A stretch of 64,000 bases of DNA from an uncultured Gemmatimonadales bacterium (GCA_963828735.1 CAWHFW010000005.1:1408001-1472000); one strand, 5' to 3'; counted from the stretch's first letter, positions 1-64,000 are shown. Numbers and translations: made by a program. Notes: a model not told the origin generated them from the sequence alone.

Positions 1-1
1 C

Positions 2-448
2 GGCAAGCTGTCCTTCGACGAGGTACTGCTCAGCCCGAAGATCTCGGTGTGGTACGACATCGACAAGATCGATGGGCTCTACGCCGAAGCCGCCCTATCC
101 CACTCGTTGGCCCTCGGGGAAAGCCACTCGCTTGATCTGGGCGCGACGGCGGGATTCAATTCCGGACAGAATGCGGACCTGGACAGCAGCGGCATTCCCC
201 AGGCCGACTTCTTCAACTTCCAGGACAACGGCTTCACCCACCTCGACCTGTCGGCCGGATTCCCGCTCACCGCGGGAGCGTTCTCGATCACGCCCGTGCT
301 TCATTTCATCATCAATGGCGACGAGTTCACCAAGGTCACCTCGCCGACCAACAGCAGCGACACCAAGCTCTGGGGCGGGGTGACGATCAGCTGGTCCAAG
401 GACTACGCCCCGGCGGCGGAAACGTCGGACAGCACCAGCAGCGAGTAG
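2..448 (+). CDS. Outer-membrane beta-barrel-like protein (TorF/MipA-like), 5' truncated by window edge
   Basis: Frame open from base 2 (GKLSFDEVLLSPKISVWYDID...). Alternating amphipathic strands and a terminal aromatic strand (LWGGVTISW). Confidence 0.55.
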   Translation, partial: GKLSFDEVLLSPKISVWYDIDKIDGLYAEAALSHSLALGESHSLDLGATAGFNSGQNADLDSSGIPQADFFNFQDNGFTHLDLSAGFPLTAGAFSITPVLHFIINGDEFTKVTSPTNSSDTKLWGGVTISWSKDYAPAAETSDSTSSE

Positions 449-490
449 AGGCCGAGTCGGCTCGCAGGCTGCGAGCGCGGGCACGACGCC

Positions 491-526
491 ACGACGGGGG
501 CATGCGTTCGCGCGTGCCCCCGTCGT
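491..526. repeat. REP-like palindrome, GGGGGCATG core (copy A)
   Basis: ACGACGGGGGCATGCG-TTCG-CGCGTGCCCCCGTCGT, a 16-bp stem with one G-T pair. Confidence 0.75.
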
Positions 527-566
527 ATTTGCACATCGTCGAACCTACACACCGGGGAGCAGCTGC

Positions 567-1229
567 GTGAACGTCCTCATCTTCGGCGCCACCGGCATGG
601 TTGGGCAGGGGGCCCTGCGCGAGTGCCTGCTCGACTCCGGTGTCGAGCGCGTGCTCGCCGTCGGGCGCTCGGCGACCGGGCGGCAGTCGCCCAAGCTCCG
701 CGAGCTCGTGGTGCCGGACGTGGGGAATCTCACCGGCATCGAGGCCCAGCTCGCCGGGTTCGACGCGTGCTTCTTCTGTCTCGGTGTTTCGTCGCTCGGG
801 ATGGCGGAGGAGCGCTACCGGCAGCTCACCTACGACCTCACACTGGCCGTCGCGCGCACCGTGGTGGCCGCCAGCCCCCAGCTCACATTCGTCTACGTCT
901 CTGGCGCGGGCACGGACAGCAGCGAGCAGGGCCGCTCCATGTGGGCCCGGGTGAAGGGCAGAACCGAGAACGACCTGCGGCGCCTTCCGTTCAAGGCCGC
1001 CTACATGTTCCGGCCGGGCGCCATCGTTCCACTCCACGGTGTCCGTTCGAAGACGCGCTGGGTCCAGATCATGTACACGCTGGCCTCGCCGCTGGTGCCG
1101 GCATGGCGGGCGCTGTTCCCGAACACGATCACCACGACGGAGCAGGTGGGACTCGCGATGCTCCGGGTGGTGCGCAATGGCTACCCGTCGCCGATTCTCG
1201 AGACCCGCGATATCAACGCCTGTCGGTAA
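567..1229 (+). CDS. NAD(P)-binding epimerase/atypical SDR (TIP30/YraR-like)
   Basis: VLIFGATGMVG Rossmann motif; CFFCLG, VYVSGAG, FRPG. Confidence 0.85.
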   Translation: MNVLIFGATGMVGQGALRECLLDSGVERVLAVGRSATGRQSPKLRELVVPDVGNLTGIEAQLAGFDACFFCLGVSSLGMAEERYRQLTYDLTLAVARTVVAASPQLTFVYVSGAGTDSSEQGRSMWARVKGRTENDLRRLPFKAAYMFRPGAIVPLHGVRSKTRWVQIMYTLASPLVPAWRALFPNTITTTEQVGLAMLRVVRNGYPSPILETRDINACR

Positions 1230-1316
1230 GGGGATTTGATTAGATACACCGCTGTGCGGTTTTCTGGAATGCTGTCACGAGGACCACCACCCATTGTCAT
1301 CCACCGGAGCGTCACG

Positions 1317-1640
1317 ATGCTGCTGATCCGCGAAGTCTTCCACTGCCGGCCCGGCAAGGTCCGCGCCCTCCTCGAGAAGTTTCAGGCGATGAACCGCATC
1401 ATGGCCAACGCCGGCCAGGGCAACATGCGCCTGATGACCGATTTCACCGGCGAGCGCTACTGGACGCTGGTCGCCGAGTACGAGACACCCGGCATGGCCG
1501 AGTTCGAGAAGATGATGCAGGGCGGCGGGATGAGCGAGACGGACACGAAGGAGTTCGAGCGCCTCATGGAGGGTTACCATGACCTGATCGACAGCGGGCA
1601 CCGGGAGATCTACCGGCTGGAGCCGACCACCACGGGGTGA
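1317..1640 (+). CDS. Small NIPSNAP-like dimeric alpha/beta protein
   Basis: MLLIREVFHCRPGKVRALLEKF...YWTLVAEYE...HREIYRLE. GGAG upstream of ATG 1317. Confidence 0.65.
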   Translation: MLLIREVFHCRPGKVRALLEKFQAMNRIMANAGQGNMRLMTDFTGERYWTLVAEYETPGMAEFEKMMQGGGMSETDTKEFERLMEGYHDLIDSGHREIYRLEPTTTG

Positions 1641-1707
1641 TCGGCCTACCATCGTCAAGCTGCGTGCCCGAGGTCGCGGGCCGGGTCTCTACCGCCACTG
1701 AGCCCGA

Positions 1708-3063
1708 TCAGTCCAGGCCGGCCGCGACCTCCTTGAACGTGTCCTCGAGCCGGTTCAGCATCTCCTGAAGCGTCGCCTTCGGAATGCCGAGCGCGGGCTC
1801 GATCCGGATGACCTGCGCCTTGCTGTATGTGCCGGCCACGAGCACGCCGCGCTTGAACAGCCCCGCCGCCACCTGCCAGCCGATCTCCTGGACGGGGAAC
1901 TCCATTCCGATCAGCAGTCCCTTGCCGTGCGCGTCGGCGAGGATCCGGGGGTATTTCCCCTTGAGCCCGGCCAGCTCCCGGAGCAGGTAGTCGCCCTTGG
2001 CCGCGGCCTGGCCGGGGAGATCCTCCTCCAGGGTCACCTGGATCGCCGCCAGGCCCGCGGCGCAGGCGAGCGGATTCCCGCCGAACGTGGTCGAGTGGAT
2101 GATCGGATTCGGGATCATGACCTCCCACACCGTGGGATTCGCGATGAACGCCGACAGCGGCATGACGCCGCCACCGAGCGACTTGCCCAGGCACATGATG
2201 TCGGGCTCGACGTTCCAGTGGTCCATGCCCCACAGCTTGCCGGTGCGGCCCATGCCGGTCTGAATCTCATCGGCGATGAGCAGCGCGCCGAACTTCGTGC
2301 ACGCCGCCCGGGCGCGCGGGAGGTAGTCATCCGGCGGCACCACCCCGCCCGCCTCGCCCTGCACCGGCTCGAGCACCACGCCGGCGATATGGGTCCCGAC
2401 TTCGTCGCAGCGGCGAAGCTCGTCCTCCAACGCGGCCGCGTCGCCGTACGGAACGAACCGCACGTCCTGGAGGCCGCCCTGGAACGGCTCGCGGAACGAG
2501 GCCTTTCCCATCAGCGAGAGTGACCCCATCGACTTCCCATGGAAGCCGCCGATGGTCGAGATGAACGTGTTGCGCTTGGTGTAGAGACGCGCGAGCTTGA
2601 TCGCGCCCTCGATCGCGTCGGTTCCGTTATTGATGAAGAAGGAATTCTGCAGCTCGCCCGGGGTCACCTCGGCCAGCACCTTGGCGAGGGCCGCGCGCCA
2701 CGGTTCGAGCAGCTCCTGGCTGTTGAGCGCCATGCGCTGGAGCTGGTCCGTGAGCGCCTTCACGATCGTGGGGTGGTTGACACCGGCGCTGAAGATGCCG
2801 TAGCCGCCGAGGCAGTCGATATACTCGCGGCCGAGAAGGTCGTGAAGCACGGACCCCTCGCCGCTCCACTCGAGCGCGGCGAACTGCCCGGCCTGGGTGA
2901 CCGACTTCCGGTAGGTGATGAACCCGCGATTGTAGTACCGCTCGTAGCTGTCCACCGTCTCGGCGATGAACGACTGCTTCTCCTCCAGGGACATCTCACG
3001 CCCGGCGATCAGCTCCAGATACCGGGACGTGTGCCGCAATACTTCGGCATTCGGCAGACGCAA
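1708..3063 (-). CDS. patA: Putrescine aminotransferase (class III PLP)
   Basis: YNRGFITYRKSVT...EW and IDCLGGYGIF match the PatA/YgjG N-terminus; DEIQTGMGRTG and CLGKSLGGG (PLP Lys). TTG start. Confidence 0.9.
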   Translation of the reverse strand: MRLPNAEVLRHTSRYLELIAGREMSLEEKQSFIAETVDSYERYYNRGFITYRKSVTQAGQFAALEWSGEGSVLHDLLGREYIDCLGGYGIFSAGVNHPTIVKALTDQLQRMALNSQELLEPWRAALAKVLAEVTPGELQNSFFINNGTDAIEGAIKLARLYTKRNTFISTIGGFHGKSMGSLSLMGKASFREPFQGGLQDVRFVPYGDAAALEDELRRCDEVGTHIAGVVLEPVQGEAGGVVPPDDYLPRARAACTKFGALLIADEIQTGMGRTGKLWGMDHWNVEPDIMCLGKSLGGGVMPLSAFIANPTVWEVMIPNPIIHSTTFGGNPLACAAGLAAIQVTLEEDLPGQAAAKGDYLLRELAGLKGKYPRILADAHGKGLLIGMEFPVQEIGWQVAAGLFKRGVLVAGTYSKAQVIRIEPALGIPKATLQEMLNRLEDTFKEVAAGLD

Positions 3064-3103
3064 TTAATCGGCGCTCCTTTGGTAGAGGACGGATGGGCCA
3101 TGG

Positions 3104-3130
3104 GCGGGTGCGGATCCCTTCCGCACCCGC
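3104..3130. terminator. Intergenic hairpin between the oxidoreductase and patA
   Basis: GCGGGTGCGGA-TCCCT-TCCGCACCCGC, 11-bp stem, no clear U-tract. Confidence 0.4.
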
Positions 3131-4390
3131 TCAGCTCAGCCAATCGCTGACCCTATAATATCCGCCCACGAGCGGCAGAAACCACGGTCGGCCGCCGTAC
3201 AGCGGCACCGCCGGGAACGGGGCCGTGAGTCTCGGCATCGGTCCGGCGCCCGCCAGCGCGTCTCCCATTCGCGTGCCCATCCAGTTCGCCAGCGCGACAC
3301 CGTGACCGCCGTAGCCGAGGGCGTAGTGGATCCCGTCGAGCACGCCAGCGTGCGGCATCTGATCCATCGTAAAGGCCACCTGCCCGCCCCAGGCGTATTC
3401 CACGGGCGCCCCGGCTAGCTCCGGGAACACCTCGACCATTCCGCGCCGGAGGATCGCGGCGCTTCGGGCCACCGGGGTCGGCGTGAACGCGGCGCGACCG
3501 CCGAACACCATGCGACCGTCGGGCGACAGGCGAAAGTAGTACAGCAGATTCTTCGTATCGCTCAGCACGCGCCGCCGAGGAATCAGGCGCCCCGCGAGCG
3601 CCGCGTCCAGCGGCGCGGTCGCGATCAGGTAGCTCCCGACCGGCACCACACGGCGCCGCAACGCCGGCACGGCCGCTCCCGTATACCCATTGGTCGCGAC
3701 GAGCACCTCGCGGGCCGCGATGGCTCCGCGCGCCGTCGTCACCGTGAAGCCCCCACCCGCGCGCGCGACCCGACACACGTCGACCGCCTCGACGAGCCGG
3801 GCGCCCGCCCGTTCCGTCGCGGCGGCGAGCCCCCGAAGCAGGGCGGCCGGCTGGACCGAGCCGGCGAAGGGATCGAGCAGTCCGCCGTGGTATCGACTCG
3901 AGCCGATCTCGTCCCGCAGCTCCGCAGGGGTCAGCACGATCGTCTCGTGCGCGAGCTCGTTGCGGAGGAAGCGGCGGCTCTGGTCGAGTATCCGCAGGTG
4001 CCCAGGCCGCGCGGCCAGCACCACCGTCCCGCAGCGTGCGTAGCCGCAGTCGATTCGCTCCTCGGCAATGGTCGCCTCGAGCGCGCAGACGGCCTCGAGC
4101 GACAGCTCGAACAGCCTTCTCGCCTCCGCGACGCCGCGCTGGCGCGCGAGGGCCTCGATCTCCGGCTTGAAGCCCGGCAGCACGAACCCGCCGTTCCGAC
4201 TGCTCGCACCCCAGCCGATCGTGTGACGTTCGAGCACGGTGACGTCCGCGCCGCGCCGCGCCAGCGCCCTCGCCGCGGCGAGGCCGGTGTAGCCCCCGCC
4301 GAGGATCGCCACGTCCGTCCGCGCCGGAAGCTCGGCCGTCCCGCGCGCCGGCAGCGGCGCGGCGTCCGTCCAGAGACAGCGCTCGATCAG
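3131..4390 (-). CDS. FAD-dependent oxidoreductase, PuuB/DAO family
   Basis: DVAILGGGYTG, GWGASSRNGG, LVATNGY, YYFRLSPDGRMVFGG, GYGGHGV. Start inferred at CTG 4390, overlapping the upstream TGA. Confidence 0.85.
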   Translation of the reverse strand: MIERCLWTDAAPLPARGTAELPARTDVAILGGGYTGLAAARALARRGADVTVLERHTIGWGASSRNGGFVLPGFKPEIEALARQRGVAEARRLFELSLEAVCALEATIAEERIDCGYARCGTVVLAARPGHLRILDQSRRFLRNELAHETIVLTPAELRDEIGSSRYHGGLLDPFAGSVQPAALLRGLAAATERAGARLVEAVDVCRVARAGGGFTVTTARGAIAAREVLVATNGYTGAAVPALRRRVVPVGSYLIATAPLDAALAGRLIPRRRVLSDTKNLLYYFRLSPDGRMVFGGRAAFTPTPVARSAAILRRGMVEVFPELAGAPVEYAWGGQVAFTMDQMPHAGVLDGIHYALGYGGHGVALANWMGTRMGDALAGAGPMPRLTAPFPAVPLYGGRPWFLPLVGGYYRVSDWLS

Positions 4391-5742
4391 CGGAACAGCC
4401 CCTCGGCGCGCACGCTCTCGCGGAAGACGTCGGTATGGAGGTCCACGTCGTCCTCGGTCACCGCGGGGGCGAGCAGCGCCATATTGTGAAACGGCGTGAG
4501 CAGGATCCCGCGGTTGAGCGCTGCCAGATGCATGTACCGCTCGAGGTCGGGGTCCACCGCCGCGGCTGCCTCCCCACCATTCCGGGGCGGCGTCGGACGA
4601 AACCAGTACTCCACCCGGCACCCGAGCCGCTTCACGATCCAGGGCAGGCAGGACTCGGTGATGACGTCCTCGATGCCGCGCGCGAAGCGCTCGGCCAGCG
4701 GGATCGTGCGTCGAAAACTGGACTCGGTCAGCACGTGCTCCAGGGTGGCGCGCATCGCGGCCGTGGCCAGCGCATTGGCCGCGAGTGTGCCGCCGATCCC
4801 ACCGGTATCGGCCGTTTCAAGGCGCGAGTGCGCGCGGACACGCTCCGCGACCCCTTCGCTCAGGCCGTAGACCGCGCCCGGGACCCCGCCGGCCACCGGC
4901 TTGCCGAGCGTGAGGAGGTCGGGCTCAAGCCCGTGCGTGCGCGTATACCCACCCGGACCCGCGCAGATGGTGTGCGTCTCGTCGATGACGAGCAGTGTGC
5001 CGGCCCGGCGGGTGAGTTCCCGGAGCGCCGAGTGGAAGCCCGGCTCGGGATGCACGATCCCGACGTTGGTGAGCGCCGGCTCGGCCAGCACGCACGCCAC
5101 ATCGCCATGGCGCAGCGCGGCTTCCAGCGCCGGCAAATCGTTGAACTCGACGACGCGTGTCGTGAGCGCCGGGTCCACGGGTGGCCCGATGTTCCCCTCG
5201 CGCGCCACCACGCGGCCGTCCCGAAGCGTCGCGAGCGTCTCGTCGACCGTGCCGTGATAGCACCAGTTGAACACCAGAATCTTGGGGCGGCCGGTAATTT
5301 CGCGTGCCAGGCGGATGGCGAAGCGGTTGGCATCGGTGGCGGTGACGGCGAACTGCCAGTACGGAAGGCCGAAGCGGCGGGCCAGCTCCTCACCTACCCA
5401 AACCGCATCTTCGGTCGGGAGCATGAACGTGAAGCCGAGCCCAGCTTGCGCGCGTACGGCTTCGACGGTGGGGGGCGGGGCATGTCCGGTCATCGCCCCG
5501 GTGTCGCCGAGGCAGAGGTCCAGATAGCGGTGCCCGTCGACGTCGGTGAGGTACCCGCCGTCGCCGGCCGCGGCGAACAGCGGAAACCCGCCGGCCCACC
5601 GCTCCATCCATTGCATGGGCACGCCGCCGAGCAGGGATTGCCGGGCCCGGCGGTACAGCGCCAGCGAGCGCGGGTGCGCGTCGCGGAAGCGTCGCTCCTC
5701 GTCCGCGAGCAGGACGCCGAGGCGCCCGCGGTCGAGGATCAT
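4387..5742 (-). CDS. Class III PLP aminotransferase (GSA-aminomutase-like), substrate unknown
   Basis: DVDGHRYLDLCLGDTG, YHG, IDETHT, TLGKPVAGG. ATGA overlap with the gabT stop. Confidence 0.85.
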   Translation of the reverse strand: MILDRGRLGVLLADEERRFRDAHPRSLALYRRARQSLLGGVPMQWMERWAGGFPLFAAAGDGGYLTDVDGHRYLDLCLGDTGAMTGHAPPPTVEAVRAQAGLGFTFMLPTEDAVWVGEELARRFGLPYWQFAVTATDANRFAIRLAREITGRPKILVFNWCYHGTVDETLATLRDGRVVAREGNIGPPVDPALTTRVVEFNDLPALEAALRHGDVACVLAEPALTNVGIVHPEPGFHSALRELTRRAGTLLVIDETHTICAGPGGYTRTHGLEPDLLTLGKPVAGGVPGAVYGLSEGVAERVRAHSRLETADTGGIGGTLAANALATAAMRATLEHVLTESSFRRTIPLAERFARGIEDVITESCLPWIVKRLGCRVEYWFRPTPPRNGGEAAAAVDPDLERYMHLAALNRGILLTPFHNMALLAPAVTEDDVDLHTDVFRESVRAEGLFR

Positions 5743-7094
5743 GCCAGCGCCGGCGCCCGTCCCACCGCGGCTTCGAGCGCGGCTCCCATCACGTCGAGAC
5801 CTTCGTCGATCACCGCATCCTCGGCGGTGAGCGGCGCCAGCACGCGGATGGTGTTGCTGAACGTGCCGGACGAGAGCAGCACCAGCCCACGCTCCAGCGC
5901 GGCCGCGACGATTCGACCGGTCAGCGCCTTGTCGGGCGTCCGGCTTTCGCGGTCGGTCACGATCTCCATGCCGATCATCGCCCCGAGGCCGCGCACGTCG
6001 CCGATGCACTGGAACTGTTCCCCCCACTGCCGAAAGCGCGCCTTCACCCGGTCGCCCGTGCGCTGGGCGCGCGCGGGGATGCGCTCGGCCTCCATCGCCT
6101 CGAGGACTGCCAACGCGGCGGCGCACGCGAGCGGATTGCCGCCGTACGTGCCGCCCAAGCCTCCCACCTGCGGCGCCTCCATCACGTCGGCGCGACCGGT
6201 GACGGCCGCGAGCGGCAGCCCGCCGGCCAGCGACTTGGCCGTCGTGATCAGGTCTGGCACGAGGCCGTAGTGCTCGCTCGCGAACATCTTGCCGGTGCGC
6301 CCGAACCCGGTCTGAATCTCGTCAGCAATGAAGAGGATCCCATGCTGCTTCGCGAAGGCGGCGAGCGTCTGCACGTACTCGACCGGCGCCGGGACGAACC
6401 CGCCCTCACCCAGCTCGAGCTCCATGATGACCGCGGCCACCGATCCCGGGTCCACCGTCCCCGCGAGGATCGCCTCCAGGCGCGCAGGACTCGCCATGCA
6501 GCAGCGGTCGCCGCTCGGACCCTCGGTGCAGCGGTAGCAGTAGGGATAGGGAATCCGGTACACCTCGGGCGCGAACGGGCCGAACCCCTTCTTGTACGGC
6601 ACCACCTTGGCGGTGAGCGCCATCGCGAGGTTGGTGCGTCCGTGGAATCCGTGCTCGAAGCAGAGAACCGCCTGTCTCCCGGTGAAGTGGCGCGCCACCT
6701 TCACCGCGTTCTCGACCGCCTCGGCGCCGCTGTTGACGAAGAAGGTGCGCTTCTCGTGGGAGCCGGGCGTCACGCGGTTGAGCCGTTCAGCGAGCGCGAC
6801 GTAGGGCTCGTACGTGGACACCGGGAAACACACGTGTGCGAACCGGTCGAGCTGCTCGCGGACCGCCTCGACCACGCCGGGGTGCCTGTGACCGGTGTTG
6901 ACCACGCCGATGCCGCCGCCGAAGTCGATGAGGCGGTTGCCGTCGGCGTCGGTCAGGATGGCTCCCTCGGCGTGGACGACGGCGATCGGCGTCACGGCTG
7001 GGACGCCTCTGGGGACCGCCTTCGCGCGGCGAGCCAGGAGGGCGCGGCTGTTGGGGCCGGGGATCTCGGTGTTCAGATGGATGACGCCGGACAT
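5739..7094 (-). CDS. gabT: 4-aminobutyrate:2-oxoglutarate transaminase
   Basis: IDFGGGIGVVNTGHRHP, NSGAEAVENAVK, PYKKGFGPF, TTAKSLAGGLPL, GGTYGGNP. Confidence 0.88.
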   Translation of the reverse strand: MSGVIHLNTEIPGPNSRALLARRAKAVPRGVPAVTPIAVVHAEGAILTDADGNRLIDFGGGIGVVNTGHRHPGVVEAVREQLDRFAHVCFPVSTYEPYVALAERLNRVTPGSHEKRTFFVNSGAEAVENAVKVARHFTGRQAVLCFEHGFHGRTNLAMALTAKVVPYKKGFGPFAPEVYRIPYPYCYRCTEGPSGDRCCMASPARLEAILAGTVDPGSVAAVIMELELGEGGFVPAPVEYVQTLAAFAKQHGILFIADEIQTGFGRTGKMFASEHYGLVPDLITTAKSLAGGLPLAAVTGRADVMEAPQVGGLGGTYGGNPLACAAALAVLEAMEAERIPARAQRTGDRVKARFRQWGEQFQCIGDVRGLGAMIGMEIVTDRESRTPDKALTGRIVAAALERGLVLLSSGTFSNTIRVLAPLTAEDAVIDEGLDVMGAALEAAVGRAPALA

Positions 7095-7321
7095 GATGGG
7101 CCTCGACGGGGAAGTGCGTGGGACGCGTCATCCCGCGCGTGCGAGCGGGGCACGCATCGTCGCACGCCTCGCTCGCCTACCCGGGTGACTCGCGTGCCTT
7201 GACAGTAAGGCGCCCTCGCGGCGCCCGCCACCCCCGTGCTTCTCAGGCGTGGATTTCCGATGTAGCATTGTACCGAAGGCCCCTCTCGAGCTCAGCCACA
7301 TCTCTCAAGGAGCAGCGTCCC

Positions 7322-8506
7322 ATGACTTGGCGGCGTTCGAGGTTATCCGTGGCCCTGGCCCTCGCCCTGGCCACCATGGTCGGTTCAGGCTGCGGCGGCG
7401 GGGAGAAACCGGCGGCCGCGCCAGCCACGAAAGCGACGAAGATAGCGATCACGCCCACCGGCGACGCGCGCGCGGACGCGAAGACGTACCTGGCCCAGCT
7501 TTGCCCGAAGCCCATCGGCGGCGAGCTGAATTTCATGGTGTGGGAAGGCTACACCGACACGCTGTTCACGCGTCCCTTCGAGGACGCCTGCGGCGTCAAG
7601 GTCAACGCCACCTACATGGGCTCGAGCGACGACCTGGTCGCCAAGCTGCGCGCCGGGGGCGCCGAGACGATTGACCTCATCTCGCCATCGAGCGACGCGG
7701 CCACGGCGATCATCGATGCCGGCCTCGCGGCGCCGCTCGACCTCGCACGCATCCCGAGCTACCCGGATTTGAGCGAGGGGTTCCGCAACCTCAAGGTGGC
7801 CCGAAAGGACAGCACGGTGTTCGGCGTACCGTGGGCCTTCGGACCGAACCCCCTCATCTACGACACCACCAAGATCACGAAGGCGCCCGATTCGTGGGGC
7901 GCGCTGTGGGACAAGAAGTACCGCGGCAAGCTGTCGCTCCAGGACGACATCGCCACGCTGTACATGGTGGCGCAGTATCTCGGGATGGACGACCCGAACG
8001 ACCCGAGCAAGCTGTACAACCTGAGCGACGAGGACCTCGCGAAGGTCAAGGCCAAGATGCTCGAGCTCCGGCCGAACGTCCGGAAGTACTGGGTCACTGC
8101 CGGCGACATGACGCAGCTCTTCCAGAGCGGCGAGGTCGTGGCCGGCGAGGGCTGGCCGCTCATGACGAACCAGCTCCGCCAGGCCAAGTTCCCCGCTGGC
8201 GAGACGATCCCGAAGGAGGGCACCACCGCGTGGGCCGACCACTGGGTCCTCACCAAGGGCGCCAAGAACCTCGATGCCGCCTATGCCTGGCTCGAGTACA
8301 CGGCGCAGCCGTTCACCCAGAAGCTGCTGTACGACGTCACCGCCTACATCGTGGCCAACTCGTCGGCGAAGAGCTACATGAGTCCCGAGCAGGCGGCGAG
8401 CCAGCGCGACATCGCCGACTACGGCACCAAGGTGAACTTCTGGCAGTGGAGCCCGCGGCGTGAGAAGTATCAGGAGATCTGGAACGAGGTGAAGGCCGCC
8501 AAGTAG
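7322..8506 (+). CDS. potD: Polyamine ABC transporter substrate-binding lipoprotein (PotD/PotF family)
   Basis: Lipobox GSGC; VWEGY, SWGALWD, PKEGTTAWAD. RBS AAGGAG. Confidence 0.85.
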   Translation: MTWRRSRLSVALALALATMVGSGCGGGEKPAAAPATKATKIAITPTGDARADAKTYLAQLCPKPIGGELNFMVWEGYTDTLFTRPFEDACGVKVNATYMGSSDDLVAKLRAGGAETIDLISPSSDAATAIIDAGLAAPLDLARIPSYPDLSEGFRNLKVARKDSTVFGVPWAFGPNPLIYDTTKITKAPDSWGALWDKKYRGKLSLQDDIATLYMVAQYLGMDDPNDPSKLYNLSDEDLAKVKAKMLELRPNVRKYWVTAGDMTQLFQSGEVVAGEGWPLMTNQLRQAKFPAGETIPKEGTTAWADHWVLTKGAKNLDAAYAWLEYTAQPFTQKLLYDVTAYIVANSSAKSYMSPEQAASQRDIADYGTKVNFWQWSPRREKYQEIWNEVKAAK

Positions 8507-8508
8507 AG

Positions 8509-8596
8509 GAGCGGTGAGCGGTGAGCGGGAGCACCGGAGGTTTCCAGTGCATTGTTCCCGCTCACCGCTCACCGCTCACCGCTGGTCACTCACCGC
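8509..8596. repeat. Heptamer-repeat (GCGGTGA/TCACCGC) inverted repeat forming a long stem-loop
   Basis: 8509-8530 is the exact reverse complement of 8556-8577 (22 bp). Inner GCAC/GTGC hairpin; extra CTCACCGC units downstream. Confidence 0.85.
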
Positions 8597-8606
8597 CCCC
8601 CCACCC

Positions 8607-9740
8607 ATGACCACTCCTCCTCTCGACAGCTCCCTCGATCTCGACAAGGTGACGCGGCGGCACGAAACCTATCGGATGCCGATCCTCGAGTTGCGCCGTC
8701 TGACCAAGCGGTTCGGGGACTTCGCCGCGGTGGACGACCTGTCGCTCGACATCGCCGCGGGCGAGTTCCTCACGCTGCTCGGCGCCTCCGGCTCGGGGAA
8801 GACCACGACGCTTCGGATGATCGCCGGGTTCGAGCCGCCCACCTCGGGCGAGATCCTGATGACGGGAACGCCGATCGCCGCCCTGCCGCCGTTCAAGCGC
8901 GACATCAACACCGTCTTTCAGCACTACGCGTTATTTCCGCACATGAGCGTGCGTGACAACATCGCCTATGGCCTGCGGATGCGGCGCGTGCCAGCCGCCG
9001 AGCGCGAGGAGCGGGTGACGAAGGCCCTGGAGATGGTCAAGCTCGACCAGCTCGGCGCCCGGTCGCCCCGTCAGCTGAGCGGAGGGCAGCAGCAGCGGGT
9101 CGCCCTCGCCAGGGCGCTGGTCAACCGCCCGCGCGTCCTGCTGCTGGACGAGCCGCTGGGCGCGCTCGACCTCAAGCTGCGGAAGGAGATGCAGCTCGAG
9201 CTCAAGCACCTGCAGACCCACCTGGGCATCACCTTCGTCTACGTGACGCACGATCAGGAGGAGGCGCTCACCATGAGCGACCGGATCGTCCTGATGCGTC
9301 AGGGCCGCGTCGCCCAGGTCGGCAGCCCGCGCGACCTGTACGACCGCCCGGCGTCGCGCTACGTCGCGGACTTCATCGGCGAGACCAACCTGCTCCCCGG
9401 CACGGTCGTCGAGAGCACCGGCCGGACCGCCACGCTGCGCATGGGCGACGTGACCCTTCGCGGCGTGACCGACGCGCCGCTCGCGCCGGGCGCCGAGGCG
9501 TGGATGACGGTCCGGCCAGAGGCGATCGACCTCTCGGACGGCGCGGTGCCGGCCGGGCACAACGTCGTCACGGGCACCGTGGCCGACGCGGTGTATGCGG
9601 GCTCCGCCCTGCGCGTCCACGTCGCGCTCGCGGGCGGCCGCCGGCTGGTGGCGAACGTGCCGACCGGGACCGTGGCCGCCAACGGCGAGACCGTCACCGT
9701 CAGCTGGCCGGTCGAGCAGGGACGCTGTGTCGGCGATTGA
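8607..9740 (+). CDS. potA: Polyamine ABC transporter ATP-binding protein (alternative start 8676)
   Basis: GASGSGKTT, LSGGQQQRVALARAL, LLLDEPLGALD, C-terminal TOBE-like region. Confidence 0.9.
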   Translation: MTTPPLDSSLDLDKVTRRHETYRMPILELRRLTKRFGDFAAVDDLSLDIAAGEFLTLLGASGSGKTTTLRMIAGFEPPTSGEILMTGTPIAALPPFKRDINTVFQHYALFPHMSVRDNIAYGLRMRRVPAAEREERVTKALEMVKLDQLGARSPRQLSGGQQQRVALARALVNRPRVLLLDEPLGALDLKLRKEMQLELKHLQTHLGITFVYVTHDQEEALTMSDRIVLMRQGRVAQVGSPRDLYDRPASRYVADFIGETNLLPGTVVESTGRTATLRMGDVTLRGVTDAPLAPGAEAWMTVRPEAIDLSDGAVPAGHNVVTGTVADAVYAGSALRVHVALAGGRRLVANVPTGTVAANGETVTVSWPVEQGRCVGD

Positions 9741-10686
9741 GCCCGCCCTCGCGAGGCCCTCGCTGCTCGACCGGATCCGGGCGACCCCTCGCCTCCGGAC
9801 CGCGCTGGCTGCCGCGGTGCCGGTCGGGTTCGTCACCACGCTGCTGTTCATCCCCTACGTGCTCTTGCTGGTCCACTCGTTCTGGCGACTCAAGGGCGGG
9901 GTCATCACCCACGAGCTGACGCTGGAGAACTACCGGCGGCTCTTCGGCACCGACCTCTACCCCAGCACGATCCTGTTCTCCGCCGGCGTCGCCATCCGGG
10001 TCACCATCTTCTCGCTGCTGCTCGCGTATCCGCTGGCCTACCTGCTCGCGTTCAAGGTCAAGCGGCACAAGCAGCTCATGTACATGGCGGTGATCATCCC
10101 GCTGTGGGTGAGCTACCTGGTACGCGCCTACGCCTGGAAGATCATCCTCGGACAGTCGGGAATCCTGAACGGGCTTCTCGAGTCGGCCGGCGTGATCAAG
10201 GAGCCACTCACGTTCCTGCTGTACAGCAGGTGGGCGGTGATCCTGGCACTGACGCACATCTACACCCCGTTCACGCTGATGCCGATCTACGCGGTGCTCG
10301 AGGCCATCCCACCGGCGCTCAAGGAGGCGAGCCAGGATCTCTACGCCAGCCGCTGGCAGACCTTCCGCCGGATCGTGCTGCCGCTCTCCCTGCCGGGGGT
10401 GCTCGCGGGCTCGACGTTCGCCTTCGTGCTCAGCATGGGTGACTTTCTCGCGCCGCAGCTCCTCGGCGGCAACGACAGCGCGCTCATGGTATCGAATCTG
10501 GTCTGGAGCCTGTTCGGGGTCGCATACAACTGGCCGCTCGGCGCGGCGGTGTCGGTCATCGTGCTCCTGTTGACGCTGTTCCTGCTCTGGCTCGCGAACC
10601 GGGTGGAGACCGCGATGAACTACGGCGGCCAGGCTGTCGGGCGCGCGGGCGATCGGCCGGTGGGACTACCGGGCCGGGGCATATGA
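9727..10686 (+). CDS. potB: Polyamine ABC transporter permease
   Basis: PLWVSYLVRAYAW, EASQDL EAA loop, multiple TM segments. GTG start overlaps the potA end. Confidence 0.88.
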   Translation: MSAIEPALARPSLLDRIRATPRLRTALAAAVPVGFVTTLLFIPYVLLLVHSFWRLKGGVITHELTLENYRRLFGTDLYPSTILFSAGVAIRVTIFSLLLAYPLAYLLAFKVKRHKQLMYMAVIIPLWVSYLVRAYAWKIILGQSGILNGLLESAGVIKEPLTFLLYSRWAVILALTHIYTPFTLMPIYAVLEAIPPALKEASQDLYASRWQTFRRIVLPLSLPGVLAGSTFAFVLSMGDFLAPQLLGGNDSALMVSNLVWSLFGVAYNWPLGAAVSVIVLLLTLFLLWLANRVETAMNYGGQAVGRAGDRPVGLPGRGI

Positions 10687-11522
10687 CGGCGCGCGCCTCG
10701 CACGACTTCCCGGTCCAACCGTCCGACCACCTGACGCCGGCCCTCTGGCTCGCGGGGACGCTCGTCTTCGCCTTCATCTATCTGCCCCTCGCGGTCGTGA
10801 TCGTCTACGCGTTCCATGATTCGCCGATCATCGCGTGGCCGCTCAAGCTCGGGACGCTCAAGTGGTTCGTCGCGCTGACCCACGATCGGGGCATGCTCGA
10901 GTCCGCGCTCGCGAGCCTGAAGCTGGCGCTGCTCGCCGTCGCGATCGCGCTCCTGATCGGGGTTCCCGGGGCGTTCCTCCTCGATCGCTACGAGTTTCCG
11001 GGGAAGACGGCGTTCCGGCGCCTGGTCCTGCTGCCGCTCATCCTGCCGGGCATCATTACGGGCGTCTCGCTGCTCACCTTCTTCAGCTTCGTGGGCCTCG
11101 GGCTCTCGAGCGGATTCCCCCTGGTGCCAGGCTGGCCGGTGGTGCTGGGTCATGCGGCGGCCCTCACGTCCGTGGTGATTACCCAGGTGTACGCTCGGCT
11201 CCAACGGCTGGATCGCGCGCAGGAGGAGGCCAGCCAGGATCTCTACGCCAACGAATGGCAGACCTTCCGGTACGTGACCTTCCCCAGCATCCGCACCGCG
11301 GTGCTCGGGGCGGGCCTGCTCGTGTTCACGCTGAGCCTCGACGAGATCGCGGTGACGTTCTTCCTGATTGGCCGCCAGAACACGCTCCCGCTCCAGATCT
11401 GGGGCCTCCTCAGACGGGGCATCACGCCGGAAGTGAACGCGGCCGCTACGGTGATCTTCGCGGTGAGCGTGGTGGTGATCGTGGTGTGGGCGCGGCTGAT
11501 GCGGGAGGATCCTGGAAAGTAG
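10683..11522 (+). CDS. potC: Polyamine ABC transporter permease
   Basis: FIYLPL, EEASQDL, FTLSLDE, TLPLQIW, PEVNA. ATGA overlap. Confidence 0.88.
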   Translation: MTARASHDFPVQPSDHLTPALWLAGTLVFAFIYLPLAVVIVYAFHDSPIIAWPLKLGTLKWFVALTHDRGMLESALASLKLALLAVAIALLIGVPGAFLLDRYEFPGKTAFRRLVLLPLILPGIITGVSLLTFFSFVGLGLSSGFPLVPGWPVVLGHAAALTSVVITQVYARLQRLDRAQEEASQDLYANEWQTFRYVTFPSIRTAVLGAGLLVFTLSLDEIAVTFFLIGRQNTLPLQIWGLLRRGITPEVNAAATVIFAVSVVVIVVWARLMREDPGK

Positions 11523-11761
11523 GAAGGCCGCCCCGCATAAGGCCCATGGCCATCGTCGCCGCCGCGGCTGGATCACGGGCCGGCAGCTTCCAGCTGCCGG
11601 CCCGCCTTGCTTTGGCGGGCCCGGGGTGGCCGAGCCCGGGCGACTGAGAATCCGGACGCCCTCCCCACGTCATACTGGCGCACCCATCGATCCATGCGTC
11701 GCGCGCCAACGCCGGGCGAGTACGCCAGGCCGGTCGCCGGACACCCCAGGAGGGAACGCCC

Positions 11762-12991
11762 ATGTTTCGCATCACCCGCTCGACCCTCGCCACGGCCTTC
11801 GCGCTGGCCGCGCTGGCCCTAGCCGGCACCGGACGTCCCGCCGAGGCGCAGTTCGGCCGGCGGCTCAAGGATGCCATCAAGCACAACGCCGAGGATCGGG
11901 TGATCCAGAAGGCGGTGCAGAAGGAGAACCAGGCGATCGATGGCGCTACCGCGTCGGCCGCGACGAAGGCGACGGCGACGGCGGCTGACGCCGCGGGCGC
12001 GCCGGCCGAAGCCTCGCAAGCCCCTGTCGCCACCGCGATCACCAGGGCCGACACGGTCAAGCCGGGACAAGGCGCGTGGGCCAACTACGACTTCAAGCCG
12101 GGTGAGCGGATCCTGTTCGCCGACGAGTTCGCGGCCGACGAGGTGGGCGACTTCCCGCGGCGGATGGAGTTCAAGGCGGGCTCGCTCGAGATCGTCGAAT
12201 GGCACGGGACGCGGTTCCTCCGCGCCAACTCCGACTCCCGCTGGTTCATCCCCATGACCGAGAGCCTGCCGGAGCGGTACACGATGGAGTTCGACTATTC
12301 GATCCCGACGGGCGGTGAGCTCTGGCTCTCGTTCGGGGAGGAGAACAAGCGCATCCAGCTCGGCGGGGACGGCACCGCGGTGGTCTACAACCACCAGAAC
12401 GGTGTGCGGGCGGATGGCCGGCTGGCCGCGGCCAAGCGGGGCGACATGCATCGGGCCCGCGTGCTGGTGGACGGCGCGTACATGAAGGTGTACCTCGACG
12501 ACACCCGGCTGCTCAACGTGCCAAACGCCGACCTCGGCCGCGGCGCCAGGATCGCGTTCTACACCGACGGCGACGCGACGACGCCCTCCCTCTTCGGCAA
12601 CTTCCGGATCGCGGCTGGCGGCAAGAAGCTCTATGATGCGATCGCGTCTCAAGGCCGCGTGGCGACCCAGGGCATCTACTTCGATACCGGGAGCGACCAG
12701 ATCCGCCCCGAGTCCACCCCAACGCTCAAGGAGATCGGCGCGATGCTCAACGATCATGCGGACTTGAGGCTAACGATCGAAGGTCACACGGACGACGTCG
12801 GCCGCGCCGACGCGAACCAGGTCTTGAGTGAAAAGCGGGCGGCGGCGGTACGGCAGTATCTGATCGCCGCATACCAGATCGACGGCAGTCGTCTCATGGC
12901 CAAAGGGTTGGGCCAGAGCAAGCCGGCCGTGCCCAACAGCACGCCGGAAGGCCGCCAGCAGAACCGGCGGGTGGAGCTGGTCAAGACTTGA
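11762..12991 (+). CDS. Secreted OmpA-family protein with C-terminal peptidoglycan-binding domain
   Basis: Signal peptide (AEA-Q); IYFDTGS, IEGHTD, LSEKRAAAV, NRRVEL. Confidence 0.88.
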   Translation: MFRITRSTLATAFALAALALAGTGRPAEAQFGRRLKDAIKHNAEDRVIQKAVQKENQAIDGATASAATKATATAADAAGAPAEASQAPVATAITRADTVKPGQGAWANYDFKPGERILFADEFAADEVGDFPRRMEFKAGSLEIVEWHGTRFLRANSDSRWFIPMTESLPERYTMEFDYSIPTGGELWLSFGEENKRIQLGGDGTAVVYNHQNGVRADGRLAAAKRGDMHRARVLVDGAYMKVYLDDTRLLNVPNADLGRGARIAFYTDGDATTPSLFGNFRIAAGGKKLYDAIASQGRVATQGIYFDTGSDQIRPESTPTLKEIGAMLNDHADLRLTIEGHTDDVGRADANQVLSEKRAAAVRQYLIAAYQIDGSRLMAKGLGQSKPAVPNSTPEGRQQNRRVELVKT

Positions 12992-13018
12992 GTCGGGCCA
13001 GGCCCGGCGGGGACGAGC

Positions 13019-13053
13019 GAGGGGCGAGCGAGAGAGCCGCCCCTCTTTCGTTT
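13019..13053 (+). terminator. Intrinsic terminator after the OmpA gene
   Basis: GAGGGGCG...CGCCCCTC stem followed by TTTCGTTT. Confidence 0.7.
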
Positions 13054-13349
13054 CCATCCAGCCAGGGGTGCAAGAACGCCCCAGGATCCCCTGATGGCGG
13101 CCGGACAGCCTGTCCCGTGCAGCCGGTCGCAATAACAGCCCCCTAGGAGCTCGGCCCTCTCACCGCGTCTCCGATATTTATTCGCGAGCTCCGCATATGA
13201 CATGTCAAGGCGTTTGCAGGCATTCACTTACCGTCCGCATGGCCGAACGGGCCTTTGGTGATGAATGACCGGCGTCCGCAAGGGGGCTGGACAGATGGTG
13301 GGGGTCACGCGCTAGAATGGCTATACGCCACCCCACCCGGGGACCGGCG

Positions 13350-13513
13350 TGTTTGCATCCTCCGACCAAGCGGAGGGTCCACTCTCACAGCTGACCTTCT
13401 CCTTGAGCTGTGAGCCCCCATCAGCGGCGGGGGCGAGGGCGCAGGGGTCCGTCGCCGAACAACGGCGCCTGCAACCAGACCGAGTGCCGCACCAACAATG
13501 AAAAGAGGAGTTT
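13350..13513 (+). promoter_or_regulatory. Candidate structured 5' leader RNA
   Basis: Four consecutive hairpins (13357-13378, 13384-13414, 13414-13434, 13441-13472). The loop sequence CTCCTT can pair with the RBS GAGGAG. Confidence 0.45.
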
Positions 13514-14752
13514 GTGAAAGTCCTGATGTTGGGCGCCGGCGCGGTGGGGACCGTGTCCGCCCTCAAATTCGTGCAGGACGCGATGCTCGAGAAGCTCGTC
13601 ATCGCCGACGCGGTGTCCGCCCGCGCATCCCTCCTTGCGGATCGTCTCTCTGACTCTCGTGCGTCCTCCCGCCGGCTCGACGCCGGCGACCGCGCGGCCC
13701 TCGTGAGCGCGATTCGCGAGACCGGCGCCACCGTCGTCCTGAATGCGGCGCTACCCGCTACCAACCTGGTCGTCATGCGCGCCTGCCTCGAGGCGGGCTG
13801 CGACTATATCGACCTGGCCAGCGGCGGCACCGATGACGACGGCATCCCCAAGCTGGATGACCAGTTCGCGCTCGACGCCGAGTTCCGGGCGGCCGGAAGG
13901 ATGGCGCTGCTCGGCATGGGCGCCGATCCCGGCACCACCAACGTCTACGCCGCCTACGCCGCCAAGCACCTGCTCGATGAAGTCACGGCGCTGCACGTGC
14001 GCGACGGCGACAACTCCGTCTGCCAGGGGCACGACGGCTTCGTGGCGACCTTCAGCCCCTGGGTCTTCATCGACGAGTGCCTGTGCAAGGCGGTGTCGTA
14101 CCGCGACGGGTGCTATCACCTGGAGGCTCCGCTCACGGGGTTCGAGCCGTTCGACTTTCCGGAGCTGGGCGTACTCAACTGCTACCACGTCGACCACGAG
14201 GAGTCGCGCACGCTGCCGCGCTTCTTCCCGAGCGTCAAGGTCGTGGACTTCAAGCTGTGCATGGACGACGTGACCATCGAGACGCTGCGGGTCATGCAGC
14301 GACTCGGGCTCTCCGGTAAGGGCCGCATTCGCGTCGGCGAGACATCCGTCGTGCCACGCGATGTGGTCGTCTCGCTCCTGCCCGACCCCAAGGATCTGGC
14401 CGGCCGCATGCGCGGGAAGACCTGCGTCGGGACGATCGCGCGAGGCCTCAAGAACGGCGAGGAGCGGACCTTCTACATCTACAACGTTGCCGATCACGAG
14501 GCCGTCTACAGCGAGCTCGGCGTGCAGGCGACAGCCTACCAGACGGGCATTCCTCCCGTCATTGCCGCTCGGCTCATGCACGAGGGCCGGTGGGGGGGAC
14601 CGGGCGTGCGTTCGCCGGAGGAGCTCGATCCGGATCCGTTCCTCGAGCGCCTCGCGCGCGAGGGGATGCCGTGGCACGTACGGGACGACTCGGCTCGCGT
14701 CGAGCTGCCCCGGGTGCGGCTTCGGCCCAGCCGGGATGTCGTCGCAGCCTAG
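13514..14752 (+). CDS. Saccharopine dehydrogenase family, carboxy(nor)spermidine dehydrogenase-like
   Basis: LGAGAVG, ACLEAGCDYIDLA, GMGADPG, HEE, YIYNVADHEAVY..QATAYQTGIP, EELDPDPFL. GTG start with RBS AGAGGAG. Confidence 0.85.
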   Translation: MKVLMLGAGAVGTVSALKFVQDAMLEKLVIADAVSARASLLADRLSDSRASSRRLDAGDRAALVSAIRETGATVVLNAALPATNLVVMRACLEAGCDYIDLASGGTDDDGIPKLDDQFALDAEFRAAGRMALLGMGADPGTTNVYAAYAAKHLLDEVTALHVRDGDNSVCQGHDGFVATFSPWVFIDECLCKAVSYRDGCYHLEAPLTGFEPFDFPELGVLNCYHVDHEESRTLPRFFPSVKVVDFKLCMDDVTIETLRVMQRLGLSGKGRIRVGETSVVPRDVVVSLLPDPKDLAGRMRGKTCVGTIARGLKNGEERTFYIYNVADHEAVYSELGVQATAYQTGIPPVIAARLMHEGRWGGPGVRSPEELDPDPFLERLAREGMPWHVRDDSARVELPRVRLRPSRDVVAA

Positions 14753-14772
14753 CGGTCATTCGCCGTGAGCAG

Positions 14773-14810
14773 CGCGAAGGGGGCATGCGACGACGCATGC
14801 CCCCTTCGCG
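14773..14810. repeat. REP-like palindrome (copy B)
   Basis: CGCGAAGGGGGCATGCG-ACGA-CGCATGCCCCCTTCGCG, perfect 17-bp stem. Confidence 0.8.
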
Positions 14811-14920
14811 AACCCACGAGCGGCAGGCGGGCCGCAGGGTGACCTGCCTCGCGCCGTGGAGTACATTAGCCCAGATTCCCTCCCAGGCACCGAGACCAGA
14901 GCAGCGACCGGAGGAGCAGC

Positions 14921-16423
14921 ATGACGAGCACGGCCACGGCGCGAGGCAAGACCCGGAAGTCCGAGGTCGCCTCGTACCAGATGTACATCGACGGGAAGTT
15001 CGTCGATGCGAAGGGCGGGAAGACGTTCGACGTCTACGACCCCTCCACCGAGGGCGTCATCGCCAAGGTGCCCGCCGCCGGCCCGGCAGACATCGATCGA
15101 GCGGTGAAGGCGGCGCACCGCGCCTTCTACGAGGGCGGATGGAAGAGCGTCACCGCGCAGGAGCGGGGACGCGTTCTGCTGCGACTGGCGGAACGAATCC
15201 GCGCGCGCCGAAGCGAGCTCGCCGAGCTCGAGACGATCAACTCCGGCAAGCCGATCGTCGAGTCCGAGTACGACATGGACGATACGGCCACCTGCTACGA
15301 GTACTACGGCGGGCTCGCCACCAAGATCAACGGCGAGGTCCTCCCCGTCCCGGCCGACGCGGTGGCGTTCGCGATGCGCGAGCCGATCGGCGTGGCGGGA
15401 CAGATCATCCCGTGGAACTATCCGCTGCTCATGGCGGCCTGGAAGATCGCCCCCGCGCTGGCCGCGGGGTGCACGGTGGTGATCAAGCCCGCGGAGCAGA
15501 CGCCACTCTCCCTGCTCAAGCTGGCGGAAGACTTCGAGGCGGTCGGGCTGCCGCCGGGCGTCGTCAATGTCGTCACCGGCGACGGCCCCGGTGCGGGCGC
15601 TCCGCTGGTCGCGCATCGCGACGTCCGCAAGATCGCGTTCACCGGCAGCGCGGAGGTCGGAAAGATCATCATGCGCAGCGCGGCCGATCAGCTCAAGCGC
15701 GTCTCGCTCGAGCTGGGCGGCAAGTCGCCCAACATCTTCTTCAGCGACGCCGATTTCGAGAACGCGGTCGATGGTGCCCTCTTCGGAACCTTCGTGAACC
15801 AGGGCGAGGTCTGCTCCGCCGGGAGCCGCGTGCTGGTCCAGAAGGACATCTACAAGAAGTTCGTCGACGCCGCGGCGGCGAAGGCCAAGACCATTCGGCT
15901 GGGCCCCGGCCTCGAGCGCGACACCAAGATGGGGCCGCTGGTGAGCGCGGAGCAGCGGGACCGCGTGGCCGGCTACCTCAAGACCGGGAAGGGCGAGGCG
16001 AAGATCGCGGCGGGTGGCGGCACCCCCAAGCAGTTCGACAAGGGATGGTACGTCGAGCCCACCATCTTCTACGACGTGGACAACTCGGCCAAGATCGCGC
16101 AGGAGGAGATCTTCGGCCCGGTGATGAGCGTCATCCCGTTCAAGGACGAGGCCGACGCGATCCAGATCGCCAACGCCACGCCCTACGGCCTGGCGGCCGC
16201 GGTGTGGACCCGAGACATCTTCAAGGCCTTTCGCGTGGTGAAGGCGCTCGAGGCGGGCATCGTCTGGGTCAACCACATGCAGCCGACCTTCGTCGAAGCC
16301 CCGTGGGGCGGCTATAAGGCGTCGGGGTTCGGCCGGGAACTCGGCCATTGGGGCGTCGAGGAGTATCTCGAGACCAAGCAAGTGTTCATCAACCTCGACG
16401 AGAAGCCGATCGGCTGGTACTGA
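14921..16423 (+). CDS. Aldehyde dehydrogenase (aminoaldehyde/betaine-aldehyde type)
   Basis: IIPWNYP, FTGS, LELGGKSP, EVCSAGSR (catalytic Cys), EEIFGPV. Confidence 0.92.
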   Translation: MTSTATARGKTRKSEVASYQMYIDGKFVDAKGGKTFDVYDPSTEGVIAKVPAAGPADIDRAVKAAHRAFYEGGWKSVTAQERGRVLLRLAERIRARRSELAELETINSGKPIVESEYDMDDTATCYEYYGGLATKINGEVLPVPADAVAFAMREPIGVAGQIIPWNYPLLMAAWKIAPALAAGCTVVIKPAEQTPLSLLKLAEDFEAVGLPPGVVNVVTGDGPGAGAPLVAHRDVRKIAFTGSAEVGKIIMRSAADQLKRVSLELGGKSPNIFFSDADFENAVDGALFGTFVNQGEVCSAGSRVLVQKDIYKKFVDAAAAKAKTIRLGPGLERDTKMGPLVSAEQRDRVAGYLKTGKGEAKIAAGGGTPKQFDKGWYVEPTIFYDVDNSAKIAQEEIFGPVMSVIPFKDEADAIQIANATPYGLAAAVWTRDIFKAFRVVKALEAGIVWVNHMQPTFVEAPWGGYKASGFGRELGHWGVEEYLETKQVFINLDEKPIGWY

Positions 16424-16565
16424 GTCGGACGGCGGGCGATCAGGCGGTCGCCCGCCTGCCTCACCGCTTCAGCCCCTCCGCCTGCAACGGCGGGCCGTCC
16501 ATCTGGCCGAGCCGCGCGCACCAGGGGATGTTGCGCCTGGTGCTTTCCGGTCGTTTGTTTCGGCT

Positions 16566-18341
16566 GTGATCCAAGGGCCGATACCCCCAGCCACCGACAT
16601 CGAGCTCGACGCCGCCCTGCTTCAGGCCGCCATCACGGGGGCCCTAGGCCTGCTTTGCGCGTTCCTGTTTGCGAGGTATCGGAAGCCCTACTTCGCCTGG
16701 TGGGCGCTCGCCTGGGGACTCTATCTGCTCCGGGTCGGGGCGATCACGAGCTTCATGCTGAGCGGCGAGCGCATCTGGCTCTACTGGCATCAGGTCGTCA
16801 CGGGCTGGACGGCGCTTGCCTTGCTGTACGCCGCCCTGGTGTTCTCGCAGAGTCTCCGGTGGCGCCCCTGGTACCTCGTCGCCGTGCTGTTCCCGCCGGT
16901 GTGGTCCTACGTAGCCATCTACCGTCTCGACCATTTTCTCTGGGCCGCCGGACCCGCCGTCCTGTTCCTCAGTCTGGCGACGCTCTGGACCGGGTGGGTG
17001 TTCTACCGCTACCGGCGGCGTGTCGCCTCGAGTGGGGCGGGCCTCCTCGCAGTGGCCTTCGCGCTCTGGGGTCTCCACCACCTCGACTATCCGTTCCTGC
17101 GCGCGCGGGGGACGTGGGCGCCGTGGGGCTACTACCTCGACATCCTCTTCGCGCTCGCCGTCGGCGCCGGCATCCTGCTGCTGGTGCTCGACGATCTGCG
17201 TCGAGGGCTGAGCGCGCTGTCGGCCCTGTCCGGCGATCTGCAGCGCGCCGGCCGGGAGCCGGACGTGCTCGCCGCGCTCCTGGCGCGCCCGCTCACGCTT
17301 CCCGCTGTTCGCGGCAGCGCGCTCTATCTGTACGAGGAAGGTCGGCCGCGGCTCGTGCGGGGCGCCGGCGTCTACGAAGGCCGCGCGCCGGACCTCGACG
17401 CCTCGGCGGCGGTCGTGCTCGCGCGCGCGCGAGAGACGGGTCTCCCCCAGGTCACCAGTGACTGGCGTGAGCCCGGTACGCCGGCGTTTCCGTACGCGGC
17501 CGTGCTGCCGCTCTTTCGCCGCGAGGAAACCATGGGGGCGCTGGTGCTCGTGGGCGACGCGCGCGATCCCTTCACCGCGCTCGATGACCGGTTCCTGGTG
17601 GCGCTCGGACAGCAGGTGGGAGCCGCGCTCGAGAACGCCGACCTCTACACTCGCCTGCACGACCGCACCCTCGAGCTCGGCCGGCTGTCCGCCCGAATGG
17701 TCGAGCAGCACGAGGAGGAGCGCCGCCGCCTCTCGCGCGAGCTGCACGACGAAACGGCGCAGGTGTTCTCAGCGGTCAAGATGGAGCTGGGCCTGTTGCA
17801 GGACGCCGTCGGACCCGACCAGTCCGCGCGCCTCGACCGCGCGCTGGCGCTGATCGACACCGGGATCCGCAGCATCCGGAACGTCACCAACGATCTGCGC
17901 CCGTCCCTGCTCGACGATCTTGGCCTCCTGCCGGCATTGCGCTCCCTCGTGGCGGATTTCGGGGCACGAAGCGACATGCACGTCGGGTTCGCAGCGCCGA
18001 GCACCCTGCCACCCCTGTCCAAGGAGGCCGAGCTGGCCCTGTTTCGTGCGCTCCAGGAGGCGCTCTCGAACGTGCGGCGCCACTCGGATGCCGGGCGCGT
18101 GGACATCCGACTCTCGGTCGATGCCTCCGTGCTGAAGCTCGGTGTTGCCGACGACGGCCGGGGTCCTCCCGAGCTCAGCCCAGAGCGCCTCGAGCGTGAA
18201 GGCCACATGGGGCTGGCCGGAATGCGGGAGCGGATCAGCGCGCTCGGCGGCAGCGTACGATTCGGCCGCTCGCCGGAGCGCGGCGCTTCGCTCGAGATCG
18301 CGATGCCCCTCGAGGCCGTGGACCCGGCGCCGACGCCGTGA
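16566..18341 (+). CDS. Membrane sensor histidine kinase (about 7 TM + GAF + HisKA_3 + HATPase)
   Basis: EERRRLSRELHDE, LRPSLLDDLGL, QEALSNVRRHS, DDGRG, GLAGMRER. Confidence 0.9.
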   Translation: MIQGPIPPATDIELDAALLQAAITGALGLLCAFLFARYRKPYFAWWALAWGLYLLRVGAITSFMLSGERIWLYWHQVVTGWTALALLYAALVFSQSLRWRPWYLVAVLFPPVWSYVAIYRLDHFLWAAGPAVLFLSLATLWTGWVFYRYRRRVASSGAGLLAVAFALWGLHHLDYPFLRARGTWAPWGYYLDILFALAVGAGILLLVLDDLRRGLSALSALSGDLQRAGREPDVLAALLARPLTLPAVRGSALYLYEEGRPRLVRGAGVYEGRAPDLDASAAVVLARARETGLPQVTSDWREPGTPAFPYAAVLPLFRREETMGALVLVGDARDPFTALDDRFLVALGQQVGAALENADLYTRLHDRTLELGRLSARMVEQHEEERRRLSRELHDETAQVFSAVKMELGLLQDAVGPDQSARLDRALALIDTGIRSIRNVTNDLRPSLLDDLGLLPALRSLVADFGARSDMHVGFAAPSTLPPLSKEAELALFRALQEALSNVRRHSDAGRVDIRLSVDASVLKLGVADDGRGPPELSPERLEREGHMGLAGMRERISALGGSVRFGRSPERGASLEIAMPLEAVDPAPTP

Positions 18342-18991
18342 GCGACGCCGTCATTCGGGTGCTCGTCGCCGACGACCACGCCATCGTGCGGACCGGCATC
18401 CGTCACGTGCTGGAGACCGAATTGGGCTTCTCGGTGGTCGGCGAGGCGTCGAACGGCACGGAAGCGCTCGCCATCGCGCTCGAGCTCCGTCCTGATGTGG
18501 CCGTCCTCGATATCTCGATGCCCGGCGTGTCCGGTCTCCAGACAGCGGCGGAGCTGCGACGACGCCTCCCGGATACGCGAATTCTCGTCCTCAGCATGCA
18601 CGACAACACCGAGTACGTGCTCGAGAGCCTGCGGGTCGGGGTGCACGGGTATCTGCTCAAGGACAGCGCCGCCGCCGAGCTCGGCGCCGCAATCCGCGCC
18701 GTCTGTCGGGGCGAGTCGTTCTTCAGTCCACCGGTGGCCCGGCAGCTCGGCGCCGTGGTTCGCGGCGAGATCGGCGGCATTCGTGCCGGCGCGCTGGCCC
18801 AGCTCACCGCGCGAGAGCGGCAGGTGCTCATCGGGGTCGCCGGAGGCCGGACCAACAAGGAGATCGCCCAGGAGCTGGGGATCAGCCACCGGACAGTGGA
18901 GAGCCATCGCGAGAGCTTGATGCGGAAGCTCGACGTCTACACTGTCGCCGGCCTGACGAAGATCGCGCTGGAAGCAGGCCTGGTACCCTGA
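18338..18991 (+). CDS. NarL/LuxR-family response regulator
   Basis: ADDH, VLDISMP, GYLLK, LTARERQV...NKEIAQELGISHRTVE. GTGA overlap with the kinase. Confidence 0.93.
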   Translation: MSDAVIRVLVADDHAIVRTGIRHVLETELGFSVVGEASNGTEALAIALELRPDVAVLDISMPGVSGLQTAAELRRRLPDTRILVLSMHDNTEYVLESLRVGVHGYLLKDSAAAELGAAIRAVCRGESFFSPPVARQLGAVVRGEIGGIRAGALAQLTARERQVLIGVAGGRTNKEIAQELGISHRTVESHRESLMRKLDVYTVAGLTKIALEAGLVP

Positions 18992-19011
18992 GTGACGACT
19001 ATATTGCCCGG

Positions 19012-20124
19012 ATGAGCAAGGTGAAGACGGGCATCGTGATGATGAACCTCGGCGGCCCGGCCAATCTCGACGAGGTGGAACCCTTCCTGCTCGAGCTGTT
19101 TGCCGACCGCGAGATCATCAAGCTCCCCTTTCAGCGCTGGCTTGGCCCGTTCATCGCGCGGCGACGCGCCCCCAAGGTGCGTGGCCTGTACGAGAAGATC
19201 GGCGGCGGGTCACCCATTCTCCGCTACACCCGAGCCCAGGGCGAAGGCATGGTGGCGCGACTCGACCTGATCTCGCCCGAGACCGCTCCTCACGGCTTTT
19301 ACATCGCGTTCCGATACGTGCAGCCCAAGAGCGAGGATGCCCTCCGGGCCATGGCCCGGGACGGGGTCGAGCGGGCCGTCGCCTTCACGCAGTATCCCCA
19401 GTTCTCCTGCAGCACCACCGGGTCCAGCTTGAACGAGCTCTGGCGTGCCGCCGATCGCACGGGCCTGCGGGACGCCTTCGCATGGAGCATCATCGATCGC
19501 TGGCCCCTGCACGAGGGATTCGTCGCATCCATGGCCCAGACGATTCGCGAAGGCCTCGAGCAGTTCGAGCCGGCGGACCGCGACCGCGTCCTGGTCCTCT
19601 TCAGCGCGCACTCGCTTCCGCTCGACGTGATCGATCGTGGCGATGCCTACCCGCAGGAGATCGGCGCGAGCGTTCAGGCCGTGGTGGACCGGCTCGCGGC
19701 GCCGAACCCGTACCTCCTGGCGTACCAGTCGGAAGTCGGGCCGGTGCGATGGCTCGGGCCGAGCACGGAGCGGGTGATCCGGCGCCTCGGCGCGCGCGGC
19801 CAGAAACACCTTCTCGTGGTCCCGATCGCCTTCACCAGCGACCACATCGAGACGCTGTCAGAGCTCGATCGCGAGTACGGCGAGGTGGCTCATCGCGCGG
19901 GAATCACGCACTACAAGCGAACGCCCGCCCTGAACGACCGGACGCAGTTCATCGACGCCCTCGCGGACATCGTACGCGAACATCTCGCCTCGGGTCGGCC
20001 GTACGGGCGGTTGTATCGCACGCGCTGTCCGGGATGTGAGAACCCAGAGTGTCGGCAGATCCTGAGCCCCGTGACGGACGGGGCCCTGCCCGAGGCCCCG
20101 GTCGCGAGGACGCCCCGGGGCTGA
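19012..20124 (+). CDS. hemH: Protoporphyrin ferrochelatase, animal-like with putative [2Fe-2S] ligands
   Basis: NLGGP, GGGSP, YPQFSCSTTGSS, FSAHSLP, WLGPST, FTSDHIETL, C-terminal CPGCENPEC. Confidence 0.95.
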   Translation: MSKVKTGIVMMNLGGPANLDEVEPFLLELFADREIIKLPFQRWLGPFIARRRAPKVRGLYEKIGGGSPILRYTRAQGEGMVARLDLISPETAPHGFYIAFRYVQPKSEDALRAMARDGVERAVAFTQYPQFSCSTTGSSLNELWRAADRTGLRDAFAWSIIDRWPLHEGFVASMAQTIREGLEQFEPADRDRVLVLFSAHSLPLDVIDRGDAYPQEIGASVQAVVDRLAAPNPYLLAYQSEVGPVRWLGPSTERVIRRLGARGQKHLLVVPIAFTSDHIETLSELDREYGEVAHRAGITHYKRTPALNDRTQFIDALADIVREHLASGRPYGRLYRTRCPGCENPECRQILSPVTDGALPEAPVARTPRG

Positions 20125-20144
20125 TCGGGGGGAGGTCCAAGAAT

Positions 20145-20180
20145 GACAGCGGGGGCATGCGTCGGCATGCCCCCGCTGTC
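20145..20180. repeat. REP-like palindrome (copy C) between convergent hemH and hemA; possible bidirectional terminator
   Basis: GACAGCGGGGGCATGC-GTCG-GCATGCCCCCGCTGTC, perfect 16-bp stem. Confidence 0.8.
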
Positions 20181-20211
20181 CATTCCGAACGACTCCGACC
20201 GCGACGCCTGC

Positions 20212-21408
20212 CTACTCGTCCCGCAGGGATCGGCTCACCGGGTACAGCACCCGGCGCACCAGCCGCTCCGCCATCTGCTTCACGATAAGCCGCTCGCGCT
20301 CGGTCAGGTTCGCCAACTGGGCCAGCGCCCGGACGGCTTCCTGCTCCGCCACCTCCGCACCGCGGCGGTGCAACTCGGCCAGGCGCGGCGCCGCCGCCCG
20401 GCCACGGAGCTGCTGCTCCAAGCGAACGATTTCCTCGTCGAGCACGCACTCGGCATCATGCAGCGCGGCCGCGGGTGCCGCGGCGGCCGGGCAGCACAGC
20501 TGCTGCAGATCATCGAGGTCGAAGAGTCGCACCCCCGACAGCGCCCGCGACTCGGGTTCGACGTTGCGCGGGACCGACAAGTCCATCGTGATCAGCGGCG
20601 CCGGCCGCCCCGCGACCGCCGCGGCGAGCTCGGCGGCCGACAGGACCGGCCGCGCGGCGGCTGTGGCGACGAAGAGGAGCTCCGCGGACGGGAGGCGCTC
20701 GGCGAGTGTCTCCCAGCCGTGGGCCGACGCTCCCCAGGCTTCGGCGAGGACGCGAGCCCGCTCCGGATTCCGATTGACCAGTGCCACCCGAGTGGCGCGG
20801 CAGGCGTGCAACGCACGGAGCACGCCCTCCGCGGCTTCGCCCGCCCCCAGCACGACGACCGCCCGGTCCCCGATGCCGTCGGTCCACTCTCGAGCGGCGA
20901 CCTCGACGGCGGCCGAGCTCACCGAGGTGGGGTGCCGGCCCAGGGACGTCTCGTTGCGTACCCGGCGCCCCGTGGACAACGCGGCGGAGAAGATCGCGTC
21001 CATATCCCGGGTCGTCGTGCCAACGGCGCGCGCCGCATCATAGGCGCGGCGAACCTGGCCAAGGATTTCGGTCTCGCCCAGGATCTGCGAGTCGAGGCCC
21101 GCGGCAACTGTGAAGAGATGACGCACCGCCGCGACGTCGTCCTTGCGAACCAGGGCCTCCGAGAGGGTCGCGCCACGCGCGCGGGCGAGGTCCCGGAACC
21201 ACGACTCGTAGTCGTGCGACCCCGACCAATACAGCTCGAACCGATTGCAGGTGGAGAGGAGCAACGCGGACCGACCCGCTGCGCGTTCGCGCGTTAGCAG
21301 GTCGTCGAGCTCGGCGGGGGTGAACGCAAACTGCTCCCGTACGCCGACGGTGGCGGTGTGGTGGCTAAAGCCAACGACATGGAATGACAGATCTTGGAGC
21401 ACACCCAA
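20212..21408 (-). CDS. hemA: Glutamyl-tRNA reductase
   Basis: LSTCNRFE, GLDSQILGETEILGQVR, LGAGEAA, DLSVPRNVE. TTG 21408 or GTG 21402 start. Confidence 0.92.
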   Translation of the reverse strand: MGVLQDLSFHVVGFSHHTATVGVREQFAFTPAELDDLLTRERAAGRSALLLSTCNRFELYWSGSHDYESWFRDLARARGATLSEALVRKDDVAAVRHLFTVAAGLDSQILGETEILGQVRRAYDAARAVGTTTRDMDAIFSAALSTGRRVRNETSLGRHPTSVSSAAVEVAAREWTDGIGDRAVVVLGAGEAAEGVLRALHACRATRVALVNRNPERARVLAEAWGASAHGWETLAERLPSAELLFVATAAARPVLSAAELAAAVAGRPAPLITMDLSVPRNVEPESRALSGVRLFDLDDLQQLCCPAAAAPAAALHDAECVLDEEIVRLEQQLRGRAAAPRLAELHRRGAEVAEQEAVRALAQLANLTERERLIVKQMAERLVRRVLYPVSRSLRDE

Positions 21409-21459
21409 CCCTACAAGCCGGCTGGAAAGGCGACAATCCGCATCCGTGCGGACCCGCTC

Positions 21460-21475
21460 TCCGTAGAACTACGGA
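21460..21475. promoter_or_regulatory. Perfect 7-2-7 inverted repeat upstream of hemA (candidate NarL-family operator)
   Basis: TCCGTAG-AA-CTACGGA, 52-67 bp upstream of the hemA start. Confidence 0.55.
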
Positions 21476-21524
21476 AAACACCGTTTGAGGCCTGAGCTGC
21501 GCCTGGGGGTACTCGCGATCCAGG

Positions 21525-22451
21525 TCAGCGCTCGAGGATGGTGATGGGATGCGTGCGGGAGAAGAGGATCATGGCGTCCGCTGCCATGCGGATGGGAAAC
21601 CGCGACGGCCAGAACTCCAGGCTGTATCCCTCCTGCTCGACGTCGTACAATGGCTCGCGAACCGCGTCCAGCGTCGAATCCATGACCGCCGCGAAGTTGA
21701 CGCCGGGCCCCCTGGAGGCCAGGGCATCGAAGACGCGCGTTGCAGCGTGTCCCGCGTCCTGCAGTGCATCGGAGAGGATGGTGTACACCTCGAAGCCATC
21801 GTCGGCCAGATATCCCGCGAACCAGTGATCGAAGCGGTCGTGCGCCTTGCCGAGCTTCACCTCGCCACCGACGACCCTGAGCCCGTGGTAGCCCCCCATG
21901 AAAATCAGGGTCCGCCACTCCGGATGCTGCTCGAGCGCTTTGCGGAAGGCGGCGGCCATCCAAACGTCGCGATTCACGAAGCCACCGGTGGCCATGTGCT
22001 CGGTGAGCGAGGCGATGGGCCAGCCCCGGATGTCGGCCGCGAGCACGTGGACCGCGCGATCGGGGTGATCGGCATTCCACCGGTATACGGCCCGATAGAT
22101 GTCGAGGTACTCCACGCTGGCGCCCCAATGCGACCGTAGGGTGCGCGGGTTGTCGAGGAGAATCGTCGTGTCTTCGGGCACCGAGGCGAGGTAGTGGTCG
22201 ATGGCCTCCTGCTGTTCCGAGGCTACCTCGAGCGCCAGGAGATCGATCGACGCTCCGGGCGCCTGCTCCCGGATGAGACGCGCCAGCAGCAGCTTGGGCT
22301 CGGCGAGGGGATGGATGTCGCCCAGGAAGACGATGCGGTGCCGGCCGAGCGCGGACTGTGCGAACTCGAAAGGATCGTAGGTCTGGGCGCGAAGCGGGGA
22401 CGCGGCGATGGCAAGTGGGAGGAGAACCGAGCGGAGAACCCGTGAGCCCAT
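21525..22451 (-). CDS. Secreted EreA/ChaN-like fold protein
   Basis: Signal peptide (LRA-Q); IVFLGDIH, LLALE, FMGGYH motif pattern. Confidence 0.55.
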   Translation of the reverse strand: MGSRVLRSVLLPLAIAASPLRAQTYDPFEFAQSALGRHRIVFLGDIHPLAEPKLLLARLIREQAPGASIDLLALEVASEQQEAIDHYLASVPEDTTILLDNPRTLRSHWGASVEYLDIYRAVYRWNADHPDRAVHVLAADIRGWPIASLTEHMATGGFVNRDVWMAAAFRKALEQHPEWRTLIFMGGYHGLRVVGGEVKLGKAHDRFDHWFAGYLADDGFEVYTILSDALQDAGHAATRVFDALASRGPGVNFAAVMDSTLDAVREPLYDVEQEGYSLEFWPSRFPIRMAADAMILFSRTHPITILER

Positions 22452-22488
22452 GGTGAGGGTACCCGGTGGGGCGACGAAGGCTCCCGGA

Positions 22489-23591
<1,103 letters not shown>

Positions 23592-23595
<4 letters not shown>

Positions 23596-25022
23596 TCGCG
23601 GAACCGGTTCCGTCCGTCACTCTTCGCGCGGTACAGGTGGCTGTCCGCCAGGCGCAGCAGAGATTCGCCATCGGAGACCCGCTCGTCAGGGTACGAGGCG
23701 ATGCCGACGCTGATGGTCACGCGCACGGGTTTGCCCGGCTCGCCGAAGTCGTGGGTCGCGACCCGCCGCAGAATGCGCTCGGCGAAGTTCCGCGACTCGG
23801 CCGACGTGGTTTCGGGCAGCAGCACCACGAACTCCTCGCCGCCATACCGCGCGACGATGTCCACCGACCGCTGCTCGCGCTTGAGCAGGTTGGCCAGCTG
23901 CTTGAGCACTCGGTCGCCCACGAGGTGGCCGTGCGTGTCGTTGATCTGCTTGAAGTTGTCGATGTCGATCATCATCCCGGTGAGCATGGTGGCGTACCGG
24001 GCGGCGCGGTCCATCTCCTGCTCGAGCTTCTCCATCAGTGCGCGGCGGTTGAAGCAGTTGGTCAGCGGGTCGGTCTCCGCGAGGTGCCGCATCTGCTCCT
24101 GGCCCATGACCGCGTTCTCGAGGTCGTACGCCTTTTCGAGCGCCGACACCGCCGCGACGATCACCTGCTCGGAGAACTGGACGTCCTGCTCGTTGAGGGG
24201 CGCGTCCTCGGTCGTGGTTCTGAGGAAGAAGACGCCCGCCGGCTGGCCCCGAAGCGAGAATCTGAGGGCGATCGCGGACCGGGTCTGGACCGGCTGCGGC
24301 TCGTTGGACCAGCCGTTCCGGACGGCCTCGTAGAGGGGATCGGTCGTCGCGTCCCGAATCAGCACGACCTCGCCGCTGACGAGCGCGCGACGGATCTCGG
24401 GGTACTTGCCCAGGTCCACGGACAGGTTGCGGAGCATCGGGTCCTCGAATGCCGCGACGACGGTGCCGGTCTCGTCGTCGGGGCCCGCGACCACGATGGA
24501 ACAGCGGGAGATATTGAGCCCGTGCGCAACCCGCCGGACGAGGACCTGATAGATCTCCTCCGGCTTGAGCGAGGCCGTCATCTCCTGCATGATGTCCATC
24601 ATCTCCGACCGCGACCGCGCTTCCGCGCGGGCCTGGTTCAGCTCGCGGCCGACGCGGAGGTGGGCTTTCACCCGCGCCAGGAGCTCGCGCACGCGGAACG
24701 GCTTGGGAATGAAGTCGGCGGCGCCGAGGCCGAGCGAGCGCACGGTCGCCTCCTCCGGCGGCATCGACGAGATCATGAGGACCGGGAGGTCCTTGTAGCG
24801 ATGGTCGGACTTGACCTTCTGCAGGAGCTGGAGGCCGTCCACCTTGGGCATCATGATGTCGAGCAGGAGGAGGTCGAACGGCTCCGCTTCCAGATGGTCG
24901 AACAGGTGCTCACCTCCCGGTACGGTGAGCACGTCGTAGCCGTTCTCCTTGAGGATCCAGGACAGGGTGCGCGACAGCGCCTGGTCGTCGTCCGCGACGA
25001 GGATCTTCGGGGAGAGCGGCAT
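23592..25022 (-). CDS. Diguanylate cyclase (REC-GAF-GGDEF)
   Basis: ADDD/LLDIMMP/KPF receiver; DPLT, DIDNFKQINDTHGH, RSVD I-site, RYGGEEF. Confidence 0.92.
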
Positions 25023-26000
25023 TCAGCCTACCAGGCGTTGATAGAGGTCGGGGTCGACGTTGCCGCCGCTCACGACGGCGACCGTGGGCCCTTCGGGCCG
25101 CACACGGCCCGCGAGCAAGGCCGCCACGGCAACGGCGCCGGACGGCTCGGCGCGGAGGTCGGCGTGGTGGTGCAGATGTCGAACGGCCTCGGCGATGTCG
25201 TCCTCGGAAACGGTGACGGCCTCGCGCACGACTCGCCGGAGCAGATCGAAGGTGAGGGTCCCCACGGAGCGGGACAACAGGCCGTCGGCCATGCTGGCCG
25301 TCTGCTCGAGCGTGCGTGGAGCGCCAGCGGCCAGGGCGGCCGTCAGCTTGGCGGCGCCGGCGGGCTCGACCCCGATGACGCGCACCGAAGGCGCCAGCGC
25401 GGCCACCGCGACCGAGATGCCGGCGATGAGCCCGCCACCGCTCACGGGCACGAGGATGGTGCGCACGTCCGGCCGCTGCTCGAGGATCTCGAGGCCGATG
25501 GTGCCCTGTCCGGCGATGACGTCGGGGTGATCGAAGGGAGGGATGAGCGCGAGCTCCTCCTCGCGTGCGATCGCCTCGGCGCGGGCGCCCTGCTCCGCCG
25601 AGCGCGTCGCGCCGGCCAGGACCACTTCGCCGCCGTGCTGCCGAACGCCGTCGATCTTCACCTTCGGCGTGGACTCGGGCATCACGACGACGGCCCGGAG
25701 CCCGAAGCGCCGTGCGGCGAACGCCAGGGCCTGCCCGTGGTTCCCGCTCGACGCCGTGACCACGCCCCGGGCGCCGCCCCGGCCGACGAGCCGGGCGAGG
25801 GCGTGGTAGGCCCCGCGGATCTTGAAGGCGCCGATGGGCTGGAGCAGCTCGCACTTGAGAGCGACCGGGACGCCGACCCGCGCGGACAGCTCGGGCGCAT
25901 CGCGGAGGGGAGTACGCATCGCGACGCCGGCGAGCACGCGAGCGGCCGCTCGGACAGCGTCCAGCGTCACGGGAGAAGTCGGATCGGCGGTCTGCAGCAT
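25023..26000 (-). CDS. Threonine/serine dehydratase family (fold-type II PLP), no regulatory domain
   Basis: LQPIGAFKIRGA, SSGNH, PVSGGGL, SGGNVD. Confidence 0.88.
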   Translation of the reverse strand: MLQTADPTSPVTLDAVRAAARVLAGVAMRTPLRDAPELSARVGVPVALKCELLQPIGAFKIRGAYHALARLVGRGGARGVVTASSGNHGQALAFAARRFGLRAVVVMPESTPKVKIDGVRQHGGEVVLAGATRSAEQGARAEAIAREEELALIPPFDHPDVIAGQGTIGLEILEQRPDVRTILVPVSGGGLIAGISVAVAALAPSVRVIGVEPAGAAKLTAALAAGAPRTLEQTASMADGLLSRSVGTLTFDLLRRVVREAVTVSEDDIAEAVRHLHHHADLRAEPSGAVAVAALLAGRVRPEGPTVAVVSGGNVDPDLYQRLVG

Positions 26001-26021
26001 AGGATGTCCTGCTAAATGCGC

Positions 26022-26050
26022 CGGGGGGGCCGCTTAGGCAAGCCCCCCCG
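26022..26050 (-). terminator. Hairpin downstream of gyrA
   Basis: CGGGGGGGC...GCCCCCCCG 9-bp stem; weak U-tract. Confidence 0.45.
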
Positions 26051-26055
26051 CGCCG

Positions 26056-28554
<2,499 letters not shown>

Positions 28555-28710
28555 ATCGGTCGCTGGCTATTGGGAAAAGACCTGCGACCCCGGCGGAAGC
28601 CGAGGCCCCCAAATATACCCCGGAGGCGTTCCCGGACGCAACGGTCACAACCGCACGGAAGTGCCTGACGGATATGGGGTTAGGATGATGGCTAACAGCT
28701 CGAATGCGAA

Positions 28711-28797
28711 GTGATGCTGAGGGCGACGGAAGGGGGCATTGCCGGCAAGGCTTGCCCCCTTCGCTCGACTCCGGTGATTCGCGGCTCAGGACGTCAC
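28711..28797. repeat. REP-like palindrome (copy D) with outer arms
   Basis: GAAGGGGGCA...TGCCCCCTTC core flanked by GTGATGCTGAG / CTCAGGACGTCAC. Confidence 0.65.
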
Positions 28798-30485
28798 TGC
28801 TGACACGGCGCCTGGGGATCTGGCTTGGGCTTGTCGACGACGACGCGGTGGTCCAGATCCGCCACCTTGATCACCAGGGCATCCACGTACTGCACGACGC
28901 GGACGTACTTGTCGTAGTCGAGGAACTGGGCCTCGTCGGTCACCTGATGGTAGTCGCGGTGGGCGCCGGTGCTGAAGAAGACGATCGGGATGCCGTATCT
29001 GGCGTAGTTCGCGTGGTCGCTCCGGCAATAATACTGGTCGGGGTGACCGTTGGCATCGTATGCGTAGTTGAACGTGAAGCCGAACTTCCCGGCCACGTTC
29101 ACCTGCTCCGCGAGGGCGCCAAGCTCGGTGGAGAGCCGCCGCGATCCGAGGACCTCGAGGTAGCCCGGACCACCCGCGGCCACGTCGCCCGGATCGCCAC
29201 GGGCGATCATGTCGATGTTGATCTGCGCCACGATGGAGTCGCGTGGCACCGTCGGATGATCGGTGAACCAGTGGCTGCCCTGCAGGCCCGACTCCTCGCC
29301 CGTGTGCCAGACGAACAACAGCGACCGCTTGGGCTTGACGGCGCCGCGCGCCGCGGCTTCCGCGATCTCCAGCAGGCCCATGGATCCGGACCCGTCATCG
29401 TCCGCGCCGTTCACGATAGAGTCCACCCGCGCGGGATGCTGCTGGCGGAGACTGTCCACGATCGCCGTGATGCGCGCCGCTTCTGCCGCCGTCGGCTCGC
29501 GCGGCACGTCGTTGGCGCCGCGCGGGCGGATCACCGTGTTGTACGCGCGCAGGCTGTCGTGATCCACGGGCGGCACGATGCCGATCGCATCGTTGTGCGC
29601 GCCGAGGGCCACGTACTGTCCGCGAAGGGCGGGGTCCGAGCCTTCCAGCACGGCCACCACGTTGGTGGCGGGCAGCTCCGTTCCGGCGTACGTCACCTCG
29701 CCCTGAAGCGCCGGGCCCGTGTCGCCGGGACGTAAGGCGTCGAGCGGCTTGCCGAAGATCTTCTCCACCGACGCAGTCGGGATGAAGAGCATCCGCGGCT
29801 GCGTCGCCCCTGGCGGCGTGTAGGTCGCCTCCCTGATCTCTACCTTCGGGCCGCGCAGGTAGTCCGCGAACTGCGACAGCAGCGGATCGATCTCCGTCAC
29901 TCCGATCCCGGCGATGAGCCCGAGCGGGCCCTGGGGGCTCAGGTCGGGCGCACCGAGCGAGTTGCCCGAGGCGGAGCTCCGGAAGACGACCACCTTGCCC
30001 TTGAGCGCATCCCTGGACGGCAGCGATGCCGAGTCGGCCTTGGTGCCGATGTAGACCACCCGCGCCCCCGTGATGGGGCGGGCGGGCAGGGCAAAGGTCG
30101 GCTGGTAGGGATAGTAGTCCGCGAAGGGCACCAGCGACGCGGCTCCGGCGTGAAGCGTGGCCGAGGTTGAATCGAGCGCGTAACTCACGAGCGGCACACG
30201 TTGCAGGTAGCTGCCGTCGTCGCCCGCGGGCCGGAGCCCGAGCCGCGCGACCTCCGCGGCGATGTACGCGTTGCCGCGGACATTTCCGATCGTGCCCGCC
30301 CGGCGGCCCAACATCGAATCGTCCGCGAAGATCGAGATTCTCGCCTTGAGATCGGCCGCGGCTATGGTCGGTGTCGTGCCGCCCGAGGGGGCGGCGGGCT
30401 TGGCGGCGGCTTCTGGAGTTCGGCCGCCACCGCATGCGGCGGCGGCCGGCAGGAGGACGAGCGCGAGGGACCAGGACAGACGCAT
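28794..30485 (-). CDS. M28 family metallopeptidase lipoprotein
   Basis: Lipobox AAAC; GAHND, NGADDDGSG, GEESGLQGS, NIDMI, RSDH, DYHQVTD. Confidence 0.9.
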   Translation of the reverse strand: MRLSWSLALVLLPAAAACGGGRTPEAAAKPAAPSGGTTPTIAAADLKARISIFADDSMLGRRAGTIGNVRGNAYIAAEVARLGLRPAGDDGSYLQRVPLVSYALDSTSATLHAGAASLVPFADYYPYQPTFALPARPITGARVVYIGTKADSASLPSRDALKGKVVVFRSSASGNSLGAPDLSPQGPLGLIAGIGVTEIDPLLSQFADYLRGPKVEIREATYTPPGATQPRMLFIPTASVEKIFGKPLDALRPGDTGPALQGEVTYAGTELPATNVVAVLEGSDPALRGQYVALGAHNDAIGIVPPVDHDSLRAYNTVIRPRGANDVPREPTAAEAARITAIVDSLRQQHPARVDSIVNGADDDGSGSMGLLEIAEAAARGAVKPKRSLLFVWHTGEESGLQGSHWFTDHPTVPRDSIVAQINIDMIARGDPGDVAAGGPGYLEVLGSRRLSTELGALAEQVNVAGKFGFTFNYAYDANGHPDQYYCRSDHANYARYGIPIVFFSTGAHRDYHQVTDEAQFLDYDKYVRVVQYVDALVIKVADLDHRVVVDKPKPDPQAPCQQ

Positions 30486-30554
30486 GGGGGATCCGCCAGA
30501 GATGTGGGAAGCGAGTGGGTCGCCTCCCACTACCCCGGACGCCCCGAAATCGTT

Positions 30555-30830
30555 TCAGGCCGCCGCGTCTGCGACGCGCTCGGTCTCCCTGCGCAGCAGC
30601 ACCGTCCCCGCCCCCGCCCCCAGGACCGGCTCGCCTGCCGGCGCCACCACGCGACCGATCGGCCGGTCGCCTTCGAGCAGCACGTACACCATTGTCGGGT
30701 CCCGCTTCGCCAGTTGCACCATCGCCCGGTCCAGCCTTTCCGCATTGATTGAAGCGACCGGCCGTCCGGCCGCGTACCGTTCAGTGATCTCGGCCGGCTC
30801 GGGTCCCGCCGGGTCACCCCGTCGGGCCAC
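30555..30830 (-). CDS. Short hypothetical ORF, possibly a beta-propeller gene remnant
   Basis: VYVLLEGDRPIGRVVAPAGEPVLGAGAGTVLLRR resembles the C-terminal blade of the lipoproteins at 34411-36626. Confidence 0.3.
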   Translation of the reverse strand: MARRGDPAGPEPAEITERYAAGRPVASINAERLDRAMVQLAKRDPTMVYVLLEGDRPIGRVVAPAGEPVLGAGAGTVLLRRETERVADAAA

Positions 30831-30907
30831 GCCGGCGCCTCAGGATGACCGGTCCTTAGAGTCCCACGGCGGCCCCAGGGTTGCTTGGCCGGGGCCGGCC
30901 GTTCCGC

Positions 30908-30934
30908 GCAACCCTTTCTGCCGCCCCTGTGTCA
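30908..30934 (+). promoter_or_regulatory. Candidate ECF autoregulatory promoter
   Basis: GCAACC-N16-TGTCA immediately upstream of the ECF sigma gene. Confidence 0.5.
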
Positions 30935-30971
30935 GAGGGCCGGTGACTTGAACCTTCACGCGCCGGAGTCC

Positions 30972-31505
30972 GTGGACGACCGTGAACTGATCGGCCGAGT
31001 GCTTGCCGGCGACGCCCGGGCCGAGCGCGAGTTGTACGACGCGCACGTGGACCGCGTCTTCCGGCTGGTCTACCGCATGGTGGGCGACACCCATCGCGCC
31101 CAGGACTACACCCAGGAAGCATTCATCCGCGGCTTCCGGCGGCTGGCCGATTTCCGGGGAGAAAGCGCGCTGTCAACCTGGCTCTGCGCGATCGCGGTGT
31201 CGGTGACCCTGAACGGCCTTCGGAGCCTCAAGCGGGCCCGGGAGCGGGAAGTGACGCTGGACGAGGCACCCGCGATCGGCAGTCGGTCGGTGGAGGCCGA
31301 CCCGGACCTCAAGGTCCGACTATCGCGGGCGATCGACGGACTGCCGGAGGGGTACCGCACCGTGTTCGTGATGCACGACGTCGAGGGCTACACGCACGAG
31401 GAGATCGCGACGACGCTGGGCGTCCAGCCCGGCACCTCGAAGGCGCAGCTGTTCCGGGCGCGCGCCCGGCTGCGCGAAGCGCTCGCTGATTTCGCGAGGG
31501 ACTGA
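30972..31505 (+). CDS. ECF RNA polymerase sigma factor (alternative TTG start 30948)
   Basis: AQDYTQEAFIRG, FRGESALSTWL, VFVMHDVEGYTHEEIA, GTSKAQLFRAR. Confidence 0.93.
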   Translation: MDDRELIGRVLAGDARAERELYDAHVDRVFRLVYRMVGDTHRAQDYTQEAFIRGFRRLADFRGESALSTWLCAIAVSVTLNGLRSLKRAREREVTLDEAPAIGSRSVEADPDLKVRLSRAIDGLPEGYRTVFVMHDVEGYTHEEIATTLGVQPGTSKAQLFRARARLREALADFARD

Positions 31506-31506
31506 G

Positions 31507-32154
31507 ATGACGGACGACGATCCGCTGGACGAGACGATCCGCGCCACGGCACGCGAATACCACCGACCGCCCGATACGCCGCGCGAGGCGATGTGGCGGG
31601 AGATCGAGCAGTCGCGCCGGCTCGACCGTGCCCGGCGGCCCGCGCCCAGGCGCTGGCGACCGTGGGGCGCCGCGGCAGCGGCCGCCGCGGTGCTGGCGAT
31701 GGGGATCGGGATCGGGCGGCTGTGGCAGCCGACCGTTCCACGAGAGACCGCGCCTGGCGCGGTCGCGAGCGGCCCGCCGTCCACCGCGCCGCGCGTGAAC
31801 GGGACCGCCTATCGCCTCGCAGCGGTCGAGCATCTGGGACAGGCGGAGGCGTTCCTCACCCTGTTCCGCGCGTCGGTCCGAACGGGCACCCAGGAGCGCC
31901 TCGCTTCGGCGACCGCTCGGCAGCTTCTGGCCAACAATCGGCTGCTGCTGGACTCGCCGGCGGGGCAGGACCGGAAGACCCGCCTGATCCTCGAGGATCT
32001 CGAGCTGGTGCTGGCCGAAATCGCCCAGCTCTCACCGGAGGCCAGCGCGGGCGACCGCGAGCTGATTCGTGAAGGCATGGAGCGAGGCGGGGTGCTCTCC
32101 CGTCTCCGGACGGTGGTGCCGGCCGGCACCCCCCCAACCCGAGGTGAATTGTGA
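31507..32154 (+). CDS. Putative single-pass membrane anti-sigma factor
   Basis: Starts 1 bp after the sigma stop; short cytoplasmic N-terminus (PREAMWREI), one TM helix, helical C-terminal domain. Confidence 0.65.
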   Translation: MTDDDPLDETIRATAREYHRPPDTPREAMWREIEQSRRLDRARRPAPRRWRPWGAAAAAAAVLAMGIGIGRLWQPTVPRETAPGAVASGPPSTAPRVNGTAYRLAAVEHLGQAEAFLTLFRASVRTGTQERLASATARQLLANNRLLLDSPAGQDRKTRLILEDLELVLAEIAQLSPEASAGDRELIREGMERGGVLSRLRTVVPAGTPPTRGEL

Positions 32155-33614
32155 TCGCACGGATGTCGTTGGGCATGGCACTGGCCGGCCTGTTCGCGCT
32201 CGGCGGCGGGTGGCCGTCGGCGACCCGGCCACCCGACCGGATCGGGCCTCTGCAGGACACCGCCGCGTCACCCGATCCCCGGCCACCCGAAGCCTGGCTT
32301 CAGGGCGATCCGGCCGACTCCCTCTACCGCGCGGCACGCGAGGCGCTCGACCGGCGCGACTATCGGCGCGCGGCCGATCTCTTCGCCCAGGTGCCCACTC
32401 GGTTCCCGCGGTCCGGCTATGCCGCCGATGCCTACTACTGGCGCGCATTCTCTCTCTACCGCCTGGGGGGCACGGCGCAGCTCAGGACCGCGCTGCAGGC
32501 GCTCGATACGCAGCGCGACCGCTACCCCAAGGCCGCCACCAAGGGCGACGCGAAGGCGCTGGCCGGACGCATCCAGGGCGAGCTCGCCCGGCAGGGCGAC
32601 CCCGACGCCGTCGCGATCGTGACTGCCGCCGCGGAAGACGTCGTTCGCCCGCCGGTCCCGCCGGTCCCTCCGATCGCACCGGCGCCCCCGACTCCTCCGA
32701 CGCCGCCCGTGCCCGGCGACGGTGACGATCGGTGCTCCGACGATGATGACGACACCAAGCTCGCGGCGCTCAATGCGCTGATGCAGATGGACGACGCGCG
32801 CGCCCGGCCGATCCTCCAGAGGGTGCTCGCGCGCCGCGACGCGGGGTCGGTCTGCCTGCGCCGGAAGGCCGTCTTCCTGATCGCCCAGGAGAGCGCGGCG
32901 GGGGCCGAGGACATCCTGCTCGCGTCCGCGCGCACGGATCCCGACCCGGAAGTGCGGGAGCAGGCGGTGTTCTGGCTGTCGCAGGTGGGCACCGACCGAG
33001 CTGTCGGCGCGCTTGATTCGATCCTCCGGACCTCGACCGATCGGGCGCTGCAGGAGAAGGCCGTGTTCGCGCTGTCGCAGCACGGGAGCGAGCGGGCCAG
33101 CCAGGCGCTCCGCACCTACGCCGAGCGCCCGGACCTGCCCCCGGACCTGCGGGAGAAAGCGATCTTCTGGATCGGCCAGAGCGGCGGGAAGGAGAACGAA
33201 GCGTTCCTGCGGGCCCTCTACGGACGGCTCAAGGAGCAGGACCTCCGCAACAAGGTGCTCTTCTCCTTGTCGCAGGCCGGTGGCCCCGAGAACATGCGCT
33301 GGCTGCTCGGCGTGGCGCGCGACAAGACGCAACCCATGGAGTTGAGGAAGCAGGCCCTGTTCTGGGCGGGCCAGGGCGACGCCCCGATGACCGACCTGGC
33401 GAGCCTCTACGGCTCGCTCACCGACCGCGAGATGCGCGAACAGCTGATCTTCGTCTACTCCCAGCGCGACGAGCCCGCGGCGGTGGACAAGCTGCTCGAG
33501 ATCGCGCGGAGCGACCCCGACACCGAGCTCCGGAAGAAAGCGCTGTTCTGGCTCGGCCAGAGCAGCGATCCACGCGCCGCCAAGGCGCTCCAGGACATCA
33601 TCGAGCAGCCATGA
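32151..33614 (+). CDS. Exported TPR + HEAT-repeat protein
   Basis: Signal peptide; TPR-like segment (YAADAYYWRAF), Pro-rich linker, repeated R.QAVFWLSQ units. Confidence 0.85.
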   Translation: MIARMSLGMALAGLFALGGGWPSATRPPDRIGPLQDTAASPDPRPPEAWLQGDPADSLYRAAREALDRRDYRRAADLFAQVPTRFPRSGYAADAYYWRAFSLYRLGGTAQLRTALQALDTQRDRYPKAATKGDAKALAGRIQGELARQGDPDAVAIVTAAAEDVVRPPVPPVPPIAPAPPTPPTPPVPGDGDDRCSDDDDDTKLAALNALMQMDDARARPILQRVLARRDAGSVCLRRKAVFLIAQESAAGAEDILLASARTDPDPEVREQAVFWLSQVGTDRAVGALDSILRTSTDRALQEKAVFALSQHGSERASQALRTYAERPDLPPDLREKAIFWIGQSGGKENEAFLRALYGRLKEQDLRNKVLFSLSQAGGPENMRWLLGVARDKTQPMELRKQALFWAGQGDAPMTDLASLYGSLTDREMREQLIFVYSQRDEPAAVDKLLEIARSDPDTELRKKALFWLGQSSDPRAAKALQDIIEQP

Positions 33615-34360
33615 CCAGGACGATCCTTTCTTGCTGCCTGGTCGCGCTGGCGGCACGACTCGAGGGCCAGACCGTGGCGCAACGCGTCGCGACCGCCCCC
33701 GACGGCACGGTGCGCCTCAGCTTCGCGGCCCGCCGAGGTGTCTGCGGCAACGGCGGCCACAACATTACGATCGTGGACCACGACGAGCACGGGGAGTGGG
33801 AGAGCGATTGTACGCCCGGTCCGGTACGTGTGTCGCTCCGGGTGAAGGGCGGGCGCGTGTCCGATGCGCACGCGTACGTCGGCGGCCGGTGGCGCCCGGC
33901 GCAAGGTCAGACGACCGACCTGGGCACGGTGTCCGCCCCCCAGGCGGCCTCGGACCTACTCACGCTGGCCGAACGGGCGGACGGCGACGCGGATGGACTG
34001 GTCACCGCGGCCACGCTGGCGGACAGCGCGGTCGTCTGGCCCGCCCTTCTCGGGCTGGCCAGGCGGGAGGACGTCGCGCTCGAGACGCGTCGGCAGGCGG
34101 TCTTCTGGCTCGGCCAGGCGGCCGGTGAAGCGGCGACTCGAGGCCTGGACTCGATCACCGCCGACGAGAGCGGCGACCTCGAGGTCCGGAAGCAGGCGGT
34201 GTTCGCACTGTCGCAACGCCCCGCCGACGAGGGCGTGCCGGCGCTCATCCGCGTCGCGCGCACGAACCCGAACGGCGAAATCCGGAAAAGCGCGCTCTTC
34301 TGGCTGGGACAGAGCGAGGACCCGCGAGCGCTCGCGCTGTTCGAGGATCTCCTCCGGTAG
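33611..34360 (+). CDS. Exported HEAT-repeat protein
   Basis: Signal peptide; RRQAVFWLGQ, RKQAVFALSQ, RKSALFWLGQ. ATGA overlap. Confidence 0.85.
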   Translation: MTRTILSCCLVALAARLEGQTVAQRVATAPDGTVRLSFAARRGVCGNGGHNITIVDHDEHGEWESDCTPGPVRVSLRVKGGRVSDAHAYVGGRWRPAQGQTTDLGTVSAPQAASDLLTLAERADGDADGLVTAATLADSAVVWPALLGLARREDVALETRRQAVFWLGQAAGEAATRGLDSITADESGDLEVRKQAVFALSQRPADEGVPALIRVARTNPNGEIRKSALFWLGQSEDPRALALFEDLLR

Positions 34361-34410
34361 CGCCTTGGGCGGCGATGAGTCGCCGCCCGCCCCTCCATTA
34401 CATTCCCCGC

Positions 34411-35487
34411 ATGCGGGCTGCCCCCCAGGCGATCCTCGCCGTTTTGCTGCTTCCCGGCTGTGGCGAGAAAGCCCCGCCCGCGCCGGTCGTGACCCTCGTG
34501 GCGGCGCACGACACGGTCCAGACGGCGCTCACGGATGTGACGACCGGCGCGTGGCTGGGCGGAGCCCGATGGGCGGTGCTCGCCCCACCCGATGAGCGCG
34601 TGCTCGTTGCCGACATGGCGAAGCATGCCGCTGCTCCGCTCGGCGCGGGCGGCAAGGACCTGCGCAACCCGTCCACGCTCTTCCGCGCGGGAGACACGCT
34701 GTATGTTGGGGACTGGGGACTGCGCCGCACGTCCCGGTGGACCCTCGACGGGCGCTTCGCCGGCGCGATCCCCACGACGGACGCGGTACGAGGCGTCCTT
34801 CCCCACGCCCGCGATGCCGAGGGCCGGTTCTACCTGGAGCTCCGCCCGCACCCCGGGTCCGATGGTCAGGGGAACCGCGACTCGGCCACGGTCGTCCGGA
34901 CGCCGTCCGGATTCGAGCGGATGGACACCATCGCGCTGCTGGCCCCGCTCGACATCGCCGAGGTGGCCAGCGACGCTGGCCGGCGCTTTGAGCGGCGCGT
35001 GTTCAGTGGGGTGGACCAGTGGGGCGCGCTGCCCGACGGATCGCTGTGGGTGGGGCGGGTCTACGAGAATCGGGTCGACTGGCGGAATCCCGCGGGCCAG
35101 TGGACCCGCGGCGATCCTCTGCCCGACCGGGTGCTCGAGGTGACCCGCTACGATCGCGAGCTCTTCGTCCGCCGGTTTCCGCCCGAGCTTCGCAGCACGG
35201 CCGAGCAGCTTCCGTTCGCTCCCGTGAAACCGCCGTTCGAGGCCGGGCTCACTAGCCCGGCGGGAGATGCGTGGCTGGAGAAGAGCCGCGCACCCGTCGA
35301 TTCGAGTCGCCGCTACCACGTGGTGGACCGCCGCGGCCGGCTGCGGGAGGAGATCCGGGTCCCGGGTTCCGGGCGTATCATCGCGGTCGGGACGGACGCC
35401 GCGCTGGTCGCCGAGCCGTCCCGCGACGGCGTCCGACTGATGCGATTCGACCTTCCGGCCCACGCGGCCGACAGCACGCCACACTAG
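34411..35487 (+). CDS. Putative beta-propeller lipoprotein
   Basis: Lipobox LPGC; beta-rich; PDGSLWVGRVYENRVDW is shared with the next gene. Confidence 0.7.
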   Translation: MRAAPQAILAVLLLPGCGEKAPPAPVVTLVAAHDTVQTALTDVTTGAWLGGARWAVLAPPDERVLVADMAKHAAAPLGAGGKDLRNPSTLFRAGDTLYVGDWGLRRTSRWTLDGRFAGAIPTTDAVRGVLPHARDAEGRFYLELRPHPGSDGQGNRDSATVVRTPSGFERMDTIALLAPLDIAEVASDAGRRFERRVFSGVDQWGALPDGSLWVGRVYENRVDWRNPAGQWTRGDPLPDRVLEVTRYDRELFVRRFPPELRSTAEQLPFAPVKPPFEAGLTSPAGDAWLEKSRAPVDSSRRYHVVDRRGRLREEIRVPGSGRIIAVGTDAALVAEPSRDGVRLMRFDLPAHAADSTPH

Positions 35488-35522
35488 TCACCATCACCCG
35501 TTCAGGCCCGGAGGTTCACCGC

Positions 35523-36626
35523 ATGAGGCTGGCCCCGACGTTCTGTGCCATTCTGCTGATCGCCCTCGGATGCTCGCGCGCCGAGAGTCAGGCCGGCCTT
35601 ACGCTCGAGAAGAAGCTGCCGGTCAGCTTTGCCCAGCTGAGCAACGTGGTCGAGCTGGCCAACGGGCGCGTCGCTTTCGCCGATACCAAGGCGAAGCTCT
35701 TCCTCCAGGCGGACCTGCAGACCGGCAAGGTGGATACAGTCGGCACGCGCGTGGACTCACTGATCGCCAACGCGCCGCCCGAGCACTACAAGTTCCCGGG
35801 CTGGGTGGCGCACCTGGCAGGCGACACGGTCGCACTCGTGGACTTCAGCGCCCTGCGGACCACCCTCTGGAACGAGACGGGCAAGCCGCTCGGCGTGCTA
35901 CCGATCGTGGAGGCAGCCGGGCAGGCGCCGGTCCTGGTGTATGACACCATCGGGAACGGGTACAAGGTGGACTACCAGGCGGTCCTCGGCGGCGGGGAGC
36001 CGGGCAAGATTGTCCGCCCGGACAGCGTGCCGGTGCTGCGGATCGGGCTCAAGTCAGGGAAGGTGGATACGGTCGCGAACCTCGCCTCGCCCGACTTCGG
36101 CGACGCCATGTTCGGCGAGCAGGCGCAGCAGGCTGTGAAGGTGTTCGCTCCCAACGACTTCTTCGGCGTGCTTCCGAACGGGACGGCGTGGCTGGCACGG
36201 GGCCACGAGAACCGGGTGGACTGGCGCGCACCGAGCGGCACGTGGACGACGGGCAAGACGCACGAGTATGCCAAGCAGCCCGTGACCCAGGCCGATCGCG
36301 ACCGCGTGCTGGCTCAGGTGCGCGAGCACGGCAAGCAGTTCGGCATGCCGCAGGATCTGCCGATCCAGTATCCCTTCGCCGACAACAAGCCGCCGTTCGA
36401 TTTCGCGCTGGGCCGGCCCAATGGCGAGGTCTGGCTCCAGCGCCCGCGTGCGAAGGAGGATGCTCCGGTCACCTACGATGTGTTCAACCGGAAGGGCGCG
36501 TGGGAACGGGCGGTGGAGTTTCCCATCGGGGCATCGCTGGCGGGGTTCGGGGAGAAGGGGGCGGTCTACGCGTCGATCAAGGAGAAGGACGGCTCGCGGA
36601 CGGTGGGGCGGTTTGCACTGAAGTAG
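35523..36626 (+). CDS. Putative beta-propeller lipoprotein (paralog of the previous gene)
   Basis: Lipobox ALGC; PNGTAWLARGHENRVDW, PFADNKPPF. RBS GGAGG. Confidence 0.75.
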   Translation: MRLAPTFCAILLIALGCSRAESQAGLTLEKKLPVSFAQLSNVVELANGRVAFADTKAKLFLQADLQTGKVDTVGTRVDSLIANAPPEHYKFPGWVAHLAGDTVALVDFSALRTTLWNETGKPLGVLPIVEAAGQAPVLVYDTIGNGYKVDYQAVLGGGEPGKIVRPDSVPVLRIGLKSGKVDTVANLASPDFGDAMFGEQAQQAVKVFAPNDFFGVLPNGTAWLARGHENRVDWRAPSGTWTTGKTHEYAKQPVTQADRDRVLAQVREHGKQFGMPQDLPIQYPFADNKPPFDFALGRPNGEVWLQRPRAKEDAPVTYDVFNRKGAWERAVEFPIGASLAGFGEKGAVYASIKEKDGSRTVGRFALK

Positions 36627-36760
36627 AGTCCTCGCTCGCACGAGTCCCAGGCAAGCATCATCTCGAGCGAAGCGAGGGGACCTCTCCGGGTGGTGCCGGG
36701 AACATCGCCACGTTCCCGAGCTCTGCTGACGTCATCTGCCGTCATCTGCGCCGGTGGAGG

Positions 36761-37486
36761 TCAGTCCAGGATCGGCGGCTCGTCTCCTGGCGGCGTGTTC
36801 GGGCCCTGGCGATCGGTCCGGCGGCGATCGCGCCGCCGGCCCTCCTCGTACCAACGGCGGGTGATCTCTCCCGCCAGGTCCCGATTGCCCAATCCGAACG
36901 CGAGACCAACGGCGAGGGCCACCGCGCCCAGCGTCAGCGTGAACGCGGCGGTGACGATCTCCTCCGCGACCCCCACCTGCTGCAGCGCCATGAACACCGC
37001 AATCACGACCACCGCGCCCTTCGCCATCTTGGCCACGGTCGGCACGCCGGACACGGTGCCGGCGGAGGCGAGGATCAGGCCGCGGACGAACTCGCCCAGG
37101 ATCATCCCGAGAATCACGATGACGATCCCGGCGATGAGCGTCGGAATGAAGGCCAGCATGGTTCCGAACATCTGATTGATGCTCTCGAGACCGAGCGCCG
37201 TGCTCGCGAGCAGGATCACAACCAGCATCACCAGCCAGAAGATCAGCTTCGCGAGGGCCCGCACCGGATCGAGTCGGGAGCCGGTGCGCACGACCACCTC
37301 GTCGAGCCCACCTGCCGCAGCGACCCGGTTGAAGTCGAGGCGCTTGAGCGTATCGTCCGCCCAACGCTGGATCTGCCGCGCCAGGAAGTAGCCGGTGAGC
37401 AGGATCACGGCCGCGCCGACGAGCGCGGGCACCACGGAGCCGATCTGATCGGCGCCGATGCGGAGTCGCTCCCAGAGTTCGTTCAC
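36761..37486 (-). CDS. CmpX/MscS TM-helix repeat membrane protein
   Basis: VPALVGAAVILLTGY, FIPTLIAGIVIV, ALQQVGVA, GLAFGLG. GTGA overlap. Confidence 0.8.
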   Translation of the reverse strand: MNELWERLRIGADQIGSVVPALVGAAVILLTGYFLARQIQRWADDTLKRLDFNRVAAAGGLDEVVVRTGSRLDPVRALAKLIFWLVMLVVILLASTALGLESINQMFGTMLAFIPTLIAGIVIVILGMILGEFVRGLILASAGTVSGVPTVAKMAKGAVVVIAVFMALQQVGVAEEIVTAAFTLTLGAVALAVGLAFGLGNRDLAGEITRRWYEEGRRRDRRRTDRQGPNTPPGDEPPILD

Positions 37487-38520
37487 GTTGCCACCTCGAT
37501 CACGAGTTTCCCCATCTGCTCGCCACGTTGCAGCCGGGCGAACGCCTCCGTCGCCCGGTCCATGGGCACGGTGGCGTCGACCACCGGCCACAGCAGCCCT
37601 TCGTGGGCGAGCGCCACGATGGATTGATACTCACGGTGGCTGCCCAGGGTAGAGCCCAGGATACTCCACTGGTGCCAGAAGAGCCGTCGCAGATCGAGTT
37701 GGATCATCGGCCCCGTGGTGGCACCGCAGATCACGAGCCGGCCGCCGCGCCGCATCGCGCGGAGCGAGTCCTGCCACCGGGTCTGGCCGATGCTATCGAC
37801 CACCACGTCGGCCCCGCGGCCGTCGGTGCACCGCCGGACCTCGGCGACGACGTCCTGCGTCGCGTGATTCACCGTCTCGTCGGCGCCGTGCCGCCGGGCA
37901 ATTTCGAGCTTCGCGTCCGATCCGCTGGTCACGAGGACCCGGGCTCCGAGGTGCCGTGCGATCTGGAGCGCGGCCATCGCGACGCCCCCGCCGATGCCCC
38001 AGACGAGCACCGTCTCGCCCGGCTGGAGCGCGGCCCGCGTGACGAGCATCCGCCACGCCGTGAGGGTCGCGAGCGAAAACGCCGCCGCCTGCGCCCACGG
38101 CATCCCGGGTGGCACGGGCGCCAGGTTGACGGCGGGCACGACCACGAACTCCGCCGCCGTGCCCGGCCGGTGCTCGCCGACCACGCGGAAGGTCGAGCAT
38201 AGCGACTCCTCGCCGGCCTGGCAGGCCGAGCAGGCGCCGCAGGAGGTGCCGGGATTGATCATGACCCGGTCGCCCACGCCAACGGTGGTCACGTCGCGTC
38301 CCACGGCCTCGACGATGCCGGCGCCATCCGAGCCCACGATGTGCGGAAAGCTGTACCTCACGCCGGGCAGGCCGTCGGCGACGAAGAGATCGAGGCGGTT
38401 GAGCGCGGCGGCGCGGATCCGGACCAGCGCGTCGCCGGGCGCGTCGAGCGGAGGACGCGGCAGCTCTCGCAGCGCGAGATGCTCGAGCCCGCCGATCCCG
38501 TCGAGGGCGAGCGCTTTCAT
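37483..38520 (-). CDS. Zinc-binding alcohol dehydrogenase family (MDR)
   Basis: ALNRLD, GSDGAG, CGACSAC..C structural Zn, WGIGGGV, CGATTG. Confidence 0.9.
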   Translation of the reverse strand: MKALALDGIGGLEHLALRELPRPPLDAPGDALVRIRAAALNRLDLFVADGLPGVRYSFPHIVGSDGAGIVEAVGRDVTTVGVGDRVMINPGTSCGACSACQAGEESLCSTFRVVGEHRPGTAAEFVVVPAVNLAPVPPGMPWAQAAAFSLATLTAWRMLVTRAALQPGETVLVWGIGGGVAMAALQIARHLGARVLVTSGSDAKLEIARRHGADETVNHATQDVVAEVRRCTDGRGADVVVDSIGQTRWQDSLRAMRRGGRLVICGATTGPMIQLDLRRLFWHQWSILGSTLGSHREYQSIVALAHEGLLWPVVDATVPMDRATEAFARLQRGEQMGKLVIEVAT

Positions 38521-38533
38521 GGCCGGCGCTCCC

Positions 38534-40753
38534 TCAGAACGAGGGGCTCAGCACCTGCTCGCCGGGGTGCAGCGGCACGAGCACCGGTGTACTGCGGGCC
38601 ACCAGCGGCTGGATGCGCAGCGAGAGTTGCGACTTGCCCTTGCCCGCCTCGGCTACCTTGCCCGCGACATAGGCGATGCGCTCGCCGTCGGGCGAGACGT
38701 CGAGCGTCACCACCGGTTGATCGATCTCGAGCAAGGGGAGCGGCGCCGTCCCGCTCCCGGCCGCCAGACGCATGAGACGCGCCTTGTTGCCCTTGTCGAT
38801 CACGTAGATCAGGTCGCCGGTCGGGAGGTAGCGGGGATTCCCCTCGCGGTCGCCGCTCTTGGTGAGTCGCCGCGTCTCGCCGCCGCCGAGATCGACCTCG
38901 TAGATCTCCGGATTGCCGTCCCGCGTCGAGACGAACGCGACCCGCCGCCCGTCGGGGGACACGTCGGGCGCCCGGTTGCCGCCGGTGGAGGACGTCAGTG
39001 GGCGCGGGTCGGTACCGTCGGCGCGCACGCTCACGAGCTGAGACGAGCCTCCCTGCGGCGTCGCGGTGTAGACGAGGCGCGTGCCGTCCGGGGTCCACAC
39101 CGGCTCCTCTTCCGCGCCCGGATCGGTGGTGATCCGGCGAACGTTGCGACCGTCCGCGTCCATGACATACAGATCGGGGCTGCCGCTCCTGCTCGAGCTG
39201 AACGCGATCCTGGTCCGATCGGGCGAGCGCACCGCCTGGACCGCGCCCCCGGCATCGACCAGCACCGGGAGAAGCGTGTCCGGGCTGTCGGATCGGAGCT
39301 GGTAGATCCCGAAAGCGCCGGCGCGTGTCGACGCCACGAGCAGGTCGGCGGTCACGAAGACGTCGGCCGTCACGGTCTTGCCCCACGGCGCGGCGGCGGT
39401 CACCACCGCATGGCCGGGGCTCACTCCCCGGACCTCGCCGGCGCTCACCGCCGCGATGTCCGCGTGGTCGCTGCTCCATTGGACGGCTGCGGGGCCGATG
39501 GGCTTGTTGTTGTCGTCCCGCAGGGTCGCGGCGAGAGTCGTCCGCTCGCCGGGTCCGAGGCCGATGCGGGGCCGATCGAGACTGAGGACGCCAGGGACCA
39601 CCTGGACGCGCCACACCACGGGATCGAAGGCGCGGAGGCCCACGGTGAGCGTCGTCGCCCCGGTGTCGCGCGCCGTCAGCGTCCCGGTAGCGCGATCGAA
39701 CCCGGCCACCCCCGTGTCACCCACCGTCCACGCGATTCGCGCCTCGGGAATCGGCGTGCTGTCCGCCGCCTGGGCGACGGCACTGAACTGGCGGACCGAG
39801 TGCAAAGGGACCTGCATCGGATCGGCCATCGGCTTGGGCGAGACCACCAGCCTCTGTGCCAGCCGGTGAACGAGCAGCGCCGTTCGGCGCTCCTGGCCGA
39901 AGCCGCGCATGACGATTTCCGTGCGACCCGGCGCCCGCGCCGTCACGATGCCCGTCGAGTCCACCGAGGCGACGGCGGTGTCGGCCGATTGCCACTGCAC
40001 GCCCCCCCGAATGCCGCGGTTGCTCTGCGAGGGGACACGCACGCTCAGGGTTTCCGCGTCCTCCGGCCCCAAGACCCCGCTCGCGCCGGCGAGCGCGATG
40101 TCCGCCGATTCGACCTCGACGGGCAGTGTGGCCATGAGGCCTCCGGTCGCGCTGGCCTCCACGATGCTCTTGCCGGGCGTCACGCCGGTCACGAGCCCGG
40201 TGCTGTCTACCGTGGCCACCTCGGGCTTGAGCGATTTCCAGATCACCCGTCCCACCGCGCCAGCCGACCCGTCCTCGTGCAGCGCCTGGGGCGTGACCAG
40301 GATGGTCTCGCCCGGGAGCAGCATGGCCGTGGTCGGATCGAGCGTGAGAAGGGCGCCGCCCGTGCCCCCGCCCGCTCCTGCGCCCGTGATCAATACCGCC
40401 AACGACGCCCGGCGGCCCTGGGTGCGCGCTTCGACCTTCGCGAGGCCGGCGGCGATGCCCAGCACGTTGCCGTCGCGCGAGACCCGCGCGATGGCCGTGT
40501 CCGAGCTCCAGAAGGTGAACTTGGCCGACGGGATCAGGTTGCCCTGCCGGTCATACGCCGTGGCGAAGATCGGCTGCCTCTGACCGACGGCGAGCGTCAT
40601 CGTCTCGGGCGTGACCTGGACCTCGCTCGCGGTCTGGGCCTGGAGAGGTGCGGCCAGGCCGACCGCGAGGACGAGCCCCCTGGCCGCAAGACGGACGGGA
40701 CGCTTCGGACGCCGGAACCCGTGGCAGTCCGTTGGCAATCGGAGAGATGTCAC
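38534..40753 (-). CDS. Exported protein with Big_2 Ig-like repeats and a TolB-like (PD40) propeller; start uncertain
   Basis: Repeated W.S.DTA.A.V...G.V.A...G units; SPDRTRIAFSS, TPDG, SPDG repeats; signal peptide ending LQA-Q. Confidence 0.85.
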   Translation of the reverse strand: MTSLRLPTDCHGFRRPKRPVRLAARGLVLAVGLAAPLQAQTASEVQVTPETMTLAVGQRQPIFATAYDRQGNLIPSAKFTFWSSDTAIARVSRDGNVLGIAAGLAKVEARTQGRRASLAVLITGAGAGGGTGGALLTLDPTTAMLLPGETILVTPQALHEDGSAGAVGRVIWKSLKPEVATVDSTGLVTGVTPGKSIVEASATGGLMATLPVEVESADIALAGASGVLGPEDAETLSVRVPSQSNRGIRGGVQWQSADTAVASVDSTGIVTARAPGRTEIVMRGFGQERRTALLVHRLAQRLVVSPKPMADPMQVPLHSVRQFSAVAQAADSTPIPEARIAWTVGDTGVAGFDRATGTLTARDTGATTLTVGLRAFDPVVWRVQVVPGVLSLDRPRIGLGPGERTTLAATLRDDNNKPIGPAAVQWSSDHADIAAVSAGEVRGVSPGHAVVTAAAPWGKTVTADVFVTADLLVASTRAGAFGIYQLRSDSPDTLLPVLVDAGGAVQAVRSPDRTRIAFSSSRSGSPDLYVMDADGRNVRRITTDPGAEEEPVWTPDGTRLVYTATPQGGSSQLVSVRADGTDPRPLTSSTGGNRAPDVSPDGRRVAFVSTRDGNPEIYEVDLGGGETRRLTKSGDREGNPRYLPTGDLIYVIDKGNKARLMRLAAGSGTAPLPLLEIDQPVVTLDVSPDGERIAYVAGKVAEAGKGKSQLSLRIQPLVARSTPVLVPLHPGEQVLSPSF

Positions 40754-40890
40754 CGGCAGTGATGTCCGGGAAAGAGGAGGTGTGCGATAATAATAGCGCA
40801 CGCCGGGCGAGGTCGCATCGGAGGCCTCCGGCGGCGCGCCGGGATCGAGGTACCCGGGAAAGCGCGGAATGCCGGCCTCGATGTGCGCCG

Positions 40891-40919
40891 TAACACTATT
40901 GGCCACAAAGTGTTATACT
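40891..40919 (+). promoter_or_regulatory. Inverted repeat overlapping an extended -10 upstream of the histone-like gene
   Basis: TAACACT-N11-AGTGTTA overlapping TG-T-TATACT. Confidence 0.4.
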
Positions 40920-41124
40920 GGCGGACAACACCCTTGAGGAGCGGCCGCGGGCGACGGCATTCCAGCGCACGCCATCAGGATCGGTCTGCGTCGGGTGTGC
41001 GTGTTTCGAGCCTTGCAGAAGGCATCAAGATGTGCATGTTATATCAGCATTCATCCACCCCAGCACAGGCGCACGCGGGTCACCGCCGATGATTGCGCCG
41101 CACCTGCGATCGGAGGAAGCGAAG

Positions 41125-41589
41125 ATGGCCGAGCTTCATTATATGGAAATGGGCTGGTCCGGCTCCGGCTGGATGGATCCGTTGCCGACGGACCCGCCGG
41201 CCCCAACCACACCTCCGGCCGCGCCAGCGCCTGCCGCCAGGTCCACGGCGCGGGCCGGCGCCGCCATGCCGCCGACCACCGCGGCCAAGCCCACGCGGAA
41301 GGCCGCGCCCTCGGCCAGCAAGAAGGCGCCGAAGAAGGCCGCCAAGAAGGCCGCCAAGAAGGCTGCCAAGAAGGCCGCGGCAAAGGGTGCGAAAAAGGCC
41401 GCGAAGAAGGCCGCCAAGAAGAGCGCAAAGAAATCCGTGAAGAGGATCGTACGGCGGGCGAAGCGGGGCGCGAAGCGCGCAGTCCGGCGCGCGAAGAGGG
41501 TGGCGAAGCGGGGGGCGAGAAAGTCCGTCCGGCGGGCGAAGAAAGCGACGCGGGGCGCGAAGAGGGCCGCCAGGCGCCGCCGTCGCTGA
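41125..41589 (+). CDS. Histone H1-like/protamine-like basic protein
   Basis: RBS GGAGG; Pro/Ala linker, (KKAA)n encoded by 12-bp tandem repeats, Arg-rich tail ending RRRRR. Confidence 0.75.
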   Translation: MAELHYMEMGWSGSGWMDPLPTDPPAPTTPPAAPAPAARSTARAGAAMPPTTAAKPTRKAAPSASKKAPKKAAKKAAKKAAKKAAAKGAKKAAKKAAKKSAKKSVKRIVRRAKRGAKRAVRRAKRVAKRGARKSVRRAKKATRGAKRAARRRRR

Positions 41590-41600
41590 GCCAGGTCGCG

Positions 41601-43448
41601 CTAGGCGCTGGACTGGGACCGAGCCAGCGCCGCCGCGCAGTTGATCAGCGCGATGTGGGTGAAGGCCTGCGGAAAGTTGCCGAGGAACGCGCCCGTGGGT
41701 GGGTCGATCTCCTCGGAATAGAGCCCGACGTGATTGGCGTGGCGCAGCATGCGGCGGAACACCCGCTCGGCGCGCTCCCGCTCGCCGATCATCGTCAGGG
41801 CCTGCGCCAGCCAGAAGGTGCAGATCGAGAAGGCGCCTTCTTCCCCTTCCAAACCATCCGAATGACGGTACCGATACACCAGCTCGCCATCGGCGCTGGT
41901 GAGCTCGCGGGCGACCGCGAGCACGGTCGTCTGGACTCGCGGATGGCTCCACGGAAGGAAGCGCACCATCGGGATGGCGAGCGCCGCGGCGTCGAGCGCG
42001 TCGTCGTCGTACGCCTGCGTGAACGATTGGTGCCGCTCGCTCCACCCGCGGACCAGGATCTCCGCGTGGAGCGTATCGCGCTGGACCTTCCATTCGGCGG
42101 CGTTGCCTTCCAGCCCGAGCTCTTCGGCCATGCGGACGCCGCGATCCATCGCCACCCAGCTCATGACCTTGCTGAAGACGTAGTGGCGCACCTCGCCCCG
42201 CACCTCCCAGATGCTGGAATCGGGAAGCTGCCAGTTTCGGCTTACCCAGTCCACCAGGCCGCGCAGGACCCGCCAGGTGCCTTCCGTCATCTCGTGGTTA
42301 CGGCGCCAGATGTCGGCCGTCTCGAGAACCTCGCCGTAGACGTCGAGCTGCAGCTGTCCCGCGGCACCATTTCCGACCCGCACGGGCCGTGATCCGCGGT
42401 AGCCGGACAGGTGATCGAGCTGCCGCTCCACCAGGTCGCGGCGCCCGTCGATCCCGTACATGATCTGCAGGTGGCCCCCGCCCTCGTGGCGGCACACCTT
42501 CTTCAGGAAGCGCATGAACTCGTCGGCCTCGCGTCGGTGGCCCACCGCGTCGAGAGCGGCCAGGGTGAACGCCGCGTCCCGGAGCCACACGAAGCGGTAG
42601 TCCCAGTTCCGAATGCCGCCGATGGTCTCGGGCAGCGAGGTCGTCGGGGCGGCGATGATCGCGCCGGTCTCCGCGTGGGTGAGTAACTTGAGCACGAGCG
42701 CCGAGCGCTTGACCATGCCGCGGAACGGTCCGCTGTACCGGACGCCAGCCGCCCAACGGGCCCAGAAGGCCGCCGTGATGTCAAGCTTGCGCTGGCTTTC
42801 GTAGCGGTCCACCGGGTGGATGTCGTCGTCGTCGTAGCGCAGCACCACCCAGCGCTCCTCGCCCTTCTCGGCGGTGAAGCGAGCGGTCGCGGCGGACTGC
42901 TCGACGAGCCATTCGAACGGCTTGGCGCTCGAGAGCGTGAGGACCTGGTCGGTGCGGTCGGTGGCGAAGAGCCCGTTCCGAAGCAACTCGAGCCGCGTGG
43001 CCCGGGCCCCGTACTCGAAGCGCGGCATGAAGATCATCTGCATCGGCACCCGGCCGCGGGTGCAACGGACCTGCCGGTGGATCTCCGGGTGCGGGCTGGA
43101 CGGACGGCCGTCCTCGTCGACCGGCATGAAGTCGGTCAGGACGACGACCCCGCCCGCGGTGCGGAACGTGGTCTCGAGGATGTTGGTGCGAGGGAGGTAC
43201 CGCTGGGTGGAGGTCCACTCCACCGCGGGCCGGACCGACCAGGTCCCGCCGCGCTCCTGGTCCAGGATGGCGGCGAAGACGCTACCGCTGTCGAACCGTG
43301 GGAGGCAACACCAGTCGATCGCGCCGTCCAAAGCGATCAGCGCCGCGGTCCGCATGTCACCGATCAGCCCGTAGTCACTCAAGGCAGGGGCCGCCGTCGG
43401 CCGGCGATCCGCCGCGTCGGGCGCAGAATCGAACTGGAGGTTCGTCAT
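41601..43448 (-). CDS. Glycoside hydrolase family 15 (trehalase/glucoamylase-like)
   Basis: DYGLIGD, PTTSLPE, RNWDYRFVWLRD, QLDVYGE, IWEVRG, GLYSEE, GNFPQAFTH. Confidence 0.93.
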   Translation of the reverse strand: MTNLQFDSAPDAADRRPTAAPALSDYGLIGDMRTAALIALDGAIDWCCLPRFDSGSVFAAILDQERGGTWSVRPAVEWTSTQRYLPRTNILETTFRTAGGVVVLTDFMPVDEDGRPSSPHPEIHRQVRCTRGRVPMQMIFMPRFEYGARATRLELLRNGLFATDRTDQVLTLSSAKPFEWLVEQSAATARFTAEKGEERWVVLRYDDDDIHPVDRYESQRKLDITAAFWARWAAGVRYSGPFRGMVKRSALVLKLLTHAETGAIIAAPTTSLPETIGGIRNWDYRFVWLRDAAFTLAALDAVGHRREADEFMRFLKKVCRHEGGGHLQIMYGIDGRRDLVERQLDHLSGYRGSRPVRVGNGAAGQLQLDVYGEVLETADIWRRNHEMTEGTWRVLRGLVDWVSRNWQLPDSSIWEVRGEVRHYVFSKVMSWVAMDRGVRMAEELGLEGNAAEWKVQRDTLHAEILVRGWSERHQSFTQAYDDDALDAAALAIPMVRFLPWSHPRVQTTVLAVARELTSADGELVYRYRHSDGLEGEEGAFSICTFWLAQALTMIGERERAERVFRRMLRHANHVGLYSEEIDPPTGAFLGNFPQAFTHIALINCAAALARSQSSA

Positions 43449-43475
43449 CGTCCCAAGTATAACGCCGACCCTGAG

Positions 43476-43505
43476 GGAACTTGCATGGGCTCCGCGACCC
43501 GTCCA
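43476..43505 (+). promoter_or_regulatory. Candidate ECF-type promoter for the amidohydrolase operon
   Basis: GGAACTT-N17-CGTCCA, about 30 bp before ATG 43534. Confidence 0.35.
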
Positions 43506-43533
43506 CCTTCCTAGGTCCTTTCCCACCGACCGC

Positions 43534-44898
43534 ATGCGTCTCGTTCAGCCACACGCGATCGCCCTGCTCCTGCTGGCGATCGCCGGAATCGCGGCCTGCC
43601 GGCACGCGCCGCCCGACGGCGTCGCGCTGATCGGGGCCACCCTCATCGACGGGAGCGGCGGGCCGCCGCTACCCGACGCGGTGATCGTCGTGCGCCGCGG
43701 CCGCATCGAATCCGTCGGGACCCGGGCTGGCTTCGAGCTGCCCGCCAAAACGGTCGAGGTGAACGTCGCCGGGCGATGGATCATCCCCGGCCTGATCGAC
43801 GCGCACGCACATGTGGAGCGATGGGCGCTTCCCAGATACCTCGCCTGGGGCGTCACCACGGTGCGCGATCTCCACGGGCAGCTCGATTCCATCCTGCACC
43901 TGCGCGAACAGGTCAACACCGGCGCCGTCCGGGGGCCGCGCATCTACAGCGCGGGCGCGATGATCGACGGCCTGCCCACGACGTACCCCGACGCCCTCGG
44001 CGCCAACAGCCCGCGCGACGCCCGCAAGGCGGTGGATCGTCTGGTCAACGCGGGCGCCGATCTGATCAAGGTCTACACCCGGGTGGACCAGACGCTTCTC
44101 ACGGCGGTGCTCGACGAGGCACACACGTTCAATCTTCGCGTCGCCGGCCATCTCGGACTGGTGGACGCCGTCACCGCCGCCAAGGACGGCATCGGGAGCA
44201 TCGAGCACCTGAGCGGCGTCCCCGAGGCCGCGCTCGCCGACGCGTCGTCGCTCAAGGCCGCCCATTACCGCGGCTTCTTCGCTGGCTGGACCGCCTTCGA
44301 GCGAAGCTGGGTAGGACTCGATTCGGCCGAACTGGACCGGGTGGCCAAGGCCGTGGCGGAACAGGGCACGATCATGGTGCCGACCCTCGTTCTGCACGAG
44401 ACCTTCAGCCGCCTCGACGATCCGGCGGTGCTGCAGGACACGATGCTCCGCGCCGTGCCCGAGTTGCAACAGCGGCGGTGGAACGTGCCCGACATGGTCC
44501 GGCGGGCGGGATGGACCACGGAGGACTATCCGTCCTTCCAGGCCGCGCGCCCGCGGCAGGACCAGTTCCTCCGCCTCTTCGCCGCCGCGGGCGGCCGGAT
44601 CGCGACCGGCACCGACGCGTCGAATCAGCTGCTCATCCCGGGATACAGCGAGCACCGGGAGCTGGAGCTACTGGTCGGGGCGGGCCTGTCGCCCCGCGAC
44701 GCCCTCCTCGCCGGCACACGGAACGGAGCGCTGGTGCTGGGCGTCGATTCGCTCGGGCTCATCGCTCCCGGCAAGGCGGCTGACCTCGTGGTCCTGCGAC
44801 AGGACCCGCTGGCCGACATCCGGAATACCCTCGCCATCGACCGCGTCATGCTGCGCGGCTCCCTGTTCTCCGCCGACTCCATTCGAAAGGGCTGGTAG
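43534..44898 (+). CDS. Amidohydrolase family lipoprotein
   Basis: Lipobox IAAC; IPGLIDAHAH, IKVY, AGH, IEH, GTD, GKAADLVVL. Confidence 0.88.
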   Translation: MRLVQPHAIALLLLAIAGIAACRHAPPDGVALIGATLIDGSGGPPLPDAVIVVRRGRIESVGTRAGFELPAKTVEVNVAGRWIIPGLIDAHAHVERWALPRYLAWGVTTVRDLHGQLDSILHLREQVNTGAVRGPRIYSAGAMIDGLPTTYPDALGANSPRDARKAVDRLVNAGADLIKVYTRVDQTLLTAVLDEAHTFNLRVAGHLGLVDAVTAAKDGIGSIEHLSGVPEAALADASSLKAAHYRGFFAGWTAFERSWVGLDSAELDRVAKAVAEQGTIMVPTLVLHETFSRLDDPAVLQDTMLRAVPELQQRRWNVPDMVRRAGWTTEDYPSFQAARPRQDQFLRLFAAAGGRIATGTDASNQLLIPGYSEHRELELLVGAGLSPRDALLAGTRNGALVLGVDSLGLIAPGKAADLVVLRQDPLADIRNTLAIDRVMLRGSLFSADSIRKGW

Positions 44899-44902
44899 GC
44901 GG

Positions 44903-45220
44903 ATGGCGCTCGGCCGCGTTCTCCTGGCCTGCGCCGCGGTCGCGGCGTGGCTGGTCGGATGGCAGTCGGCGGAACGCCGACGCGCCGGTGGGCCCGTCCT
45001 ACCGCCGGCCCGGGAGCTCGGTGAGCTCGCCGGCGAGGCATTGCTGGTGACCCTGTTCGGCGCCCTCTGGTTCGGCAGTCTCGGCGCGGGCGCGTGGTGG
45101 CTCGTGTTCCTCCTGGTCGGCGCGCTTCGGGAGTGGCCGATCCGGTCCCCGCGCGAGGTCGCGCGCATCTTTCGGCTGGTCGGGGCTGGCGGCCTCCTCG
45201 CGTGGGTCGTCCCCTCGTGA
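44903..45220 (+). CDS. Small membrane protein
   Basis: Several hydrophobic segments; fills the gap between its neighbours with a GTGA overlap. Confidence 0.6.
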   Translation: MALGRVLLACAAVAAWLVGWQSAERRRAGGPVLPPARELGELAGEALLVTLFGALWFGSLGAGAWWLVFLLVGALREWPIRSPREVARIFRLVGAGGLLAWVVPS

Positions 45221-46101
45221 GCCCCACGGTGCTCGAGCGCCTGTCGCTCTACTTCAGCGCGCTCCACACCCGCCAAGCGCTGGTCGCCCGGGCCGCGATG
45301 GGCGTGAGAGATGTCGAGGACGCTGGGCTGGCGGCCCGACTGACCAGCGAGCTCGCGGCGGAGATTCGGAGCGACGGCAGCGTCGGCGGCGCAGCGGTGC
45401 CCACGATCTGGCGGGTGCACGAGCTGATGGACCTGGGGCGATCCGTCGACGACCCCGCCGTGGCGCGCGCCGTCCGCTGGATCCTCGATCGGCAGGGGGT
45501 ACCGGGCGCGTACGGCGAGGGATGCGACAAGACCCGCCATGCGCAGCGCGTCTGCCAGCACTACATCGCCGGTTTCTTCTCCCCGGCGGCGGCGACGGAG
45601 CGGCTGGCGCCGATCACGCTGCCCAACGGCAAGGCCTTCCGCGCCGAGCCGGCGGCACGGTTCGCGATCAGCTGCCTCGCGCTTCGCGCGGTACTTCGAG
45701 CGGGAGTCCAGGACCGATCCTCGGTCGTCCGCCATCTCGACAGCCTTCGCCTCCTGGCCGAGGGGTGGACCGAGTGGAATGGCTTCTTCGCCCCCGACGC
45801 GATCGTCGCCGGAATCCACGCACTCGCGCTCGGCGGGCCGGCGTACCGCGCGACCGTCGAGCGGTTGGTCGAGGTGGTGGCGTCGCAGCAGCGGCTCGAC
45901 GGACAGTGGGCCAGCGCCGACCTGTTCCAGACCATCGAGGCCCTGGTGGCGAGCGACCTCCCGTCCGCCAAGGCCACGGTCCGCCGCGCGGTGCGGGTCC
46001 TCGAGGAACGCCAGCGGCCGGATGGCAGTTTCGGCACGACTGCCCAGCAGGAGCGCGCACTGATCGGCGTCCGGGCACTGCTCTGGGTGGGAATGACCTG
46101 A
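45217..46101 (+). CDS. Hypothetical alpha/alpha-barrel protein (prenyltransferase/squalene-cyclase QW-like repeats)
   Basis: AVRWILDRQ..PG.Y, SQQRLDGQW, ERQRPDGSF repeats. Confidence 0.65.
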   Translation: MSPTVLERLSLYFSALHTRQALVARAAMGVRDVEDAGLAARLTSELAAEIRSDGSVGGAAVPTIWRVHELMDLGRSVDDPAVARAVRWILDRQGVPGAYGEGCDKTRHAQRVCQHYIAGFFSPAAATERLAPITLPNGKAFRAEPAARFAISCLALRAVLRAGVQDRSSVVRHLDSLRLLAEGWTEWNGFFAPDAIVAGIHALALGGPAYRATVERLVEVVASQQRLDGQWASADLFQTIEALVASDLPSAKATVRRAVRVLEERQRPDGSFGTTAQQERALIGVRALLWVGMT

Positions 46102-46227
46102 TCCTCGACGCAGCTCGGCCGGTATGTTCGACCGGAGGGCAGGTGTAACTTCCGGACGGATACGACGCCCCGGGCATGAGCCCGCCGCGATCCCTCGATT
46201 CCCTGGCGACTCTCTGACGGCGCGATC

Positions 46228-47304
46228 ATGACGGATACCCCCACCGCCTCCAAGCCCCGGCTCCGGCTCACGTCCCTCTCGCATGGAGCGGGCTGCGCCT
46301 GCAAGCTGGGCTCGGTGGACCTCGGCCAGGTGCTGCGGCACCTGCCGACCGTCGTGGATCCGCGCGTTCTGGTGGACGCCGCGACGCGGGACGATGCCGC
46401 CGTGTTCCGCCTGAGCGACGACCGCGCGCTCGTCGCGACGACCGACTTCTTCACGCCTATCGTGGACGACCCACGGGCCTGGGGTGCGATCGCGGCGGCG
46501 AATGCCCTGAGCGACATCTACGCGATGGGCGGGACCCCGCTCTTCGCGCTCAACCTGGTCGGGTGGCCCCGAGACAAGGTCCCCTTCGACGTACTGGGCG
46601 AGGTGCTGGCGGGCGCGGTCGAGATCACGGAGCGCGCGCGCTGCCCGATGCTCGGCGGACACTCGATCGACGTGCTGGAGCCGATCTTCGGCCTCGTGGC
46701 AATCGGCGAGGTGCACCCCGATCGGGCGCTCACCAATGCCGGCGCCTGCGCCGGCGATTTGCTCGTGCTCACGAAGCCGCTGGGCACCGGCATCCTGTCG
46801 ACGGCGCTCAAGCGCGATGCGTTGCTCGAGGCGGGGATGGCGGAGGCGGTCCGCTCGATGACCACGCTCAACGAGGGCGCCGCGCGCGCGGCCCTCGCCG
46901 TAGGCGTCAGCGCCGCCACCGACGTCACCGGGTTCGGCCTCCTCGGCCATCTGGGGAACATGCTGCTGGCGAGCAAGGTGGGCGCTGAGATCGCGTTTGA
47001 AGCGCTGCCGATCCTGCCGCATGCGCTGAGCCTCGCGGGCCGCGGGATCGTTCCGGGCGGATCGCAGCGGAACCTGGCGGCCGCCGACCAGGTGGAATGG
47101 GCCGAGGATCTCACGCCGACCGAGCGGATCATCTGCGTGGACGCCCAGACCTCGGGCGGGCTGCTGCTGGCCGTGCCGCCAGAGAACGAGGCGGCGCTCC
47201 TGGCAGCGTTACGCCAGGCGGAGACCCCGGCCACGGCCGTGATCGGCCGGCTCACCGAGGGTCCGGCCGGCCGGGTGCGGGTGACCCGGAAGCTCGAGCG
47301 ATAA
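46228..47304 (+). CDS. selD: Selenide, water dikinase (Cys-type)
   Basis: SHGAGCACKL, DDAAV, TTDFFTPIVDD, NALSDIYAMGG, GGHS, TDVTGFGLLGH, DAQTSGGLL. Confidence 0.96.
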   Translation: MTDTPTASKPRLRLTSLSHGAGCACKLGSVDLGQVLRHLPTVVDPRVLVDAATRDDAAVFRLSDDRALVATTDFFTPIVDDPRAWGAIAAANALSDIYAMGGTPLFALNLVGWPRDKVPFDVLGEVLAGAVEITERARCPMLGGHSIDVLEPIFGLVAIGEVHPDRALTNAGACAGDLLVLTKPLGTGILSTALKRDALLEAGMAEAVRSMTTLNEGAARAALAVGVSAATDVTGFGLLGHLGNMLLASKVGAEIAFEALPILPHALSLAGRGIVPGGSQRNLAAADQVEWAEDLTPTERIICVDAQTSGGLLLAVPPENEAALLAALRQAETPATAVIGRLTEGPAGRVRVTRKLER

Positions 47305-47330
47305 CCGGCCGCGCCCGACCGGCCTCACCG

Positions 47331-47555
47331 ATGTCTCCCGTCCGCTGGACTGCCGATCGCATGGATCAGCTCGAGAGCGCGGCGCGCCGCGGCCAGCGGG
47401 TCGCGCTCTCGCGCCGCGGCACGGAGTACATCGTCGTCGCCCTCCGGGTGACGACCGAGGACCGCCATGAGGTGCTGGTCGGCTACCTGCCCATGACCGG
47501 CGACGAGCTGACCTTCCGGCTGGATCAGATCGACAGCTTCCAGGTCGTCGGGTGA
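47331..47555 (+). CDS. 74-aa WYL-like small protein
   Basis: LESAARRGQRVAL...VLVGY...TFRLDQIDSFQV. Stop overlaps the rnhA GTG start. Confidence 0.6.
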   Translation: MSPVRWTADRMDQLESAARRGQRVALSRRGTEYIVVALRVTTEDRHEVLVGYLPMTGDELTFRLDQIDSFQVVG

Positions 47556-48175
47556 GCGGTATCGCGGTCCTGCACCTCGACGAGAGCTGCCTCGGCAATG
47601 GCCGCGAAGGCGAGAACCCAGGGGGCGGGGGCGGACTCATCGAGGCCCGGAGCGGCAGCCGGCGGATCCAGCGAAGGGACTTCTATATCAGTGCGCCGGC
47701 CACGACCAACAACCGGATGGCCCTCGCCGGCGCGACCGCGGCATTGGACCTTCTGGCCAAGAAAGGTGCGCGGCTCAAGGTCCTCATGGTTTCCGATTCG
47801 CAATACCTGGTGAAGGGCATGCGCGAATGGGTCCCTGGGTGGGTCGTGCGGGGATGGAGGCGGAAGGAAGGCCCGATCGAAAACCTCGAGCTCTGGAAGG
47901 CCCTGCTCGCGAGCTCGCGACGGCACGACGTGCAGTGGACCTGGGTGCGCGGGCACAAGGGTCACGCGAAGAACGAGTACGCCAACGACCTCGCGGTGAA
48001 GGCCGCCCGGGAGCAGATCGCGTCGGACGGAATCGTGGAATCGGGATTCGGGGAGTGGCTGGCGGGAAACCAGACGAAGGGACTGTACCTCGAGTACGAT
48101 CCGGATGAGGCGTTCGCGGCCCTCGAGCGGCGGCTGGCCGCGGACGAGGCATTCGCCTTGGCGGAGGGGCGCTAG
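47552..48175 (+). CDS. rnhA: Ribonuclease HI family protein with an atypical active site
   Basis: DESCLGN, TTNNRM, SDSQY, GW, N.ELW, WVRGHKGH..NE. Confidence 0.9.
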   Translation: MSGIAVLHLDESCLGNGREGENPGGGGGLIEARSGSRRIQRRDFYISAPATTNNRMALAGATAALDLLAKKGARLKVLMVSDSQYLVKGMREWVPGWVVRGWRRKEGPIENLELWKALLASSRRHDVQWTWVRGHKGHAKNEYANDLAVKAAREQIASDGIVESGFGEWLAGNQTKGLYLEYDPDEAFAALERRLAADEAFALAEGR

Positions 48176-48343
48176 ACGCGATCGAGTCGCGATCAGGCGC
48201 TCGAGCGGCGGAAGGCCCCGGACTGACGCGCAGGCTCGATCCATCCGTACCCTCAGCGGACTCGTCGCCGCGGCATCGGCTTCCTTGACACTGTTCTCGG
48301 CGACCTCTAACCTGCGACACCGACCGTCTCCCGCGAGGCCCGA

Positions 48344-49012
48344 GTGACCGATCTGGAGCGCTTCTTTCGGCAGCTCGTCGCGAATCTCGCCGCGAGCGAT
48401 CCGGCACGCCTCCACCATCCGATCCCGCTCGAGGACATCCAGGAGTCGATCGTCCCCTACCGGTCGAACCGACGCGCCCTCCATCTGGACAGCAGCGAGG
48501 ACTACGAGATGGTCCTGCTGCGCCTGTGCGCGGGAGAGGGGAATCTGGTGCGTACCGAGCCGGAGCAGGCCCGTGTGCGCTTTGCCGAAGAGCTTGGGAG
48601 CCCCAATCCCGATCTGGACGTGCTCCACAAGATCGAGCACGTCGTGGTGTCCCTGCGCTCGGAGCCCCTGGCGCGCGCGCTCGAACCCGAGCCGGACGAG
48701 CACCTGCCGTATGCACCGCCGTCGTTCTCGGCGCCGCCCGTCCTGCCCGCGCCGGCACTCGACCTTCCCGAGCTCGACACGATGGAGCCGCTCGACGACC
48801 TGGTCGGCGAGGACGTTGCGGACGAACACCAGGTGGCAGGGGCGCCGCATTGCCTGTATTGCGGAGACACGCTGCCCGCCGACCGGGCGGTGCGCTTCTG
48901 CCCGCATTGCGGCCAGCGTCAGGCGCCTCCGGAGTGCCCCCACTGTCACAACGAGGTCGAGCCTGGCTGGCGACACTGCGTGAGCTGCGGGGCGGCGCTC
49001 GGGGAACGGTGA
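48344..49012 (+). CDS. Double zinc ribbon domain protein
   Basis: C-terminal CLYC, CPHC, CPHC, CVSC; acidic/Pro linker. Confidence 0.8.
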   Translation: MTDLERFFRQLVANLAASDPARLHHPIPLEDIQESIVPYRSNRRALHLDSSEDYEMVLLRLCAGEGNLVRTEPEQARVRFAEELGSPNPDLDVLHKIEHVVVSLRSEPLARALEPEPDEHLPYAPPSFSAPPVLPAPALDLPELDTMEPLDDLVGEDVADEHQVAGAPHCLYCGDTLPADRAVRFCPHCGQRQAPPECPHCHNEVEPGWRHCVSCGAALGER

Positions 49013-49047
49013 GTCGGGCCGGCGCCGATATTCTGTTTCGGTGAGGT

Positions 49048-50310
49048 ATGCCAATGGCGTGGACCTCCACCCTTCGCCCGCAGGACGTCGTCGCCGTCAT
49101 CATGGGCGGCGGCGCCGGCACCCGCCTCTTCCCGCTGACCAAGGATCGCGCCAAGCCGGCCGTGCCGCTCGCCGGCAAGTACCGCCTGGTCGACATCCCC
49201 ATCAGCAACTGCCTCAACTCCGACCTCCGCCGGATCTTCCTCCTCACCCAGTTCAACAGCGGGTCGCTGCACCGCCACATTCAGGAGAGTTACCGGTTCG
49301 ACAACTTCTCGCCCGGATTCGTCGAGATCCTCGCCGCGGAACAGCGGATCGACCGCACCGACTGGTATCAGGGCACCGCCGACGCCGTGCGTCAGAACCT
49401 GCTCCACGTCAACTCCTATCCGCACCGCCTGGTCCTGATCCTCTCGGGTGACCAGCTCTACCGCATGGACTACCACACCATCCTGGAGCAGCACGTGGCG
49501 AGCGGCGCCGAGGTGACGGTGGCGACCACCCCGGTGGGGGCGCAGGTGGCGGGTGGCTTCGGCATCATGGAGGTGGCGGAGAGCGGACGGATCACCCGCT
49601 TCGTGGAGAAGCCGACGGACCCGGCCGTGCAGGCCGGCCTGCGCGGCTATCCGGATCGGCTGCCGGCGTCGATGGGGATCTACGTGTTTGACCGCGACGT
49701 GCTCGACGACGCGCTGGCCGCACCCGAGGTGGACTTCGGCAAGCACATCATTCCCACGCTCATCGAGACCCGACGGGTCCACGCCTTCCAGCACGAGGGG
49801 TACTGGGAGGACATCGGAACCATTCAGGCGTTCTTCGAGGCGAATCTCGATCTCTGCGAGCCGTTGCCCCAGTTCAACTTCTACGACGCGAACTCGCCGA
49901 TCTACACCCACGCGCGCTACCTCCCGGCCACGAAGATCATCAAGAGCCAGATCGAGCGATCGATCATCGCGGATGGCTGCATCATCAATGACGCCCACAT
50001 CGAGCGCTCGGTCGTCGGTGTGCGCAGCCGGATTCAGTCCGGCGCGACCATCCGCAGCGCGCTTGTGATGGGCGCCGACTACTACGACAGCCCTGACCGG
50101 CTGCCCGTGCCCGGCGCCCCGATCATGGGGATCGGGCATGGGGCATGGATCGAGCGGACCATCGTGGACAAGAACGCCCGGATCGGAGATGACGTTCGCA
50201 TCTCGCCCGACGGCAAGCCGACGCTCTTCGACGGGCCGAACTACTACATCCGGGATGGCATCGTGATCATCCCGAAGAACGCGGTCATCATGAGCGGAAC
50301 CGTGATCTGA
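49048..50310 (+). CDS. glgC: Glucose-1-phosphate adenylyltransferase
   Basis: GGGAGTRLFPLT.DRAKPAVP, WYQGTADAV, LSGDQLYRMDY, FVEKP, ASMGIYVF, YWEDIGT. Confidence 0.96.
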   Translation: MPMAWTSTLRPQDVVAVIMGGGAGTRLFPLTKDRAKPAVPLAGKYRLVDIPISNCLNSDLRRIFLLTQFNSGSLHRHIQESYRFDNFSPGFVEILAAEQRIDRTDWYQGTADAVRQNLLHVNSYPHRLVLILSGDQLYRMDYHTILEQHVASGAEVTVATTPVGAQVAGGFGIMEVAESGRITRFVEKPTDPAVQAGLRGYPDRLPASMGIYVFDRDVLDDALAAPEVDFGKHIIPTLIETRRVHAFQHEGYWEDIGTIQAFFEANLDLCEPLPQFNFYDANSPIYTHARYLPATKIIKSQIERSIIADGCIINDAHIERSVVGVRSRIQSGATIRSALVMGADYYDSPDRLPVPGAPIMGIGHGAWIERTIVDKNARIGDDVRISPDGKPTLFDGPNYYIRDGIVIIPKNAVIMSGTVI

Positions 50311-50428
50311 GGCCCGGCGGTCCCGGGGCGTGCGGCCACTCGCGCGTTTTGCTTGAAGTGGCCCCCGGGCGCGGGCATATTCCCGGGAGAATGTCGCGCG
50401 TCCGTTCCACCTCTTGGAGTGCCTCCGG

Positions 50429-51640
50429 ATGAGTCGGCCCGCCTGGAGCCCGGGCGTCGTCCTTCTCTCCGGCGTCCGCACCGGCTTTGGCGCCTTCGGG
50501 GGCGCCCTCAAGGACCTCTCCGCCATCGACCTCGGTGTCGTCGCCGGGCGGGCCGCCCTGGATCGGGCCGGCGTCGAGCCCGGCGCCGTCGGTCACGTCA
50601 TTTTCGGCAACGTCCTCCAGACCTCCGCCGACGCCCCCTATCTCGCCCGTCACATCGGCCTCAAGGCCGGGCTTCCCATCGAGACCCCTGCCGTCACGGT
50701 CAACAGACTCTGCGGTTCCGGGTTCGAGGCCATCATCCAGGGCGCTCACCGTATCCTGCTCGGTGAAACCGACGTCGTGCTCGCCGGCGGCACGGAATCC
50801 ATGAGCCAGGCGCCGCACGTCGTGCGGAGCGCGCGTTGGGGACTGCGGCTCGGGCCGCCGGCACCGCTCGAGGACTCGCTGTGGGAGGCCCTCCGCGACA
50901 CGCACTGCGGGCTCTCGATGGCCGAAACCGCGGAACGCCTCGCCGAGCGGTACCACATAGGGCGTGAAGCCGTGGACTGCTTCGCCGCGCGGAGCCAGGC
51001 TCGCGCGAAGGCCGCGTGGGACGGCGGCGCGTTCGCCGACGAGGTGGTGCCAGTCACGCTGACGGACCGGAAAACGAAGCAGCCGGTCGCTTGGGCGGCG
51101 GACGAGCACATGCGTCCGGACACGACGCCCGAAGGTCTCGCCAAGCTCCCGCCCTACTTCCGGAAGGATGGCGTGGTGACGGCCGGCAACGCATCCGGCA
51201 TCGGCGATGGCGCGGCCGCGCTGGTAGTCGCGAGCGAGACCTTCGCCCGGGAGCGGGGCCTCGAGCCACTCGGCCGCCTCGTGGGATGGGGCGTTGCCGG
51301 CGTGGACCCCACGATCATGGGCATGGGGCCGGTCCCGGCGGCGCGCCGGGCGCTGGCGGATGCCGCGCTCGCGCTCGAGGACATGGACCTGATCGAGGTC
51401 AACGAGGCGTTCGCCGCCCAGTATCTGGCGGTCGAGCACGAGCTCGGGCTCGACCGGGAGCGCACCAACGTGGACGGCGGCGCCGTGGCCTTGGGCCATC
51501 CCCTGGGCGCCAGCGGCGCTCGGATCACCGCGCATCTGCTCCATGCGCTCCGCCGCCGCGGCGGACGGTACGGCCTTGGCGCCGCCTGCATCGGTGGCGG
51601 ACAGGGCGCCGCGGTTGTCGTCGAAGCCTTTCCCGCCTGA
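50429..51640 (+). CDS. Acetyl-CoA C-acyltransferase (thiolase)
   Basis: [26 protein letters not shown]. Confidence 0.93.
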
Positions 51641-51650
51641 GGACCGCTCC

Positions 51651-52520
51651 ATGGAACTCCTGTTGCCACTGCTCGCCGTCGCCGTCCTCTATTCCTTCGT
51701 GAGCCTGCGCGTGGTCCGCCAGTACGAACGCGGCGTGACATTCTTCCTGGGGCGGTTCTGGGGCACCAAGGGCCCGGGACTCATTTTCCTGCCGGCGGGC
51801 TTCGCCGCGCAGAAGCGGGTCTCGCTCCGGATCATGGCGCTCGACATCCCCCCGCAGGACGTGATCACCAGGGACAACGTCTCCGTCAAGGTGAACGCCG
51901 TGCTCTACATGCGGGTGACCGACCCCGCGAAGGCGATCATCGAGATCGAGGACTACCTCTACGCCACGAGCCAGCTCGCCCAGACGACGCTGCGCTCGGT
52001 GCTCGGGGAGGTCGAGCTGGACGAGCTGCTGTCCGATCGTGAGAAGATCAACGCGGTCCTCAAGAAGATCATCGACGAGCGTACGGACCCCTGGGGCATC
52101 GAGGTCTCCGCGGTGGAGGTCAAGGACGTGGATCTTCCCGACCAGATGAAGCGCGCGATGGCGCGCCAGGCGGAGGCCGAGCGTGAGCGGCGCGCCAAGG
52201 TCATCGCGGCCCAGGGCGAGCTGCAGGCTTCGCACACCCTGGCAGAAGCCGCGGCCACGCTCGCGCGCGAGCCCAGCGCCATCCAGCTCCGGTATCTCCA
52301 GACGGTCACCGAGATTGCCGCGGAGAACAACTCGACCACGATCTTTCCGATCCCCATCGAGCTGTTCAAGCCGTTCCTGCAGGCGCAGGCTGCCCGCCCC
52401 GCGTCGCCCCCGGCCGTCGACCAGGGCGAGCCGCCCGGGCCGGCGCTGCCGGCCGCCGATCTCTCCACCCTGATGTCCACGCTCCGCCTCGGCGCAGCCC
52501 GGACGCCGCCGCAGGAATAG
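51651..52520 (+). CDS. Stomatin-like SPFH (slipin) protein
   Basis: [53 protein letters not shown]. Confidence 0.92.
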
Positions 52521-52521
52521 C

Positions 52522-53352
52522 ATGGGCGAAGGCACGCCTCCCCGCATCGATCGGGCGGCGCTGGAGCGGATCATCCAGCGCGCCGCGGAGCTGCAGACCT
52601 CCGAGCGCGACCTGGCGGACGAGCTTACCCCGGATCAGGTCCTCGCGCTTGGCCGCGAGGTGGGGATTCCCCAGCAGTACCTGCAACGCGCGCTGCTCGA
52701 GGAGCGCACGAGACTCGTCACGGTGGAACCCGCCGGCGGGTGGGAGCGGCTAGCAGGCCCCCCGCGGGTGATGGCCCAGCGCACCGTCCAGGGCGATGTG
52801 AGCTCGGCCGAAGCGGCGCTCGTCGAGTGGCTCGAGGAAAAGGAGCTCATGTGCGTCCAGCGGCGACAACCCGGGCGAATTACCTGGGAGCCGTTGGGCG
52901 GCATGGCGGCGGCATTGCGACGCTCGACCGCGGCGTTCAGCCGCGGCAGCGCCGCGCTGTTGCTGAGCCGGGCCGACACCGTGTCGGCCACGGTGATCGC
53001 GTTGGAGCCGGGGTGGTGTCACGTGGGCCTCACCGCGGAGGCGAGGAAGGCCCGCGCCGAGTACGTCGGCGGCGGCGCCGCGCTCGCGGGGGCCGGTGTG
53101 CTCGGTGCGGGGCTGATGGTGGTGCTCGGCGCGCTCCTCCCGGTGGCACTCCTCCCGGTGCCCGTGGCGCTGGGTGTCGGCTACGGCGTCGCGCGCCAGT
53201 ACCGGCCCGCGCTCGCCCGGCTGCAGCTCGGACTCGAGCGTGCGCTCGACAATCTCGAACAGCACGGGACGCCCAGGCAGCATCGCCTGCCGGGTCGCTC
53301 GCCCGGGCTGCTGGGAATGCTCGCGGAGGAGATCAGGCGGTCGTTGCGGTAG
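52522..53352 (+). CDS. Hypothetical membrane protein
   Basis: Helical N-terminus (LERIIQRAAELQ...REVGIP), two C-terminal TM helices; starts 1 bp after the slipin stop. Confidence 0.7.
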   Translation: MGEGTPPRIDRAALERIIQRAAELQTSERDLADELTPDQVLALGREVGIPQQYLQRALLEERTRLVTVEPAGGWERLAGPPRVMAQRTVQGDVSSAEAALVEWLEEKELMCVQRRQPGRITWEPLGGMAAALRRSTAAFSRGSAALLLSRADTVSATVIALEPGWCHVGLTAEARKARAEYVGGGAALAGAGVLGAGLMVVLGALLPVALLPVPVALGVGYGVARQYRPALARLQLGLERALDNLEQHGTPRQHRLPGRSPGLLGMLAEEIRRSLR

Positions 53353-53439
53353 GTCCGTCGATCGCGCGATGCCCCGAACCCGCGCCGGAGCCGGGATCCG
53401 GACCAGCGCCCGATTCCACCCCGAGCACGGTGACTCCGC

Positions 53440-54327
53440 ATGACCGAGATCTTCCGCATCGGCGTCCTGGGCTGTGGCCAGATGGGCAGCGGCATCGCGC
53501 AGGTTGCCGCCATGGCCGGGCTCTCAACCGTGGCGCGCGACCTGGAGGCCGGCCTGCTCGCCAAGGGCGAGCGCGCCATCCAGCAATCGCTCGATAAGCT
53601 GGTCGAGAAGGGGAAGCTCGATCCGGCGGCACGAGCGTCCGCGCTCGCGCGCCTCTCCTTCACGATCCACCTGTCCGACCTGGCCGACTGCGACCTGGTC
53701 ATCGAGGCGGTCACCGAGAGCCTCGAGCTCAAGAACGAGCTGTGGCGCGCCCTCGATTCCGTTTGCCGGCCGGAGACGATCTTCGCCTCCAACACCTCGA
53801 GTCTTTCGATCGGCGACATGGCGGCGTCCACCGGGAGGCCCGACCGGTTCGTGGGCCTCCACTTCTTCAATCCGGTGCCGCTCATGCCACTGGTCGAGGT
53901 GGTACGGGCCGTGGCGACGTCCGCCTCGACCTTGGAGGCCGCCATGACCTTCAGCAGGCGGCTCGGCAAGGAGCCGATCGCCGCGCAGGACCGCTCGGGA
54001 TTCGTCGTGAACCGGCTGCTCGTCCCCTACCTGCTCGACGCCGCGCGAGCACGGGAATCCGGCCTCGCGTCCACCGCCGACATCGACCGCGGCATGCAGC
54101 TCGGCTGTGGCCATCCCATGGGCCCGCTCGCACTCCTGGACTTCGTGGGCCTCGACACCGTCGTCCGGATCGCGGAGATCATGTTCGAGGAGTTCCGCGA
54201 GCCCCGGATGGCGCCGCCACCCCTTCTCCGTCGCATGGTGACCGCGGGCCTGCATGGCCGGAAATCCGGTCGGGGGTTTTATGATTATTCGACCAATCCC
54301 CCCACCCCCATCGATCTGGGACTCTGA
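53440..54327 (+). CDS. 3-hydroxyacyl(butyryl)-CoA dehydrogenase
   Basis: GCGQMGSGIAQ, IEAVTE, ASNTSS, GLHFFNP, GFVVNRLL, HPMGP. Confidence 0.93.
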   Translation: MTEIFRIGVLGCGQMGSGIAQVAAMAGLSTVARDLEAGLLAKGERAIQQSLDKLVEKGKLDPAARASALARLSFTIHLSDLADCDLVIEAVTESLELKNELWRALDSVCRPETIFASNTSSLSIGDMAASTGRPDRFVGLHFFNPVPLMPLVEVVRAVATSASTLEAAMTFSRRLGKEPIAAQDRSGFVVNRLLVPYLLDAARARESGLASTADIDRGMQLGCGHPMGPLALLDFVGLDTVVRIAEIMFEEFREPRMAPPPLLRRMVTAGLHGRKSGRGFYDYSTNPPTPIDLGL

Positions 54328-54336
54328 GGAGACCTG

Positions 54337-54978
54337 ATGCTCGGCTACGACTGGCCCCGGCTCCATGCCGCCCTCAACGACCTTCCGGCCGCGCTGCTGC
54401 TCGTGTCGGTGCTGTTCGAGCTGACGAGCCTCATCCTGCGCAAGCCGGCGCTCAGGGTGGTGGGGTTCTGGACGCTCGTCATCGGCGCGATCGGGGGCGC
54501 CCTGGCCGTGATCTCCGGGCTTCAGGCCGAAGAGCACATCGACCATGGCGAGGCCGTGCATCGGGCCATGGAGACCCACGAGAAGCTCGCCCTCATCACG
54601 CTCGGCATCTTCGCGGTCGTTGCGATCTGGCGAATTCTGAGAGAGACCCGGATGGCCGGAGCCGAGCGAGCGCTGGTCCTCGCCCTCTCGCTCGGCGGCA
54701 CGGGATTCCTGCTGGCGACCGCGTCGTACGGCGGGCGGCTGGTCTTCGACCACGCGGCCGGGATCCGGACTCCGGTGCTCGAGGAGGAATTGCACGAGCG
54801 CGCCGAGGGCCACCACCATCATGGAGGCGAAGGCGAGGAAGGCGAGGATCACGACCACGATGCGCCGGCCGCCACCACGGATTCTGCCACTGCCCCGGCC
54901 GGGGGAATGACGGATTCGGCCGAGTCCGCCGGCCACACGCATACGCACGCCCCTGGCACTCCGCCGCACAAGGACTGA
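54337..54978 (+). CDS. DUF2231-like membrane protein with His-rich tail
   Basis: LHAALNDLPAAL, four TM segments, YGGRLVF.H, tail HHHH/HDHD/HTHTH. Confidence 0.75.
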   Translation: MLGYDWPRLHAALNDLPAALLLVSVLFELTSLILRKPALRVVGFWTLVIGAIGGALAVISGLQAEEHIDHGEAVHRAMETHEKLALITLGIFAVVAIWRILRETRMAGAERALVLALSLGGTGFLLATASYGGRLVFDHAAGIRTPVLEEELHERAEGHHHHGGEGEEGEDHDHDAPAATTDSATAPAGGMTDSAESAGHTHTHAPGTPPHKD

Positions 54979-54982
54979 CGGC

Positions 54983-55546
54983 ATGCGCCGGCTGTGCTGC
55001 CTGGCCGCAATCGTCCTGCTGGGGTGTCAGCCCACCTCGTCGCGTCCTCCGTTCCCACCTGTGCCGGAAGCCGCCTCGACGGAGATCCGGCTCTCGCCCG
55101 GCGACGCCACCCGCCTGCTCGCGGAGGCGCTGCGCGAGGATTCGATCCCCCCCAAGCGGGTCGAGCTGCACGACACGTGGCTGGAGTCGAGCTGGTTCGA
55201 CCCCGCGACCGGCCACGACGTCAAGCATCGTCCGGTCGGGCTGAACGTCGTGCGGGTGCGCGCGTGGGCGGATCCGACCCGGCCCGGCAGCAGCAAGGTG
55301 ACGGTGGAGACGGTCTATCGCCCGGTCGCCGATCCCTCGCTGCCCCAACGCGACCTGGACCGCCAAGTGCCGCGCGATCATCCGGTGGCCATCAAGGTGC
55401 GCGCGACCCTGCAGGACCTGGTCAAACGCTACGGCGGTCCGCCTCCGCCACCCGCGGCGGCCGGTCAGCCGCCCGCGGAGGAGAGTGAGCCTGCGCCGCC
55501 TGAGGACACCGAGGAAGAAGCGCCCTCGGACCAGCCGCAGAGCTGA
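54983..55546 (+). CDS. Hypothetical lipoprotein
   Basis: Lipobox LLGC; Pro/Glu-rich tail. Confidence 0.7.
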   Translation: MRRLCCLAAIVLLGCQPTSSRPPFPPVPEAASTEIRLSPGDATRLLAEALREDSIPPKRVELHDTWLESSWFDPATGHDVKHRPVGLNVVRVRAWADPTRPGSSKVTVETVYRPVADPSLPQRDLDRQVPRDHPVAIKVRATLQDLVKRYGGPPPPPAAAGQPPAEESEPAPPEDTEEEAPSDQPQS

Positions 55547-55596
55547 GCGGCTGCGACTCGCGCCCCACGACGGGCGAAGGCGATACCATGACGCGA

Positions 55597-55630
55597 AACG
55601 GGGAGCAGGCTCGAAGGCCTGCTCCCCGTT
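55597..55630. terminator. Probable bidirectional terminator between convergent genes
   Basis: AACGGGGAGCAGGC-TCGAAG-GCCTGCTCCCCGTT, perfect 14-bp stem. Confidence 0.7.
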
Positions 55631-55651
55631 CGTCTCTCCGTAGCCGCGATC

Positions 55652-56446
55652 TCAAATCACGTAAGCCTGGACCCACTCCTCCAGCTGCCGCAGGTTGAGC
55701 AGAGCGTCCTTGCACGGCCCCGATGGGAGAGTCATCGTGAGACCGAGCACGGGAATCTTTCCTGCTACGTCGTGCAGACCGCTCACCATGTCACGCTCGC
55801 ACGCCACCGCGACGACGGCCCGCGGACGGCGCTCCCGAATGACCCTGCGGGCCAGCTGGCCACGCGTCGCCACGAACACCGGCACGCCGTACTTGCCCGC
55901 GATCCCCAGCACACCATCCAGCGTCTCTTTCGACAGGCAGCGCGGGATCAGCAGCAGGAGCTCCCCTTTGCCCACCTTGCGCCCACGAAGCAGCGCCAGC
56001 GCGTTGTAGACCTTGACCGACGCGTTTTCCACCCAGTCGCGCCGCCCGAATCGATCGGCGACGCGCGAGGTGAGGCTCATCAGCCGAAGGAACGGGCCGC
56101 GTTCCGCCAATCGCTCGGGCAGGAGCGGCCGCTTCGCCGCATAGGAGAGGAAAAGGACGCCCCACCACACCCAGAGGAGGACGGCGGCAGCTCCGAGCGC
56201 GGTCCAGAGCACGGACGGAATCGAGCTCTGGAGCTCCCCGAGACGCGGACCCAGCAGGTAGAGAACGAGAGCCACGACCGCCAGTCCCGCCGCGAGCGCC
56301 ACGCCCGACCAGACGAAGAACAGGACCGGCGAGGAGTCGTAGTTGCCCTGATTGGGCAGGGGCTTGCCGTCCCACTCGTCCCACTCGTGGCCGAGGCGAC
56401 GGTCAACGTCGATATGGATCAGTTGTGCGCGGGCAGGCTCCGGCAT
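55652..56446 (-). CDS. DUF116-like membrane protein
   Basis: Two TM segments followed by LLIPRCL, VAVACERDM, GPCKD. Confidence 0.75.
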   Translation of the reverse strand: MPEPARAQLIHIDVDRRLGHEWDEWDGKPLPNQGNYDSSPVLFFVWSGVALAAGLAVVALVLYLLGPRLGELQSSIPSVLWTALGAAAVLLWVWWGVLFLSYAAKRPLLPERLAERGPFLRLMSLTSRVADRFGRRDWVENASVKVYNALALLRGRKVGKGELLLLIPRCLSKETLDGVLGIAGKYGVPVFVATRGQLARRVIRERRPRAVVAVACERDMVSGLHDVAGKIPVLGLTMTLPSGPCKDALLNLRQLEEWVQAYVI

Positions 56447-56531
56447 ACCGGGAGAAGATACTCCCCGGTGAGAGGTCACTGCAACATTCGGCGGGGGCGC
56501 CTCCCTGGTACCCGTGAGCCGAGAACTCACC

Positions 56532-56807
56532 TCATCTGGCCTTGCGCAGCTTCGGAACGACCCACAGGAGCAGCAACGCGCCCAACACTCCGAGGACGAT
56601 CCCGCCCACACCGGATACGTGCAACAACCTGCCCAGCAGCCCCCCGACGAAGGACCCTCCGATCCCCAAGAGGATGGTCATGCCGGCGCTCATCGGATTC
56701 GGACCCGGCATCAGCGCCCGAGCGAGCAGGCCGACGATCCCTCCCACAGCCACCATCACGAGCAGAACGACGACGATCCCCATGGTGGTGCCTACTGCCG
56801 TGCCCAT
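56532..56807 (-). CDS. GlsB/YeaQ/YmgE family stress membrane protein (alternative start 56783)
   Basis: GGIVGLLARALMPG...TILLGIGGSFVGG...VLGALLLL. Confidence 0.85.
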   Translation of the reverse strand: MGTAVGTTMGIVVVLLVMVAVGGIVGLLARALMPGPNPMSAGMTILLGIGGSFVGGLLGRLLHVSGVGGIVLGVLGALLLLWVVPKLRKAR

Positions 56808-56971
56808 AGACGCGCCTCTCTCGATCGGGGCAGTTCTGGCCTTCGATTGAACAGGCGCTCGCTGCCGAGCCATTCGTCGGTCCTTCCAAACACGACTGCC
56901 CCGGCTTCGGCCGCAACTGAACTTTGGTACAAGTCCGCCGACCTGCCGCAACGTCGGGTTACCTTTGCTCC

Positions 56972-58582
56972 ATGCTGCCTCCTCCGCCGATACGCGGCAT
57001 CTTCCGGACGGATCACCGCGCGCGGGCCGCATATGCCGAAGGCGCCGGCATCTTCCGGATCCTACCGGCCGCCGTGTGCGTGCCGCAGGACCGCGAGGAC
57101 CTCGCCTCGCTGGCGCACTGGGCGTCGGCGCACCGGGTCGCGCTCGTGGCGCGCGGCGCCGGCAGCGCCATGGGAGGCGGGAACGTGGGCGACGGCGTGA
57201 TTGTCGACCTGACCGCGTTGCCCCGGCGGGTGGAGGTCGACGGGCCCGCGCGCCGCGCAAAGGCCAGCGCAAGCGTCACCCTCGCCGACCTCAACGTCGC
57301 CGCCGACCGGGCCACGCTTCGTCTGCCGCCCGATCCGTCCAGCGCCCGGTGGGCGACCCTCGGGGGCATCGTGTCCACCAACGCCGCCGGCGCCCGCACG
57401 GTCCGCTACGGCAGCGTGCGCCGCTGGGTGGAGGCGCTCGAGCTCGTGACCGCCGACGGCGAAGTCACCGACCTCCGTCGCGGCCGGCCGCCGGCGCAGC
57501 GCACGCTGGCGCTCGAGCGGTTCGAGGCCGATGCGGCGCCCGCCATCCGCGCCGCCGCCGAGCAGGTACGCGCGCGCTTCCCCCATACCCGGAAGAACTC
57601 CTCGGGCTACGCGTTGGACGCGTGGCTCGAGACGGGCGACCTCGTCGACCTTCTCATCGGCGCCGAGGGGACACTCGGCCTCGTCACCTCGACCGAGTGG
57701 CGGCTCGACGCGCTGCCCGCGGCGCGGGCAGGCCTCAAAGTCGCGCTCCGGACGCTCGACGCCCTGGGCGATGCCGTCACCGCGCTGCTCGCGCACGACC
57801 CGTCGGCCGTCGAGCTGCTGGACCGGACCTTCCTCGAGCTCGTCGGCGAGGTCGGCCCCGAAGCCGTGCTGCTGGTGGAGATGGAGCGGGAGGACCAGCA
57901 GGAGGCGCGAGCCGCGGTCGAGCGCGCCGCAGAGGCCGTGGAACCCTGGGCCGCCGGCATCGATACCGGCCTCACGCCGGCCGCGTCCGAGCGGCTGTGG
58001 TCACTCCGCCACGCCGCGAGCCCGATCCTCGCGGGCCTCCCCGAGACGCGTCGCTCCCTGCAGGTCATCGAGGACGGCTGCGTGCCGGTGGATCGCCTGG
58101 CCGACTACGTCCGCGTCGTCCGTGAGGCGGCGGCCGAGCGGGACCTCGCGGTGGTGATCTTCGGCCACGCAGGCGATGGTCACGTCCACGTGAACCTGCT
58201 GCCCGAGGTCGGGCGGCCTGGATGGGAGGACAGTGTGGCCTCCTTGCTCCAGGCGGTCACGGATGCGCTCGTCCGGCTGGGCGGCACCCCGTCGGGCGAA
58301 CACGGCGACGGCCGGCTCAGGGCCAGCCTGCTCGGCCGGGTGTACGGCGACGACATCGTCGACCTCTTCGCCCGGGTGAAGCGCGCCTTCGATCCCCTGG
58401 GAATCCTCAATCCAGGCGTTATCCTTCCGTCCGGCGAGCCGCCGATCGGTCGTCTCAAGGTCGGTACGCACGCCATCGCACTTCCCGACGACATCGCCCG
58501 CGCGCTCCGGCGCATCGAGCAGCGCGGTGGATACGCGCAGAGCCGCCTCGAGCTGGCGGACAACGACCGTCGTGAATCGTGA
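56972..58582 (+). CDS. FAD-binding oxidoreductase (GlcD/D-lactate dehydrogenase-like)
   Basis: RGAGSAMGG, PDPSS, TLGG...NAAG, GAEGTLG, GHAGDGHVH, SGEHGDG, DPLGILNPG. Confidence 0.9.
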   Translation: MLPPPPIRGIFRTDHRARAAYAEGAGIFRILPAAVCVPQDREDLASLAHWASAHRVALVARGAGSAMGGGNVGDGVIVDLTALPRRVEVDGPARRAKASASVTLADLNVAADRATLRLPPDPSSARWATLGGIVSTNAAGARTVRYGSVRRWVEALELVTADGEVTDLRRGRPPAQRTLALERFEADAAPAIRAAAEQVRARFPHTRKNSSGYALDAWLETGDLVDLLIGAEGTLGLVTSTEWRLDALPAARAGLKVALRTLDALGDAVTALLAHDPSAVELLDRTFLELVGEVGPEAVLLVEMEREDQQEARAAVERAAEAVEPWAAGIDTGLTPAASERLWSLRHAASPILAGLPETRRSLQVIEDGCVPVDRLADYVRVVREAAAERDLAVVIFGHAGDGHVHVNLLPEVGRPGWEDSVASLLQAVTDALVRLGGTPSGEHGDGRLRASLLGRVYGDDIVDLFARVKRAFDPLGILNPGVILPSGEPPIGRLKVGTHAIALPDDIARALRRIEQRGGYAQSRLELADNDRRES

Positions 58583-58633
58583 GCCTGGGACCCACGGCCC
58601 GACTCCCGACTCACGCCTTACGACACCATTCCC

Positions 58634-59386
58634 ATGGACATCTTCCGCGAGCCCCGCGTCACCCTCATCGCCCGGCCCCAATTCCTGGAGCCCGCCCACC
58701 TCCCCATCCAGTGGAAGGGCGAGTCGAGCGACGGCGAGCGCATCGCCGAGTTTGCCGGGCGGCTGTGCTACATGAGCCAGCACAACCCGGCGGGCCGCTC
58801 GACGGCCGAGTACCTGCGCAACATCCTGCGGCAGGGTCACGGCTCGGTGTTCGAGCACAGCACGTACGTCATGCTTATCGAGGGGATCTCACGCAGCTGC
58901 AGCCACGAGCTGGTGCGACACCGGGCGGGGTGGGGCTACTCGCAGCTGTCCCAGCGGTACGTCGACGAGTCGCACGCCGCGTTCGTCATGCCCCCGGCGA
59001 TCCAGGGCGACGCGGCACTGGAGGCCGCCTGGACCCGGCAGGTCGAGGCCGCGCAGGCCGCTTATGTCACCGCGGTCGAGCACCTCATGGCGCGGTATGA
59101 GTGGGTGGAGGACCGCGTGCACCGTCGGAAGCTGGCCCGCGAGGCTGCGCGCAGCGTCCTTCCCAACGCGACCGAGGTGAAGATCGTGGCGAGCGCGAAC
59201 GTCCGCGCCTGGCGGACGATGCTGGAGCTCCGTCTCGGCGAGGGCGCGGAGCTGGAGATCCGCCGCATGGCCGTCGCGTGCCTCCGGACGCTCCAGCGCG
59301 AGGCGGCGGCGCTGTTCGGCGATTTCGAGATCTACTCCTCGAGCGACGGGAGCGAGGCCGGACGCGTGGGATTTCACAAGGTGTGA
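58634..59386 (+). CDS. thyX: FAD-dependent thymidylate synthase
   Basis: AGRLCY, GHGSVFEH, RHRx7S motif (RHRAGWGYSQLSQRY), AR.VLPNA, EIR. Confidence 0.95.
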   Translation: MDIFREPRVTLIARPQFLEPAHLPIQWKGESSDGERIAEFAGRLCYMSQHNPAGRSTAEYLRNILRQGHGSVFEHSTYVMLIEGISRSCSHELVRHRAGWGYSQLSQRYVDESHAAFVMPPAIQGDAALEAAWTRQVEAAQAAYVTAVEHLMARYEWVEDRVHRRKLAREAARSVLPNATEVKIVASANVRAWRTMLELRLGEGAELEIRRMAVACLRTLQREAAALFGDFEIYSSSDGSEAGRVGFHKV

Positions 59387-59660
59387 GGCGTTTTGAGAGG
59401 GCGGCGATGGCGAAGGCGCGGGGCTCGATCATGGCCCCATCCGGCTGAACGTCACGTCCTCCCGAGCGAAGCGAGGGATCCTGTCGACGAATGGTCGAGC
59501 CATTCCGCCGCGAGGTCCCTCGAACATTTTCCCTCTCGGGGAGCGCATTTCCCTCGTACATCCCGATGCGCGTCTCGTCCGCACCGTCGCCATCGCCTGC
59601 TTCATCGCGCCGTCGTCCTCGGTGTCTCGAAACTCGTGGCATGAATTCTGGTAAAAACTA

Positions 59661-59689
59661 TTGTGCGACCGAACCCTTTTCCTTACTTT
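59661..59689 (+). promoter_or_regulatory. Sigma70-type promoter for the ATP-grasp/kamA operon
   Basis: TTGTGC-N17-TACTTT in an AT-rich patch with an upstream A-tract. Confidence 0.55.
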
Positions 59690-59759
59690 AGTTTCGTCGA
59701 AGTCTTCAAGTCGTTGCGGCTCGTCTCTCGCGGACGGCCTTTTTTGTAGAGGAGATCCT

Positions 59760-60866
59760 TTGGCAGTTCGGATCGGACTCGCCTTCAATCTCAAACCCAG
59801 TGCGCCGGCGGATACCGCAGCCGGGGCCACGCTCGACTCCCCTCCTTCGGACGATCCCAACAGTCGGGCGCTCCGCGACGATCTCCCTCAACCCGATCTC
59901 TACGCCGAGTGGGACGAGCCCACCACCATCGATGCGGTGGAGCGCGCGCTCAGATCCGTCGGCCAGGTCTATCGGCTCGAGGCCAACGCCAGCTTCCCCG
60001 CGCGGCTCGCACTCATCCAGCCGGACTTCGTGTTCAACATCGCCGAAGGGCTCTACGGCCCGAACCGCGAAGGGCACGTCCCGGCCATCTGCGAGTTCCT
60101 CGGCATCCCATGCCACGCCTCGGATCCGCTGACCCTCGGCCTCGCGCTCGACAAGCGCCGCGCCAAGGAGGTCATGTCCTACCACGGCGTGCCCACGGCC
60201 CCGTTCGTTCTGGCCAGGAGTCCCGCCGACGCGCGGAACGTGCAGCTGCCCTTCCCCCTGTTCGTGAAGCCCGCGTTCGAAGGGTCGGGGAAGGGCGTGA
60301 GCGTCCGGAGCGTCTGCAAGACCCGGAGCCAGCTGGTCAAGCAGGTCTCCAAGCTCCTCGCCACCTACGCCGAGCCGGTGCTCATCGAGACCTACCTGCC
60401 TGGTCCCGAGTTCACGGTCGCGGTGCTCGGCAATGGCGACGAGGCTCGCTGCCTGCCCATCGTCGGCATGGACTTTGAAACGTTACCCAAGGGCGCGCCG
60501 CCCATCTACGGCTACGAAGCGAAGTGGCTGTGGGACTCGCCGGCGCATCCGCTGGAGATCTTCGACTGCCCGGCCCGCATTCCGGAATCGCTGGCCGAGG
60601 ACGTCCGCGCCGCCGCCCTGGCGGCCTATCGCGCGCTCGAATGCCGCGACTGGTGCCGCATCGACATCCGCTGCGACGCCGCCAATCGCCCGATGGTCGT
60701 CGAATTGAACCCGCTGCCGGGCATCCTGCCCGACCCGCGGGACAATTCCTGCTTCCCGAAGGCCGCTCGCGCCGCCGGGATGAGCTACGACGAGCTGATC
60801 CGTGAGGTCGCCGACGTCGCGTGGCGCCGGATCAGCGGCCGTTCACTCCTGGCGGAGGTGGCGTAA
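59760..60866 (+). CDS. D-Ala-D-Ala ligase-like ATP-grasp enzyme 1 (non-canonical)
   Basis: FNIAEG, LDK, FVKPAFEGSGKG, EFTV, IYGYEAKW, CRIDIR, ELNPLPG. TTG start after RBS GAGGAG. Confidence 0.88.
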   Translation: MAVRIGLAFNLKPSAPADTAAGATLDSPPSDDPNSRALRDDLPQPDLYAEWDEPTTIDAVERALRSVGQVYRLEANASFPARLALIQPDFVFNIAEGLYGPNREGHVPAICEFLGIPCHASDPLTLGLALDKRRAKEVMSYHGVPTAPFVLARSPADARNVQLPFPLFVKPAFEGSGKGVSVRSVCKTRSQLVKQVSKLLATYAEPVLIETYLPGPEFTVAVLGNGDEARCLPIVGMDFETLPKGAPPIYGYEAKWLWDSPAHPLEIFDCPARIPESLAEDVRAAALAAYRALECRDWCRIDIRCDAANRPMVVELNPLPGILPDPRDNSCFPKAARAAGMSYDELIREVADVAWRRISGRSLLAEVA

Positions 60867-61876
60867 TGAAGGTGGCGATCCTGTACGATGCCGGCAGCGA
60901 CGAGTGGAGCCCGCAGGACGTGGCGGCGGTCGTGGGCAACGTCCACGAGGTGCGCGACGTCCTCCGGCGCCGGGGGCACGAGGTCGAGCTGCTTCCCGTC
61001 CGCCTGGGCGACTTCCGCTGGCTGAGCCGGATTCGCCGTGTCGATCTGGTGTTCAACCTGTGCGAGGGCATCAACGGGCACGCCCGGTACGAGGAGATGG
61101 TGGTCGGCACGCTCGAGCTGGCCGGCGTACCGTTCACCGGCTGCCGGACGTGGCCCACCACCGTCTGTCACCGCAAGCACATCGCCAACACCCTCCTGTC
61201 GGCGGCCGGCCTTCCGGTGCCCGCCTTCATGCTGGCCCAGGCCAACAAGACGCCGGCGGAGTTTCCGCTCCCGGCCATCGTGAAGCCCTCCGCGGAGGAC
61301 GCGAGCGTCGGCATCGACAATGGGGCCGTCTGCACCTCGAAGCGCGCGCTCAAGAAGCGCGTGGCCCTCATGCTCGAGCAGTTCGAGGAGGTGCTGGTCC
61401 AGGAGTACGTGGCCGGCCGGGAGTTCAACGTCGGCTTCGTCGGCAAGCGGATGCTTCCGGTCGCCGAGATTCGCTTCGACGGCATGCCGGACGGGTCATG
61501 GCCCATCGTGGGCTACGCCGCCAAGTGGATTCCGGGGAGCCCCGAGGACGAGGGGACCCAGCCCGTGTGTCCCGCCGAGGTCCCGGCCGATCTGGCCAAA
61601 CGGCTCTGCGAAGTGGCGCGCGAGGCCTGGTTGCACATGTCGGGTGGCGAGGGCTACGGTCGAGTGGACCTCCGGGTCAACGGCGATGGGCAGCCCTACG
61701 TGCTCGAGGTAAACCCCTGTCCCGATCTCTCGAGCAACGCCGGCCTGGCCCGGATGGGCCGCGCGTTCGGCTGGAGCTACGACGACCTCGTCATGCAGAT
61801 CGTGGACGAGGCCCTCACGCGCTCGCAGAGCCACCGCGCGGCCGCCGCCCTCGTCAGCGGGGTGTCCGCCGCGTGA
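60866..61876 (+). CDS. D-Ala-D-Ala ligase-like ATP-grasp enzyme 2 (non-canonical)
   Basis: FNLCEG, IVKPSAEDASVGI, REFNV, VGYAAKW, GRVDLR, EVNPCP. TAATG overlap. Confidence 0.88.
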   Translation: MKVAILYDAGSDEWSPQDVAAVVGNVHEVRDVLRRRGHEVELLPVRLGDFRWLSRIRRVDLVFNLCEGINGHARYEEMVVGTLELAGVPFTGCRTWPTTVCHRKHIANTLLSAAGLPVPAFMLAQANKTPAEFPLPAIVKPSAEDASVGIDNGAVCTSKRALKKRVALMLEQFEEVLVQEYVAGREFNVGFVGKRMLPVAEIRFDGMPDGSWPIVGYAAKWIPGSPEDEGTQPVCPAEVPADLAKRLCEVAREAWLHMSGGEGYGRVDLRVNGDGQPYVLEVNPCPDLSSNAGLARMGRAFGWSYDDLVMQIVDEALTRSQSHRAAAALVSGVSAA

Positions 61877-62370
61877 GCGGCACGCTCACCCTGACCTCCC
61901 TCCGAAACCTCACCGCGGCCGACCGCGGCCGCATCGAGGGAATCAGCCGTGCGGTGGAGCTCTTCCGCGAGGACGAGATTCCTGTCGCCCTCGAAGTCTT
62001 CGACGGCGCCGTCGCCGGCTCGCCCGACTACATCGCCCTCGGCGCCGAGCACGACGGCGCGCTCGCCGGCTGGATCTGCTGGGGCCCCACTCCCTGTACC
62101 GTTGGCACTTACGATCTCTACTGGATGGCGGTGGATCCCGCGCTGCACGGCGCCGGGATCGGCACCGCCCTCCTCACAGCCATGGAGCGCCGTCTGGACG
62201 GGATCGCCCGACTCATCGTCGTGGAGACCGCAGGCCGGCCCGAGTACGCCGGCACACGCGCGTTCTACGAGGCGCGCGGATACCGAGCGGTGTCCCGGAT
62301 TCCCGATTTCTACGCCCCGGGCGACGATCAGGTGGTGTACGTGAAGGCCCCGGCGGCAGCACGGCGGTGA
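61873..62370 (+). CDS. GNAT family N-acetyltransferase
   Basis: YDLYWMAVDPALHGAGIGTALL (acetyl-CoA motif A), RAFYEARGY. GTGA overlap. Confidence 0.88.
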   Translation: MSGTLTLTSLRNLTAADRGRIEGISRAVELFREDEIPVALEVFDGAVAGSPDYIALGAEHDGALAGWICWGPTPCTVGTYDLYWMAVDPALHGAGIGTALLTAMERRLDGIARLIVVETAGRPEYAGTRAFYEARGYRAVSRIPDFYAPGDDQVVYVKAPAAARR

Positions 62371-62406
62371 CGGTCCGCGATCTCCGCAAGGAGGATGGGT
62401 AGCGAT

Positions 62407-63522
62407 ATGGAAACGTGGCAAGAAGTCCTGAAGAGCAACTCGATCCGGTCGCTCGACCTGCTCGCGGCCAAGTTCGGTCCCGAGCATTTCCCCGATCTCG
62501 ATCGCCTGCGCCTAGCAGCCGAGAACTTCGAGTTCCGTATCTCGCCGGCCATGGTGGATCTCATCAAGTCGCCGGACGACCCGATCTGGCGCCAGTACAT
62601 CCCCACGGTCGAGGAGCTGGACATCAGGGACGGCATCGTGGACTCGCTCAACGAGGACGCGGACAGTCCGGTGCCGAACATCACCCATCGCTACCCCGAC
62701 CGGGCACTCTTCCTCGTTTCCCCGGTGTGCGCGAGCTATTGTCGCTTCTGCACCCGCCGGCGCAAGGTGGGTGACCCCGAGAAGATCCCGATGTCGCAGT
62801 TCGAGAGCGCCTTCCAGTACCTCGAGCAGCACACGGAGATCCGTGACGTCATCATGAGCGGCGGCGATCCACTGCTCCTCAACGACCGACGTCTCGAGGC
62901 CATCCTGACCCGGCTCCGGGCCATTCCGCACCTCCAGATCATCCGGATCGGGAGCCGGGTACCCTGCCATCTGCCGGAGCGGATCACGCCCGAGCTCACG
63001 ACGATGCTCAAGCGCTTTCATCCGCTGTTCATCAACACGCACTTCAACCATCCGGACGAGCTCACCCCGGCCGCGGTCGCGGGCCTGGGCCGCCTGGCCG
63101 ACGCGGGCATTCCGCTCGGGTGCCAGACGGTGCTGCTCAAGGGCGTGAATGACGATCCGGCGGTCATGAAGGAGCTGATGCAGCGGCTGCTCATGGCGCG
63201 GGTCCGGCCGTACTACATCTACATGGCCGATCAGGTGGCCGGCGCCGAGCATTTCCGGACCACCGTACAGACGGGTATCCGGATCATGGAGGCGCTCCGC
63301 GGCTGGACCAGCGGCCTCGCCAACCCGCATTTCGTCATCGACGCCCCGGGCGGCGGCGGCAAGATTCCGTTGCTCCCGGAGTATGTGATCAGCATGAGTG
63401 ACGAGGAGGTCGTGCTCCGGAACTTCCGGGGACAGCAGTATGTCTACCGCCAGCCCCGCGAAACGGGCGTGATCGAGCTCAAGAAGCCGAGGAAGCGCGC
63501 CGCGAAGCGTAGGTCGGCGTAG
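62407..63522 (+). CDS. kamA: KamA-family radical SAM/PLP enzyme, lysine 2,3-aminomutase (alternative start 62395)
   Basis: THRYPDR, CASYCRFCTRRR, SGGDPL, HFNHP.E, QTVLLKGVND, PYYIYMAD, DAPGGGGK (PLP Lys). Confidence 0.92.
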   Translation: METWQEVLKSNSIRSLDLLAAKFGPEHFPDLDRLRLAAENFEFRISPAMVDLIKSPDDPIWRQYIPTVEELDIRDGIVDSLNEDADSPVPNITHRYPDRALFLVSPVCASYCRFCTRRRKVGDPEKIPMSQFESAFQYLEQHTEIRDVIMSGGDPLLLNDRRLEAILTRLRAIPHLQIIRIGSRVPCHLPERITPELTTMLKRFHPLFINTHFNHPDELTPAAVAGLGRLADAGIPLGCQTVLLKGVNDDPAVMKELMQRLLMARVRPYYIYMADQVAGAEHFRTTVQTGIRIMEALRGWTSGLANPHFVIDAPGGGGKIPLLPEYVISMSDEEVVLRNFRGQQYVYRQPRETGVIELKKPRKRAAKRRSA

Positions 63523-63653
63523 GTAAATCGACGCGACGGCGAGGGCGGTCGGCGAAACAGCCGGCCGCCCTCGTCATTGGTGGCACGCTCCACCCTACCG
63601 ACCACCCTCCGCCGGTCTCATATTGGGAAACCCTCCCACCACCCGGATCGCAG

Positions 63654-64000
63654 ATGCCGTTCGAGTCGCGGCCGACCGCCCATCCGCAGCCGAAGGTCCA
63701 TGGCATTGCCCTCATGCTCGCCGCGGCGCTCGCCTGCGGCGGTGGGGACCGCCACGGCGGGAACTTCGTCAACATGTACGACAACGCGTTCAATGCCGCG
63801 GTCGTGCGGGTGCCGGTCGGCGTCCGGGTGAAGTGGATCAACGTGGGGAAGAACGTGCACAACGCCGTCGCGGCCGATGGCTCCTGGTCGACCGCCGGGA
63901 AGAACGGCCCCGACATGGCCCCTGGCGCCGAGCAGGACGTGATCTTCGCCAAGCCTGGTGTCTATCGCTACTACTGCAGCTACCACGGCACCCGCGACGG
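63654..64000 (+). CDS. Cupredoxin/plastocyanin-like lipoprotein, 3' truncated by window edge
   Basis: Frame open from ATG 63654 to the end; lipobox ALAC; V.W.N....HN, PGVYRYYCSYHG. Confidence 0.8.
   Translation, partial: MPFESRPTAHPQPKVHGIALMLAAALACGGGDRHGGNFVNMYDNAFNAAVVRVPVGVRVKWINVGKNVHNAVAADGSWSTAGKNGPDMAPGAEQDVIFAKPGVYRYYCSYHGTRD

Follow-up and report, generated by a model that had tools for sequence, protein, structure and literature searches.

What is made by an operon that places a radical SAM enzyme of the lysine 2,3-aminomutase type beside a small acetyltransferase and two ATP-grasp enzymes that public sources annotate as D-Ala-D-Ala ligase? The question is raised by a locus in a 64-kb stretch of DNA from an uncultured Gemmatimonadales bacterium, the whole of which is referred to below as the window. 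Comparison of the locus with its relatives makes it fairly probable that the operon specifies a cytoplasmic, non-ribosomal pathway to an N-acetylated beta-lysyl amide or peptide. Literature listings and the opening lines of abstracts showed no paper devoted to the cassette; a 2009 survey of ATP-grasp gene neighborhoods may already cover it.

A conserved four-gene operon

As the first-pass annotation described, the four genes are co-oriented, all on the plus strand, and the first three overlap through TAATG and GTGA joins; a 24-nt gap precedes the fourth. The first gene, ligA (59760-60866), begins with TTG and encodes a Ddl-derived ATP-grasp ligase of 368 residues (PF07478), and ligB (60866-61876) a second Ddl-derived ligase of 336 residues that is 31% identical to LigA. 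They are followed by the gene for a small single-domain acetyltransferase of 165 residues (61873-62370; hereafter GNAT) and by kamA (62395-63522), whose 375-residue product is the aminomutase-type enzyme. The unusual start of ligA is real, TTG being found in 73 of 75 upstream sets and CTG in the other two; the ribosome-binding site, AGGAG (59750-59754, plus strand), lies 5 nt ahead of it in a conserved purine tract. For KamA, AAGGAGG runs right up to the ATG at 62395, and the alignment with many relatives begins only at residue 4-5, so that the true start is probably the ATG at 62407.

The first-pass annotation had staked its reading on conservation of this linkage, and the linkage is conserved. 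The order ligA-ligB-GNAT is present in all 67 related loci having at least 3 kb downstream, with ligA and ligB never apart, and in 62 of 63 genomes the distance separating native kamA and ligA is 1.25-1.88 kb; the association is therefore not due to chance. Three complete metagenome loci recovered with a distant query (47-69% GC) have the identical four-gene order, and in many relatives the genes form a compact operon at a fixed chromosomal site. Within the 64-kb window, neither a transporter nor a regulator adjoins the operon. The four-gene operon is thus real and conserved.

The promoter proposed for the operon was recovered by its footprint only. An A-tract (59653-59657), a -35 element TTGTGC (59661-59666), a 17-nt spacer and a -10 element TACTTT (59684-59689) precede ligA on the plus strand, and of 75 upstream regions, the window's among them, 74 show this footprint when the spacer is allowed to vary. 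A sigma-70 consensus scan returned no site, the promoter being below the scanner's threshold; by inference it would be of the housekeeping sigma-70 type. A regulon sharing the motif was rejected, the strict conserved pattern occurring only once in the genome. Just before the ribosome-binding site lies a terminator-like hairpin (59718-59745, plus strand), whose 8-bp stem has a single bulge and after which comes U6. The terminator scan returned this one site against 2.0 in shuffles. In an alignment of 25 hand-picked leaders 88.9% of cells are paired, with two-sided changes in three of the eight pairs, and a strict hairpin-plus-U pattern is found in 29 of 75 upstream regions; the median folding z is only -0.77, and the whole leader folds no better than shuffles (z +0.74). 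Rfam has no family over the leader-hairpin bases and gave otherwise only a chance-level match at 63541-63572 (24 bits versus 40). That match falls in a G+C-rich hairpin of 14 bp read from the sequence at 63540-63573 (plus strand), 17 nt past the kamA stop and without a U tract, which the terminator scan did not call; it is a possible 3' end of the transcript. Low-depth contigs in four soil metatranscriptomes span all four genes, and also the flanks and the promoter, and might be of DNA origin.

Two ligases that are not Ddl

The first-pass annotation had set both ligases apart from Ddl, and the comparison bears this out. Against the profiles NF002378 and TIGR01205 (cut-offs 243 and 246), LigA scores 173 and 143 and LigB 141 and 120. 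Both miss all curated Ddl and Van cut-offs, and a true ddl elsewhere in the genome scores 322 and 290; on these grounds we conclude that neither ligase is a Ddl. In the tree the LigA and LigB clades lie apart from Ddl, and each has motifs of its own: AEWD, NIAEG, REG and NSCFP in clade A, and NLCEG, DASVG, YAAKW and NAGL in clade B. All motifs quoted in the first-pass annotation were found, including RxD and ExN in both ligases, YEAKW and YAAKW, and, in KamA, YMAD and IDAPGGGGK.

Like the Ddl and Van ligases, both enzymes belong to the PF07478 fold family and keep all ATP-binding and catalytic residues: the equivalents of K97, K144, E187, K215, R255, D257, E270 and N272 are retained in both, and in nearly all members of both clades. 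The roles in Ddl of K97, K144, K215, R255, E15, S150, G276, S281 and Y216 are described in PMC5717164. Unlike Ddl, both have Glu in place of His63 (87 of 88 LigA-type and all 73 LigB-type sequences), and Tyr216 is replaced by Trp in both window ligases. LigA keeps the equivalents of Glu15, Ser150, Gly276 and Ser281, the equivalent of E. coli DdlB Glu15 being E50 of AEWD (83 of 88 LigA-type sequences), and gains acidic residues at the His63 and Asp69 positions. LigB has Ser150 and Ser281 changed to Ala and Leu282 to Gly, and is without Gly276. Its acceptor-carboxylate Ser is thus lost, although a carboxylate might still be held there by the backbone. Neither ligase retains the complete set of D-Ala subsites (E15, H63, S150, Y216 and S281). 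Hence the claim that the canonical substrate motifs are gone stands for GGxSxE, which is absent, and was too strong for LigA.

A LigB query of the ESM Atlas gave Ddl-like clusters only. Of 8000 candidates that were scored, 7203 match the ligase at E <= 1e-30, true Ddl enzymes included. ATP-grasp matches on Rhizobium plasmids (34-39% identity) lay outside this cassette in the two regions examined.

A lysine-type aminomutase and its displacement

KamA passes the radical SAM KamA subfamily model TIGR00238 (281; cut-off 199). The best of six models is TIGR03820 (lysine 2,3-aminomutase) at 436, under its cut-off of 525, the protein being shorter than the 417-position model; the glutamate and arginine aminomutase models score 382 and 310, and EpmB 229 (cut-off 369). 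The match to PDB 2a5h (E 3.6e-110) preserves the CxxxCxxC cysteines (C112, C116 and C119) and the PLP lysine motif, and places R121, D279, D316 and K323 at Arg134, Asp293, Asp330 and Lys337, residues with roles in lysine binding. The match ends at residue 368 of the 416 in the 2a5h chain. KamA is without the C-terminal extension of the clostridial enzyme and without its zinc-binding cysteines: Cys268 aligns to Asp and no Cys follows the end of the match. A quick tree sets the KamAs of the cassette apart as a separate clade (support 89). In one fused KamA (P0204), the first Asp is replaced by Gln.

The sub-threshold TIGR03820 score, the separate clade and the missing extension could indicate that the substrate is ornithine, diaminobutyrate, arginine or glutamate and that the product carries some other beta-amino acid. 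We regard this as very unlikely, given that the lysine model outscores those for glutamate and arginine and that KamA has both Asp residues, of which BlsG is without the second. The two Asp do not fix the stereochemistry of the product, since an EpmB-like protein keeps both as well.

A further argument for lysine comes from a gene displacement, a pattern new here. In 150 Gemmatimonadota genomes, ligA is present in 73 (about half), including all 63 with native kamA. Nine of the ten ligA genomes without native kamA carry a replacement aminomutase (30% identical), as against none of the 63 native-kamA genomes and one of 61 ligA-negative genomes searched; G158 (the same as G142) and G161 (the same as G025) are tallied in both sets. 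In the locus set, 19 operons have no kamA in the fetched flank, and for 18 of these the replacement is located elsewhere in the genome; in five loci it occupies the kamA slot. Its identity to Streptomyces proteins that bear the annotation lysine 2,3-aminomutase is 60-61%, which also speaks against a different substrate, and it keeps both Asp. It sits in a CoA-transferase, aminotransferase and aldehyde dehydrogenase module, which in Deinococcus holds a canonical-type KamA. Two ligase-bearing draft assemblies (G031 and the genome of locus L033) gave no aminomutase match, and another draft (G092) has the replacement with no ligA match. All displacement cases belong to a single family, and two or three events may account for them. 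The distribution points to a requirement of the operon for the aminomutase product, most likely beta-lysine, and so backs the dependence on a lysine-type 2,3-aminomutase that had been proposed.

The acetyltransferase, gene fusions and known systems

The closest solved relative of the GNAT, over residues 22-156, is PDB 2r7h (E 1.5e-25), titled "Putative D-alanine N-acetyltransferase of GNAT family"; the name is putative, and we found no tested function for it. Three GNAT matches examined on plasmids lie outside the cassette, one of them in an unannotated region.

An aminomutase of the KamA type with an acetyltransferase follows the logic of AblA/AblB (PMC3543383 and PMC9337991). In that pathway to N-epsilon-acetyl-beta-lysine, known from methanogens, proposed for Pelobacter carbinolicus and represented by ablB-ablA in Bacillus, the two enzymes likewise share an operon and beta-lysine is the likely intermediate. 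This logic, coupled with the D-Ala-D-Ala label of the ligases, would make the locus an Abl pathway beside ordinary Ddl enzymes, a reading we find scarcely credible. As the first-pass annotation implied, the GNAT is not AblB: its similarity to the Bacillus protein is not significant (E 0.23), a TIGR03827 (AblB) search of the genome gave no match, and a 165-residue single domain stands here in place of the unrelated 290-residue AblB. Moreover, fusions join the GNAT to LigB, and where kamA is lost the GNAT remains beside the ligases; the two ligases are obligatory, and KamA, having no C-terminal extension, can also be replaced by another enzyme. The low profile scores, the change at His63 and the separate clades argue in turn against the Ddl half of that reading.

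LigB-GNAT fusions account for 53 of 58 long GNAT matches, at least three of the 53 being perhaps frameshift artefacts. LigA-LigB fusions, in operon order only, occur in 18 of 150 representatives and KamA-LigA fusions in four of 150; the fused forms named come from Anaerolineae, Planctomycetota and Desulfobacterales. Apparent "ligB-ligA" reverse-order fusions proved to be LigA-LigA duplicates, their N-terminal halves being LigA-type in ten of ten, and GNAT-KamA fusions (P0275, P0312 and P0320) look like frameshift artefacts and were dropped. Because the partners mostly mirror gene order, fusions are no proof of reaction order. Those of LigA with LigB are compatible with a physical partnership. 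Ddl is a dimer, and these fusions, the one-base overlap of the genes and their constant pairing could be taken to mean that LigA and LigB form an obligate heterodimer in which only one site works and a single bond is made (as in a beta-lysyl dipeptide), while the other subunit is structural or regulatory. We consider this quite unlikely, however: in nearly all members of both clades the ATP-binding and catalytic residues are all intact, which is not usual for an inactive subunit, and in some lineages it is two LigA-type domains that are fused instead.

In a different outcome, the enzymes would modify a macromolecule (the side chain of a protein, the head group of a lipid or a polymer of the wall) with beta-lysine or its acetylated beta-lysyl form, and the GNAT together with a deacetylase would provide a reversible switch. 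The opened acceptor site of LigB would suit it, as would the sole NCBIfam match of the GNAT, a weak one to the protein N-acetyltransferase RimI (36 bits versus 86), and the 16 of 24 matches in which the GNAT is joined to a domain of the histone deacetylase family. We judge it unlikely all the same. The operon here contains no target or carrier gene, and the characterized Ddl-fold relatives among the search matches join free amino acids. The obvious target, EF-P, also fails. EpmA/EpmB-mediated beta-lysylation of EF-P similarly draws beta-lysine from a KamA-family enzyme for an amide bond, but KamA falls below the EpmB cut-off, no EpmA above cut-off was found in this genome or in 60 relatives, and the only EF-P of the genome has the tip PGN, with Asn, rather than PGK; EF-P modification was rejected for this genome. 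Judged by the best match per genome (4 of 31 sequences, unread by the script, were left out), the tip is PGN in 11 of the 15 readable genomes that have the cassette and in 7 of the 12 that do not, and so varies independently of the cassette. With regard to lysine fermentation (KamA-KamDE-Kdd-Kce-Kal), a search for lysine 5,6-aminomutase (PF09043) gave no match in this genome, nor in the control genomes.

The blasticidin-type blsG cluster and a cluster of Streptomyces sp. SAT1 (lysine 2,3-aminomutase, two peptide ligases and a GNAT) likewise combine supply of a beta-amino acid, amide formation by ATP-grasp enzymes and acetylation; they are patchy and include exporters and tailoring enzymes, whereas the present operon is compact and its ligases derive from Ddl; the likeness is one of logic. 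The N-acetylglutaminylglutamine amide (NAGGN) pathway makes an N-acetylated dipeptide solute with an acetyltransferase and an ATP-dependent ligase. It uses other enzyme families and substrates and no aminomutase, and serves as a working analogy only.

A proposed pathway

Returning to an acetylated beta-lysyl product, one could envision the following steps, in an order that we offer tentatively. KamA would convert L-lysine to beta-lysine, a step strongly suggested by its residues, its family and the gene displacement. LigA, judging from its conserved catalytic residues, would form the acyl phosphate of a cationic amino acid, for which beta-lysine is the most likely candidate, and couple it to an amino acid whose carboxylate is free; this acceptor might be lysine or another beta-lysine. 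LigA keeps the Glu15 and Ser281 sites, which fits such a reaction. LigB might then form a second amide bond with an acceptor that has no usual carboxylate, or whose carboxylate is not bound; a diamine, a polyamine and a side-chain amine are candidates. Acting beside LigB, the GNAT would cap a free amine with acetyl-CoA, directing regiochemistry or neutralizing charge, and in some lineages the deacetylase may undo the acetylation. The product would likely serve as a stress, storage or charge-balancing solute. Taken further than we would call probable, these elements may describe a widespread class of metabolites combining a beta-lysyl peptide with a polyamine-like amine, whose charge is switched by the acetyltransferase/deacetylase pair, the need for which is strong enough to recruit a replacement aminomutase, and whose expression is tuned by the attenuator-like leader.

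The D-Ala-D-Ala ligase labels on thousands of database entries hide a conserved orphan pathway. The Gemmatimonadota are little studied, and the closest records here are mostly from uncultured members; four small genes make the proposal directly testable by heterologous expression. If correct, it would reveal a new metabolite of beta-lysine, provide beta-peptide synthesis with two ATP-grasp enzymes of new specificity, and assign a function to the GNAT whose structure is solved as 2r7h.

Operon structure and leader

The operon holds four plus-strand genes, as the first-pass annotation had described: ligA (59760-60866) and ligB (60866-61876), which encode Ddl-derived ATP-grasp ligases, a small GNAT acetyltransferase gene (61873-62370) and kamA (62395-63522), which encodes a lysine 2,3-aminomutase-type radical SAM enzyme. 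The TAATG and GTGA overlaps are present in the sequence. The GC content is that of the remaining window, and the nearest relatives are labelled nearly all Gemmatimonadales or Gemmatimonadota. The operon is flanked by thyX (58634-59386, 5' of the promoter) and, downstream, by a beta-helix protein gene; in two relatives (L055, L069) the gene in the thyX region resembles thyA in its N-terminal sequence, as judged by eye.

The proposal that the operon has its own promoter holds by conservation and not by consensus, since a consensus scan found none and the elements recur: an A-tract with TTGTGC and TACTTT, the latter two set 17 freely varying bases apart, is present in 74 of 75 upstream regions (the window and the 74 of 80 related loci with 200 bases upstream). 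The ligA start codon is TTG in 73 of these 75. A leader hairpin (59718-59739) followed by six U residues, directly 5' of the ribosome-binding site, may be an attenuator or stability element. In 25 leaders picked for resemblance, 88.9% of cells were paired and 3 of 8 pairs had two-sided changes, figures inflated by kinship of the sequences and by selection for likeness. The strict form occurs in 29 of 75 leaders; the hairpin that other lineages carry at this position is a different one. Leader folding is just mildly better than that of shuffles, and no Rfam family lies over the hairpin.

The ligases, the acetyltransferase and the aminomutase

Both ligases are PF07478 proteins that fall below every curated Ddl and Van cut-off. 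The same genome has a true ddl (contig C5, approximately 1,611,240-1,612,255), which passes the Ddl cut-offs, and two further Ddl-like genes; the view that LigA and LigB are not Ddl enzymes is thus upheld. Equally, the GNAT is not AblB: it has no significant similarity to the Bacillus protein, and the AblB model has no match anywhere in the 97.5% complete source genome. Its sole solved relative, 2r7h, is named a putative D-alanine N-acetyltransferase. The cassette's logic is similar to that of AblA/AblB and of aminomutase-plus-ATP-grasp clusters, and all its parts come from known families; as a combination it belongs with none of Ddl, AblAB and EpmAB. An AblAB pathway accompanied by a spare Ddl, with which the likeness in logic would agree, is highly improbable beside these results.

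Residue numbers are those of E. coli DdlB, to which we aligned 88 sequences of LigA type and 73 of LigB type; the placement of the N-terminal part of LigB is uncertain. In DdlB, as described in PMC5717164, Glu15 contacts the amino group of the donor, and the acceptor is bound through its carboxylate by Ser281 and through its NH by Tyr216. The oxyanion pocket consists of Arg255 and the NH of Gly276, and the phosphates are bound by Lys97, Lys144 and Lys215. K97, K144, E187, K215, R255, D257, E270 and N272 are kept in nearly all members of both clades, and from these ATP-binding and catalytic residues both ligases should be active. His63 is replaced by Glu in both (87/88 and 73/73). LigA-type sequences keep Glu15 (83/88), Gly276 (80/88) and Ser281 (71/88), with Ser or Thr at 150 (82/88) and Glu at Asp69 (84/88). 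LigB-type sequences have Ala150 (64/73), Trp216 (73/73), Asp or Cys276 (70/73) and Gly282 (73/73); position 281 is mostly Ala (50/73), with Ser in 7/73. The claimed lack of canonical Ddl substrate motifs is overstated for LigA, given the equivalents of Glu15, Ser150, Gly276 and Ser281 that it keeps. As far as residues can tell, the extra acid would suit a cationic donor, LigA would still use an amino-acid acceptor, and LigB would use a different one, possibly without a carboxylate.

In a FastTree phylogeny the two clades are separate (LigA 85/88, support 0.96; LigB 73/73, support 0.89). Two Ddl-like ligases of the source genome, at C5:975,660-976,750 (minus strand) and C3:88,370-89,410 (plus strand), share the His63-to-Glu change and a KW omega loop and pair together outside LigA and LigB (support 0.997); the C5 gene precedes one for a 343-aa protein that matches no NCBIfam model. 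In Gemmatimonadales, the first strand of LigA is joined to the AEWD motif by a Pro/Ser/Ala-rich linker of variable length (window 59790-59895).

KamA lies above the cut-off of the subfamily model for KamA; its highest score comes from the lysine-specific model, whose cut-off it misses. Comparison with the clostridial enzyme (2a5h) bears out the reported retention of both Asp residues: equivalents of Arg134, Asp293, Asp330 and Lys337, which have roles in lysine binding there, are kept. The second Asp is absent from BlsG; both are present in an EpmB-like protein. Action on another amino acid, which the sub-threshold score would allow, seems quite unlikely alongside these residues. Cassette KamAs cluster together, including 3 of 4 ligase-fused ones (quick tree, support 89), and kamA is the sole KamA-family gene in the source genome.

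Linkage and displacement of the aminomutase

Conservation of the linkage was confirmed by synteny. Of 80 related loci, 67 extend 3 kb or more beyond ligA, and ligB and the GNAT gene are present in all 67. Native kamA comes next in 41; a 29-31% identical aminomutase lies within the fetched flank in 7 (5 directly in the kamA slot); 19 have none in that flank, and 18 of these genomes carry the distant aminomutase elsewhere. A second set, 150 evenly sampled Gemmatimonadota genomes of which two are also in the locus set, has ligA in 73 (counted at 51% identity or above; two 36% matches omitted). All 63 genomes with native kamA have ligA, 62 within 1.25-1.88 kb. The distant aminomutase occurs in 9 of 10 ligA genomes without native kamA (one a fragment), in 0 of 63 with it, and in 1 of the 61 ligA-negative genomes searched with the distant gene; the remaining 16, searched with the native protein as sole query, gave no match. 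The pattern is most simply read as a need of the ligases for the product of the aminomutase, whichever enzyme supplies it. The displacement cases all lie within one family and may represent few events. Two draft assemblies, G031 and the genome of locus L033, are exceptions, with ligases and no aminomutase match.

The distant aminomutase shares 60-61% identity with Streptomyces proteins that carry the annotation lysine 2,3-aminomutase, and it groups with one of them (quick tree, support 100). Its usual neighbours are genes for CoA-transferase, a GntR regulator, class III aminotransferases and aldehyde dehydrogenase; in Deinococcus radiodurans the same gene types surround a KamA of canonical type. 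In some Gemmatimonadales (L139 at G153:C4:266000-285500, and L135-L138) the Streptomyces-type aminomutase lies inside a module with CoA-transferase A/B, aminotransferases of class III (one passing PRK05769) and aldehyde dehydrogenase; in D. radiodurans such a module contains canonical-type KamA. The source genome has the module without an aminomutase (C2:138088-144046, minus strand). The module may serve lysine catabolism via beta-lysine and 3-aminoadipate.

Fusions and distant loci

A LigA profile search gave 1699 clusters (50% identity) at E <= 1e-30. Among the best 150 of these are 18 LigA-LigB fusions in operon order, three KamA-LigA and one LigA-KamA. Ligase-GNAT fusions make up 53 of 58 long GNAT relatives, with names including Anaerolineae and Planctomycetota, and all 53 score as LigB-type. 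Three complete metagenome loci have the identical four-gene order. The fusions mostly match gene order and therefore indicate partnership more than reaction order. Partnership would also fit a LigA/LigB heterodimer with a single site, an unlikely arrangement if both ligases are active as predicted.

Apparent LigB-LigA reverse-order fusions were rejected, being LigA-LigA proteins; these (P0127, P0130, P0131, P0133, P0140 and others, one named Deltaproteobacteria) represent a variant or a system apart. A methyltransferase is fused to a LigA-like ligase of 36% identity in a Gemmatimonadota family that is more distant (L104:1441-3462, genome G011). KamA and ATP-grasp genes neighbour other partners on plasmids of Streptomyces sp. 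SAT1 (L089), Thioflavicoccus (L149) and Rhizobium (L150). The GNAT is joined to a histone-deacetylase-family domain in 16 of 24 matches, one named Desulfobacterales; these 16 proteins, P0331 and 15 relatives of about 750 aa, have an N-terminal region, this domain and then the GNAT at the C-terminus.

Possible function

These results argue well for a cassette that supplies beta-lysine and forms two ATP-dependent amide bonds. One could envision LigA acting first, perhaps joining beta-lysine to an amino acid, and LigB second, with an amine acceptor; the GNAT, beside LigB, might cap a free amine, and a deacetylase might reverse acetylation in some lineages. The source genome has two deacetylase-family genes away from the operon.

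A small-molecule product is the reading we moderately favor. A macromolecular target is a considerably less probable alternative. EF-P is excluded as the target in the source genome because EpmA was not found and the EF-P tip is PGN; EpmA exceeded the cut-off in 0 of 60 sampled Gemmatimonadota genomes. Most sampled Gemmatimonadota EF-P proteins have a PGNLR tip (C3:74424-74972 in the source genome; L162-L191); in some genomes a PGKGG copy occurs, either as a second EF-P or as the only one.

We found no study of the cassette in the open literature; Iyer et al. 2009 may have predicted it. The fixed site, the housekeeping-type promoter and the lack of an adjoining exporter suggest a compound that stays inside the cell, not an antibiotic for secretion. 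We conclude that the cassette is a real and widespread orphan pathway.
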